Assembly: GCA_020536535.1 (NCBI GenBank)
Contig: JAHLWZ010000666.1
Coordinates: forward strand, 1-64,000
Length of the DNA stretch: 64,000 nucleotides
Direction: 5' to 3'
From: Pelomyxa schiedti
Taxonomy: Eukaryota; Protista; Evosea
A program made the position numbers and the translations under genes. Each line of letters opens with the position of its first letter. Position 1 is the first letter of the stretch. The notes under the pieces were generated by a model. That model was not told where the DNA came from. It saw nothing but the letters and a program-made list of their open reading frames with translations, and did no database searches. Positions 1-64,000 of this stretch are shown piece by piece.

Positions 1-499
1 ATTGTGGATTACACCCATCAAGGAGAGGCACCGATTTTCCCATATGCATCTGTGCTAAGCAACTCGTAGGTGCAATCACGCTTTGGGCTCTGGGCTGAGA
101 GTCAGATCAATCAGGTTTGTTTGCAGTTAGACCACTGTAGAAAACCTCAAGGCAGTGACCAGACGCGATTTCCACCAATTTGTAGAATCAAAGGCACCGA
201 ATCGCCCACAGCACGCTCAACCAAGACATCACACCGGCACTACCCACAAACTCTTACCCCCTTCCTCTACACTATCCAATGTACTTGTGGTTATACGGGT
301 TGTTCAATCCTAAGAACAGCTAAAAACAACGACTTTTCCACAATTTTTTGCCTTTTTGTAAACCACTTATCATGGACAAACACACTGTATGTGCCTCTGA
401 AACACAAGAACCACAAAATTCGAAGACCACAACACAGAAAATCAGTTTTTTTACAGTGGTTGTGGAATTTGAATGAAAGAAACACCCTGACATTGATAC

Positions 500-1288
500 A
501 GGGACAAACGGCTCCGCTCATTACATTCTGCTCTTATGACATGTAATGAAATGGATGGCTAGGCGGAAATAAATAAAACAGTAAACACTGGAAGTGGGTG
601 AACCAAGATGGATGTAGATTGTGTAAGTAGAATTCAAAGCATATTTTGGGTGAAGCGAATAGCCGGAAAGGGCGTCTCTGGTTGTTGACTCGGAAACAGT
701 AACTTGAGAACATTTGATGCTCGTATTGGCAGAAATTCCCAAAGAATTTTGTGGTAATAGAATGATTGGTGGCCTTGGTGGTTTAGCCACAAGTTCCAGT
801 CAATACCAACTTTTGTATTTGCTTGGGGAGAGCGGATGTTTCCAAGTGATAGTGAAAGCGGAAATACCCGTTTCCCCCGTGTAGCTTCTGCCAGCACCTT
901 TGATGGGGAATCGGAGCATGCACGCATTCCTTCTCGCCTTTGAGGGGGCTGTACCCTGCGCTGACGTGAGTGACAGCATCCAATGGGACCACCAACCACA
1001 TAACACAAACAAACACTGGCATACCTGCAATGCATTGGCTGGTGTATCTATGCAATGACTGAGAGTGTGTGACTGTTGACCGGGCGTATGCCTTCGCGTC
1101 AAGCAGTGCCACTACCATACAGATGCTCTTGGAGGCAAAGGTGTTCATCTACCACAACCATCAGGTACTCCTTCACTGCCAAACACCCACTCATATTGCA
1201 ATCGTTTTTTCGGAGCAGCGACGGGGGAAAAAAAAACGGACGAAGGCATTGGCGCAACACCTCCTCGTGTCTTTCGCTCCCAACTTAG
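500..1288 (-). CDS. Unresolved coding exons, possibly the C-terminal extension of the kinase
   Basis: Several minus-strand ORF pieces separated by GT..AG segments; no recognisable domain. Confidence 0.3.
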
Positions 1289-2976
1289 TCACTTCTCGAT
1301 AACGAGTGGAAAAACCCCGGACGATGGAAGGTGTGGCGCAAGTGTGCAGACGTTGGCAGTTTCTGTGGTTAGTAGTTGCTTTTCGGAACCACACGATGTG
1401 GAAAGGAAGGTAAGGACTATAAAAGCGCTAGAATCTGCTATTGTAGAACTTCTGTGACACGGGGTTATTTTATAACAAAACAAATTTCTTTTTATAACAA
1501 CTTTTTGTACAAAATAATGCCTTAGTCGACACGGTCCATACTGCTTTCTTTTTCCTAAAGGTATTGGATTGGTACTCGGCATTGTGTGTGGGATACATAC
1601 AGTAATGTACTTGTAAAATGAATTCTGTTGGTCCAGAAAGGTTAGCTCTGTATACAAAGGTTCGCTCGAGGCAGACTGTGAGAACCAGCTGTGGGCCAAA
1701 CAATCACCTAGAACGAGATTCAGTAACCTTCCAAGACCTTGAGTAATGAAACCTGCAGTGGGACGATCGTCGGGTGACACAGTTAACATATATGAAACAA
1801 GGTCTTGTGCTGCAGGAGACACATGACCAAATAGACTGTCAGGAAAATAGAGCTTCCCTGATGTTATCCGCCGGAGTGTCTCTTCCAGAGTGTCTCTTTA
1901 GAGGTGCTTCAGATGAACCCAGGTGCAAAAAAGACATACGCATCAAAAGGCATATATCCACTAAGCATTACATACAATAATACTCCAGCTGACCTACAGC
2001 CAACTTAGAATTTCATTCAGAATTTAATTCAAGAGGGTGCACGTAAGGTACCATATGTCACACTTGTTGTCATATTCCCCTCCTTGGAACACCTGCTCAG
2101 AAGTTGATATAAATTCATTGGACTTCATTTACCTCAGGTGCAACATATGATGGCGTACCACATGGAGTGACCACAGAGGGTTCCATAACAGAATCAGTAG
2201 CTATGTGAAGTTACATAAATTCGAAGGCAATGGGTACAGTATACCAAGTCCAAAATCTGTTATTTTTATGTGCAACCCCTGTGAGTGTGTAAATTGAGTG
2301 TTTCTGGAAAAAAGGTTGTACCGTGTCATCCACACAGAGTAAGTTTTCTGGCTTTTAAAGAGTTATTTATAGGGTATGTTTAAAAAGACATGGTAATACT
2401 TTTAGGTCCTGAAATATATTAGCACAGAAGGAAAAAAAAACTCACTGAATTCTACCCGGTGAATGATTCCATTACTGTGCATATAGTCTACTGCCTCGAG
2501 AACTTGTCTAAGTACACATTGAGCCTCTTCCTCAGAGAAAGAGCCTGTGGCAGATATTCTGCGCCAGAGTTCCCCACCCGATACAAGCTCGATGACCATG
2601 TATACACATTGATCGGTTTCAAAACTTTTGTACAATTAGAGGAAACATAATACCGCCTACATACACGTCTCTTAAGTGCACAATGTTGGGGTGTGTCAGC
2701 TTTCTCAGAATAATCATTTCTCTGGTCAATTTAGGATTTTCATAGGAAATGTCAACTGTGACCTTCTTAGAAGTCTCATGGTCTCTGGTCTAAGTGAGTT
2801 CTTCTGCAATTTCTTGATAGCAACAAACTCTCCTGTAGCCTTATGGACTCCTTTGTGTACTACACTGAATGTACCCCTACCCAACATTGTGGGGAGAACC
2901 TGTGCTTCTATTTATTCATCTTAATTATAAATGAAATGGGTACTTCGTAGTGATCTTCCAGTCTTCCTTCTGACAT
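1289..2976 (-). CDS. CAMK-group Ser/Thr protein kinase (multi-exon; 3' end unresolved)
   Basis: Manual splicing gives ATG at 2976, LGRGTFSVVHKG, VAIKK, LTHPNIVHL, VIELVSGGEL, IIHR/LKPENLL, KITDFGLG, CGTPSYVAPE, YDNKCDIW and RPTAGDCLAHSWF, i.e. the canonical kinase subdomains. Confidence 0.9.
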
Positions 2977-3039
2977 ATAGGATGGTAAACTAGTGGGGGG
3001 TGTCCCAGGGTCTTGTGTCTTGATATCGAAATAGGTCAA

Positions 3040-3975
3040 TTAAAAAACAGTAAGAGTTTCACTGACAAAGAAATCCATCTTCTTTGGGGTCCACGTGTCT
3101 GCATTACGGGAAAGAACACAAAGAGTAGACACAGGAAAAACTCCCATGATATCTGTAATATCTGTAAAGAGATCACTCGCACCAGAAGTCCAGGTTGTAG
3201 TGAAAAAATGGAAGGCCTGGCACTGTTAGATATACATTAGGAACCTTCTACATACTTTCTTTGCTGCGTGCATTAAAAACTTATCTCTGTGTGCTACAAG
3301 CCACGACCTGCATGGAGCTGGCAGGTGATTTGCCTTGGGAAGTTAGATCTTTGCTAAAAGAAGAGAATTTACATAGACTGGGGCTCCAATGTAGATGGTG
3401 GTGTAGGTCTCAAGATGAGACCAACCGCCTGTAGAAGCTGTGTTTTCTGCCAGCGCGTCAATTACTGATTGTTCTTCCACACGCGAAGAAGACGTAGTTG
3501 TATGCGTATTTACAGTGCACTTATTGGCGTCAACTGGGTCACCAGATGGAGTGATTCTCTCTGCCACAGGAACATTGGTTACTTTGAACTTGGCCCTGTA
3601 GCACATCTTCAAAAACTGAAGTTTGCCGATACTTGACTCTCTTTCGAGAGCGCTGTCTTCGGCCCCGGGCATAACAACAGCGGGAAGTACATCGACACTG
3701 GTGGAAGGAGGAGGAACGAGGGTAGTACTACTACTGGTAGTTGTTGTCGTCGCACTAGTGGGGGATCTGCTCTTGGATGCCTTTTTCTTGCCGCTCTTTT
3801 CTTTCTTGGGTTTCTTTTCGGGTGTGCTCTCCAAGATCTCAAGTAGGTCCGCACAAATAAACGCGGCGATCTTCCTCCCTATCAAACGAGTAGTTCCTCC
3901 ATGCGAATATACAACAACGAGTTTATGTGATTTAATAGGTGGTTCGACTGAGGAAGCGGTATGGCTGCTCGTCAT
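3040..3975 (-). CDS. Flavodoxin-like protein with a long low-complexity insertion
   Basis: KLVVVYSHGGTTRLIGRKIA (FMN phosphate loop), YTTIYIGAPVY, ANHLPAPCRSWL, FHFFTTTWTSGAS; spliced to a TAA at 3040-3042. Confidence 0.75.
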
Positions 3976-4313
3976 CCTTGGGTTGGTGGGGTTATTTATT
4001 TATTTTTTATAATGAGTTTTCTTTACCAGATCCCGAGCCCCATGTTTAAAACATGCGTCGAAACGAAACCTAAGAAAAAATGCCTAATTGTTGCTTACTC
4101 GAAGAATCCAGATCCAGATTTGTGCGGTATTCATTACCAAAATGGCGGGCCGAGATAGACAGATGGAAGAAAATACAATTCGCCAAACAGTTTTTCTGGA
4201 GACTGCAGAACTTTTTTTTTTACACGACAGTGAAAAGATACGAACACGCAGTGACGAGAAGAGCGAAACGAGACCATCGTCTCACACCCAGGATACAGCG
4301 GAACCCAGCAAGA

Positions 4314-7300
4314 TCAAGGAAGGCCACCAGGGAGCGTGGTAGTGGAGGAAGTCAGCTCAGCGCTCCCGCTGTTGGAAGTGCGCCTGTGCCTGGTGCTGCG
4401 GCCGCCGCCGCCGGCTGAGCTCCCGCTGGCACTCCCGCTGCCGCTGCCGCTGCCCCCGCCGCTGCCGCCAGAGTTGGTGGAGCTGGTGCTGCCGCTGTTG
4501 CCGCCGCCGCCGGGGAGCGAGGGGAAGGAGGGCACCTTGGCGCTGGACGCGGTGGAGAGCGGCGGGGTGGGCGATGGGCTGACGGTGGCGCCGCCGCCGC
4601 CGGGGGTGCTGGGGGGTGTGGGGGACTGCGGGGAGGAGGAGGAGGGCGCGCCGATGCCGCTGGTGGAGGAGGAGAGCGAGGAGGCGGGGCCCAGGCCGGG
4701 GGTGGGCGAGGGCGAGGGTGACGTGGGGGTGGTGGTGGTGGGCTCGAAGGACACGCAGGTGGCCTCTTTGATGTAGTCGACTATCTTGTTCTCCAGTTGC
4801 GCGAATCCTTCTTCAAGGGATTTGTGGAATGCTATCTGATTGTCGCTGATATTGTTATTATTGAATTCCTGGTTTTGGGTGTTGAGACGAAAGATAGGCA
4901 ACAAAGAAAGGGTACCAGGGCATTTCGACAGACAGCCAAGAAATCCTGCATGTTTTAGGGACAAAACAACTTCCTATGGGGAAATACCTGTAGGACAGAA
5001 GCGAGTTTGGCTATGGATTTGCTAGCAAAAGTGTTGGAAGGTGGAAATGCTTTGAGAATTTCAATAATGCCACCGTTTACCTCTTATAATAGAGAACGTC
5101 ATAAATGCCAAGGAGACTGGTAGCTTACGTGGAAGTACACTTCCGGATAAAAGGCTTTGTAATGAACCAAGTCTTGGGGAGGGGTTGTGCCCTGCAAAGA
5201 CCATCTCCTTATTCTTCTGTAATTCCTCCGATATAACAGCTACTCGATGACGAAGATTTTCAATAATATTTTCGATTGGGGTTACAGTTATCTGCAATGA
5301 ATTACCATGACTTCCCAAGAACTAACTAGAATGTGAACCTCCTCCGTCGAGACAACTTTTTGCCTGGTGAGAACCCATGGGAAAGCATGTTCAGTCTGCA
5401 AAATTATTTTTTTCTTCCACTGTTTACCACATTCCCCTTCAGCTTGTGACTTTCCAAATTCTGTAAATGGAATTTCAAGCATAAACTTATCTGTAGTAAT
5501 CAGTTTGAAAAGCATTTGGTTCTGGATCTCTCACTTGTTATAATCCCCCTACAAAAGTGAGGCTGCTCCTTTAACTGCTGATCATCCCAGTACGGTTTTA
5601 AAGCGGTAACTTGGTAGGATGTTTTATTAAGGTTTGGTTCTGTAGTAGAATCAAGTTTCACTGCCTCAGGCCCAAGATTTTTCTTTGTTAAGAACAAGTT
5701 ACAACCAATGTAGTTGCAGTTGAAATAAAACCTGAAATCTTTGGGTGAGAGCATATAATTTTTCTGACGGTTTTTCTTTATAAATACAACTTTCTCCACT
5801 GTCTTTCACGGAATTACCGTACAGTGTGATACGCCAATAATTATCCAATATTCTTCCTTGACCCTGTGGGACTTAGAGAAGTTTACAGTTGATAACACTC
5901 ACCTTTGTTGCTAGTGTATCATACAACCCGAAAAGTGTTCTGTGTGTTTCAGACAGCTCACGGTGCATGCTTCTTACTTGGAAAAGTGGTATAAGGATTT
6001 CATGTAAAGTGCAACAGCTCTCGTACAACTCGGCCTGTATGAAATGTAAGGCCTTTCGCAGAAAAAGCAAGCCTTACTTGTTCAAACATTTTAATTGCTT
6101 CCTTGACAGAATCAGTGAACTTTTTTTCTGAAAAATCTGATCCCAGAACGCCATCATGAGACTCGCTCTCTGCCAGAGCCTTACTTGAACAAAGTACTTC
6201 TAAGGCGGTAATATCAACAGGAGGTAACTGGGGCTTAATGATTTTGTGTATTGTAAGTGCTATCTGACAGTGGCAGACAGCTGATTCCGCAAAGTTTCGC
6301 TCCTTAGAGTGAATTAAATCAAGAGAAGAATGGGTCTTGAGTAACTACCTTCGCGTGTTCAACAGCAAGCTTGCGGAGCCAACTGATATGCAACGGGGGG
6401 TTATTGAGATAACTCTGTGCGAGCTCATAGAAAAGCTTTTGCTTCTCAGCAGGCTCGGCATTTTCTTTTTCGAGTTGTGTGAGCTTGAAAAAGTTGAGTC
6501 ACACCGACGAGTTTAGATGCAAAATACTTGATTGTTATGATTTAGAATTTGTGTGAGATGACTGCGAAGCTCAGAAATGCTCTTAGAGAATTTGTCTCTT
6601 CTTGAAGAATCGAATTGGAGAAAACTATCCTTCAGTGAACCATGTAACATAGCAAAAATTCGTCTCTGAATTTGGGTAAAAAATGAGTGCTGTGGGAATG
6701 ACACACTTTATTGGGTTCTGCTTGTGGTTTCTGGGGTGAAAGTTCAAGCAACTTCCTGCGGACTTGCTGCAATTTACCCTCTACATCCTAAGTGAAAAGT
6801 GAATGAGAAGGGGGGAATAGAATTGAATGAGAATGACTTGAAGAGAAGCAGCACAGTATTTGGAATAAAAAGGGACTTGGTTGGCTATTAGCTTGTCCCG
6901 CATTTTTTGTACTTGCTGGAAGTCAGACAGAAGGTTCTGTAGAACAGTTGGGATTGTCTTTTGCGACGCCTGAGGAATGTTAATGAAACAGAATCGAAGT
7001 GGAACAAAATGCATACATATAATTGAGAGCTTTCCATATGTTCATTAAGAGAGGTGTTCAATTCATTTAAACAAGCGGCATATCCCTTACGCATTTCCTC
7101 ATATTCTTGCAAAAAATGTGAGATGATAAAGGAAAGATTGGAGAGTACTTTTTTGGTCGGAAGCCTGTACATCAAGAGCGCGTCTTCTGTCATTCAGAAG
7201 CTGGAGTACAGTGAGCCAAGATTTCTGGATGGTGTCCAATGGAACGGGTAATAGGGCAGGTCGACCAAGAGCAATCTTTTTCATGAATCACCATTCTGGT

Positions 7301-10300
7301 AGAAGGTAAATAAAACAACCCTAATTTGTTCAGAGCGTTTGAGAGTAAGATCTTTAACGTGAGCATTCTTTTCAAGTTTTTCAGAAATAGTTTTCAGCTC
7401 GTCCCTAAGAGCCTGGTTGTGGACTAAGGGGTTGGCAATCTCAAATTAAAGCTTCTACTTGGGTATCCTCTTCTGTGAAAGCATTAAACGGGGCTGTCAC
7501 TTGTTCGTCAGTGCTCTGGGTTAGGCAATAGAATTGCTTCCAGTCTTATGTGAAAACAAAGGAAAATGTAGATATGAGTACCATAGAGTCTATGCAAAAA
7601 TCAGCTTCTTGTTGTTCTAGTGCTATTCGAGCCTCCCGCTCAGATGCCTTGAACTATTAAATCTTTTTTGTATGTAGTGTTGATCCACACCAATAAAGAC
7701 TCTTTGTGATGCAACTCTTTTTGCATTCGGACAACTTCAATTGCCGATTGGAGTAAACCCTGCGTTGCCTGCCATCTTCGGCACTTTTTATTGTGTCAAA
7801 GCTGAAGTTACTTTTTTATTTGGGTACCGGTGCTGGTAAGTCAATTGTTGTATCACTGTGAAGCGACTGTACTTCTCGTTGTTGAATATCTCCTTCGCCA
7901 GAAAATTTATGCAGTAACGTGTACTGTACATTTGGATCCGTGGCTTTACAAAGAGCTGATTGCTGAGTTTTGACAAATTTTTCGAATTCAACGCAAGCTG
8001 CTTGGTATTCTTTCATCTTGGCCTCTTTCTCTTCAGAGTTCTCTTTTAGGAAGATAAACCCCCTCAGATTTTACACACCAATGTGAAGCTGAATCTCAGA
8101 ATTTAAGTACTGTTTTAACTGTAAAAAACTGCCAGATACATGAGAATAGACAGTATTAAGGTCCTGCACCTCTATTACGAGGATACGTCAAAAGTGTAAG
8201 ATACCTGTAGAGTGGCGAGAGATGTTCGTCCAATACTAAGCTGCTGTAATTTAGAGGCAGTGAGTTGCAAACCAGTGAGTTTTGGCACAAAAGTGGATGT
8301 AAGAGCGGATTCCTTTACTTCAACTTGTTTGAGGAAGCCCTGTTGCGAGGTGACAAATTGTTTGGAGGGGAAATTACCTTGATTTCGGAATGTTCTGTAG
8401 GGATCTGCCAGCAAGACATTTCCATAATAGTGTTGTACAATATCTTAAAGTGTTCTTTAGCTTCGGACATAAACTCGCTGTTCAGATTAACGATCTCCGT
8501 TTGCAGGGCTTTTTCTTTCTAATAGTAATGAACATCATCCAAGTGGAAACGTTTATTTGCCTGTAGTTCATCTGCCAGGTGTGGTCCGGTTTTCATTAAT
8601 GTATTCCATTGCACAGTGAATTTCTAGGTTTTTTTTTAGTTGATGGGAGCAGGAAGAAAATGCCGAATAAAAGAAAGGGGCACTAACTGAAATTCTGCTT
8701 GTAAATTTGTCCGTGTCTGACGGGAGCTTATTTGCCAGTTCCAGCAATTCATCTAGCCTACCCTTGCCTACTTCCACACCAGCAATGAGCATTTGAGTCA
8801 ATTGAAGACGAGCCTGAAACGGATAAGTAACGTACTTGAAGTCGTGTTTCTAACCTGTAAACACTCCTTCGTGTTACTAATGAAATCAATAAGTGATAAT
8901 TGCAAATTTTCCCACTTGTCAAAATACTGTGGCCGAAAAGTTAGGCAGCACAGAGATAGAAAGTTCACATACTGCACACTTGTGCTCAAAGGAGTTCAAG
9001 GTATATTTCTTTTGTATGTCCCTGTTACTTGTGAGAGGAATTTTCAAGGTGAGAATAATACTGGGCAATGTTATCCGTTTCAGGTTCTCTCCGTGCTACC
9101 ATTGCCGAGACAGTTAAATTGAGGCGTGGTTGGGTTTGGGTCTTATTTCAGTTTGTAAGTCTTTCAAGTTATGTCGTTCAGTACCCTTTTAGCCCCCGAC
9201 AATTCAGAGTCGTACTCAGCATATTGGCACAAAGCAGAAAGCACACGCTCAAAGTTGTAAGTTTTCTGTATTCAAGGTGAATGGTAGAAATTTGTTGTTG
9301 ACAAGATACTCTTTCTTTTCCATATTGGATTGCAGTGGTAATGTGAAGCGTCACTCGTGATATGTTACCAAATTCTTTGAAATTGTGCTGATTTAAGTGT
9401 TTATACTAACGATTGAACTCAGAAAACAGAAACCTTGGCAAGAAGATAAATTAGAAGTGTTGCTTGGGCCCTCATGACACTGTTGTCCATATGACAAAAC
9501 TTTACTAATTCAGTACACAGCTGATCCAAATACAATTTCTCTTTATCAAATATTATTTTCCTGTTCTTATTTAGATGCGTTGGTACACAGTACTAAACAA
9601 ACCTAAAACGAGAAACAAATGAGCGCAGGAAGGCAAAGAAATGTTTGTAAAATCTTTGGGACTGGTTGGACTGCATGAAAGCGAAAATAATTTCAAAAAC
9701 CTGGTTGCATTCATTTGATTAACTAAATTTGATTGTCTGTGTAAGAGGAAGTACTCTTTCAAGCATCAATCCCTTTTCTTGAAGTTCAGTACAAAAGTGG
9801 TTGACAAACAAATCAAGAACGTCTAAGCAGACCAGGCTTACTTCAGTGCATAGTAACTTGAGGTTGAACTCCTGTCTGTGTGTAAGCTAATGTCTGTGTC
9901 AGGTGTAACACACAGCACTAGGCCGTTCAGAACTAGCACACTTCACATTTTTTGATGTATCTTTCAAGTCTTCCAGCAAATTTCTTGACACATCAAGAGG
10001 GGAAGTCACATTCCTTGAGCGTTCTGGCTTTTCAGTCTTATCGGACTTCATCTTCAGCGGTTGGAACTGTTTGGTTGTTATCCAACAATTACGCCAGACC
10101 TCACTAGAAGTTTGGAGATACCGTATTAACAACTGATGCAGGAAATGCTGTTACTTTGAACCGTTTTGTGCCAGTGGTCGCTGCTCTGTGTGAATGACAT
10201 GCAATCAATGTGAGTCGTTTTACCTGTACTATGACTAGATTCTTCTCTTTGGATCTCAGCCAAAGAGGAATTGGTAAAGTCATTTAGTGCCGCCTCACGG

Positions 10301-13300
10301 CAAGCCTTATACAGCCTAGAAGAAGAAGCACATATAGTCTCCTGATACTTGAGAGAATGTTGGCATAAAGTAGAAGAGTTGAGAAGAAAAACCTGGAAAA
10401 ACCGAGTACACTGCAGAAGCATTGATAGGAAAATTTGAAGGGATATGACTACTTCCATTGACCACCATTTCTTCAAAGTTTCTGGACTAAAAGGGAATGA
10501 ATTGAAATTCGCTATGGACAATGTACTTGATGTATTTCAAAATCCATATGACACAAATAAAGAAGGCATGTTGCTCAAAGGGGGGAGCAGAAGAGGGAAC
10601 AGATTGAAGCCACGGATCCACTACTTTAATCCATTCTTGAGTAAGCTACCACATTATAAGATAATATGCATAGGGAAAGACTCCTACCATTCGAAGATAT
10701 GGAAAGAACATGAAGGCAATCTTCTCTTTATCAGCAGGGTTGGAGTTGAACTTCTTGTCGTGCTCGATTTTTGTGACCAGGTGGCTTAAGGAATACAAAG
10801 CCTAGAGGGAGATGAAACACTTTTACAGCATTCAGCAAACACTTACCATATAACGTAAGTTTGGTTGATAGGAAAGACTATGCAATGTTTCACATAGCAG
10901 CATTGAGACCAGTGGGTGCTGCTGCCTAAAGAAAATGGTTGAAAATTTTTGGCTGTGGAGAACAGTATAAACCGAAGTTGAGCTACAGTTAGTGCATCCA
11001 AATTTTCCAGATCTGTGGACAGTGGAAGACACAACGCAATAAAATGTTCATAATCCACCAGGAAATGCAGGAACTCGGGGGCAATGAATTGTCCAATTGC
11101 AGTGTCTGATATGGCTGTGAATCTCTACAATCGAGGGGGGGAAAAAACCTTTGGGGTTTATTTCAGTTTTGGGGGGGCTGTTTTCAGGGTTTGGAGTGGC
11201 AGGAAAAAGATTGTCTAAGAATGACTGTGCCTGGAAACATGTCATGATTTTATTTGGGGTAAAGAGGGGGTAACCATATCAATCACGCAACCACGATGGA
11301 AAACGCTGAGTAAATCTCGCAGGAATAATGCCAGATTGGATGGAATGGCAGCAATTCCAGCAATCTCATTCCTTTCCCAATATTAGTACTGGGGATGTCC
11401 TAAGAACAAAGAACCTTATTATACTGTTTCGAATATGTTTGCCTAAGGAAGGGGCAAGGTCTTTGGAGAGAAGGGTAGCAAACTTTTGGTAGTGTTCCCC
11501 AGTGAGCCAAGTTAGCCGAGTGCGAACTTGAAAAATTAGAGAACATTATAAGTATGCATGAGCAACCATTCAAGTGACCAGCTTCTTTCAGATGTATGGT
11601 CAAAGACTTGGAAATAATATCGAAAACAAACCAACTGTTTGTGTACAGCAACTCGGAAGGCACACTTTTCTTTGGAATTTTATTTGGGAATCAATGGAAG
11701 AAAAGTACTACTTCAGGGGGTGCTTTCAATAAAGATGTATAAGCTTTGGCTAATCCTTGAAACACTTCTTTGTCTGTACCTCTACATTATTCAAGTGAAT
11801 GCAAGGAGGGGAGGTGATACCGTCTCCTCGCAGGTTGTCGAAGTGCTTTTTTACATATTCCAAGAGCTTTGGAACTCTTGGATTTGTGGAGTGGTCTTTA
11901 GAATATCCCAGTTGATCATGTTTAAATCTAGAGTTGGTTTTGACAGATGCACACTACATTTCTACATACTCGGCTAAAAAGAGGAAGAGAAATTTAATTG
12001 CTGCTAATGCAACATCTTCTTCTGAGGTGCACCTGATGTTACCTTACTCAATGAAGGGCAAAGGCTTGGAGAGATACATAATGTGAAAGAGCTGCTTAAA
12101 AATAACCGCAAAGAACTGTTTGCAGAAATCAATAAATGTGGGAAGCTTCTCTGTGAGCTTTGACAAATTAGTGAACAAAAACATTAATGAAAAAGGGATA
12201 CAGAATGTAGAGCGGTCAGTGTTGGGGGTTCATACAAAAGTAGCCTCAAAGATTGATTTTGGGCATATAAAGAGGACACCATTTTTATTCTAACATTAAA
12301 GAGTTGCTTCTCCTTGGTACTGGCATCAGTCATCTGTGCACTGGCCTCCTAAAAGAGGGTCAATCGGCCAAAAAATAAAGGAAAAAGGAATGTAAACGTG
12401 CCCGCCACAATTTTAAGTAACCACTTGGAGGTCTTCCACCAACAACTTTGAGAGCGTGATCCTCGATTGGTGTAAGGGTACTTTGATCATTAGACTAATT
12501 GTAAAGCGAACTTGTAAACCTTAGCTCGTCAACTAATTGTAGAACAGAATAACACTCAGTATGCACGAGACGTGAGTCAGTCTGTCAAAAGTTGACACTT
12601 GAACTCAAAGAAAAAGGAAATTTTCTACCTCAGCATTAACAGGGATCATTTTAAAAACAAATAGCACATGCAACTTCTTTGTTAAGGGGAAGGGTAGCCG
12701 AGCTTTCATTTCATCCTATTTTTAGTTTTGGAAAAAAAAAGAAAAAGGAAAATCAAAAAAGGTAAAAAGGGGTACAATGTATGTTGGTGCCCGACTGTGG
12801 AATACTACTGAGGCAGATTGATACTTATGAAAAAGTTTACAGTTACTTCGACCATAAAAGGCTTCAAAGGTATCTTCCTAAAGTTTGGTGACAAGTTGTA
12901 GACTGGGCTCATTTTAAACATACACCATCAAGATTTTCTGTGTCGTGGTTTCGCAAGTAAGCAGTTATACAAACATTGATGTGCTTTTTTTCTTTTCCAA
13001 GAATGAGCTAAACGAGGAGATGTTAACTCCAGAAAAATAAAGACTTGTGAGTAACACACATTTTCTGGGTAGAGGTAGATGTTGTGAACGGGGCTTACAA
13101 AATCACTGCTAGAAAAGCATTGAATTTGTCTAATTGGTTTCAATGGAGATGTTGCCCCTCTCAAGCTCATAGTCATAGAGGGACCCCCAGATATCTAGGA
13201 TAGGCATTAAACAGTGTTTCTACAGGGAGGTAACAAACTCTAGAGTCCCGTAGTATCTTGGAGTAATCAAGAATCCTAAAGCTTGGATCATAGACAGGGT

Positions 13301-16300
13301 CATTGGCCTTGATGACTTGGGGATCCCAAGGAGTGGCTTCAAATTTCCAGCTGCAATTTGTGAGAAGGAAAGGGGATTGCCTCTGTATACCTTCCAAGGG
13401 AAACTTTCTCTGGTTTAATTTTTTTCGCCTAATTTGTTTAGTCGAGAATGGAGTAAATCTGTAGGAAACCACCTTCACGTCAGCAAGGAAGTCATAAATG
13501 CTGGCAGTGTCTTTCAGAACGGTCCTTTGAACAATGAGAATTTGGTTTATGAGGAAATATGCGTACCGGAAATACTGCTGTGTGCCTGTCCATGTGACAT
13601 TATAGAAAGTGGTTAGAAGTCGGTGTGGGAAACTCAGTAATACCCTGTGGAGGCCTAAAGGTGCCTTCATCAAATAATTCATGTGCCCCACAAAAGAAAA
13701 ACTGGGGAAAAAATGTAAAGTGGTGTGAAAGGGTGAGAAAATCTGGAACCTGTCTGTAGGGAGCTAAATTTTTTCGACATACACTGCTCACTCGACTTAG
13801 GTTGGTAGTGGTTGGTAAAGCATCTTCAGCTGAGAGATCTCTTGGAGGTGCTTTGAGGTAGGGGTCTCTTAGCTCTTCCAAATCGCCTTGTAAAACTTTA
13901 TCTACTCTCAAGAGAAGCCAAAAATTGTCCTTTTCTTTTTTCAAAAAATTTAAGTGGGCTGTTGCATTTAACCTTTGTATTTGGAATGCTAAAAATCCCT
14001 TGTGCGAATTGGAGAATTGGGTCTGGCTCTTCCTGAAGAGCATTTAGATAAGAATTTGTCGCACAACACAAACTGGATTTGATGCATTCAAGATGTTGCG
14101 AACATGTGGACTGTTGAAGTCAAAATAAAAGTTCTCAGAGACTTTGGTCCTTGTCGTGAGATTATACAATGCCAAGCAGCCAAAAAGAGGTTCCAGCAAG
14201 TCATAACAAAATTTGATGTACTTCACACTTACAAGAACTTGTGTCCTGGAGTATGTAATTCATTACTATGATATAATAGTTGGTGCACTTGTCTAATTTT
14301 GGTTTGTAGTACTTCTTTCACATACTGCAAGAGATGTGTTTCCTTTGCTTTCAGATGACGGTATTCCCGCTCCAAAGATCTCCATGTCATGTCGTAGTTG
14401 TAAAGAGAGGTTAAGTGAGTGTGCTCCACCATCTGCCTTGAGAATTACAATTAACTATTGGAATATTACTCGAGTACCCTATCTTTTGCTAAAGAGGTGG
14501 ACTCCTCATCCTGCAGAAGCCAATCTTTATGAATCAGATCAGGTGTGGTGTTGGCTTGAATGGAGTTAATGTCATAGGTATGATTGAGTGACATTACGAT
14601 TTTCTTGCAGTGGAGTTACAGATTCATATTCATCAGTTTCGGTCCCTCTCTCACTTTGGATATGGCGAAATTGGGTGAAGTTGTGCCGCACCACTTTGTG
14701 TGGAGCATAGTAATATTCCAAGAAGTATTGCAATGGTGGTGAGTATGTGTCAGTATCGATGGAAATGTCCTCATATTTATTGGATTGTGTTTCAACAATG
14801 ACATCATCACTGGGAAACTGACACAAGGGGTCCCGAAGAGCCTCATCAGATTGGAATCTGGCCTCATAATAATCTGTATTACTTGTTGATGGTTCTGGAG
14901 CCTAGATATAAGTAAACGACAATAGTAAGTTGAAAATAACAACATAAACCAATTGTGCACCTCCCATAAGAAGGCTGGTCAAATCAAAGAAAAGCTGAAA
15001 CCCAGCACCAGCACCAGATGACTCTTGAGATTCGGGTTTTTCTGTTGCAGGTTTTGTATCTGAATTTGAGTCTGCTGCAGCTGCAGTGTCAGTTGCAGAA
15101 TCCAGTGGAGATGGAGATGACACTGATTCTTCGTTGACGAGCTTAGTTGAAGTACGTTCTCTTGGAGAAACTTTCATTGCGGTAGAAGTTTCCTACTCAA
15201 GTAAGAAGCATGCAGGAATGTAGAAATATATACCCTCCCAGAAGACTCTTCCATAGAACTGGCTTCCATTGGCTTTTTGGAATTAAGATACAATCCGTCA
15301 CTGTTTGGAAGCATACCATTTTCTCAGACGTGACAAGGGACTTAAAATTAGAGAATTCTGTGAAATTGACATACCCCTGGGTGCTCCTGCCAACTTGATC
15401 CACAAGTACCTTTTGGAAGACTGTATTAGATCAACATGAAAGAGAAAGAGGGAAAAAAGTTGAAGTAAAAACCTGGATGTGAGAAGTTGACATCTTCTTA
15501 TGAAACTCATGTTTACACAACTGTTTAAGCTCGTTCACAGACAAGCTCCCTCTCCCAGTTGTATCATACTTTTTGAAGCAGCGCAGTTCATCATCATGAA
15601 CTGAGCCACTTCGCGCTCTGGAGTGTCTGGTAGGTTCTGTGGAACTGTTCTGCTGAAGGTACAATTGTCGTGGAGTGGTCACAGGAGTTCCTTCATGTTG
15701 TGGAGTAATTGCTCTCGGTGGTGGAGTTGTTGATGGAGCTACAAAGGTGGAAAATGATGCATGCAAAGAAGATGAAGAAGAAGTAGAGGAAGCCGATAAT
15801 GAGCTTCCTCGCCTTCTGGCAGCAGAGAGATGGGAAGATTCCGACCCTCCGCCCTCCAAGCTGCCCTCAGTGTTGTTCTTAGAGGGATGCCCATCAGAGG
15901 TGCCTTCCTTCGGTGTTTCACCATCCTCCCTGTTCTTGCCCCTGCCTTCTTGCTCATCATCACTCCCCCGCGAGTGTTTGCGCTTCTCTTTGTGCTTCTC
16001 ACCGTGGTCACTACTACCACCACCAGCAGCAGACCTGTCCTGGTGCCTGTCCTCGTCCCTGTCATTGTCATTCCGCCTGTACTTGTCAGAGCCTCGGTCG
16101 TGCTCGCCCCCCCTGTGCCTCGCGCTTTCGATATGATGATGGCCCTCCTCCTCGTCCTCGCCCCCGTGCTTACTCGCGGGCTTGTGCCTCCCCCCGTCTC
16201 TGTCCCTATCTCGTTCCCGCTCCCTCTCCTTCTCCTTCTCCTTCTCCTTCTCCCTTTCTCGCTCTCGTTCTCTTTCTCTTTCGCGCTCCCTGTCCCTGTC

Positions 16301-16747
16301 CCTGTCCCCCCTGTCCCGCTCTCTGTCCCCCCTGTCCCTGTCCCGCTTGGCCGACCCTCGCTCGTCGTCGCTGCCCACCGTGCTGCCGTGCTTCTTCCTG
16401 CGGCCGGCGTCCTTCCTCTCCTCCCCGTGCTCGCTGCCCCTGCGGCGGTGGCCCCCTCCTCCTCCTCCGCCCCTCGCGGGGCGCTCCCCGCTGCCTCCTC
16501 CTCCTCCTCCTCCCCCGCCGTCCTCGCTCGCGACCTCGCTGACCGTCGCTGCCGCGCTCTTGGACGCCTCGCTGGCCGCGTCGTCCACCGCCGACGAGGA
16601 CGTGGTGCACGACGCCTGCGTCGCGGTCGCCGACTCGCGGGGCGCGGGCGACGCCGAGTCCGCGCTGTACGTGGTGGGCGAGATCTCGCGTCTCGTTCTC
16701 TCCCTGTTGCGATTGGTTCCTCCAAGCAGGTTAAGCACTTTGGACAT
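4314..16747 (-). CDS. DOCK-C/D (zizimin-type) Rho-family GEF with DHR-1 and DHR-2
   Basis: DOCK motifs appear in order: DPLCQFPSDDV, EPLFGCLALY..KVSENFYFDFN, NIYLYPENV, WFVFDIISKSL, LALFLRDLLSVFHRG, DYEHFIALCLP, PPLHISWLRKLAVEH, AELYE, YKEKP, IPFTEFGKSQ, KIILQTEHAFPWVLTRQ, TPIENIIE, LQSLLSGSVLP. Both ends are low-complexity. Confidence 0.92.
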
Positions 16748-16959
16748 GTCTACACCTTTGGGCGAGGTCTTTTTTTTTTTTTTGTTAAATCGTCTGGATT
16801 ATTTCTCGTAAAAGAGATTTGGTTTTTCCGTTGTCACTATTGGACGAAAAATAAAAAAGAGAGCTTCTTGTTAGTCTGTGGGTGTGTCCAACAGGTACTT
16901 GAGTGAGTCTTGGTCTGGTTTTTTTCTTTGTTTGCATGTGATGCTGGAGTTAATCCAGA

Positions 16960-17859
16960 CTAAAATGAGAGCCTAGAGCGTTTTGTTGTGTCCTTAGAAA
17001 TTCCAAACCTTGCTGCTCTCTTCCTCTGCCTCTCGGCTTCTGATTCAGCAGGGGCATTTTTGACTGTTACAACTTTTGTGTGTGTTGATTGAGTGCTTGT
17101 GGAAGTTGTTGTGGTTGAAGTCGTGGGGGTTGTTGGTTCTGCCGTGGAACTAGTCCCAAAGCGCTCCAGCCGCTTTTTTCTACGATCGGTAGAATTCTCT
17201 GGACAGAACCGAACGGAGCGTGACAGTTTTCGGTCTTCAGTAAGAAGCTCATCTAAAGAAATGTTTGATTTGTTGTGTCAATTACACGTAATTGTCATAT
17301 AACGGGGATATTCCATACCAACTGTAGGGACGCCAGAAGGTGATTCTGTTACTGGGATAGTCGTTGTGTGTATAAATGACTTTTCTGCTAACAAGCTTGT
17401 AGCTACGGGTGCAGGACCAGGGGTACTTTTTTTGAACTTTCTTTTTCTAGCCTGTTATATGACAGGTGTTGGTTTTTTTTTTTTTTCGGTTGTTAAAATA
17501 ATTTTGCCAATATACATATGAAAATTGTAATCATTATTATGGGTCACTGATTTTTTGCGAGAATGAAACGAGGGCAAATGATACCTCAAGTCGTGCTAAG
17601 TCGTTAGCAGGTTCTTGAAGTACTAGAGAAGTTGTTTTTTTTTCGGGAATGCCAAACCTAACAGCGCGGGCAGCAGCACTTCCCTTGGAGGTTCCTGTTG
17701 TTGTGGTTGTGCGAGGTTACTCTGGGAGAAAGGGAATTGTGGGATGGGAAGGAGGGAACGTGTTGTGTTTTGGAGTACGTAAAAAGCGACGCCAGCACAT
17801 TAACTTATGGGATTACCCTTGAGTGCAATCACGTGGCGCTTGGAGTCATCGGTCGACAT
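16960..17859 (-). CDS. Small Tho1/SARNP/MOS11-like protein with repeated R-x-x-R-F motifs
   Basis: Four-exon model (ATG 17859, TAG 16960) contains ARAVRFG, ARKRKFK, KRLERFG and KRAARFG separated by T/S-rich linkers; no SAP domain seen. Confidence 0.6.
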
Positions 17860-18245
17860 CTAACGACTGCCCTCGAGTTTTCTTTCTTTTCGCGGATGTG
17901 ATTAGACCTGGAACTTCAGCTACTGTCTTTCTTCCAGAAACCTGGATGAGAGGATACAGCGAACACGAGAATATGACATAGCCCTATCAAGCACTCGTTT
18001 GTAGTTTTTGTTGTCCATTACCTAGTTTCCTGGAATGATGATAATAATTTTCCGCCTCTTCCCGCCGAAATCGCCCTTGTTTTGCTGGTGAAATCACATT
18101 TTCCGGACAGTAATGACCGAAGTGGATCAGATGGCACAAACAAAAGAAACTCGCTGAAGTGAGGAGATCCCTTTTACATTCAATTAAATGCGACAAAGGC
18201 ATTCGTTCAGAACTAACGTGCGGCAGACACAGCGGCATTATTATT
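17860..18245. promoter_or_regulatory. Putative bidirectional promoter (SARNP-like / MEDS-cyclase)
   Basis: ~390-bp gap between divergent start codons. Confidence 0.5.
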
Positions 18246-20450
18246 ATGAACTCTACAAACGGATCTTGCTCGGTCGGCGGTTCACACACGTTGGTTCTGT
18301 ACTACACCGCATGTGATATGTTGAAGTACATTGGGGATTTTCTGGCCGTAGGGATTAGAAACAAGGAGTTTTGTGCTTGTCTCTACGAAGGTTTTAATGT
18401 GCTTTTTTTTTTTTTTTTTTTCTAAGTGCAGTAGACCCAATCGAGGAATCGGCAATCGCTAAAGCTGTAGAGAGTGCTGGGTTGAATGAGGGAATGTGGT
18501 CAGAGGCTATCGAAGCTGGTAATGTGGTTTGCTTAAAGCTGCCAGCTGCAGTATATCGCGAGACAGGCATCCTAACAGTACTTTTCGCTCTCGGAAGTGT
18601 ATAGTACTCACCGCGTAATAGAAAGTATCTGCTCTCTTCAGGTTGTGCAGGGATGCTCCACAGTCCGAGTCGGGGCTGAGGGTGTGCCGAGTTGTGGGAG
18701 CCCTGAGTTACCCTTTTGAGCCACGCCATACGGAAAGAATATCAACATATGAGACAGTCAGTGAAATTTGGCTGAGAGTGATGCCCGTACACGCCTTATG
18801 CTGCTATCCAGTTACTGGAGTAGGCATGTGCTCAGAACAACCGAACGCAATTGACACCATTTATTGGCAGATATCAAGCAAATTCTGAAAATTGCTGAGG
18901 CACACCCCCGAGTAGTTATCTGTGAGTCTGGCATGGTCCACACCATCAAGGACGAGAAGATGTTCTCTAGTATTGGAGTGAAGGCCCTGATTGCAAGCTC
19001 CACTGCCCCTGTATCTTTGGATCAGCTGGGCGTTAGTTCGATTGAGCAACTTGAAGGAGGTTCAGTGAATTCAAATTCATGCCCTCTTTACGGTATGCAG
19101 AACTCCGACCACCTTTTCCTGAAGAGCAGCATGATTTACTCAGCAATGCAGCGTTGTTGACAATCCTCAGTTCTCTGTGTGATGGTGCAATGGTTTTCTG
19201 GGTGGTCCCTGATGACAATGGCATTGTTTCAAGAGTTGTTTATGCACCAGTCGGTGATTCCCAAGCGGGTTCAATCTCAATGCAACTAGTTGGGAAGAGG
19301 TTGTCTACCCTGCTGGTGGAGGCATCTTCAGGATACCTCAACGGACTTCCATGCATATTTCGTGACGTGGTGTGGAGCCCGAATAGTCCAGCAGGGCTTC
19401 TGTTTTTACTCTACTCCACACCTTCACCTACACTCCATCATTCCCTCCTCGACGCTATCATCCTCTCCCTCACATGTGGAAACTTTTATTCAAGGTTTCA
19501 GGTAGGTCTTTGTTTTGGAATCCGCAATCTCACTCATTGAAGGTTGCGATGTTTGGCCTGCTATTAGATATCTTCCCTGTGCACGTGGTGAAGTTACTAC
19601 TTAATTCACATGTGGGTCCAACAAGACATGTAATTACTGAGAACTATAATTCAGTGGCAGTGTGCTTTATAGATATTTGCAAGTAAGTGCAGGAACTCGG
19701 ACTGGCGAAAAGACTTATACCTACAGATTTTCAGAATTCTCGAGGACGTGTAGTTCTGGGGATGTAGTAAACATTCTAAATTCTCTTTTCTCTTCCTGGG
19801 ATTTGTTGTGTAATAAGAATGGATGTTGGAAATTGAAGACGATGGGAGACTGCTATGTAAGTACCCTCACATACCCTCAATAAATGTTCAGTTTTCGTTA
19901 GATTGTAGCCAGTGGATTACCTGCCAAAGTCGACCACCCTACTGCAAGCATAACTCGCTTTGCTTTCAGTGCTATGGAGTCTTGCAAGAGCATGTGGAAA
20001 TGTGTCAGAGACTTCCCTATTCAAGTACTTCCCTCTCAGGTTTATTCACAAATAACATCTCAAGGTTAAGGTTGGTATACACTTTGGGCCTGTTGTGGCA
20101 GGAATTATAGGTTCAATGAGAACCTCCTACGATATATGGGGTGCGTAATATTTTAATTTTTACTATGTACACCAACGAAATACTCAGGAGAGACCGTGAA
20201 CGTGGCACAGAGGGTGCAAGAATCCAGCACCCCAGACCGTGTAACAATAACAGAAGCGGCTCTCTCGGATCTGTGCAGTTCCTTTCCTGAGTCTGAAGAT
20301 ACTGGACCGGTTCGGCCAACATCTCCAGACGGAGTCAGTGCTGCCCGACCTTGTTGTGGCACCAAAGGTGACTACCGGTGGGAATCAAGAGGCACCCTCA
20401 ACCTCAAAGGCCAAGCCCCAGTGGACTGTTTCTTTCTAGAAAAAACCTGA
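18246..20450 (+). CDS. Soluble class III adenylate cyclase with N-terminal MEDS-like sensor domain and a possible PAS-like middle domain
   Basis: Cyclase motifs: LLLDIFPVHVVKLL, VCFIDIC, KLKTMGDCY, VASGLP, VKVGIHFGPVVAGIIG, SYDIWGETVNVAQR, RGTLNLKG. N-terminus: HTLVLY..FLAVGIRNKEFC, AIEAGNVVCL..VYRETG, CRVVGALSY..ISTYE, ALCCY, AEAHPRVV. Confidence 0.88.
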
Positions 20451-20531
20451 GCAACCCACTTCAAGAAATATAATAGGTGTTGTTTGTTTTGCTGGGATAT
20501 ATTTCTTTTTGTAGAGCGTTGCCTGTAGTAT

Positions 20532-22417
20532 CTAAAGGAGGCCAGAGGTTGGGGGGTACTGTAGGTATGCAACCTGCAACAGGTTGAGTGTAAAAAGGAT
20601 GAGTGACACACAATACCTGCTGCTGCCCCAATTGAGGGTATAGATTGCCTTGAGTAGCATTTGGATAAACCACAGTGGGTGTCCCCTGTGGTAACTGCTG
20701 TTGTTGCTGCTGTTGCTGCTGCTGTTGCTGTTGCTCTTGCTGTTGCTGCCGTAGCTGTTGTTGTTGCATTAGAATTTGTTTCTGTTGTTCTTCTTGCCTT
20801 TGAGCTAAAAGTTGCTGTTGTTGTTGAAGTATCTGTTGTTGTTGTAGAAGGAGTTGCTGTTGTTGTTGCTCTTGTGACTGGTGGAGTTGGAGCTGTGCGT
20901 TTTTCTCTTGGGAGGGGAAAATATCATCCAAAAGAAGAAGGGGTTGTGAAGGAGCTGCTTGGGTTGCGGTGCCTTGATTTTGTTGTAATTGCTGGGATTG
21001 GCTTGGTGGTGGTTGAGCCTGTGGCTGGGGCTGTGGCTGAATTTGAGGTTGAGTTTGAGTTTGGGTTTGAAGTTGAGGTTGTGGTTGGTTAACAGATTGG
21101 ACTGCAGAGGGTTGGAGAACTTGTGTGGAAGATGACAGAGTTGATGGGAAGGTCATTTGGGATGATAACGCTGCTGATGAGGATGTCTGCTGCTGGGAGG
21201 GCGGCATCGAATTAGGTGGGGGTGGAGGATTAACAACCTCCACAACCGGGACAATTGGGAAGCTGCCAGTTTGGACTGGGCTCTGCGTTGTGGTTGAATA
21301 GTAGTAGGATGAGGAGAGTTGGAGCCCGCTGGTGGGAGTTGATGATGCTGTCATTGGTATGGCTCGTCTTTTGGCTTCATCTATGCATGCCGCCAGGTGA
21401 TTGTCGAGAAATGACACAGGGAATACCTTGCAGCACATCGGGCAGTGGCCAACAGCAACAGAACTTGTGCTGTCAGTGTTAGGGGTTGTAGCTGGAGAAG
21501 CTGTAGGTCCAGTTACAGTAATGGGTGTACCCCCAATGTTATAATATTGTGCAACAGGTTGAGCACCACCCCAAACAGATTGAGCATTATGTTCAACACC
21601 ACCAAATACACTGCCGCTCATCATAACTGATGCCGCTAAATTCGGCTGGCTGGGCGGGGTTCCATAGGGATTTACCATTGGGCGTGGCGTTGATGCCGGT
21701 GTAGACACAGGTTGTTGTGAGATAGTGAAGGAAAGGCAAATATAGCCTGGGTATTTGCGTTGGTCAGTTGTCAGAGAGCAGTTGTATGGAGGAAGTAGCT
21801 TGAACCAGGCGTCCTTGAGCTGAGGTAGTTGCCCAGTATTCGAGGTTGCAGAGCATGCAGCAAAGAGAAGTGGAATAGGTATTTCTAGCCGCCCAATTAT
21901 TTCCTTTGTCCACCAGTGTGAGCCGAAAACAAACACCTGTTAATTGTTTGGACAAAAAGCCAATGAAAAGGAAGATATATATTATAATAGAGAAGTAATA
22001 GATGGTTTGCTTTCTAACCTGCAGGCAGTCATTAATCGGAGACAGAGATAGTGGGACAGAGAGTTTCTGATTGTACTTGGGGTTGACAGTATCCTTGACT
22101 ACTCTAGTGCCAGACATTCTCTGTCCATTGAGATAAGCAACAACATATGTATCTGATGTAGTGCCTCCAATATTGGTACCCTTTAGGTCTCTGGCCTCTA
22201 CAACTAAATACAATAGGGAAAAAAAACAAAGTTTACAAGGCGGAAAAAAAAAAGTCGTTTGAAGGGTCGCGCGCTGCAAGTAGCACGGAAAGGAAAAAAA
22301 AAACAACGAACTGTGAATTAAACAGGACGTTCGGTTACCGTGGACAGCAATGACTTGTGGGTTTGTCACTTTGGCAGGCACACCGGGAAGTGTTACAGAT
22401 GGCAAAAACGAACTCAT
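20532..22417 (-). CDS. C2-domain protein with UBZ4-like zinc finger and Gln-rich tail
   Basis: VVEARDLKGTNIGGTTSDTYVVAYL..TRVVKDTVNPKYNQ and IIGRLEIPI (C2); CPMCCKVFPVSFLDNHLAAC (C2HC finger); polyQ tracts. Confidence 0.75.
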
Positions 22418-22576
22418 TTTTTTTCCCCTTTTCGTTGACAACTACACGACGTTTCGCCCACGTCGCCCGATTTTTTTTTGTGTTTTTGTGTTGGCTGAAA
22501 TTTTTTGAGATAAATTGTTTTATAGGCTATGTACGAAATAGATAGACAAGTGTTGGGGTTGTGGGTAGTGATGGTG

Positions 22577-25500
22577 CTATGATACAATGGTGAGTCTTGC
22601 ACCACATGCAAGGCAATCCTGTACATCACCTGGAGTGCTGATTGTTTGCGGTGGTGATACTGGTTGGTTGTTGGGTGTTTGTTTAGTGAACAGAAGTGCT
22701 TTGGGTGGTGTGGTGAATCCAAATTTAGAGGAGACGGCACTGAAGAGGTCCTCAACACTTACGGACTGAGGCACTTCAACCCACCGTGTGTTGGCTTCAA
22801 ATGTGCAGCAGAACCGTGTCTATGGTTTTTGGAGAGTTAGGTTGTGAATTCTTGGTGTTGGAATTGAGTGGGGTTGAAGGGGAATACCCTCTTTTGTTGG
22901 CCCAGGGCAGTGACATCGGGCAAATTTTTGCCTTTTTTGGGATTTGCCAGCATTGCTATACTAGAGCAGCTTCCGGTTGCTGATAAGGCATAACTGGTGC
23001 CATCAGAGCTAGAACTGGCAACTCCACTCACACCCATGCTGCCAAGTCCCCCAGGAGTTACCCCAATGTCAGAATCTGTATCCGAACTTGCGTTGTCTAA
23101 ACTTGCAGTAGCACTCGCACTGGCACAAGCACTAGCACTGGCCCCGGCGCTGGCGCTAGCACTGGCGCCTGAGGCACTGCTTAAATTTGAGTTGATTCCA
23201 GTTCCGGAAGCTCCTGGCCTTACTGTTGTTGAGTCCCGCAAGGGGTCATTTATAGGGGGGGTGGAGACGGGTGGTGTGCATGTGGGGGTGGGAGTGCTAG
23301 CGGGAGGCATTTCACCCCTGCTTGGGTGACGAAGATGCTTGGCAATTTTTCCCTGTATTACACGTGAGTCGAGGTGAATGTGAAAGCGCCTCCATACGAG
23401 TCCAAGTGTATAAGAACGCCTCTTAGGTTGTGTACAGTCGGATGGAGCTGAGAGCATATCTTCTACTAGTGAAGGATCGACTCCTTTTTTGGGTTGATAT
23501 GGGTCAAGTGAAAGAAATGGAAGGAAAGAAAACCAGAAGCTACAGAAGCCTTCTTTAAGCCAGAATCGAGTTTTTTGATAATACCGTCTATCTGAGATAC
23601 CCAAAATTCCAGTTCCTCAGCAGTGTTCACAACCGTAATGTACTTCGCAGTACCCACATGGTTCAGTTCAAAAGCCAGGTGACTTGGATTCATTCCGGCA
23701 TTCTTTTTTGCCTCGACTGTCAAGGAAGAAATAGAAACCATGTCCAGAGAAATTTGCGATTTAAGTTGCAGTCGGGAGCAAAGAATGGAGGGTTTGGCAC
23801 GAATGATTAGGTCAGTGAATAGGAAGTAGCGCATGTCAGTCATCCCAGATTTGGGAGGCTTGTTTCTTTGTTAGAGGAGTCATAATTACTGACACATACA
23901 GAAGACCACTCTTTGAAAAAGCCCTCTTTGATAAACCGTCTCGTGGGTGAGATCAGCTTTAGAGGCTAAAATTACAGTCAATATTAAAGTGCAAAGACAT
24001 CTTGAGGCATACTCCTGTAGAGTTCTCTATAAGATTCTGAATTTCAAGAATTTTGGTATTATTTTCGTCATTTTTCTTGGTGTCATTGAGACGTTCAATG
24101 ACTTCCTGAATTTTGTCTCCAGTTTTCTTCAGAAGTTGCGTAGTTTCTTCAGAGTCAATATTTTTTTGTATTTCCTATCAGTGTAAGCTCTCATAAGATT
24201 ATTTGGATCTTACTCGTATTAGGAGAGTATATCGGCATAGTCGTTGGAATGGTTTAATAAGTAGATCACGGAGTTGGAGTTTGCGAAGTTGTGGATTTTT
24301 GTATGTCTCCTTGGTGGATGTGAGTATTGACGAGGAAAGGATCCTCTCATACATTAATAAAAGATCGGAAATTTGCTTTCTTCATTTTCTTTTGTAAGAC
24401 TGCTGAGCTGGAGTCTTGATGTCCACAGAATTCCGTATAATACTTTAGAATTTCGGGCTTGTTTCCATATAAGCATAGGCAAGTAAAAAAGGTATACCAT
24501 CTTAGCCCAGGACTGTCCAATAGTTTTGAATGTGGCAGATTTAAAAGTTCTGTGGAAAGTTGAGTTGCAAAGAGGCTTTGAGGGTATTTACAGCAATAAG
24601 TCTGAGTTCATTTTGTAAATAGTCTCAGCACAACTGAAAATGGCATAAATATTTCTATCAGAAAGGAGATGCTTTTCTCTAATCGGTTTAATAAACAACT
24701 GCATAATATAAGTACCGAGATAAATTGTTAATAGTGGTACATTGACAAGTAACTGTAAATCGCCAACATATCGTTCCTCTGTGCCAGCTAGTTCACTCAG
24801 GATATCACCATAGGCTTCACATGGTGACTAACAAATGCAATTGTAATGTTAAAATCATAATAGGAGAAGGATTAAAAAACAACCAGAGGGGCAGAGATAA
24901 CTAACGATTCCTCATCTTCAACATGCAGCGAGTGACTAGTATCTACACTTGAAAGTCCTGGACGGGGTGTTGTTGATGTTGATGATCTAGGGGTTCCAGG
25001 GGATTCGGTGTTATGTGAATCACTTGAGAGTGTAGTTGAGCTTTTGAGGGAAAAGCCTGGGGGAAATAGGCTTTTTTTTTGAGGTCCTACTGACAGTTGT
25101 GTTGCTGGTGTTGGGGAAATTGTTGGAGATACGGAATTAAGTGGTACAGGAGATGAGGCCGGCGTTGCAGAGACTGGAAAAAGAGATGGAGCAGGTGCTG
25201 AGGGTGCTAGTGATATAGACTGCGGGTTAGCAGAGAAAACAGTGAGAGGTGCGTCTTGGTCAACAGCCATAATCACCTTCAGGGCCTCCAACAGACGGGC
25301 CGAAGGAGGAGGTGCCTGGGGCAATGGAGGTTTTATCTTTCGCTGCTTCGAAAGTGTGGAAGGAACACCCTCGGCGAGGTGCGGAGTTCTAGGAGTGGTG
25401 CTCTGTGTGGGTGCCCCAGGTGCCACGGCTAATGTTCCTTGCGACGTGGAGTTTGGAGGATTGGCAGTTGGGGTTGTGGAGACTGTATTTGCTGGCAATG

Positions 25501-26923
25501 AGAGTGGAGGAACAGATGGGCGGTGGCGGTGGCTGGTGCCTCGAGGTGTCCTCGGGGACACAGGCTCGTCATCGATTCCGTGGCGGTGACCGTGGTGGGG
25601 ATGGTGGTGGTTGGGATCGTGGGTCTTCCCTGATTCATCAGCTGATGACCCTGACGGATTTGAAGGGTCGGAAGGGGCGGGTTGGGGTGGTTCCTCATGA
25701 GAAGGAGAAGAAGGCAGCTTGAGGGGCCGTACTAAATCTTTGCTGGATTGCCTGAGTTTGCTTGCAAGGTCCGGTGTTGTGCTGCTGTGTGGGAAATTCG
25801 GTTCAGGCGATGCAGGGGCGTCGTTGCCTGGCAGGGTCATCTTTCGCTCCAGTGGTTTTGACGCAAAGTCGGAAAGATCCTCTCCTCCGGGGAGTGTCAT
25901 CTTCCTTCCTGGTGGAAGAGGCTCATCACCACCGAGAGTCATTTTTCTTGGAGGCGTATCTTCTCTTTTTCTCTCGGTAGAGGCTAGCATCTTTAGTTTG
26001 TTGACAAACATGTCACCTCCCATCCTTAGCTTCGATTTGGTGGCTCCGTCGTCGTCGGGGCTTCTTTTCAGGTCTTCCAGCGTAGGCGCGTCCGAGCTGG
26101 TCAAGGCATTACCACTCCGTCTTGCCTGCAGCACCGAGTCGTCGCACGCCTCCCTCCTCACACTTATGGGAACCGGCTCTGGCGGAGGCGGCGTGGTTGC
26201 GCTCGGCGGCGGCGCTATGCACGGGCTAGACCCCGAGAGCACCCCCCCGCCGCTCCGCATTGCGGGAAGCAGCGGCAGCGGCGGCGCGTCGTCGGCGCCC
26301 CCCCCAAGCCCCCGGCGGCTGGGGGGCGGCACGCTCGAGTGGCCTCCGCCGTCGTCGGCCCCCTCGGCGTTCCTGGACCTGGGCCTCGGGCCCCCGCCGT
26401 ACTCGGGGATTCGGAACCGCCTGGCGCCGTCGTCTGCGCCGCCGCCGGCACCCGTGGTGTCTGCGGCCTCCACGACGACGCCGCCACTCGAGAGGCTGGA
26501 AGAAGCCAGGCCCGAGGACGAGGACGAAGATATGGCGAGGGAGGAGGACGGGGAGGAAGACAGGGGAGACGACGACGACGAGGAGGAGGATGACGCGGAG
26601 GTGCCGGGTTCCACGGCCGTCGAGTGGTGCCGCGAGTGGCTGGCGGCGCTGCTGCTGCGGCTGGCCGAGGAGGAGGAGGAAGAAGACGAGGAGGTGGACG
26701 TGGACGTGGAGCCGTGCCCCGACCGCGAAGAGTGGTGGCTGGCCCGCGACCGGGGCGTGCACGGGACCTCGTACTCGTCGGCGGGGGCGGGCTGAGCAGC
26801 GCCTGTGGGGAACAGGGGCGGGAGGGACGACGGCGCTGTCGAGGAGGAGGACACGGGCTCGTCGTCCTTGCTGTTGCTGCTGCGGTGCCGGTGGTGTGTG
26901 CTTGTTGTGACCGACAGTGACAT
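22577..26923 (-). CDS. DH-PH RhoGEF with long low-complexity N-terminus and PB1-like C-terminus
   Basis: ELAGTEERYVGDL, AIFSCAETI and LLIKPFQRLCRYTLLIR (DH); RYFLFTDLIIRAK..EELEFWVSQI (PH); TRFCCTFEANTRWVEVPQSVSVEDLFSAVSSKFG (PB1-like). ATG taken at 26923 because the longer ORF starts at a GTG. Confidence 0.87.
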
Positions 26924-27226
26924 CGTTGGAGACGGGGGTGGGGCGACTACGTGAGCACCAGCAGGGGTTTCAATCGGCCCAACCAGGCAATTATGGGTGA
27001 CTGTGGCGGTGGTTGTGGCTCTGTTGTGTCTTGTTGGTTGTGCTTTGGGGTGTTGTTCGTTTTCGGCTGCCCAAAATGTTTCGTTGTTAACTTGATTTGC
27101 TTTAGGAAGCGCGGGTCTTAGGTGAAACTTCGTTGGAAGAAACTCGGGTGACCTTTCGGAGATGTTTTTCACCTATTTTGTTTTTAATATATTTTTGTTC
27201 TCTAAAATACACGAGGGGCCTCCTGG

Positions 27227-29753
27227 TCAGGGCTCATTGGTGTTGCTGGTGCTTGTTGTCTGCGTGTGTTCTGTGTGTGGTTCGTTGGGTTCTTGTTGTA
27301 GTGATGGTTCTGTGGTGTCTTGTGGGATTAGTGTGGTTTCCGGGTTGGAAGGCGGAAGGTGGAGTTGTATTGAGCCTTGGTGAATCAGGGTATTTGGTTT
27401 GTATGCACGCCAGTGTGCGGCAGGAGGCGGTGGCGGTGGTGGAGGAGGGGCCGCGGGCGCGGAGTGCATTTGGGGCTGAGTCCCGGGAGAGGTGGAAGCA
27501 AGTGGGGGTGGGGCATGTGCAATGTGTAGTGGAGCGCCGTAATTGTCGACTTTGAGAGACACGGAGGTGGCGTGATCCATTTTTCCAGGAAAGAGTTTGA
27601 AGTCGTTTGGTTGCCGTTTCTTGGGGTTGCGTTCCATGAAGTTTCTTTGGTGAATATAGTCAGGCTTTAACAATTTCCAGCAACGAGGTAATACCTAATA
27701 TTGCTCGTTGTCGTAAGGGCATGGGCCACAAGGGAGTTACTTGTGAACGATGGGATATCCTCTTTTGAGGCAAGGGTATTTGCCTTCCCACTCAGAAGTT
27801 CTCGAAGTTTGGATTGCCTAAGGACCAATAAAACAGAAGAAAAGGCGTAGTGTAACTACATAAATTGTGCCCTCAATTCAGCAACTAGAGGTGAATTGTG
27901 CTGTGCTGCTTTTTCCCAAGTTAAGTGTGGCTTGAATTCGTTGCTCAGATCACAAGGTGATATGCCAAGAAATTCTGGAGTCAGATTGCAATGAATGCCA
28001 TCACTTTTAAAGTGCTCTGAGTGGTAGATATTGAAACCAAAATCTTGGTTTTTTATTTTTGTGTTTAATTTGTTTTATAACATTTTGTTAATTTTGTTTG
28101 TTTGGGTTTTTTTTACCTCAAGCAAATTATTTCGTCACCTGCCTGGCACCATTGGTAGTACATTCTCAAATTCCGGAGATCTGGATTCGAGCAATCAATG
28201 AAAGGCCCAAGCCTTCCTCCTGGGTCCACACGACCGCCAGAAGTTGGCGTGCTATTTCCATCTCTAGGAGGCACGAGGTGAGAATGGAAGATTGATACGT
28301 GTACTACGTTATGTCAGTAAATTCATTGCTGGTATGGTCCCAATGAATGGCCTTTCAGATGTTAAAATTAACCAAGAAAGAGCTGCTACCTTACAGTCTC
28401 CAACAGAAATTAATATGCACGCATACCCGTTGTCTGGTCGTTCATCGGAAGGTGGTTGGGGATTTGCAGGCACCTCTGGTCTTAATTTTATAAAGCGTGA
28501 CGATGTTTTTTTCAGGGTAGGTAAAGGCTTCAAGGTGTGAGTAATGAGTTATCATCCTAAGTCGAGCTTACAGTGTTGCTAAGAGGGAGAATATACCCTC
28601 CTAATAGGGTTGTGGTGCCGAATGTTGCCACCTTCCTTGTCACAATTCCATTATGCGCCCGCGATACTGCCTCGAAGAGAGCGGAGCTTGCCTCCCGCGT
28701 ATTTGTTATTTTCCTATAATTTCTCCGTGATTTATATATATAAGCTATAGACTCAAACCCCAAACTATCGCTGAGTGATTGTACAAAGCAGTTGGATGCT
28801 GATTTTGCAGCTTCGTAGCTGTCCTTACCCCAGTTGCATCCATCGGAAATACCTGCGAAATTTAGAAATTTAAAATAAACGAAGTAAGGTAACAAAATAT
28901 GGCCCGGCCCTCAAAGAGCTTGATAGTATAAAAATCACATATGGGGTCTCCTACCTGCAACATAATCAAAAAAAAGTGTGTTTGAGTCCATGAAAATACC
29001 CGCCCAGTTGGAGTCATGGGAAACGTGGAAACACTGATAGCACAGGCAACAGTACCAAAGGATTGCATTCCAGGGTGCTCCAATGTAGGACCTTGCAACG
29101 TGCATAAATGAGAAGCACTTGGACCTGGAACAATTATAGATTTCTACGCCTTTGTGAAAAGAACAGTACAAGTCAACTACAACTTACATAAGGAACGTCT
29201 CTGCAGAGGAAAGATAGGGCAGGGGTAACATCACCAACCTCTTGTGTGCGTTTCAGAGAATTCGTTCCATTTTGAATGATACTTGATTTCTAATTAGATG
29301 TGGATGACTCTGGAAGGGTATTTCGCGGCACAAAATGACAAATCAAGTCCATCAACAACACAAACCTACCGCCTGAACCTCCAACTGAAGGAGTTGCAGC
29401 TTTGCCGTGTACGCATTCACCAAGCTTTGTGCAACAGAAAGGTCATTTTTGGCCGAAGTTAGCACCGACTGCACGGCGCTGCTCACAAAGTCCTCCACAC
29501 ATACGGGGGAAGGAGGATCCACGCAAACCGTGTCCCCCGCGTCATCCAGCAGTATGCCGGGAGACTGACCAAGATCTGGCGACGCGGAAGCCACAGACAG
29601 CGGAGAAGAACTCGGACTGCCGGTAGACACAGATGCAGATGCAGACGCGGACGTAGGCGTAGACGCAGATGTTGCGGTTGTAGCGGTTGTCGTGGTTGTC
29701 GTCGCACTTTGTTCAATGACATACACGCACGTGGTCGGTGTCTCGGACAACAT
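27227..29753 (-). CDS. PP2C-like domain protein (CG9801-like family)
   Basis: GISDGCNWG, GTTTLLGG, ISVGDCK, DPGGRLGPF..PDLRNL, SDGIHCNL, FMERNP..FPGKMDHAT. Confidence 0.75.
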
Positions 29754-29910
29754 TGTGCTGGAAAATTATTTAAGGAAAACAACTGCCTGGTCGACTTTTC
29801 CGCTGCCAACCGGCAGATCGGATCAATCTCTCGGACGTGCCGGGAGGAAAAAAGAAGAATCTTGTTCATTTTTCTTAAAAAAAGAAGTCGCTCGAGCGAC
29901 TTTGCGTTGA
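29754..29910. promoter_or_regulatory. Putative bidirectional promoter
   Basis: 157 bp between divergent ATGs (29753 minus, 29911 plus), with A/T tracts flanked by CpG-rich coding starts. Confidence 0.55.
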
Positions 29911-31081
29911 ATGGCGTGTGGTGATGTGGGTAGCTGGGTGAGATCTCTGGGATCTCTGGTGTTGTGTGAAGGTAGCATTATCGAGAGGATGAAACGGGGA
30001 TCTAGCGCGGTGGCTTCGGGACTTCACCCCGTGTTGGCGAACGCGCTTGTTCCGTATTACCCCGACTCGGCCGAGGCGATGGCGGAGATTTACAGATCGT
30101 GTAGTTTTTTCTCGCCGTCTCTGGTTTATTCCTTACGTTACAAGGTACCTCGCTGTTGGCAAGGAATTCGATCTGCCAATGTTTCTGGCAACTCCAACGT
30201 GGAGGGCATCTATCCCTCGTTTGAAGGACCTCGGGGGTCTTTATGTTCGACCCATTAAGCCACTAATGAATATTCACCTCAGAAACACGTGATGTCAATG
30301 GCGACGCCGTAGCGTACTTGCGTAGGGTACGCGAGTCGGTTGGCTCTCCTTACAAGAACAAAGTCTATATAGGGGGATTGCTTGGATGTGCTGGAGATGC
30401 ATATGCACCACAAGAAGCCCTTTCTACTGAAAACGCAATTCTGTACCATCTCCCTCAGGTAACAACCTCATCTTTTTTTTTTCTTTTTATCTACGAGAAT
30501 AAAAAACCCCAAGGCAGAAGCACTAAAAAAGGCTGGGGTGGATTTCCTTATTGCTGAAACTTTGCCGGCACTGAGTGAAGCAAAGGGAATTGCTGCCGCC
30601 ATGGGACGTTGTGGCCTTCCATACATTGTGAGTTTTGTTGTTCTTCCTTCAGGGACACTCCTTGGTACGCAAAAACCAAAACTTTGACAGTGTGTTCTAA
30701 AACTATCTCCCAGATGGAACGACCCTCGAACAAGCAACCCATGAAATTGACCAGTACACACAGGAAACTACCAAAAGTCAGCCACAGTGCTTCCTTGTCA
30801 ACTGCACACATCCTTCGCACATTGCTCACCTTCTCACGAGAGGTGGAATTCCCTCACGGGTCGTAGGAATTCTTGGGAACGGCTCTCGAAGGTCACCTTT
30901 TGAGCTGGATGGGGCTGCAGAACTTGATTCAGAGAACGCCAGCCTCTGGGCCTCTGAAGCAACAAAACTGGCAAACGCCTTCACCATATTTGGAGGCTGT
31001 TGCGGCACCGACGACTCTCACATCAGGGCCACAGTCCATTCTCTCCTCGGTGGCCAATCAAATTTGAACTCAAATTTTTGA
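29911..31081 (+). CDS. Homocysteine S-methyltransferase family protein
   Basis: VLCEGSIIERM, ATPTWRAS, GLLGCAGDAY, GVDFLIAETLPALSEA, PYIVSFVV, Zn ligands in LVNCTHP and FGGCCGTD; TGA at 31079-31081; several introns. Confidence 0.9.
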
Positions 31082-31337
31082 TGCTGTATTGGCCTTACAA
31101 TTGTATTGGCCACATCGACTTGTTTTCGCTTGTTGCACCTGTTACGATCGATCCATCAATGTCAAATTGTTACCGATGGGGTTTCCTTGTTTGGACTCCA
31201 ACACACGAGTTGCCTGCGACTTTTCTGCGGCCAACACCACCCTTCCTCTGCCCAGTGCAATTTTTTTGTCAAAATTTTTTCATCATCGAAAATAAAACGA
31301 TATATTAATAAGCATCGACAAGCATCGACAATCAAGC

Positions 31338-34300
31338 ATGCATCAATCACTGGACAATGATGACCCACAACCACATCCCCCATCGACTCCAATCCAGGCC
31401 AGTCCTTCAACTGAGTCGCTGCCTTCCTGTGCATTTTCGTCTGCAGTAGAAACCAGTGCACCTGGAGCATCACCGTCACCAACCCCACAGTTATACAAAG
31501 TCCAGACAGAGAGCAGCATATTGAAGGAGTGGTTGGCGGCAGCTACACTCCGACCTCTGTACAACGAGTCAGACCTGGTTGTGGCACCACCTCACTGGAA
31601 AAACAGCTTAAGGAGCTACACACCACTCCCATTCTGGTTCCTCACGGCAGAGTTAAGGAAGATGATGGAAATCATGGAACAAGGAGTTCTAGGACAAGTG
31701 CATGGTATTTTTGGTAAGAATGCCCCCCTTCTTCTTCTTTTTTTTTTTTTTTTTTTTGTTTTTCCCCCATTTCGTTTTGCCTGAGGCTCGAACAGGCTCA
31801 GACTTGCGCATGATACCTCAGTTACTGAAGGCTCTGGACTTAATTTGTATTGAAGACTCGTTTTCGATATTTTTGACAAGTGGTAGCTTGTTGAAAACTC
31901 CCTTTTTTTTGTTTTGTTTTGTTTTGTTTCTGATACTGTATTGCCTTGACCAATTTCTTATGCAGACAGTAGCACGGCGGCGCAGAATATAAAGATAAGG
32001 ATATGCCAGCAACAAGTTGCATCCAACAACCACAAGTTCATAATCCATTTGAAGGATGTCCCAATACCAGTATGGCTTCTTTCTTTTCTTTTCTTTCCCC
32101 TCTTCTAACCCTATGCATATCTTCCCCACAAAGTCAGCTGAAACTATACCAGCCTTCCAGAACGCATTCAAGTTTACTTGTTGAGCCCTAAAACGCTTGC
32201 ATCTCAAATCCATTTAGGCACATCGTCAATCTTGCTCAGGAATGCTTGGTCCTGGTCAGTGGGCCTGAACCACTGGCTTTACTCGACTCCGCCCTTCCTC
32301 CTGGAACTTCCCATTTGGCTGTGGTATGGACACACAAACTTACATCTTTATCACCCACCAATTCAACTTCAGACCTTTTCTCTGGAAACACAGCATGTTG
32401 GTGAAGTGTTGCATTTTCTGATTGACAAAGGATCACAAATTTTTCAAAGTGATGCTTCTCTGTTTGTTAGAGTGTGCATTACTCTCCACTTTGATGAGTA
32501 TTACTTAGAGGTTTTTTCCTTTTGAAGGTGGCGACTACATTGAGAGGGTCACCCTTGGGGCTAATACTGTTTCTTCAGAGGTACGTAATTAATCAAGCTA
32601 TCATTTTTACAGGAAAGGGGAAGAATAGAACCCCAACTAATTGGAATTGTCAGGGTGCAAACTGAGGCCAAAGCACAGCGCCCGATTGCGCTGAGGAAAA
32701 TGATTTATGACGTCTGGGAGCACATGGTCGCTGCACATGAAGAAAACGTTGCAGACCCGTGCCCCTTGAAACAGCTGTATACACTTATAGAAATGTACTC
32801 TGACTGGAGCATAACTGATAATATGATTTTCTGCCCCAAGAGCTCTAATGGTCCGCCTACTTTTTCTTTTGGGGTGTACGAATTAGACTCAGTTCATTAG
32901 GGTACAACAGATTGAAGTCCCTGGGCCACATTTTGAACGTAACTCAAGTCACCTGTGTCTTTCCGACTGAGACAGGAATACTGGTAAAGTACCCATACCC
33001 CTGGACAAGGCTACTTTACGAGGACAACTTTGAGAAAGCCCTGGTGTGCACCCATTTTTTCCTCTTAACTTCCACTGACCATTGCAAAAAAAAACAGGAA
33101 GAGAACCCAGGTCTGGAGAACTTGTCAGAGATAGCCCTCATTCAGGGGGCATTATTCCAGGGGTGCTTGGTTTCTGAGGTCTATAATCCTGAGAGAAAGT
33201 TGTTGGAATGGTTGTGCAATGGTACACCCTATCAGCCTGACAAAGGTTCCTAGAGACCTCGTCTCACACATCACATTAATTTACCAAGAACTAACTGCAT
33301 TCACACATAAAAAGATAGGAACCCGTACATTCGGGGGTGTGCGGCTGATGATGTGAACATCTCTGAACTGGCAACAAGGAAAAGTGTGGTAACTGCCAGG
33401 CACAGAGTGAACAGGGCTCCATTCAGTGACATTGTTGTTCATTTGATTTTGCGTACGGGTTTTCTGTGTTCATGCAATGTACCTCACCAGGTTTTTCTTG
33501 GCAGGTCCAGAGTTCCGCGCGACAACGAAACTCCCATTCTATGGAATATGTAAATACCAGTTTATTTCCCCCCTTCGTTTCTAATGGCAATGGAATATTC
33601 CAAAGTGAGACTTAAGGCAACCTGTAATGGCAACACCACGGAAGTGAAAGATAAGGCCTTTAAGCACTACCAGAAGTCCAAATCTCAAGGCGTTCCTGGT
33701 TTGTGTTTATCATCTTTTACCCCACTTCTAATTGCTGATACCAATTCTTAGGAGTTTCTGGTGCATTGTGTGACCACAACTTTCTAGCACAAGGTTCTGA
33801 AAATCTAAGTGAATATTTAGCACCCCCATCTCCTCCTACAGAAAATGTATGCACTATCTGAGGCTCGTAGTAATTTTGCTTACCTTTGCCTACTATGTAC
33901 CAATGGATGCATTCCCAGACAACTTTCAGTCTCACATGCGTTGCATTGTGTGGGTACCAACTATGGGAAGTGTGCCCCAGTGCTTCACTGGTGAACATCC
34001 CTCCACCCCGCACTGAAAGTGTCTACTGTGTGCTCAGTCATTATATTGCGCTTGATTAACCAATTTCAGACAAGCCACAGACCTGGCCGAGGACCCAAGC
34101 GAACAGAGTCCGAATCGCACCTACACCAAGCAAAAGCGTCGAGAGCCTTGAGAAAGGTAAAAATACAAGGAGTTCGCGCAAGCACTGAAAGCGTCTCTCT
34201 CATCTACGCACCAGGGAACTGGATTGCCTTGCTTCGAAGTGTGGAAAATGAAACCGAGAGGGACGAAATGGCTGCCTTCACCGAGCTGGTAATATCCAAG

Positions 34301-34612
34301 ATGGGAATTGCACTGCAGTGTGTGACTTCATTCACGGAGGAAACGGCACGCAGCATCTTCCGACACGCATTGATCGAGGGGTACACGGCAGAGGTAACAC
34401 CTAAAACACAAAAAAAGCAACCAACCATTTTCAAGGTCCAAAGATTGAGTGCTGTGCCCACTGTCACAGCTCTGGAAGACTTCATTCTTGCGAGAATTCC
34501 AAGGAATCCTGAGGGGCTGAGGAACCTCAGGTTAATCAGCACAAAGAACCCTGACCGTGTGCCGGTCGCTCTGCGCGAGCTTGCTTCCCTGTTCCACATC
34601 GACATCTCCTAG
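31338..34612 (+). CDS. Uncharacterised multi-exon protein, paralog A, with a degenerate AAA+-like module
   Basis: Collinear peptide blocks shared with 37995-41528, e.g. ILKEWL..TLRPLY..TPLPFWF, YDVW, GILVKYPYPWTR, TPYQPD, PFSDI..LILRPEFR, LCGYQLWEVCPSA, ETARSIF. Confidence 0.65.
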
Positions 34613-34876
34613 ACACCACCTGAGCGTGAGGATTCAGGTGAATCGAATCCGTGTTTGTTGTTGTAAAATGATGCCTCAGAGTAGTAATTCCGTGATAACA
34701 GATTAGCGTTAGAACCACCAAGTCATTCTAACCTCACTCGGAGTGAGGCAATCCCCAGGAACCACAAGCGGACTCGTAAGCCAAGACACCACCAGAGTGC
34801 TGGACCGCCAGCTCAGACCACAACCACTACGTCACCGCCGGTCGAGCACTTGTGTCTGTGATTGGCCGTTCTGGGC

Positions 34877-35259
34877 CCTTTGCCGGAACGAGGGCTGTCG
34901 CAATTCCGGCATTGGCAGCGTTGGCCGCAAACGACACTACGTACGTTGGTGGACACATCCCTCCACGTCACGACTCACAGTTTGGCGTTCGTTCCGCTGG
35001 TCTCGGCAAAGAAGGGAAACAAAAGGGGGTTTTTTCGCCGATGGGGGGGTCATCAGGGGACCCTTGGAATCTGAGAGTCTGGGTAACTCTCAGTGTAGTT
35101 TGGCTCGGGCCACAATCCTCAAGACATCCTGCAAATCTGCAGGGTCTGCTTGCCCCGGCGCTGATGGGTGGGCATTGATTACAAATCATCAGAAACAACA
35201 AGAAACCGATTAGAACGTACATTTTGGACGCTTTTTACTTTACCCTCCGCCTAAAAGGA
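34877..35259 (+). repeat. Left copy of a long inverted repeat
   Basis: 34877-34998 reads as the exact reverse complement of 37777-37898 (122 bp). Further matching blocks at ~35079-35147 and ~35182-35259. Confidence 0.92.
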
Positions 35260-36650
35260 ACTAACTTGTACTGTAACCACCGGTGCCATGGGCCGCGCAG
35301 CTCCACACACTCCCTGCGGGTTGACAACTGTGCCCCCCAGGCAGGCATGCAGCAGGTTCTGTGGGTGTGAGGTGAAAAGTCCGCCACCTAAAAAAAATGT
35401 ATGTGAGATGCGGAAAAAGAGAAAAGAGGCCACATACCAGTATCACAATACAGAAATGCTCTGTGGTGTGCAATGCTGGGAGCCTGGATACCAACGCAAC
35501 CTATCATGGTTGAGTGGGGTTATGATACAAAGGGAGGGGGATTTACCTTGGTGACAGGCTGTCATCTCAGCAGCTGGCAGGCTCTCCTGTGCTTGCCACC
35601 TCGTCCAGAGGAGGTGACCTAAGGGTAGATGAGATGAGGAGAACTGTGGGTTAAAGGACAACTTGCCTATATTAGCAGCCAACTACAACAGGTAACATAT
35701 ATCGTGCCGTCATCTGCTGTTCCAAACTTGGTCATTCCGGGTGTCTGCCAGCATGTTAGTGGGACCAGGGAAGGCTATGGTGGGTACAAACCGAATTCCA
35801 AGTCAGTAAGGAACAGTTTCCAAAGGTGTCCGCTTAAGTCTACGGAAAACGTGAGAGGAAGAAAGAGGAAAGACAAGGGGACAGGGGACCTACCCAACTT
35901 CCCAGTCAGACAGCAGGTGGAGTGAGTGTAAGTTGGGAACGCGGCAGAGTGGAGTGTAGGAGCCCAGTGAGCGGAGTGTAGGTGTGCAAGTGCAAGGGGT
36001 ATTAGTGCCAAGGGGAAGAGGGTGAAGGCGGGTAAAGCCTGCCATGCACTATGTTTGTCAGTGGCATCCATTGTCCTGTTGTTGTTGAGTGGTTATAAGA
36101 CAAGGGAGAGGGAATGTACCTTGGTGATAGATTGTCGGCAGGTCCGCCACCTGAATAATATATGTGAGCTGCAGGGGAAAGAAAAAAAGAAGCCACCTAC
36201 CAGCATCACTGTTCAAAGTGCCGGGAATGTAGAAAAGGGCTGTGGTGTACAACACTGGGTCTGGGTACCTACGTATCATGGTTGGGTGATAATACAAAGG
36301 GAGAGGGGGATTTACCGTGGACAGGCTGTCATCTCAGCAGCCGACAAGTTGCAACACAACCTGCTTATAAAGTGTGAACTCGAAAAAGAAAAACAGAGAA
36401 GATACCTGCAGCTCTGGCTTGGTTCGTTGACTGAGTGCCGCAGGGAATCGGCCCTATGTTGCCGTGAGGAAATGGAACACAGCAGTAAGTTTAAACAAGA
36501 CTAAAGAAAAACGAGACGAGACGAAACGGAACGGAGCGGAGTGAAACGAAACGGAACGGAGCGATACGAAACGAAACGAAACTCGAATAATATAGAAAAA
36601 AAAAAGAAAGGAATAAATTGATACGATTACCCCTCCCCCATCCTCGCTAG
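35260..36650 (-). pseudogene. Degenerate gene or gene fragments built of repeated exon-intron modules
   Basis: Imperfect ~130-bp direct repeat at ~35440-35580 and ~36210-36340 containing ctgctgagatgacagcc (L[PS]AAEMTA) plus look-alike introns; reading frames are inconsistent between copies. Confidence 0.4.
36511..36580. repeat. Degenerate pentanucleotide array (ACGRR)n, about 14 units
   Basis: acgag acgag acgaa acgga acgga gcgga gtgaa acgaa acgga acgga gcgat acgaa acgaa acgaa. Confidence 0.85.
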
Positions 36651-36966
36651 TAAGGCGAAAAACCAAACGAAGAGTTTTTATAAAAAGAAGACGATGACAA
36701 CCTGCTGTCTACGTGAGTGTTGCTGTGTGTCTTCCTCGTGTTGGTTTGTTTTATTGTTCGTGCAACTGATTGTTTTCCCCGGGGAAGTGACGTTTCGTGC
36801 CAGCATACAGAGCACTGGCACAGCTGCAGTAACATTCTATGCATGCCAGGCATTGTCCTGGGAGCTGTAATTAACTTCGAGCAACACCGGCCCGTGCGCA
36901 CCCGTCGTCAAAAGGTCGCCGGGTAGAAAAGAGAAGTCTTCTTCTCCCCCTTCGATCGATGACGCC

Positions 36967-37224
36967 ATGCTAAAAAAATCGGCGCTGCACAAGAACGTTC
37001 GAGACAACCGCGAGAAAAGCGATGCCAAGGACTTCGACGAACGCATTTGGTCCAAAGCAAAGCAATTCGCGGCTGAGATTCCGCGGACAAATACGATTGG
37101 TATTGCCGACGCCGTGGCGATCCTTATTCCAAAGACTGACGAGTGGAATAATATGGTGGTGAAAGCTGCACAAGAGGCACTTGAGAACGCGAGATATCCT
37201 TTTAGGCGGAGGGTAAAGTATTAG
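36967..37224 (+). CDS. Intronless 85-aa hypothetical protein
   Basis: gccATG start in CpG-rich context; protein-like charged, helical composition (MLKKSALHKN..ENARYPFRRRVKY); no family recognised. Confidence 0.5.
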   Translation: MLKKSALHKNVRDNREKSDAKDFDERIWSKAKQFAAEIPRTNTIGIADAVAILIPKTDEWNNMVVKAAQEALENARYPFRRRVKY

Positions 37225-37898
37225 TGAGTTTCCCGTAAAAAGCGTACAAAATGTACGTTCTAATCGGTTTCTAATTGTTTCTGATGATTTCTAAACACTG
37301 CCCACCCCCCCAGACTCGCCTTGTTCTTGCCGAAACAACCGGCAGTGTTGTCCTCACCTCTATGGTTCTGGACGGTAGGTCGGGAACGTTCACCTTGGTT
37401 GGGAGCCTGATCTGTTAGCTGAACCACGGGTATTTTTTTTCCTCTTTGAGGAGTGGGCTCGGGCTGAGCACTGAACTGCACAACCTGACGTGGCCTGTTA
37501 TGACCGCAGACACATGTAGAGTCGTTAGCCCTCAAAACCGGCGGCACCGGATTTGCGACAGTCGAAGAGGGAAAAAAAAAACCCTGCTTTCCGCCCCCAC
37601 CCATCAGCCCGGGGCAAGCTGTACTCAGGAAGACCCTGCAGATTTGCAGGATGTCTTGAGGATTGTGGCCCGAGCCAAACTACACTGAGAGTTACCCAGC
37701 CTCCCAGATTCCAAGCGCCGCCTGATGACCCCCATCGGCGAAAAAACCCCTTTTTTTTCTTCTTTGCCCGAGACCAAGCGGAACGAACGCCAAACTGTGA
37801 GTCGTGACGTGGAGGGATGTGTCCACCAACGTACGTAGTGTCGTTTGCGGCCAACGCTGCCAATGCCGGAATTGCGACAGCCCTCGTTCCGGCAAAGG
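37197..37898 (-). repeat. Right copy of the long inverted repeat, with ~300 bp extra internal sequence
   Basis: Reverse complement of 34877-35259. The extra ~37305-37600 segment is itself partly a diverged duplicate (ctgtcgcaa.tccgg, aacgac.ctac, ccacgtca). Confidence 0.9.
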
Positions 37899-37994
37899 AG
37901 GAAAAATAAGGCATTCCTTTCGCCAATCCTGTGAATCTAATAGGACTGAGGTGGCCTGAGTCCTCTTAGATTCGCAGAACGTACAGCGTGTACG

Positions 37995-40900
37995 TTGTTT
38001 TTGGCGAGTTTACCACGGACTTTAGTTTACATTTTAAACAAAGTTACATTCCAGCTAAAAGGATATCAGGCCGAAAAGGCAATTGCGCTAAGGAAACAAC
38101 AGGCTGTGGAGAAGGCTGCACGAAAGGCAATATCTTCCTCAAAAAATTGTCCATCTTCTCCATCCACGTTGGGGAAGCCAGCATCCAAGAAAGTATTGAG
38201 TGACGAGGCACTTAGGGATAAGATCATACAAGAGCATACTTACTTTCACGGGGCATGGCAGCAGCGCTTTAAAATCTTTGCCTCCTTATCTGCAGGCCAG
38301 CAGCTTGTTACAGCCTTGGCTCTTTACCGGTTCCATGACGAACGTGAGAGAAAATCGCGAGTTGTATCACAGAAGCGTGAGCCTAGTAATTCCGTTGCCC
38401 AGCTTGAGTCTGCAGTTGATTCGGTTACCCCACTCCCACAGTGTACATCGACACTAAGTCAATCATCTTCAACTACGGCACCTTCATCCTGCTCATCCAC
38501 TACGTCACCTTCATCTTGCTCATCGTTACCATCTTCTCCTTCATGTCCGCACCATCAAACCATGTCTTCTCACGCTATCCTTAAGGGTTGGCTCAAAGCC
38601 AAAACACTGACACCCATCTATAAAGACACCAACTCGAAGGCCATACCCCAGTGGAGTTGCGGCCTTGATTCATTCACGCCACTACCTTTTTTCTTTTCAA
38701 CACCTGAACTTCAGTTAGCCACGCACGATATTGAGGAGGGAAAGGCAACTTATATCTACACTGAGTGGGGTATTGCTGACTCTCTCACATGGATTTCTCT
38801 AATATAATTCAGGAGTGGGCCTACATTACATAGGAGCTGTAGCAGAGCAGTTGGGTCTGGAATATTTTTCAGTGCCGTTTGATTCTATAATGACAGGTAC
38901 TTTCGATTGTGGTTGACTTTCTTGCTTGCAACTTCCCCACAGGAATTTGTGATACAGCTATTAGTAAGGTATTGACCCGTGAACCGTCCTCGAGAAAGTG
39001 CTTGATCCATTGCACAGAGGTACAAATGAAAGTATGTTATGGCATGGCCCTTCTGCTTTTTTTGTTGGTAATATTCCATGTGACCAGGTAACTGAGCTTG
39101 CTTTCAAAGAGGCTTTCCGGTAGTTTTAGATTTACTTTGTACTAAAGTAGATATGCAGTAATGAATACAATAGGGTCTTAGACCAACTAAGAACGACTTG
39201 TGTTGTAGTGATCAGTGGCCTTGACCCACTGCTTCTTACGTCCACTGGACTCCCATATTGCGTATTTAGGCCATTTATGGTTGGTGATTTTTTACTTTCT
39301 ATCTCTACTTAATAATTCAGAGCTATGATTTGGAGCCTCCCCAGATTGCAGAAGCACTGCATACTCTCATTGGGAAGAACTCTACAATTTTTATGGGCGA
39401 TGCTGATCACGTCGTAAAAGTGAGTGTACTACCCATTCCCTGTAACAGAAAATTATTTGTCTTACTACTCCCTGTCTGGCAGGTGGCAACTCAGTTGAGG
39501 GGGAAACCACTGCCCCTATCTATGTTCTTAGAAAGGTACTTAATAATGGGGTGGACTAGTGGAATGCTAACAAGACGTGTCAGAGTTGCAAGCCTAAGCC
39601 TTGAAGGCAAACCTGTATCGTTACAAAGATGTGTGTATGACGTCTGGAAGAGCATGGTATCTCTCTATGACCGCAACGCTGTGGGTTGCTCGGCCCTGGG
39701 ACAGTTCTATGAACTACGCAAACGGTCCAGCTGGGAAATGACCCAAGACAACAACTTTTTCTTCCCTAAAAACTCTAGTGGTCTATGCTTTTTCTCAAAG
39801 TAAGCCTGACTAACACTTAGCTTAGGGTATCACGTACTAATGGAAATTGGGCATGAGCTCAATGTAAATCAGCTGACCTCTGTAATCCCCACTGATGAGG
39901 GGATTCTAGTAAAGCGTCCCTACCCCTGGACCAGATTCTTTTCTGTTGACGACATTGAAGAAGCACTGGTAACTGTACATTTTGTAATCCGTTCCACTAA
40001 CCTGGAAACTACAGCAGGTGCCCATTCTACGCTTCACAAATGATACTACGCAAGTATCTGGTCACCTCTACCAGGTGAAAATAGCCCTGGAGGCAGTCCA
40101 CCCGGAAAGACAACTGCTTGAAGTACTCTGTCTCAATACACCCTATCAACCAGATCCAAGTTCTCCTGCTAATAACATTACACTGTAAACTAAAAAATAA
40201 AACACATCAAATGAACAGATACGAAATATGGCATACGATCTGTAGCAAAGGATGAAGTAGATATTGACAAGCTTGGGGCCGAAAAGTCGGTTTTGATGGC
40301 TCGGGACAAAGTTAACCCGTCGCCATTTACAGACATAATTGCCCCGCTTATTCTACGTACTTTTCTTTCTCTATGTATTGGAGTAACACTCAGATTTCTT
40401 CTTTTCTTTTCCCTTCCTCTCTGAAGGTCCAGAATATCGTGGGACAGGTCTTCCAATCCATGGAGTTGGTAAAAACTCTTCTTTTTTCCATTTTTTAAGC
40501 TAATGTTGTTAACCTTTTAGCCCGGCTTCAAGCCACTGAAAATAGTAATACCACTGAAGTACATTTAAAAACCTCAGAGCATTTTGGAAATTGCAAGAAG
40601 CTCAGAAATTCCGGTTCAATTCCCTTTGTTTATCAGCTGAACTTACTCCCGTTTAGGTGTTAACGGCATGATTTCTGACGCCAATTTCATGACACATGGG
40701 GCAGCAGATCTGGATGTATACTTGAATGAAAAGGCACCACAGGAGGAGGTATTTTCTGAAATGCCAGATTCCAAGTATTTCTAATATCTGCCAATACAAC
40801 AGGGTTACAGTGCCTCCTACGTCATCTTGTGCGGCTATAAACTGTGGCAAACCTGTCCCAGTGCTGCGCTAGTTTCTCTACCTCCACCAATGGACCAAGT

Positions 40901-41528
40901 TGCCCTGAGTGTGTAACTCTTCAGTCTGGTACTTTACCTTACTTCACTTTTTAGGTGACGAGTATATGAAAGAAGTGTTCAGTATAGGGGCGAAGAGGCG
41001 GCGAACTGAGCCGGTAGTATCCCCAAATACAGCGGCAAAAAGTGCCGATCTGCCGGTTGACACTGCCAAAGGTAATGGGTTTGGATTCTCTCTGTATTCT
41101 TAAACGTCACTCAATCCTCAGCAAACTGGAGGAACCTCTTAAAAACGGTCGAGACTTCTGAAAGAGTCGATATGCAAGTTCTGGAAGCTCGCGTAATTGA
41201 TGCCCAAAGATCTGCTTTAGAGGATCTAGATACATTCTCACTGGAGACAGCTCGTGCTGTGTTTAAGATGACATTACAGCCACTGATGAACGTAGAGGTA
41301 TACTGCTGAACTCAGCAGAACTAATACCCACGTTTGCAGATTCACAGAATAAGGGAACTTGCCCCCAAGCCTATCTCAACTGCTTTGGAATACATTTTGA
41401 TGCACATGCCACTCAAAACAGCTGTTTGGCTCCAACTGACTCTGATTGTTCATCCACCCCTGGTTGAGGAGGGCCTTAAGCAAATTGCCAAGGACTATGA
41501 CATCGTCATCCCACCAAAGTTTCTGTAA
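37995..41528 (+). CDS. Uncharacterised multi-exon protein, paralog B, with a degenerate AAA+-like module (5' end unresolved)
   Basis: ILKGWL..TLTPIY..TPLPFFF, WGVGLHYIGAVAEQLGLEYFSV, KCLIHCTE, CVVVISG, YDVW, GILVKRPYPWTR, TPYQPD, PFTDI..LILRPEYR, LCGYKLWQTCPSA, ETARAVF. Confidence 0.65.
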
Positions 41529-41853
41529 TTGCAGAAAAAAATACTGTTGTTTCTAATTACTGTATCTCTAGAGTCGATGCCAATTTTGGGCAAGGAAGGA
41601 ACTACACAAGAAGAGTGCAATTGGTTGATTGGATCAAGTCAAGCTGGTGGTCGGCATTACTTTCCTGGTTAATATTTTTAACTGGGTAGGTTTACCTTCA
41701 ACTCTTTTTACTGGAAAAGGAGTTAATTACTAGAACGGTGGTGCTGTGCACCACGTAATGGGAGCGAAGCGTAGAATTTTTTAAAGAAACAACTGCAGTT
41801 TATATGAAAGTCTCTTTTCTTGGTTTGAGTGAGGTGGGTGCGCGTTTGAATCG

Positions 41854-42453
41854 TTATAAACAGTTGGAAGGATTGTGACATATGCGTTGTTGAATGCATC
41901 TGCATACTGCTGTACAGGGTCGGTTGTTGCGAGTGCATGTACGGCATGTCTTTGTGGAACAGGCATTCGTACTGCTGCACGTACAGCCCTGGCGTGGATG
42001 TTTAGTGATAGAAGTCTGGCATGCTGTAGATGGTCTTTTGCTCGGAAGTATACGTTCATCAAATTCGGATGAGACGGAGGAATTCACGGGCAGGGAGTTA
42101 ATGAGCCGTTCTGAGGAGCAAGCAGGATCTACTCTTAACGGTGGGATTATAGTATTATGCAGAACAGGTGAAGTTTGGTTATCTCGCTGTGCGGAATTAC
42201 GTATAGCCGAAGAGGAAGTAGCATCTTTTTAGCTGATTAGATAGGGTTTGTATGTGGCTGAATAAAATAATCAACAGACCAGAACGCTGTCCTTTTCGTT
42301 ATCACCGCTCAGGATCGGCGGTCTGGTGTTTTTTTTATTCAGCCATTTGGTATACATGCCGCGGGATGGTATGGCAGCAAATGTGGTATTCTCATGTGTA
42401 CCAAGTATTGCACGGCAATCTGGTACTGTATGAGACGTCATCGCGGTTACCAT
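41854..42453 (-). CDS. Small protein with C-terminal tesmin/CRC-like CXC cysteine cluster
   Basis: CTCSSTNACSTKTCRTCTRNNRPCTAVCRCIQQRICHNP; linkage to the upstream exon (LGTHENTTFAAIP..YTKWL) is uncertain. Confidence 0.45.
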
Positions 42454-42509
42454 ATGTAGTAAAGTGATCGATGCTGCGAGTCGTTAAAAGTAGTATGTAC
42501 ACGATATAC

Positions 42510-43059
42510 AGACCATTGAATACACGTGTGGCCTGGACTAAAGTGGCTGTGTTCTCTGCTAAAGTATTCTGTCTAGCGAGTTCTGCACGTAATTCTGCAG
42601 GTAAACCTTGCGTAAGAACTTTGTCTGGAATGCTGCACAGTAAGTATAGGCTGTTTCAATTTTTACAGCGAGACAATGCTACAATGGCATCCATCGTACT
42701 TGGGGCTGGCCCCGTAGGTGGTATGGCTAGATCAACTACTGTACTACCAAGCGTCTGTCCTTGCGCTTTGTGATTTGTTAAGACAATGCTATGGTCAATG
42801 GGTATTTGTCGCCGATGAACGGCGTAGTGTGCGTAGTGGAATGTACTATTTTCGGGGAAAATGACCATGTCTTCTGTCCCAAATGCCGTTTCTGGTGCAG
42901 CCGGTGGTAGAGCTGCACGGCGTGTCGCGTCGGTTGTGGAGGTGTTTGTAGAAATACACACAGTGATGTAATCAGGCATTGTAGGCAATAAGGTGTAGTT
43001 TTGAAGCTTCATTTGTAGCTGTATGTGCTGGATAGCAGTCATTAAAGCGGGTGTACACC
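42510..43059 (-). pseudogene. PIF1-like SF1 helicase C-terminal fragment with in-frame stop
   Basis: RRQIPIDHSIVLTNHKAQGQTLGSTVVDLAIPPTG..IVALSR matches late PIF1 motifs. TGA at 42656-42658 is followed by plausible in-frame continuation (SLYLL..LRAELARQNTLAENT). Confidence 0.78.
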
Positions 43060-43159
43060 NNNNNNNNNNNNNNNNNNNNNNNNNNNNNNNNNNNNNNNNN
43101 NNNNNNNNNNNNNNNNNNNNNNNNNNNNNNNNNNNNNNNNNNNNNNNNNNNNNNNNNNN
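43060..43159. other. Assembly gap (100 N)
   Basis: Run of N. Confidence 1.
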
Positions 43160-44292
43160 GGACCAAGCTGGAACTGCATGTACCTTCTCTGTTTTTCTTT
43201 TTCGCGTTCTTACATTTGAAAACCAGCTGGTGCTGGGGACATTGCAGACACAGACAGGAACAGGGAGCAGAGCTGACAATCGAGCCCACAGTTATCCAAT
43301 CACTCTCTACTTCATGCCACTCATCTTCCCTTTAGATGACCTAATCCAGAGGACCACATTCATTTCTGGCAGCTTGGCCACTGGTATATTTCTTATTTCT
43401 TCTTTTTCCCAGTTTCACCTTGAGTACTAGATGATGGACTTACCGACTGCTGAGATGACAGCTGAGGTCAACGTTCCTGTCCCTTTGTGTCGGCATACCA
43501 CACTCAGGGCTATTAGATACAGACAGTGCATGCCAGGTCCTGGAAATATGTGGGCTCCTCCTCCACATCCTTTCTGCATTTCCACACCTTGTCACACTGG
43601 TATGTGTGGCTTCTTTTTTCTTTCTTCAGTCTGACGTACTTTATTTAGGTTGTGGGATTTCCGGCTGAGAATAGGATGTCGCCAAGGTACTGTCTCCCTT
43701 TTTATAATCACCCAACTCAGCAATAACAGTTACCTCCACTGCTGGAATGAGCATCACACCAGGCCAGACTTCCACTCACCCACATTCTCACTCTACTTCC
43801 CCACACCGTGCCCCCCCAAATCTCACACTCCAATCCTGCTCTCAAGTGGGAAAAAACAATATGGAGAAGGTGGTGTTTGGCACTTAAAGACACTTTTTTT
43901 TTTTTTGCCTGAAGTCGAAAATCGACTTCAGGCCAGGGCACATCAGGGGAGAAGTGGACTCTGGCATGTAGGGGCCAAGTGAGGAAGGTGCTGGAAATGC
44001 ATCGAAGATGTTTGAATGCGGGAAAAAAAAACCTGGGAGTGGAGGTTGTGTACTTCCACAAAGTACACGAACTCGGCCTTGCTCGCGAGGCTCTGAAGTC
44101 TGGCGCGCTTTAGCGGGATTGGAGAGACTGAGGACTGAGCCGAATCTGGACTATTACCAGAATGAGACAGCGAAGGTAATGATCAGCGCACAGCGCAGCT
44201 GGGCGCACAAATACAGCAATAAGAACGCGGCAGGCGGTTTTGATCACATGCACACTTGTCCGAGAATCCATTTGAACATCGCAGCCTTTTAA
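43160..44292 (+). pseudogene. Further copy of the exon-intron module family, inverted relative to 35.3-36.6 kb
   Basis: 43160-43225 resembles the reverse complement of ~36365-36430 (accaagc..ctgca.gta.cttctctgtttttctttttcg). Contains ctgctgagatgacagc (DLPTAEMTA) and the same intron types. Confidence 0.4.
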
Positions 44293-45289
44293 CCCAATCG
44301 CACAACCGCTCTGCGAGATTTTACACACTCCCTTTTTATCCCCTTACAACAACGACCAAACAAACAAGAGAACCCTTTATTCTCCGATGCCAGCACTCCC
44401 ACTGCATACAGGCTGAGTGCGGGAAAGGATCTAGAGATTGGAGGTGAGTATATTGGGTAACTCAAAGAAGAAGAGGAATACCGCTGGAATGGAGCTGAGC
44501 TGCACACACATTCTTCTGGGTGCGTGCTCGCTTCTGCCTTCAGGTCTCCCTGCTCCTGTCTGCCTCTCAACTAACATCTAAAACACCACCTGGTTATCAA
44601 ATGTGAGAAGTCGAAAAAGAAAACCAGAGAAGATAAATGGAAACCTACCAGAGCACCAGCACCCCTGCCCATTATCTTCAAGGACCTGTGTTGATGTGGG
44701 AATAAAAAACAAAACCAAACTAAACAAAAACGAAAACGAAATAAAACAAACTTAAATAGCAGGAGACAAAGTGAGAAACAAAAAAAATACTGACTGAGGT
44801 GTTTAAATTAAAGTAAATTACATTAATAAATAAATAAGCATACCAATGGCGGAGCCCTTTCAGGAGGAGAAACTTGAAAATGGTGGTACGCTGCTGGGAT
44901 TGAGAGGCCGAAACTGTGAAGTATGAGATGAAGAGCGAAAAGGCGTTAAGAAGGGATGTTGAAAATTACCGGCATAGTGGACCCAAACCATAGATTTTTT
45001 GTTTTTTTTCCTTTTTCCTCCCCCAACGCCAACCGCAAACAAACGACCCCTCCCAAGTGTAAAACCTCCTGCCCGCTCCAGTTTTTTGTACGCGGTTTTT
45101 CAAAATTTGGGGCTTTATGCCTGACGAAATGAAGGCCTCATTCTCATCACATTTGCACACCGGTGTAATCAACGGACCGGAACGCTGTCACTTTCGTTGC
45201 TCGAAAATTTCAAAAGTTCCGAAGTCTTTCACCGGGCGGAAACTGTGAAACAAACCATTGCCGTTAACGGCTTGCACGAGCATCGGAAC

Positions 45290-46510
45290 ATGTCGCACTC
45301 GACACTTATGGGTGACATTGTCGCGTTTGAGCCCCGAGTGGTGGGTGTTTTGTTATGAAGGGAATTGACACCTCTAATTATGGGATGCTATCAGCGTCTA
45401 TCTGACGAATGGCGAGAAATATTCACCAGAGCAGGGCTGGTTGCCGAGGATTTTTCTTATGAGCCAGTTCGAGGAAGTTTGTTCCTCTGATCTGATACAT
45501 AATATGTTAATCAAACCATTCAGGGGTTATTACTTCACTCCAACAGCTTTTGGCTCGTAGAATTACTGAAAATCCACACATGGAAGCAGAGTTGAGGGGC
45601 TATTGCAGCCAATTGGAAAATGTCAGACAGAAATCTTTTGGATATGGTCTCCCAGACCCTTCTGCTTTTGGTAAAATATGTGTGGGCTTCAAAGTTCTGT
45701 GACTCAGTGAAGCACTTCAGGTCCTAAAAATCAAATGATAGAGAAACTTAGTTTCCACACCTCGCATGAGGACCCAGATAGACAGGTTCCCACCCCCACA
45801 ATAACTCACTGTGGTCTTCCACTGTCCACCAAATCTTCTCTTCTTCGCATTGAGGCAAATCGAGTGACATACACTGGTGCATACAACAAACCTCCAGGGT
45901 GTGTTCAGGTACCTTGAATACAAGGGCTTTTTGATTTTCACACTTTTTACACACACAAGGTTCAGATTGCCAAGAATACCGACTTCCGTTTTGAAGTATG
46001 TAAATCCAACCAGCTGCTTTAAGTCTTATAAAAACACCAGGTGAAGGTTCTAAAATTGCCCCTCTGTGAAAGCGCTACACACTCCTTTTTTTAAGATTGA
46101 CAATTTGGGTGCCATGGGCACAATTGGTGTTGGAATAGCTCCATGGAAATATGACCATGATAAGCAACCGGGCTGGCTTCCAAAATCGTACGATTCCTTG
46201 ACTTTTATAATGCCTCCTAAGCGGTGCTTAGAATTGGATACCACGGTGATGACGGGAACATTTTCCAAGTTTTCCACATCTTCCTTACGAAATTTAACCC
46301 CAAATACAGGATGGAAATGTAGTCAACCGGGGGCCAACATGGGAAGCCGGTGATGTACTTGCATGTTACTATGAGCACACCACTCACACACTCACAATTC
46401 TCCGGAATTCAAGCCAAGTGTGGCGCGGAACAGCTCAGCCACACCCTCAAATGTGCCCAACAGTGGGATTCCACAGCCCATGTGAGTCTGTCAGGCTCTT
46501 TGTATTGTAA
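45290..46510 (+). CDS. SPRY-domain protein (RanBP9/SPRYD3-like SPRY)
   Basis: IDNLGAMGTIGVGIAP..QPGWLPKS, IGYHGDDGNIF, GPTWEAGDVLAC, MCPTVGFHSPCESVRL; TAA at 46508-46510. Confidence 0.85.
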
Positions 46511-46664
46511 CCCAAAAGCCGAAACAGCACCACCAATCTGTATCTAATCGTTCTATTCCGCCTGTAGAACGAAAAACCCCATTGAATTTTCCACTCACTG
46601 GCCTTTTATTGTGCATTTCTTTTTTCCCCAAAACAAACACAATTAATTAATTAAACACTATTGG

Positions 46665-48170
46665 ATGAGTGCCACACTACCTCCACAGCAGAATACCATT
46701 TTTGAACAAGTCCGAGAGAGTTGTGCCAGAGTCAGCCTCGTTGCCACGGACTGTCAAATTTCACAGGTGATTGTTCACAACTGCACTAGTCATTTGCTTT
46801 GCTTTGCTTTGAATGAATGGAAGTATGAGAGCACCTAACAACCAAGCAAACACCTGTCCTTTCGTTGTCATCTACTGTGAATGTTGGTTTCGCATTTTAA
46901 TCGTTTCTTGAAGGATGGGATTGAGAGGTTTGTGAAATTTCTGGAAGACGATCAAAGTGGGACATGGACTAACATTGCCACAACTCAACCTTTCATTTTT
47001 GGAGCTAATGTTGCAGCAAATAAAGTACTTGTGCAATTTATACTTCTTCCACACAATAATTAAAGTTTAATTGGGAAATTCAACTTACATCGGGATTTTA
47101 GGTTACTCTGGAATTTGTCAGTGTGGATGCTGAAATAAATATGCTTTCAGTATTGGATGTACTTCAGATTGGTTGTGGTTACAGAAAGATTCTACACCAT
47201 TACTGCAGTAACTCCCTTTTCTTGTTTTGAGACAAATCAATTGACCTCGAGTTTAGACCTTGGAGCCTCTGACGTTATGACAAGAGGGATAACATCTCTG
47301 CATAAAGAAATGTCTAATTTAACTGCTTCTGCCCTGAACACAATCAATGCTGCCGCAGTTGCACGGCATTTTGGCTTTAGTGAGGAAGCAATGAGCAATC
47401 CACTGATTCGTCAACTTACAGAGATAATTGTAAGTGTTCTCGTTGGGAGTGGCAATGCACTACTTTCTGCGGGCTATCCAGATTTTTCTTCTATGGTGAG
47501 ACACTGCAGCACAATTCATACCCCACCTTTGGCCAATGATCTCGTCTCCACTTTGTTTGAAAAGATACCAGGTAAAAGGAATTGGCCACTAACAAATAAC
47601 CTCACACTCAAAAAGCCTTCAAGGATATGGCCGAGTATCCAACTGGCCAGCCAGTCTATCTAATGAAAAAGGCACAACTTCTTGCTGGTGACTTGTATAG
47701 ACGTTTTGCCAAAGAGCTTCCAGACTTGTTTGCCTACAGTGACATAACAGAATTGACAGGTTTCCGGTCCACTATAAATTGTTGCACAATGTGTAACTCC
47801 CTCATAGTATTCGTTGACAATGTACTACCGGCTGTACTACGCCACTTTGGGGTCATCATTCCATCTTCTCGCCTTACAGTGTGTAACAATATTCTTTAAG
47901 TCCGAACTGAATCACTAATTCAATCATCCACAGAGTGCAATTGAGGGGCAAGTTGACATTCCGGCTCAAGGCGAATTGGAAGTTCAATTACGTGCTGTTG
48001 CAGTAAGAGCATGTGAGCTTATAATCAAACACACCAGAACACTACCGGAGAGCAACCCACTCCATCACCTGACTACTTTGGATCTCGACTGGTTCCTGTG
48101 GGTGGTAGGCAAAAGACCAGGGATTCGCTCAGTGGAGAGGCATGTATGCCAAACTACTGTCTACTACTAG
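46665..48170 (+). CDS. QNG1: Queuosine salvage protein (Q-nucleotide N-glycosylase/hydrolase, DUF2419 family)
   Basis: IGCGYRKILH, YPTGQPVYLMKKAQLLAGDLY, DITELT..FVDNVLPAVL, EVQLRAVAVRACELI, LDWFLW, ERHVCQTTVYY. Confidence 0.85.
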
Positions 48171-48306
48171 GGCATACAAAGTCATTTTGACAAAAAAAAT
48201 TGAATTTTGCAATTCCAAAATCAAATTTTATTTCTATTCTTGGGGAAAAATACATGGTGTTGGTAAACAAAAGAGAGTTCCAGAGTAACGCGTGGAATAA
48301 TGAAAT

Positions 48307-50428
48307 TCAGAGGTGGAGAAGGTTTTCCAACTTTACACGTTCTGCTGCGAGCGCTGCCCGCTCCTTCTTCAGCCTTTGCAAAGTGTCTTCAAATTCCCTG
48401 TTCGTGACGGGATTAGGGAAGGTAAGCTCATTGCTGGTCATACCTAATGAAGGTATTGCAAGCTTTCTCGCGCTCCCGGAGACTCTCGAGGTCAAAGTCA
48501 CCAGACCTATCTGCACGAGGCCGCTTTCTTGGGGGCTCTTGCAGAAGGGCTGGAGGGGGGGTAATTGTGTTTACTTTGGCAGTTGGTGCCGTTGGTTGTG
48601 GTTTCGCGGGCTGGTGTTTCTGGGGTGCATTTTGAGCTTGCTTATTTTGTTCATTTTCTACTTTGCCTTTTGCTGCCTGTGTGGTTGTTGGGTGTGTATG
48701 CTGTACAGGGGGCAACATTGAAACCTGGGGAGTTCCTTCAGACTTCTGTGCCTTTTTTGATTGTGGCTTCTGCTGAGGTTGTGTGAATTTCGGAGTTTGT
48801 CTGGTTGATGGCTGAGAAGGTGGTGAGCCATGTTGTTCAGGGGAAGGTTGATGGTTTGGAGGTTGAGAGTTGGAGTGATGAGGTTTTTGTTGTGGGTGAT
48901 GTGGTTGATGATGATGCTGGGAATTATTTGCACCTGGCTTTGGAGAACCAGGTTTTGTGGGTGGGGAAGAAGCTTGGTTAGTCGGGGTTGGGGTGCCTCC
49001 TGCAGAAGTTGCTGAGGAAGGTGCAGACCGACGAACTGCCTCAGGAGAAGAAGTAGGCGAAGGTGAAGGAGACGAAGAGTAGGACGATGAAGCTGAGGAA
49101 GTTGCCGATGACAGAGAGCGAGATCGGGAGTGAGATTGCGAATGAGAATGGGAGCGTGACCGAGACCTCGACCAAGAGCGTCCCCGTGACGGCGACCTGG
49201 AGTGCGAGTGTGACCTGGAAGGCGACGGCGACGGAGAGGGGGACTGCGAGGGCGACCTCGAGTGCTGCGGAGAGTGCGACGGGGAGCGGGAGCACGACGG
49301 CGAGTGGGAGCGAGACGGGGAGCGTGAGCGGGAGTTGGAGCGGGAGTGCGACGGGGTCCTGGAGTTGGACCGCGAGTGTGACCCCGACTGCGACCTGGAG
49401 CGCGAGCGCGAGGACGCCGACCTGGAGGGGGACCTGCTGGGCGGGGAAGACGAGGAGCCAGAGGACCTGGGCGAGGCCCCCGCCTGGTCAGCGGACGACG
49501 CCGAGGAGGTGCCGGCGGTGGCCGCCGCGGCGCCGCGGGGGAGCGGCGGGGCCTTGGCGGAAGGCTGCGGCGGCGGCGGCGCGGCGGCGGCAGGCGAGGG
49601 GGACACGTCGGGGGAGCGCGAGGGGGAGACGGGGGACCAGGTGCGGGCCGGGGGCGACGGGGAGGACGACGGCGACGAGGAGCGGGCGGGGGAGACCTGG
49701 CGCATCCTCTTCCTGCGGACTGAGAGTGGCTGCTGTTGCGGGGGCGGCTGCTGGTGCTGCTGGGGGGCCTCGGCCGCGGCCCCGCCAGAGGAAGAGGAGT
49801 CATGGCCAGGGGAGGCCGCGGTGCCAGTTTGCTGTGGCGCGGCGGCGTGGGTTTGGTGCGCGGAAGATGCAGCAGGAGGGGTCGACGGCCTGGCCTTGGT
49901 CTCATTCCCAGAGGCCCCCTGCTCTTTCTGCTTGCCGCCACTCACAGCACCAGACGTGGCTTGTTGTTGTTGTTGCTGTTGCTGCGGCGGGGGTTTCTGC
50001 TGGGCGCCACCACCGTTGCCGCCGCCTCCCCGTGCCGCCGCGGGCTGTTGGATCCTGGGCTGGTGGGGCCTGTGCTGCGCGCCTCCCCCCCCGCCGTTTG
50101 CGCTGGCCGCAGACCCGCCGGGCGCCTGCTGCTGCTGCGGCGGCGGCTTGGCAGTGCCCGAGGTGGAGGAGCCCCCTGGCTTGGGCTGCTGCGACTGCGG
50201 GGGGGACTGCTTGCTGCTGCCGCCGCTGCTCGCGGGGGCCACAGGCGCCTGCCTCGGCGGCGACGACGACGGCGAAGACGAGGACGACGCGCGGCCCGGC
50301 TGCGGGGGCGCAGGGGCAGCCCCGGGCCCACTGCCGCGGGGCGCCTGCGAGCCGCCGCCCGTGGCCTTGGCGTTGGCCGCGTCGCCTGATGTTGGTGTGG
50401 TGCCACGTGGTCCTGAGGCACGACGCAT
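48307..50428 (-). CDS. Low-complexity S/R/P/Q-rich protein with RS-dipeptide tract and C-terminal coiled coil
   Basis: 670-codon ORF with SRSRSRSQSGSHSRSNSRSRSPS tracts; one intron (gtatga..gaacag) joins it to EFEDTLQRLKKERAALAAERVKLE. Confidence 0.7.
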
Positions 50429-50970
50429 CACCCAAGTCACTCGGAGAATTTGTTTTTCTAGTGTGTTTTGTTTTCACACTGGCACCAGGTTGCGGTCTCA
50501 ATCAACGGGATGATTACCTGCATCAGCTTCTGTAAGGGAGATCTGGGCTCGCTTGGCTCGATTTGTGTGTCGATCTTTGGGGTTGTCGTGTGGAGCTTAT
50601 TTGACTTCGTGACTAACTAACTGGCTTGACATTGTCAAGCACTTCTTGCCAATTGAATCTTAGATCGGCCGTTGGGTTCTTCAGATCTCTTTGTGTTCGG
50701 AGAGGTTCATTTTTGTTTTTTCAAGTCCGGTGCACCTGCGGGACACTAGCGCACACCGCAACCACGTGCGAAGCAGATCGCCACTGCACACGTACACGTA
50801 CGTTCCTGAGATCTTTAGATCTAGCACGCGGTTTCTTGCACGGAAATACGACAAAGTTTGTTTCGCGAGGCCGACGCGGTACTGACTGCGGAAAGGACCG
50901 GCGACACCAACACGTTATCGTTGCTCGTTTCCTTTTATTGCTTTTTCGGCAGTCGTGACTGAGCGCAATT

Positions 50971-52207
50971 ATGGCATCGCGAAAACGATGGATCACTCCT
51001 TTAACCTCCTCCACAATTCAGCCTGCGCGAAATACCCCAGCACTCACTCCTCCGTTCGTTTCCGAGCGAGATACGCCTCCCCCTCTTTTCATCACCCTCA
51101 ATCACGCTCCTAATCCCCCTCCTCATGCTTATTCATCAGCCTCTACCTCGGTAACCCCCCCGCCGGTAATGGCTTGGCAACTCCGCCCTGGTGCAACTTT
51201 GGGCTCCAATGAGGAGGAAACATTGATGTCTGACCCAAGTGTCACTAACTCCCCTACACTTGAAAGGCGCCCGCCTTGGCCATATCTCGTTCAGAACTCA
51301 ACAACTCCCTCTCATCTTTCAACCAGTACCACTTCTCAAGCAATTCCCTTACAGAGGCACCAGTCCTTGTCAACTTCCCAGAATGCTGTATCTTGGCCGA
51401 TTCGGAGTTTGAGTGCTCCGCCATTGATTCCCTCCTTTTTACAAGGTTGGCCTTTTTATGTACACTATCATTTCCTGAGATTCTTCAGGTTGCGACTTGG
51501 AGTTCAGGCCTTCTCGTCGATCTTCAATTCCCGTTGAATTCCCTTCTGAGGTACTGAATTCAGGCAGCGCGCAGGTGTTGAGTTCCCATCCTGAAGTACA
51601 TTCCCTCGCGTACCCTCAACAATAATAACAGGTTTTTTTCAGGAAAAAGACCCCGCCAGTCTATACAAGACTGAACTGTGCCGCTCTTTTATGGAGAACG
51701 GATCATGTCGCTATGGATTCAAATGCCAGTTTGCACATGGAACTGCTGAGTTGCGCCCTGTACAGCGACATCCAAGATACAAGACAGAGATTTGCAAAAC
51801 TTTTCACACAATTGGTGAGTCCCCATAACTTTGGATTGTAATCACCTTCCCAAGGTACTTGCAAGTATGGCACAAGGTGTCGGTTCATCCACATGAAGCC
51901 AACAGCGGAGGTTTCCCAACACCTATTAAGATTAATTCTCATTTTTCATGTAACTGAAGCCGTTCGTTCTACGGGATCCAGATGGGACTCTCAAGGAGGA
52001 CAAGCCAACTCACCCTCAGCCTCCTCCCCTCAATGTACCCTCTACTGCGGCTGTAAGTTCTACTCAAACTGGGGACCCGCGTATGCCTTCCTTTCTAGCA
52101 CAATAGCAGAGACCTAATCCAAATGCACAGCTGTGGATGGTAGACGACCTGGAAGGGCCTCCAGTAGTTCCCGTCTGGAAGTATTCCGCCACCTCACTTC
52201 TTCCTAG
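50971..52207 (+). CDS. Tandem CCCH zinc-finger RNA-binding protein (TTP/ZFP36/TIS11 family)
   Basis: [27 protein letters not shown] and [26 protein letters not shown]; last exon ends [12 protein letters not shown]. Confidence 0.92.
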
Positions 52208-52352
52208 TGGGTTCTGTTGTTGTTACTTTCTACTGTCTCCTGAGGTTGTTTATAGAGGATTCCTCCGGATTAATTTGAAACTAAATAAACCAACCATAAA
52301 AGAAAGTGTTGTACACTTTTGGAACACTGAATCCATCTTTTTTTTCCTTTTT

Positions 52353-55027
52353 TCAAAATGCCGTTGTGCTGTTGGTGGCACTGCCACCTTCTTGGCTCTG
52401 TCTGGTTTTCTCATCCAGCAGTTGAAGCTGTGTCAAAACTGCTGTTGGTTCTGTGTCAGTTGTTGTTGTTGCTTGGTGATCCTGTTGAAGGGTGCTGGAT
52501 TCTTCTGATACTGGTGTAGGTGAAGTTTGGGGTGCGGGTTCTTCAGTAGACGGTGCACTCTGCCCGATAGTGTTGTCAGTTGTTGGAGTTGTGCTGCTGG
52601 AGTGATCAGTGTTCTGTGTGTTTGTGTTTGACGGGATAGCACCGTAGGCCATTGTGCAAGTTGTGGCCGTAGTGGTGGAGGACGGTATGAATTGTGGCGT
52701 GTGATCTGAAGTGAGTGTGACAGGAGGGGCATTCTTGATAGATGCAGTGTAGTACTTGGCGGGAAGGGAACCAAGGTGATCACATAGAATAAGCTGGGTG
52801 CGCGGCTGGAGGAAGGTGTGCAGTGCTGCAAAATTTAAAGATGAGAAGAGGGACCGGCGGTTTTCAGCAGAGATTGGAGGTGCACTTATTGCTGCAGAAG
52901 CTGTACGATTTGAGGGTGCTGATGCTGTCAAAACTGTTGTGTGGCTGGTAGAGGTGGCAGATGAAGTTGCTTTCAGAGATGGGCTGGATTTAGAGTGTTT
53001 CATTTCGGCACTACTAATTGGTCTTGATGAAGAGGAGTCCGGGTAATTAATTAACCCAAATGGGTCGGATCCAGTGTGTGGGAAAAATTGGAACTGGAAA
53101 AACTCTCTTGCTAGAATGGAGCCTGATTTCTTGGGCGCCACTACTGCAGGCTAATGCCAAAGTAAGGGTAAGAATGCGAAAAGAAAGAAACCTTGCTATC
53201 AGAGCTTTTCTTCAGTGCAGATAGAAATTTGTTTGCTGTTGTAGGAGGTTGGGGAGTGTTTTTGCACACTATACAATTTGCTGCATGGTGGTTCACAAGT
53301 TCGATTTTACCGGAGTTGAAGAATTCATGGCATGCTATGTAGAATGTGAAGTGGAATCAGGCTTGAAAAGAAAGAAACCTTCATATCCCTTGTGGATAAC
53401 AGACACCCTGGGTACGTTACTGGAGATAAGGTAGGCAACCATGAGGAAAATTTCTGCCGCACCTTGCGCTGGAGGTTCATGTGACCCCATTCCATATACA
53501 ACAACATGCATTTTTTTGTTGCCTTTCTCGGTTGCCGTCGTCGATAATTGCATTAACATTGTAGCTACTTCTTCCCCTCCATTTTTTTTCTGGAGCTGGA
53601 ATAGAGTTATTACTAATCAAATTTTCTAGTGGTACCAAGTCTGGGGACAAATGGTAGGCAATAGGCAATCTTCCTGCTCCAAATTCTTTTTTGGAACGGC
53701 AATCACAAACAAAGAATGGGGTCGTTCGTTTTCCCTTTATATGGCAATTTTAGATAAGGAAATATATTGAACGAGTGGCCTACTTTATCTCTAAATATAT
53801 CCAAGACTGATATGTGAAGGCAAGGCGAGTATTGTAAATACCTTTGAATCCACGAAGTAAATTTGGCCTAAGACTTTTGTAACTAAACTAACATGGCAGA
53901 GGCAGATACTGTGTGGAACATAATCTCATGTAGTTGCTCACTGTGGTGAAGCTAAGGGATTTGAGGGGAAAAGTGAAAGAACCTGAAAGAGGGAGGCGTA
54001 TCAGTAGAAAGAGTCATAGCATACGATAATACAGTATCCATTTGATCAAGAGTCTTTATTTGGATTGATGACAAGTAAGAGTCCATGGCACTCCCCGTGA
54101 TAGTGAAAATGTCATTTCTTTGAAAATTGTTCTTGTTCATTCCCGAAGTCTTAGGTAAAGTGATACCGATGAAGCAATACAACTGCTGCCGAAATAAACA
54201 TGAACATGCCGGGCTGAGCCAAAGAAAAGTAAGTATCACACAAATGAAGTAGCACTGCTATTGTTTGGCAAGTATTGGCAAAAAACGAGCAAAACTTTTG
54301 CCTGTAAGTTTAAAGGGAATGGGAAGTGAGTTACCCAATCTTTCGGGAAAATACTAAAATTTCTTGTCATTTTGGATACATGTGTTGCCAAAAGCGGGTC
54401 GTGGTAAACAAGAAGTAAACCAAATAACCTACTTAACCCTAAAGGTGTAAGGACAATGTGCTACGGAAAATTTACATACTAACCGGTTAGAACCTCATCT
54501 GAAGGAATTGATAAAGAGTGTGGCAGGTATCGTTCTGATAGTAATATAGCGGACTCAGTAGCCTGAATTTCAGGCATTCCAGAAGCAGAAAGGATGACAG
54601 CAACTTCAGCAAGGGACTTGCATTTTACAGCTTCCCTGTGAAGATAAAATAGATTAAGGAGGGGTTGCAGTAATGGCCACACTCACTTGGACGGGAGTTT
54701 CTTCTCGCAACAAAATCTGGTCCATATACCAGAAGCAAGGTTTATTTGTTCAGATGATAATTCTTCGATTAATTTCAGTGTCCAAAACAGTAATAACGCC
54801 GAGGTTACCTGAGCCGTGACTAGATGCAACAATTTGGTGTTTAGAAATATCACTGAATAAAATAGGGCCGCTAACGGCGGTGGCACACAAACTTCCTCGG
54901 TGCTCACCCTTTATCATATTCTGCACCCAACGTTAATGCACTCAAATTAGTACTACCCGTTCCACTCCTTTAACAGTACCGCCCACGCTCCTGCCCTTGT
55001 GGCGTCAGTAACAGGCACCCTCGCCAT
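52353..55027 (-). CDS. TBC1D23-like protein (TBC plus rhodanese-like domains)
   Basis: LLVYHDPLLATH, FCSFFAN..LCDTYF (TBC); FFVCDCRSKKEFGAGRLPIAYHL and HVVVYGMG..FLMVAYLISSNVPRVSVIHKGYEG (rhodanese-like); S/T-rich tail. Confidence 0.72.
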
Positions 55028-55161
55028 CAGATCTTCCTTTGTGTATTATTTTGAATTTATGCTTCTTCGAATTTCCATGGAAACGTTCGCCGGGGAATTC
55101 TGTTTTTTTTTTGGCAGGATGGCTTCATAATAAGAAAAAGGCATGCGCTGTGTGAGGTTTG

Positions 55162-55900
55162 TCAGTGGAGAAGAAACGTGTCAGGAAAGAGATCTTTGGC
55201 CACATGCAGCATAGTATGTTGCTCTTCTTCTGAATAGGCAACCATGTGAACAGACTCCAATCCTTCATAGCACGAGTCCAGAACTGTCTGAAATCCTACT
55301 CTAATGATATCGTCTAGTGGTCTTTGCCCTCGAAAAACGCCCGCACTGAGCAGAGAAAACGCGAGGCTGTGGAAGGAGTGCTCTTGTGAGATCTGCATCG
55401 AGTTCCGGTACGCCATGGCCAGCAGCCGATCCCTCTCCTCAAAGAACTCCCTGACTTGGTCATCCGTCGAGGGGCTCTTCGCGGACAATGGGTTTATCCT
55501 GTACACAGGCCCCACGGCGTGAATGATGTACCTCACTTTTCTGTGCTCAAAGCTCGGTGTTATCTAAGGCACGTGCGTATCACAATCCAAGCAAGCAAGG
55601 CAATCAGTCAAATCATTGGGTGAATTTTACAATGGCATTTGATTTGGGGCTGGGGGATTCCACTACCTTGGCGTTTCCTGTGGCGCACCCTCCCAGTGCC
55701 TTGCGCGCCTCTTTGAGTTGGAAACCCCCGGCTCGGTTGACGACCTCGTCGACGCCGAATCCGCCTGTGCAGCCCTCGTTGGCTGCGTTGACGATGGCGT
55801 CGCCGGTGAAGTCCAGTATGCTGCCGAACGACGCGCACACGTGCGTCCCTGTGCGGGCCACGACGTGACCAACAACTGAAACCCCGGCGTTGCCCTGCAT
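55162..55900 (-). CDS. Macrodomain protein (MacroD/YmdB-like)
   Basis: GSILDFTGDAIVNAANEGCTGGFGVD, GGCATGNAKV, YIIHAVGPVY, LAFSLLSAGVFRG; one intron. Confidence 0.92.
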
Positions 55901-56127
55901 TCCAACTACAACGGCTTCTGCCCTAAGGAATTTCGCAGCAGAATTCTAGAGTTCCGAAGGCACAACCCACAAGTGACAAAGGTCAGATTCCAGAGGAACC
56001 TCAACCCCACCGGCAGCGCGAGTCTGAGTATCAGTGCTGATTCGTTGAACAACGAAAATGGCCAGTAACAACAGAACGCTGTCATTTTCGTTATCGGTCT
56101 GGTGTTTTTTTTTTTTTGTTCGGCCAA
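55901..56127. promoter_or_regulatory. Putative bidirectional promoter
   Basis: ~227 bp between divergent ATGs, with a poly-T tract and GC-rich coding starts on both sides. Confidence 0.5.
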
Positions 56128-57372
56128 ATGGGCGATGTTCCGAAGGAACCAGCACCAAAGAGACCAAGGACCACGAGGGCAAAAAAACCGGCACCTCTGA
56201 TGCCGTGGCAGGGCACGCCCGACTTGGTCGCCCTCCGCGCGCGGGACCAGGTTGGAGCCCTCCTCATGGCGACGCACCCTCGCTGCTGCAACCGCGATGG
56301 GGCCGCGACGGCTGCGGCAGCGGTTTTGACCGGGCACGTGGCGAGGCACTTGTGGGACGAGTGGGTGATGGGGACCGTGAGGTGGTTCGCGGTCGAGACG
56401 AGGGTGACGAAGGAATCAGGGAGACTCATCAAGCAGTCTTGCCTTTTTGGGCTCGGAATGTCGATGTTGACCATGGGAGTGACCCATGAGCTGGTTGTGA
56501 GGGAGTCCCCAGAGTACGGCTACAGGCTGGACTTCTCACGTGGATTGCAGCGCCTTAGCAGCTCAGAGTTGCACCTGGTGGATTTTGTGAGAGGCACTGA
56601 GACCTTTTTGCTTCCCACGAGTGACATAGAGGGGGTGTTCTGTGGCAACTGCAAGTGGTTTGTGGGTTGCTGTTACTGCGGCGGCCGTTCTACAAGAAGT
56701 ATTGCCATGGGGAGTATCTCCGCGCACCAGGGCGGTTCTGCTGCAGTTGATATCTTCCAGTTTCCTCCCGATAGGGCCCCTTGCTTCGTGTGCTTCAACA
56801 AGCTGGTCGAGAACGAAGCGTTTCTGATGTTCCCTAATGCCGATGGGGTGTCACTATGGATCATAGATGTGGCTCAATCCTGCTCAACAAAGTGCCTCAC
56901 GATGAGCTCCATAAGGTGTAAGGCACGTAGTGCCCCAGTCGTCTTCGAGATTCTGGCAATGAGAAAACAGGACACCAAGGCCATATTCCTTTCATATTCC
57001 TCATTTTCACAGAGCATTGCGGACACAGTCTATGCACTTAAGGAAAATGGTGACCAAGAAGCAACCTTTACCATTGTTGCAGCCAACGCTGAAGGCCTGT
57101 ACCAACTGAGTGAGTCTCTGTTCTGTGTTTTGCAAAGAAGGAGGGCGTTCATATTTGATTGCAACAACCTAGAAACTGCAATTTCGTGCATTCAGGTGGG
57201 AATGTTGGGCAGCTTGATGGTTGGCCTTGGGTGCTTCCTCAAACTTAGTGAAGACAGGATTTCAGTGATTGATGCTTCATCTTCACCAAGGAAGGAGGTG
57301 GCCTCTATTGAGTTCCTCCTACCTGGTTGCTCTTTTCGTTCCTTCCTCCACCGCACTTCTCGCATTTGGTGA
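56128..57372 (+). CDS. Intronless ~414-aa hypothetical protein, probably a lineage-specific family member
   Basis: Uninterrupted ORF; N-terminal ARDQVGALLMATHPRC..RHLWDEWV segment followed by beta-rich sequence. Confidence 0.75.
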   Translation: MGDVPKEPAPKRPRTTRAKKPAPLMPWQGTPDLVALRARDQVGALLMATHPRCCNRDGAATAAAAVLTGHVARHLWDEWVMGTVRWFAVETRVTKESGRLIKQSCLFGLGMSMLTMGVTHELVVRESPEYGYRLDFSRGLQRLSSSELHLVDFVRGTETFLLPTSDIEGVFCGNCKWFVGCCYCGGRSTRSIAMGSISAHQGGSAAVDIFQFPPDRAPCFVCFNKLVENEAFLMFPNADGVSLWIIDVAQSCSTKCLTMSSIRCKARSAPVVFEILAMRKQDTKAIFLSYSSFSQSIADTVYALKENGDQEATFTIVAANAEGLYQLSESLFCVLQRRRAFIFDCNNLETAISCIQVGMLGSLMVGLGCFLKLSEDRISVIDASSSPRKEVASIEFLLPGCSFRSFLHRTSRIW

Positions 57373-57399
57373 TAGGAAAATGTCAAGAAAGGAACCCAT

Positions 57400-59411
57400 C
57401 TAGCTCTGGCATATCAACGACTCGGCACCACTTTTGAGACTCTTCTTGACTTTCGTCTGAGATTCATCAGACCCGCATGGAATTGCCAAAAAAAAATAGT
57501 TGTGGTGATGTCGGAGATGGCATCAGTCGGTTCTGACTATTTTTAGTTACAGAATGACCAAGGGTGAGCACAGCCTCCTGCAAGTGGCACCTTGGAAATT
57601 CACGTATTTCTCTGTTTTTCTTTGCCCAAAAAGGTAGAAAGCTGGCAACCCCACATAAAGTGAGGAGTTGTCGCAGGGCTCGACTGCACGAGTGTCGTGA
57701 TACTACAAATAATGGGAATAGTACTGACATCCAGCCCCAAGGAATGTACGAACGGAGCAAATGAGATCAGCAAACAAAGGCACAGCACATTTGGCAAGGC
57801 CTCTGGACTCATAATGGAGTTCAGCGTCCTCATGACCAAATTTATACAAGTACCTGTAAAATAACTTGAAAGGAATTAAATCAGGTGCGGAAGGAGTGAA
57901 CGACAGTTTACCAGTATAACAATGAAGCTATGCATGAATACTACATATAATGGGAACAGTACTGACATCCAGCCCCAAGAAATGTACGAATCAAGCCTCA
58001 AAATGGAAAAGACCAGAGAATAGATAAGAAGGCTCGCATACAGAAAGTCCCAGAATCTGCATGAAGCGAAACGGATTCTGTCCCGCGCAATTGATCTTTT
58101 ATGCTACAGTGAAATGTTTGCCGTAAGTTTCTTAACAAAAGTTTATAGATTTTTAAATTAATACAGGAGCGTCAATGATTACCGCGCCATGTAGGCTCTT
58201 AATACTGTATCTAATATTGAATCTCCTGGTTTTTCTTTTCGTTTTTTCCAGTGCAAAACTGGGGGTGTGATTAACGGTTAAATTTATTAGGCTAACACAC
58301 AGGGCTTTGGATGTGTCTTCTGGAAGATGGTATTTTACTGCAAGGTTTTTCCACACTGCTGTATCATATATCAAACAATGCAATCTTTTACACGTCTGAT
58401 GAAAATTAACTTCCCACTCTCAATAAAAAAATTAAACACACCACACTTGTTCTGAGGATGCCACGAAGCCCTAAAAACGAGACAATCCTCAAAATAAGTT
58501 CGTCTTGCATTACTATGAGACCATTTTGAAGGGGGTTAGAACCAACCTGGCAGGTCCAGCAAGGGAGAGTCTCCATCACTGGACATTGGAGGTGACATAG
58601 GTGCAACCTTCGTTCTTCTGAAGTTGAATAACCATCCCTTGCCTTTATGAGTGTTCGCTTCCAAATATCCTTTTACATCAATCAAATCCAACTTCGAACT
58701 GCCTGCAGGCACAATTTTGGGCTCGATGTCCAGAACCAACGTGCCACCCCTGTCATCATCATCATCCGCAGTTGCAATCGTGATGTCGCTGACACTTTCG
58801 GCCCTCGGGCAGTGGCCAGCAGTCGGCCGCGCCCATTGCTGTCCCGGTGACGTCACGTGGTGCGCAATTGCAACTGCGTCCATCAGCGATGACGGCGACC
58901 CCGAAGAGGCCGACTCTCCTTGGTCTCCCCCTTGTGCTTTTGGAGGATGGTGGAACCTGAGCCCGTTGAAATATTCGCTGCTGCTACTGCTATTGCTATT
59001 GTTGCTGCTGCTGCTGCCACCAAGTTGGGCCCCGTCGGCGCTCTTGGCACACGGGTGGGTCGCAGACTCCCAGTCGTCGTCGTCGTCGTCGGAATCGGAT
59101 CCGTCGCTGTTGTTGCTCTGCTTATCGACCTCGGCATCGCCGTCGCCGTCATCCCCGCTGTCGTAGTCGGGCTCGTGGTCGCTGTTGCCGTTATTCCCAT
59201 CTTGGTCGTCCTCTTGTTGCGTTGCGGAGCCTAGGGGGCTGGAAGCCGGGTGCTTGTGTGTGCCTCGTCGTTTGGCTTTGTGGTGTCGGTGGCGCCGGGT
59301 CTTGTGGTGGGTCGGGTCTGCATCGCTGCCGTCGGGATTATGGGGCACCCGGGCCTGCTCCCCGGGCGCACCCCAAGAAAACGGACACTCGGTTGGTCCA
59401 TCATCCGACAT
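57400..59411 (-). CDS. F-box protein with C-terminal TMEM185/TMEM60-like transmembrane repeats (3' end approximate)
   Basis: MQDELILRIVSFLGLRGILRTSVVC..LIYDTAVWKNL (F-box); two copies of L[DR]SYI[SP]WGWMSVLFPL[YF]VV in hydrophobic exons. Confidence 0.6.
57701..57990. repeat. 52-bp intragenic direct repeat (57701-57752 and 57939-57990)
   Basis: 49 of 52 bases identical by eye; encodes the repeated SYI.WGWMSVLFPL.VV peptide on the minus strand. Confidence 0.9.
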
Positions 59412-59567
59412 GGGTTATTACGAAAGCTGGTCTGCGAAGCACAACGGAGTTGATTACCCGCGTAAACTGGCACTGACATTTTGCAAATCTGACACAAGTC
59501 ATCGAAAACCTGAAAGCCGGTGGTGCAGTGAACAAGCAGGTGTCGCGCCAAAGTTCTTTCTTGTTGA
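59412..59567. promoter_or_regulatory. Putative bidirectional promoter
   Basis: 156 bp between divergent ATGs (59411 minus, 59568 plus). Confidence 0.5.
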
Positions 59568-62213
59568 ATGCCTAAGAAAACAGCTCATAACAATAACAAA
59601 CAAGCTCAACACACTGGTGTTGTTGCGCACCATCACGCCGTAGATCCTCACGTTTCACACGCGACTGTGAACAAATCTGGGGCCGCTACGAACACGCAGA
59701 GTTACGTCAAAAAGACAACTGTGAGATCCGAGCCAACGACCACTACAACGACGACTACGACTACTACGAGCACAAACACAAATGCAAAACCGAGTGAGAT
59801 CTCAGCACATACAAAACTTGAGCCGAGGAAAGGTCGTGGGTGCCCTGTGGCGTGTTGGGTGCTGCTCGGAGTTTTGGTTGGTATCACCTTGGCACTGGTT
59901 TACTTGAGCCTGTATCCCAGCGAATACTCGGACAACAACCCATACACTTCTCCTGTTACCAACGTACTGGCCGGTGTTGTCTCCCTTATGCCAGCATTTG
60001 CCTCCAGGGATGTTGGTGCGAGTGTTGTGGGTGCAAAAGATCTGAATTCCACCATTATGCAACAACTGGGAAATATGCTGAGCCAACAAAAGCTTCACGA
60101 CATGTTAGGATTGGAGCTATCTGTCGTCTCACCGGTTTCTCTTATTACCTTCCACCTCGTTTCCTTATTATTCCATAGGGTTACAAACCACGGTACCCAG
60201 TGCTATTTGTACCTGGAGCAATTTCCACAGGCCTGGAGCTGTGGCAGGGGAAAGACTGCGCCAAACGCTACTTCAGACAACGCATGTGGGGCACGTTGAC
60301 CATGATGGAAAGTGTGCTTTTACAAGCAAATGCTGGTATTTAACAATTAGGTTTACATTTTATTTTAACCTTTCATGAAGGATTGAGCACTTGATGCTTG
60401 ACCCAGTCACTGGGTTAGATCCTGATGGCGTGAAATTGCGCCCTGCTATGGGAATGTAAGCTGCTGATTACTTAGTACCGGGATACTGGGTAATAGAGCG
60501 CCGATCTTTTCTTTCTTACACATTTGTAATTAATTTTTCTCCCAGATTTGGGGGAAAATCATTGAAGCCCTTGCAGATGTAGGATACGATAGCAATAATA
60601 TGTTTATGTGGGGATATGACTGGCGCCTTCACTTTGAAAACATAGAAGTGAGGGATGCCGTGAGTACAATTAAACTCTTGGTTTCATTCTTACACAATGC
60701 AGGGCCTTACTAAGCTTAAAATGGTACCTACTCAGCTCAATGATATCTTTAAATAAGATAACTCAAGACGTTTTATTGCTTGTATAAAACTCCAGATGAT
60801 AGAAATGGCAAAGTCTGTTCAACGTGAACGAGTGGTCCTACTTGCTCACAGCATGGGGTCTCCCCTTCTATTTTATTTCTTCAAATGGGTTGAGAGCCCT
60901 CTGGGTGGCAGTAAGTATGTAACTTAATATCCCCAAGTTAAGAATAATCCAGACGGAGGACCCAACTGGGTGAATGATCATGATCATGTTCATGCGTTCA
61001 TCAACATCGGAGGTGCCTTCCTTGGTGCCCCTAAATCTGTTAGTGCGTTATTCTCGGGAGAGATGAGAGATACCGCACACCTGGGCCCCTTACAAGGCTA
61101 TCTCGTAGACAGCTTAATTTCCAAAGTGCAAAGGCGGGAGCTTTTTCACTCATGGCGAAGTCTTGGTGCATTGATGCCCAGGGTAAGGAAAAAGGGGAGC
61201 GAGGGAAAAGACTGAAGGGGAAAAAGGGAGGAAATGCCATATGGGGTAATCTTACACATGCACCCGATGACTCCACAAACGGGTTGATGACCAACGGTAG
61301 AATGTTTAGATTTGATCATAATAACACCTATCTGACAATGGACGAAGTACGATGTCCACAAGGAATTTGGTAATGAGATTTCACACAACACAGGTCTTAA
61401 ATTTACTCATGTCTGTGCCGATTCTGAAGCAATCCTTATCCAAGTAATATATCAAGAAAACTGCCTATTCTCATTAATCTCCACAAGATATTCTTTTGGG
61501 TCAAAATTCGAACCCTACATGGAAAATAATCCCTCTTATTGGAGCAACCCACTTGAGTCACCCCTACCTAATGCGCCTGATATGACTGTTTACTGTTTGT
61601 ATGGTGTTGGAAAGAGCACTGAAAGAGCGTATGTTTTCGATTTGTTAATCCGTTTCCAACTTTTTCATCAAGGTACCACTACAACCACGACGGATCCGCA
61701 CAGGGGGAAGTCATAAACTACGAGTGTGTATTTTTTTTTGCCCCCATTACAGTAACAAACAAGTGTTTATTTATTGTAGAGTTTTTAATTCCACTGCGAG
61801 GGTATTCTCAGGTGTTCAAGATGTGGATGGAGATGGAACAATACCACTAATCAGTTTGGGGTACCCTCCTTTTCTTATTTGCAAGATTTGGCTAATTTCT
61901 TGCACAGGTACATGTGCGTGAAGGGATGGCCTGACAATGATGTCCTGAATCCAGGCAGGTCTCCAGTTGTTACAAAAGAGTGTATGTGCCTCTGAATTCT
62001 ATGTGTTACATACCTGAGAGCTACCACAGATCAACACCATCCCGCTTCCCTGAACATCAGAGGAGGCCACTCGACAGGAGACCACGTAGACATCATGGGA
62101 AACAGACAGCTCTCCTCACCGACATTTTACACGTGGTCGCGGATCACGAGCACAACGTTCAAAGCACCATTCTGTCTGATTTGCCCAGCATGGTAAACAA
62201 CGTACAACTCTAA
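59568..62213 (+). pseudogene. Phospholipid:diacylglycerol acyltransferase (PDAT/Lro1, LCAT family) with disabling lesions or assembly errors
   Basis: N-terminal TM helix, PVLFVPGAISTGLELW, LDPVTGLDP, AADYLVPGYW, GYDWRL, AHSMG, SGEMRDTA, YCLYGVGK, DGDGTIPL, HVDIMG. In-frame TAA at 60457, frameshifts near 60320 and 62104. Confidence 0.8.
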
Positions 62214-62323
62214 AGAAGAAACCCTTCATCTCTTCAGGAAAGAATAAAACTGAAAAAAAAATTCGTTGGAATGTGTTAAAGTCAGACACAGTCGGTTGAA
62301 GAGGATTTGGGGTTGTGAGGTGC

Positions 62324-63207
62324 CTACAACTCGGGAGGAACTTGGGAGGCCGGAATTTGGGGGTACTGGGGGATCCCCAAAGCAGCGCGTACCTCACTTT
62401 GCAGTTCTAGGAGCTTGGAGTAGATGGACTCTAGTGTCACGGGAGCTGAAGTACTCGTTGAAGAGTACCCAACTTGTGGCAATCCAAAAGAGGGAGCGGT
62501 AGAGCGAGACGACGCTGGAGAAGTAGCCGAAAATGCTGACAGCGTTACCGGAAGAGCACTTGCGTCCCTGTGAGAACTGTGGCCAGACGCGTAAGGCGGA
62601 GGTATAAGGGATGGCAACAGAAAGGGTTGCCCAGGAGATTCCACTGCATCAGACCTAGAGGTCGGGGCGGCGGACTGGCTCCTCTCAGCTCTCACTTGTT
62701 TCAATTCCGGAGCATGCGTGACACCTGTAATACGTGACACCTTCTTCCTTGGCTTACGGGGTGAAGAATCTTCATTTCCAATGGGAGCTGTGCACAAATT
62801 AGAAAGTAATTGGAGTTGTTTTTTAATTTATGTGAGGTTCTTGTTTTCATTTTACTTTATATCTCCTTTAACTTGAACATTTTTATGTACCATTATCTGG
62901 TATCTCGCGATTCGGTAGGGCTAGTTTGATCATTTTCCTCGATTTTGAGTACACAATAATTGCAAGTTGACCACCCATGATGGCATTCCTATGCGCCGCA
63001 CTGTACAGGGTAATGAAACCCGCAATGCAGCCGGACTCCACGTTTGCATTGTGTATTGGGCTCCACTTTGCACTAAAAGAAAGATTAGGACAAAAACAAA
63101 AAAAAAAAAAATACAAACATAGGTGTGCCATTGACAGTAAACCATTCCTCTAATTCCTCGTAGGGCGCAGTACTAGTGACATGTAGTTGTTTGCCAATTG
63201 CGCTCAT
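62324..63207 (-). CDS. Hypothetical multi-exon protein with S/P-rich C-terminus
   Basis: ATG at 63207 (MSAIGKQLHVTSTAPYEELEEWF), exon ORFs 62883-63131 and 62324-62797 with a KPRKK basic patch; no family recognised. Confidence 0.5.
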
Positions 63208-63395
63208 CTTTGTCGTGTTTCCGGCTCTTGTGTTTCCTTGATATGGGTGTTGGCTTCCGGGTTTTTTTTTTTTTATCCTTCATGTGTGCCGTACGTAATT
63301 GTTGGTAGATATTTCCAGGTGCTTTTCGGCCCCGAAAAGGTGGCCCCAGAACTGAAAATTGGGCCCTGAGATCTTCCTCTCCTCCTCCTACTGCC

Positions 63396-64000
63396 TCAGC
63401 CCATCAGAATTATGTCCTGGGCTAAGAGCAGGGCGGCACCCACTCCATAACAATCGTGATGATCGGAATTGATTGTGACACCGTGAATGTGACAGGGAAC
63501 TGACCAGCGATTCCACGAACCCGTTCTTCGCTTTTTCTTGGGGTTTTTTTGCGGGCGTCCACTGAGAATATCTTGTTGATGACGTTGTGGCACTCTCACT
63601 GTGTTGGGGTATCCTCTGGGTCTATGTGCGGCTGGCGCTGCTTTTGCCAGCCACCAACTGGGGTTGCCAAACTGGTGGTTGGGTGACTGTTGGGGTGGGT
63701 TCCTTTCCTTCTGGAGGTGTACCAGATGGTAAGGGGCTAGGAGCTAGGCTCGCCGTGAGTAGCCCTCGCCCATCACCACAAGTAGTGACTGAGCCAACTG
63801 ATTGGCGAGTTGTCCAGGCATCGCTGAATCCTTCCATCCAATGGCTGTCCTGGCCACTTGAGTGTGAGACAGGACAGGGAAGACCGCACAAGGTATAGAG
63901 AACGTCCAAGGCACATCAGCCCGAGGAAGAGGCGTCAGTACTCCCATTTCGGTGACTGTTTGCTGTGTTGGCAGGACTCGGGTCTGTAAAGCTCAATAGT
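63396..64000 (-). CDS. Partial hypothetical gene running off the window end
   Basis: P/S/T-rich minus-strand ORF pieces only. Confidence 0.3.

Follow-up and report, generated by a model that had tools for sequence, protein, structure and literature searches.

A MEDS domain, which the literature treats as prokaryotic and which is known otherwise in bacteria and archaea, is joined in the anaerobic amoeba Pelomyxa schiedti to an enzyme predicted to make cAMP. The two lie in one native, intron-bearing eukaryotic gene of this species, at 18246..20450 on the forward strand of the window that we analyzed (the whole stretch of 64,000 nucleotides, positions 1 to 64,000 of contig JAHLWZ010000666.1). 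We consider it likely, on balance, that the product of this native nuclear gene is a class IIIa adenylate cyclase, soluble and probably homodimeric, with an N-terminal MEDS input and a middle module that transmits its signal. To our knowledge, MEDS input is not among the known architectures of class III cyclases. Our searches did not find the combination of MEDS and cyclase elsewhere, and we found no description of a MEDS-cyclase in a literature that rarely mentions MEDS itself; the two main P. schiedti papers do not mention cyclases. The sequence-only reading from which we started had known of no earlier description of the architecture in a eukaryote, and the literature search yielded none.

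A single gene of 10 exons encodes the MEDS-cyclase

Splice reconstruction of the whole coding region (18246..20450, +) gave a single open frame of 603 codons in 10 exons, running from the ATG at 18246-18248 to the stop codon at 20448-20450. The nine introns are 40-47 nt each (eight GT-AG and one GC-AG, with no in-frame stop). From residue 25 to the end, the spliced product is identical to GenBank KAH3759718.1 (Pelomyxa schiedti, contig JAHLWZ010000666.1). The deposited model starts at the second in-frame ATG (18318..18320, +) and is without the first 24 amino acids, including the MEDS His motif, which the upstream ATG at 18246 restores. GenBank names this protein "response regulator [Pelomyxa schiedti]"; a Pfam scan of KAH3759718.1 found no match to a REC domain (PF00072) at E up to 1, so the product name is unsupported. 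The gene itself is thus not undiscovered, being already in GenBank with PF14417 and PF00211 listed for it in public precomputed tables, while the public record is misnamed and starts 24 codons late, which cuts off the conserved MEDS His motif. The sequence-only reading had placed an intron-bearing eukaryotic gene at 18246-20450, and these coordinates proved exact. All of the motifs that it quoted were found in the product: GSHTLVLYY (residues 12-20), VYRETG (88-93), CRVVGALSY (ending at 126), STYE (137-140), HALCCY (153-158), and AHPRVV (174-179) in the N-terminal part, and FIDI (D404), KTMGD (K444 and D448), YDIWG (D514), and NVAQR (N521 and R525) in the C-terminal part.

Introns 1-3 break the MEDS coding span, and the placement of introns 2 and 3 was judged against a local MEDS HMM. 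In intron 1 (18391..18434, +; 44 nt, GT-AG) there are a T20 tract and two acceptors in tandem, CAG and TAG (18431/18434), of which the deposited model uses 18434, and intron 2 (18578-18621, +) is placed as in the deposited model. The GC-AG intron 3 (18824..18870, +; 47 nt), also used in the deposited model, preserves the 16-residue spacing between C-x-Y and H-P that characterizes the MEDS family. A GT-AG alternative for intron 3 (18820-18878) scored 35.7 bits on the local HMM, versus 50.2 bits for the GC-AG model; overall, the alternatives for introns 2 and 3 scored 28-36 bits versus the same 50.2 bits for the deposited model, which keeps the family spacing. Both the intron number and the presence of a GC-AG intron are consistent with the published statistics for the P. 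schiedti genome, which has 7.43 introns per gene and GC-AG boundaries in 1.59% of introns (PMC8887013). The neighboring genes are ordinary eukaryotic ones, including a RhoGEF and a polyQ protein, and no further MEDS or cyclase gene turned up when the whole window was scanned in six frames.

We weighed whether an adjacent MEDS gene and cyclase gene had been wrongly joined in the gene model, given that the deposited model was made automatically and has the wrong start. We give this hardly any credence: Only 40-47 nt separate the coding blocks, the intron boundaries are proper and the phases compatible, these gaps leave no space for a terminator or promoter, the end of MEDS and the start of the linker lie within one exon (exon 4), and no independent ATG-initiated frame precedes the cyclase.

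The N-terminal region matches the MEDS family

Judged by profiles and signature residues, residues ~12-182 are a MEDS domain, with a match far beyond chance. Their coding span (18279..18926, +) begins in exon 1 (18246..18390, +; aa 1-49), which has the upstream start and the His14/Tyr19 motif. It continues through exon 2 (18435..18577, +; aa 49-96), assigned from the splice model and the MEDS alignment, and exon 3 (18622..18823, +; aa 97-164), which contributes G114, R119, G122, Y139-E140, and C156-x-Y158, and ends in exon 4 (18871..19059, +; aa 164-227) with H175-P176, ahead of the start of the middle module. KAH3759718.1 matched Pfam MEDS (PF14417) over its residues 5-152 (HMM positions 17-161 of 161) with 29.4 bits and E 8.2e-7, a score slightly below the curated cut-off of 29.8 bits and obtained with the deposited model, which is 24 amino acids short at its N terminus. 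Exons 1 and 3 also matched the family separately and colinearly, exon 1 alone at HMM positions 2-35 (14.1 bits, E 0.042) and exon 3 at positions 95-145 (E 0.031; 17.8 bits with the local HMM in six-frame translation). Against the local HMM, built from 17 bona fide plasmid-borne MEDS domains, the spliced protein scored 50.2 bits over residues 12-182, compared to 4 bits or less for 200 shuffles, and the N-terminal 24-residue extension accounted for a rise of 7.7 bits. A tblastn search of 7.3 Gb of plasmids returned only two real matches, both haloarchaeal MEDS proteins (92-96% query coverage), which reach 129 and 151 bits against Pfam MEDS, and there is a weak NCBIfam match to RsbA, a MEDS-type anti-sigma factor. 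The MEDS assignment made from the sequence thus stood up to the profile searches.

In the most conserved MEDS columns, 10 of 14 residues are identical and 3 of 14 are conservative changes. Aligned to conserved columns, the signature residues H14, Y19, Y139-E140, C156-x-Y158, and H175-P176 are kept. The Gly-Glu-x-x-Trp motif is not; it reads G122-A123-L-S-Y126, with Glu replaced by Ala and Trp by Tyr. Most, not all, of the 17 reference domains have this motif, and its Glu column varies among them (Asp, His, Asn, Ile, Ser), while the Trp is found in at least 14 of 17. AlphaFold2 modeled residues 1-200 with pLDDT below 50 because there is no alignment depth there, and the MEDS part had no sequence match among solved structures. 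DcmR, EtnR2, the RsbA-type anti-sigma factors, the M. acetivorans MA2082 kinase, and the haloarchaeal MEDS-GAF-BAT-HTH proteins have the signature residues in common in an N-terminal MEDS domain, and the Pelomyxa domain likewise stands at the N terminus, upstream of the output module. All of these regulators are prokaryotic, however, and the Pelomyxa domain is only 14-24% identical to any reference; moreover, the MEDS outputs known to us or met in the searches comprise HTH, histidine kinase, anti-sigma kinase-like, and REC modules or no output at all, and we found no nucleotide cyclase among them.

The same gene and enzyme could use MEDS as an oligomerization or partner-binding module, which would place the cyclase under protein or assembly-state control. 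We regard this as a possible reading, though not the probable one. In the classification of Galperin et al. (2018), MEDS is 'iKaiC', a KaiC-like ATPase domain that has been inactivated and serves archaeal two-component proteins as input as well as output (PMC5847659); one bona fide MEDS protein from haloarchaea itself has a weak Pfam match to KaiC, MEDS is the N-terminal domain of RsbA-type anti-sigma factors (PMC11507031), and the GE common in the references is GA in Pelomyxa. On the other hand, DcmR and EtnR2 are tied by genetic context to dichloromethane and epoxyethane responses, and the retention of all of the His, Glu, Cys, and His signature residues suggests a ligand or metal site.

The C-terminal domain has the full adenylate cyclase residue set

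Residues ~385-603 form the cyclase domain, which matched Pfam PF00211 with 145.2 bits and E 2.1e-42 (cut-off 21.9 bits). Its AlphaFold2 model has a pLDDT above 90 and superimposes on 1cs4_A with Z 27.1 and an rmsd of 2.0 over 186 residues. The domain is divided among exons 6-10. Exon 6 (19543..19682, +; aa 361-407) encodes a helical connector (LLLDIFPxxVxxLL) and the first cyclase strand with the metal-binding Asp404. Exon 7 (19727..19856, +; aa 407-450) matches Pfam Guanylate_cyc at HMM positions 19-61 (2.2e-8) and carries the adenine-specifying Lys444 and the second metal Asp, Asp448. Exon 8 (19902..20024, +; aa 451-491) is cyclase throughout, and exon 9 (20065..20140, +; aa 492-517), with Asp514 in YDIWG, matches at HMM positions 102-126 (1e-6). 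Exon 10 (20188..20450, +; aa 517-603 and the stop codon; Pfam Guanylate_cyc 1.1e-3) adds Asn521, Arg525, a loop of ~25 amino acids modeled by AlphaFold2 at low confidence, and the terminal strands. All six catalytic residues, namely D404 and D448 (metal), K444 and D514 (adenine-specifying), and N521 and R525 (transition-state), are therefore present in one chain, as had been claimed from the motifs. From its residues and profile match, the catalytic domain is class IIIa with a full adenylate-specific residue set.

The best single-domain sequence matches among solved structures were the Rv1625c/Cya-type class IIIa cyclases of mycobacteria (4p2m, 5o5k, 7yzi), at 108-112 bits. With the helical lead-in included, the fold match to full Rv1625c reached Z 22.6 over 211 residues, and in a search of 5.8 billion proteins the top matches were of the Rv1625c/Cya kind (33-37% identity). 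The likeness extends to the six catalytic residues, whose spacings of 44, 7, and 4 we take to be the same as in Rv1625c, and to the homodimeric logic. The two differ in what precedes the cyclase: Rv1625c has an N-terminal six-helix membrane anchor, whereas the Pelomyxa protein, encoded by a spliced eukaryotic gene, has a soluble MEDS domain and an orphan alpha/beta module. Next came the C1 and C2 domains of the mammalian membrane cyclases (AC5, AC8, AC9), which have the same class IIIa fold, represented by 1cs4_A, and matched with 75-81 bits per domain. These are pseudo-heterodimers, with two half-degenerate domains in one 12-TM chain under G-protein regulation. Unlike them, the Pelomyxa protein has one complete catalytic domain per chain, which points to a homodimer. 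Because the canonical catalytic set is complete, two identical chains should form two active sites and make cAMP; we infer homodimeric activity on these grounds.

Guanylate cyclases carry Glu/Cys or Glu/Gly at the positions of the Lys444/Asp514 pair. It is very improbable, in our judgment, that the domain makes cGMP or another cyclic nucleotide instead of cAMP. Class IIIa includes guanylate cyclases, solved guanylate cyclases match the model at Z 24-25, and nucleotide specificity is not provable from sequence; against this, Lys444/Asp514 is the adenine-specifying pair, and the alignment to AC5 C2 showed a YDIWG-x-TVNVA motif common to both proteins.

An orphan middle module links MEDS to the cyclase

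Between MEDS and the cyclase lies a module of ~180 amino acids that is an orphan in sequence, with no Pfam or NCBIfam match. Its core is exon 5 (19101..19501, +; aa 227-360), for which AlphaFold2 predicts one helix followed by two strands, two helices, two more strands, and a last helix; near the boundary of exons 5 and 6 the prediction has a helix. The pLDDT of the module is 50-77 in the AlphaFold2 model, and the linker folded alone has a mean of 49, so that its fold matches (Z 5.4 or less) are suggestive at best. A fold search with residues ~230-345 gave a best Z of 5.4, below the noise level, and about half of the 50 matches listed were GAF-type, including, weakly, the CyaB2 GAF structure 1ykd. 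The models thus lean weakly toward a GAF-like fold, and the earlier description of the linker as weakly PAS-like was not established. The segment upstream of the helical connector departs from the charged consensus of aligned class III cyclases. The earlier view that the protein has no transmembrane helix is probably right, but there are two hydrophobic stretches, at residues 244 and 361 (KD19 ~1.9), which lie in predicted soluble helices.

No orthologue was detected, and the MEDS domain is very divergent

KAH3759718.1 is a singleton cluster, and the protein is known from a single genomic contig only. Exon 5, searched against 1.84 billion representatives, returned only itself and two spurious repeat proteins. 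Word-indexed searches with residues 1-160 and 1-165 found no relatives, and metagenome scans found none of the MEDS or linker part. Scans of GTDB genomes yielded no new relative, the sole return being a haloarchaeal locus already in the query alignment. Across the protein, genome, and metagenome searches, no orthologue or paralogue was found, nor any relative of the MEDS or linker part.

The proposed lateral acquisition of MEDS from a prokaryote is plausible, given that the domain is otherwise distributed among prokaryotes. In a tree of the 17 plasmid-borne reference domains, a set that includes no methanogens, the Pelomyxa branch measured 3.5-3.6 changes per site. With so long a branch and 14-24% identity to any reference, the tree singled out neither an archaeal nor a bacterial donor. 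The branch length also leaves room for a change or loss of MEDS sensing.

At the extreme, the architecture might be a lineage-specific accident, decaying or neutral, with MEDS and linker as fast-evolving remnants and a cyclase that is constitutive or a protein that is not made. The singleton status, a linker without a homologue, the MEDS branch length, and our finding no transcript-derived copy are all in keeping with such an account. We nevertheless judge it unlikely, since the frame stays intact across all 603 codons and 10 exons and the splice sites are usable, and since retention of six catalytic and nearly all MEDS signature residues is unexpected without selection.

Proposed signaling and the methanogenic symbiont

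In the reading that we prefer, that of a MEDS-regulated adenylate cyclase, the N-terminal MEDS domain, an inactivated KaiC-like alpha/beta domain that keeps His14, Tyr139-Glu140, Cys156-x-Tyr158, and His175-Pro176, would provide the input. A change of state at the N terminus would then pass via the middle module and the helical connector to the catalytic dimer, where two identical chains are predicted to form two active sites and release cAMP as output. Regulation of the cyclase by MEDS is thus a proposal. Candidates for the signal are a small molecule, a metal or redox state read via the His, Cys, and Glu residues, or a partner protein. In the literature on MEDS we found no biochemically demonstrated ligand, and a soluble MEDS-cyclase, whose cAMP output would be easy to read in an E. 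coli cya mutant, is a possible reporter for MEDS ligands.

The sequence-only reading noted that Pelomyxa harbors methanogens, and this holds for the source organism: P. schiedti depends on a methanogenic endosymbiont, and the amoeba dies when the methanogen is inhibited (PMC10579272). That dependence makes a prokaryote-type host sensor a reasonable, unproven candidate for host-symbiont signaling. Sensing of C1 or symbiont metabolites by MEDS, as the earlier reading proposed, is speculation. In its fullest form, MEDS would come from a prokaryote of methanogenic or syntrophic communities and read a metabolite tied to the obligate methanogenic symbiont. Such a cue might be a C1 compound, a thiol or sulfonate related to coenzyme M, or a redox or metal state, and the resulting cAMP would adjust host physiology to the state of the consortium. 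We think this improbable; if true, the protein would be the first MEDS sensor of a eukaryote and would give the host a signaling device for methanogen endosymbiosis.

The general design has parallels among other cyclases. Class III cyclases are built from modules, and in protists they are known with many different sensor domains. Dictyostelium ACG, which carries a CHASE domain, is an amoebozoan precedent for a class III cyclase with a bacterial-type sensor, although both sensor and topology differ from those of the Pelomyxa protein. The cyanobacterial GAF-GAF-PAS-cyclases CyaB1 and CyaB2, bPAC, and the engineered phytochrome-cyclases (6fht) follow the same plan of cytosolic sensor, helical connector, and cyclase dimer, but have sensors of another family, and most are class IIIb. 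Residues 214-579 of the Pelomyxa model align loosely with the phytochrome-cyclase 6fht_B.

The MEDS–cyclase locus is a single ten-exon gene

Read without splicing, positions 18246–20450 of the forward strand hold short open frames scattered over all three phases. Junction-by-junction enumeration of splice sites gave one coherent gene of 10 exons and 9 introns (40–47 nt each) encoding 603 aa in one open frame, with its ATG at 18246 and its stop at 20448–20450, the limits given in the sequence-only reading. Eight of the nine introns are GT–AG and one is GC–AG. Intron 1 (18391–18434, +) contains an unbroken T20 tract and a tandem CAG/TAG acceptor at 18431/18434; either acceptor may be used, and the choice would add or drop one Val. 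With intron 2 at 18578–18621 (+), the segment that is kept lines up with one of the helices of canonical MEDS domains (methanogen/methylotroph DcmR sensory, Pfam PF14417). Intron 3 (18824–18870, +) is the GC–AG intron and keeps the 16-residue spacing from C-x-Y to H-P seen in bona fide MEDS proteins; on a local MEDS profile built from 17 domains of archaeal and bacterial plasmids, a GT–AG alternative for this intron scored 35.7 bits, compared with 50.2 bits for the GC–AG model.

When 1.84 billion representative proteins were searched with exon 5, the sole true match was the 579-aa protein KAH3759718.1 ("response regulator [Pelomyxa schiedti]"), a singleton cluster encoded on JAHLWZ010000666.1 (104,339 bp; assembly GCA_020536535.1), whose contig coordinates coincide with those of the window. 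Our product equals it exactly from residue 25 onward. A Pfam scan found no receiver domain in KAH3759718.1, and the product name is therefore wrong. Its deposited start is the second ATG, at 18318; the in-frame ATG upstream at 18246 (18246–18320) adds 24 aa. We take 18246 as the start, and the deposited one as probably misplaced, because the extension restores the N-terminal His-x-x-x-x-Tyr motif of MEDS (His14/Tyr19), raises the local profile score by 7.7 bits, and belongs to an exon that itself matches Pfam MEDS.

The N-terminal domain is a divergent MEDS domain

The N-terminal domain was correctly named as MEDS, a conclusion that draws on several lines of evidence. In an exon-by-exon Pfam scan, MEDS was the sole match of exons 1 and 3, and the two matches were colinear (HMM positions 2–35 and 95–145). 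KAH3759718.1 scored 29.4 bits (E 8.2e-7, HMM positions 17–161 of 161), just short of the curated cut-off of 29.8 but without the share of the first-exon extension. Searching 7.3 Gb of plasmids by tblastn with its residues 1–165 yielded only two real matches (92–96% query cover, 25–28% identity), both haloarchaeal "MEDS domain-containing proteins", whose own scores against Pfam MEDS are 129 and 151 bits. The 50.2-bit match of the full spliced product to the local profile spans residues 12–182, while the maximum among 200 shuffled sequences was 4 bits. Of the 14 most conserved MEDS columns, 10 are identical (H14, G77, Y89, G93, G114, Y139, E140, C156, Y158, and H175) and three carry conservative changes; the G-E-x-x-W motif of most, although not all, references reads G-A-x-x-Y in Pelomyxa. 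A weak NCBIfam match to RsbA anti-sigma factors, which themselves carry MEDS, is consistent with the assignment. The closest detectable relative of the domain lies in an 818-aa MEDS-GAF-BAT-HTH_10 protein on a Haladaptatus pallidirubidus plasmid (record L002, 2300–4756).

The C-terminal domain is predicted to be an active class IIIa adenylate cyclase

The C-terminal domain matches Pfam Guanylate_cyc (PF00211) with E 2.1e-42. Its strongest single-domain matches to solved structures were of the mycobacterial Rv1625c/Cya type (108–112 bits), followed by both halves of mammalian membrane cyclases (75–81 bits each), whereas class IIIb enzymes were far weaker (~38 bits), which places the domain in class IIIa. 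A length-limited protein search gave bacterial class IIIa enzymes as nearest relatives (33–37% identity). The AlphaFold2 model of KAH3759718.1, for which 56 cyclase domains were aligned, has pLDDT mostly >90 over residues 340–579, and a fold search matched the cyclase model to the C1 domain of AC5 (Z 27.1, rmsd 2.0, 186 residues); full-length Rv1625c, helical lead-in included, reached Z 22.6. All six canonical residues claimed for an adenylate cyclase are present, and on one chain: D404, D448, K444, D514, N521, and R525. Their spacings of 44, 7, and 4 residues are the same as in Rv1625c. The K444/D514 pair is predicted to specify ATP, and with this residue set the protein is most simply predicted to be active as a homodimeric adenylate cyclase.

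The middle module may be GAF-like

Residues ~183–360 matched nothing in Pfam or NCBIfam, and the exon 5 search returned no homologue of this module. Two AlphaFold2 runs concur, at low-to-moderate confidence, on a helix, two strands, two helices, two strands, and a helix, followed by a helical connector (pLDDT 50–77 in the whole protein; mean 49 when folded alone). Fold matches to this model were within noise (Z ≤5.4 among the 50 listed), and about half of those 50 were GAF-type: kinase, phytochrome, and cyanobacteriochrome GAFs, IclR effector domains, and CyaB2. The module is possibly GAF-like; a weakly PAS-like fold, as the sequence-only reading had it, is the other candidate. The H. pallidirubidus protein, a bacterio-opsin-activator-like regulator, has MEDS and then GAF, the order we suspect here. 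The sequence-only reading also saw no transmembrane helix. A cytosolic protein is still the best reading, but it is less certain than claimed, given two hydrophobic stretches with KD19 ~1.9; both fall on helices predicted for soluble domains, and charged or Pro residues occur within them.

The modular layout could also have come from wrongly joining a MEDS gene to a separate cyclase gene. Such a chimera is very unlikely because MEDS ends and the middle module begins within exon 4 (aa 164–227), a run of predicted helices finishes at the junction of exons 5 and 6 (aa 360/361), and the gaps between coding blocks are all 40–47 nt with compatible phases.

Possible roles and prior record of the architecture

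Sensing of C1 or symbiont metabolites by this protein is a speculative hypothesis drawn from the domain name; for DcmR and EtnR2, ligand sensing was inferred in the literature from genetics and gene context. A partner-binding or oligomerization module is a serious rival to a small-molecule sensor, because in the classification of Galperin and colleagues MEDS is a KaiC-like ATPase domain that has been inactivated and that is used as an output module too (PMC5847659), and a haloarchaeal MEDS protein gave a weak KaiC match, consistent with that classification. The biology of the amoeba makes a host-side sensor an attractive hypothesis: P. schiedti dies when the Methanoregula symbiont in its cytosol is kept from producing methane (PMC10579272).

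The protein appears from its domains to be a sensor-linked class III cyclase whose MEDS input occurred on no other cyclase in the proteins and literature searched, although prokaryotic MEDS–cyclases may exist. None of the 60 other significant matches to the full protein carried MEDS, no plasmid MEDS match was annotated as a cyclase, and neither of the two haloarchaeal MEDS proteins scanned against Pfam had a cyclase domain. MEDS was rarely named in the literature searched, its sole co-mention with adenylate cyclase being an expansion of domain abbreviations, and the main P. schiedti papers (PMC8887013, PMC10579272) do not mention cyclases. The architecture had been put forward as undescribed in eukaryotes; it was not entirely unrecorded, however, since KAH3759718.1 is a public sequence for which precomputed tables list PF14417+PF00211.

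A native nuclear gene with a probably long-resident MEDS part

Since the literature treats MEDS as a sensor domain of prokaryotes (PMC6944256, PMC5847659, PMC11784639), lateral acquisition is the economical reading. Identity to any reference is 14–24%, and in a tree with the 17 plasmid references, which include no methanogens, the Pelomyxa branch measures 3.5–3.6 changes per site and has no supported partner. Scans of GTDB species genomes and JGI metagenomes, which detect near-identical peptides only, yielded no close relative, which argues against recent transfer from any sequenced organism. The three introns within the MEDS-coding part likewise suggest that it has been in the host genome for a long time. 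The cyclase part may be a host paralogue or may have arrived together with MEDS.

The gene is a native nuclear gene of P. schiedti, not symbiont contamination, since it lies among ordinary eukaryotic genes, which encode a 3076-aa protein, a polyQ protein, and a RhoGEF, and since its intron number and lone GC–AG intron agree with the genome statistics (7.43 introns per gene, 1.59% GC–AG; PMC8887013). The convergent downstream gene (20461–21936, −; annotated 541 aa) is very Gln-rich, with long polyQ and Q/L/P runs, and its product has a C-x2-C...H-x3-C motif resembling a UBZ-type zinc finger, with no Pfam match. The product of the divergent upstream gene (15431–16747, −) has runs of Gly, long dipeptide repeats of Arg, Asp, and Glu (RD/RE/KE runs), and a C-terminal part that looks EF-hand-like by eye; AT skew around it is strong (−0.30 over 16001–18000).
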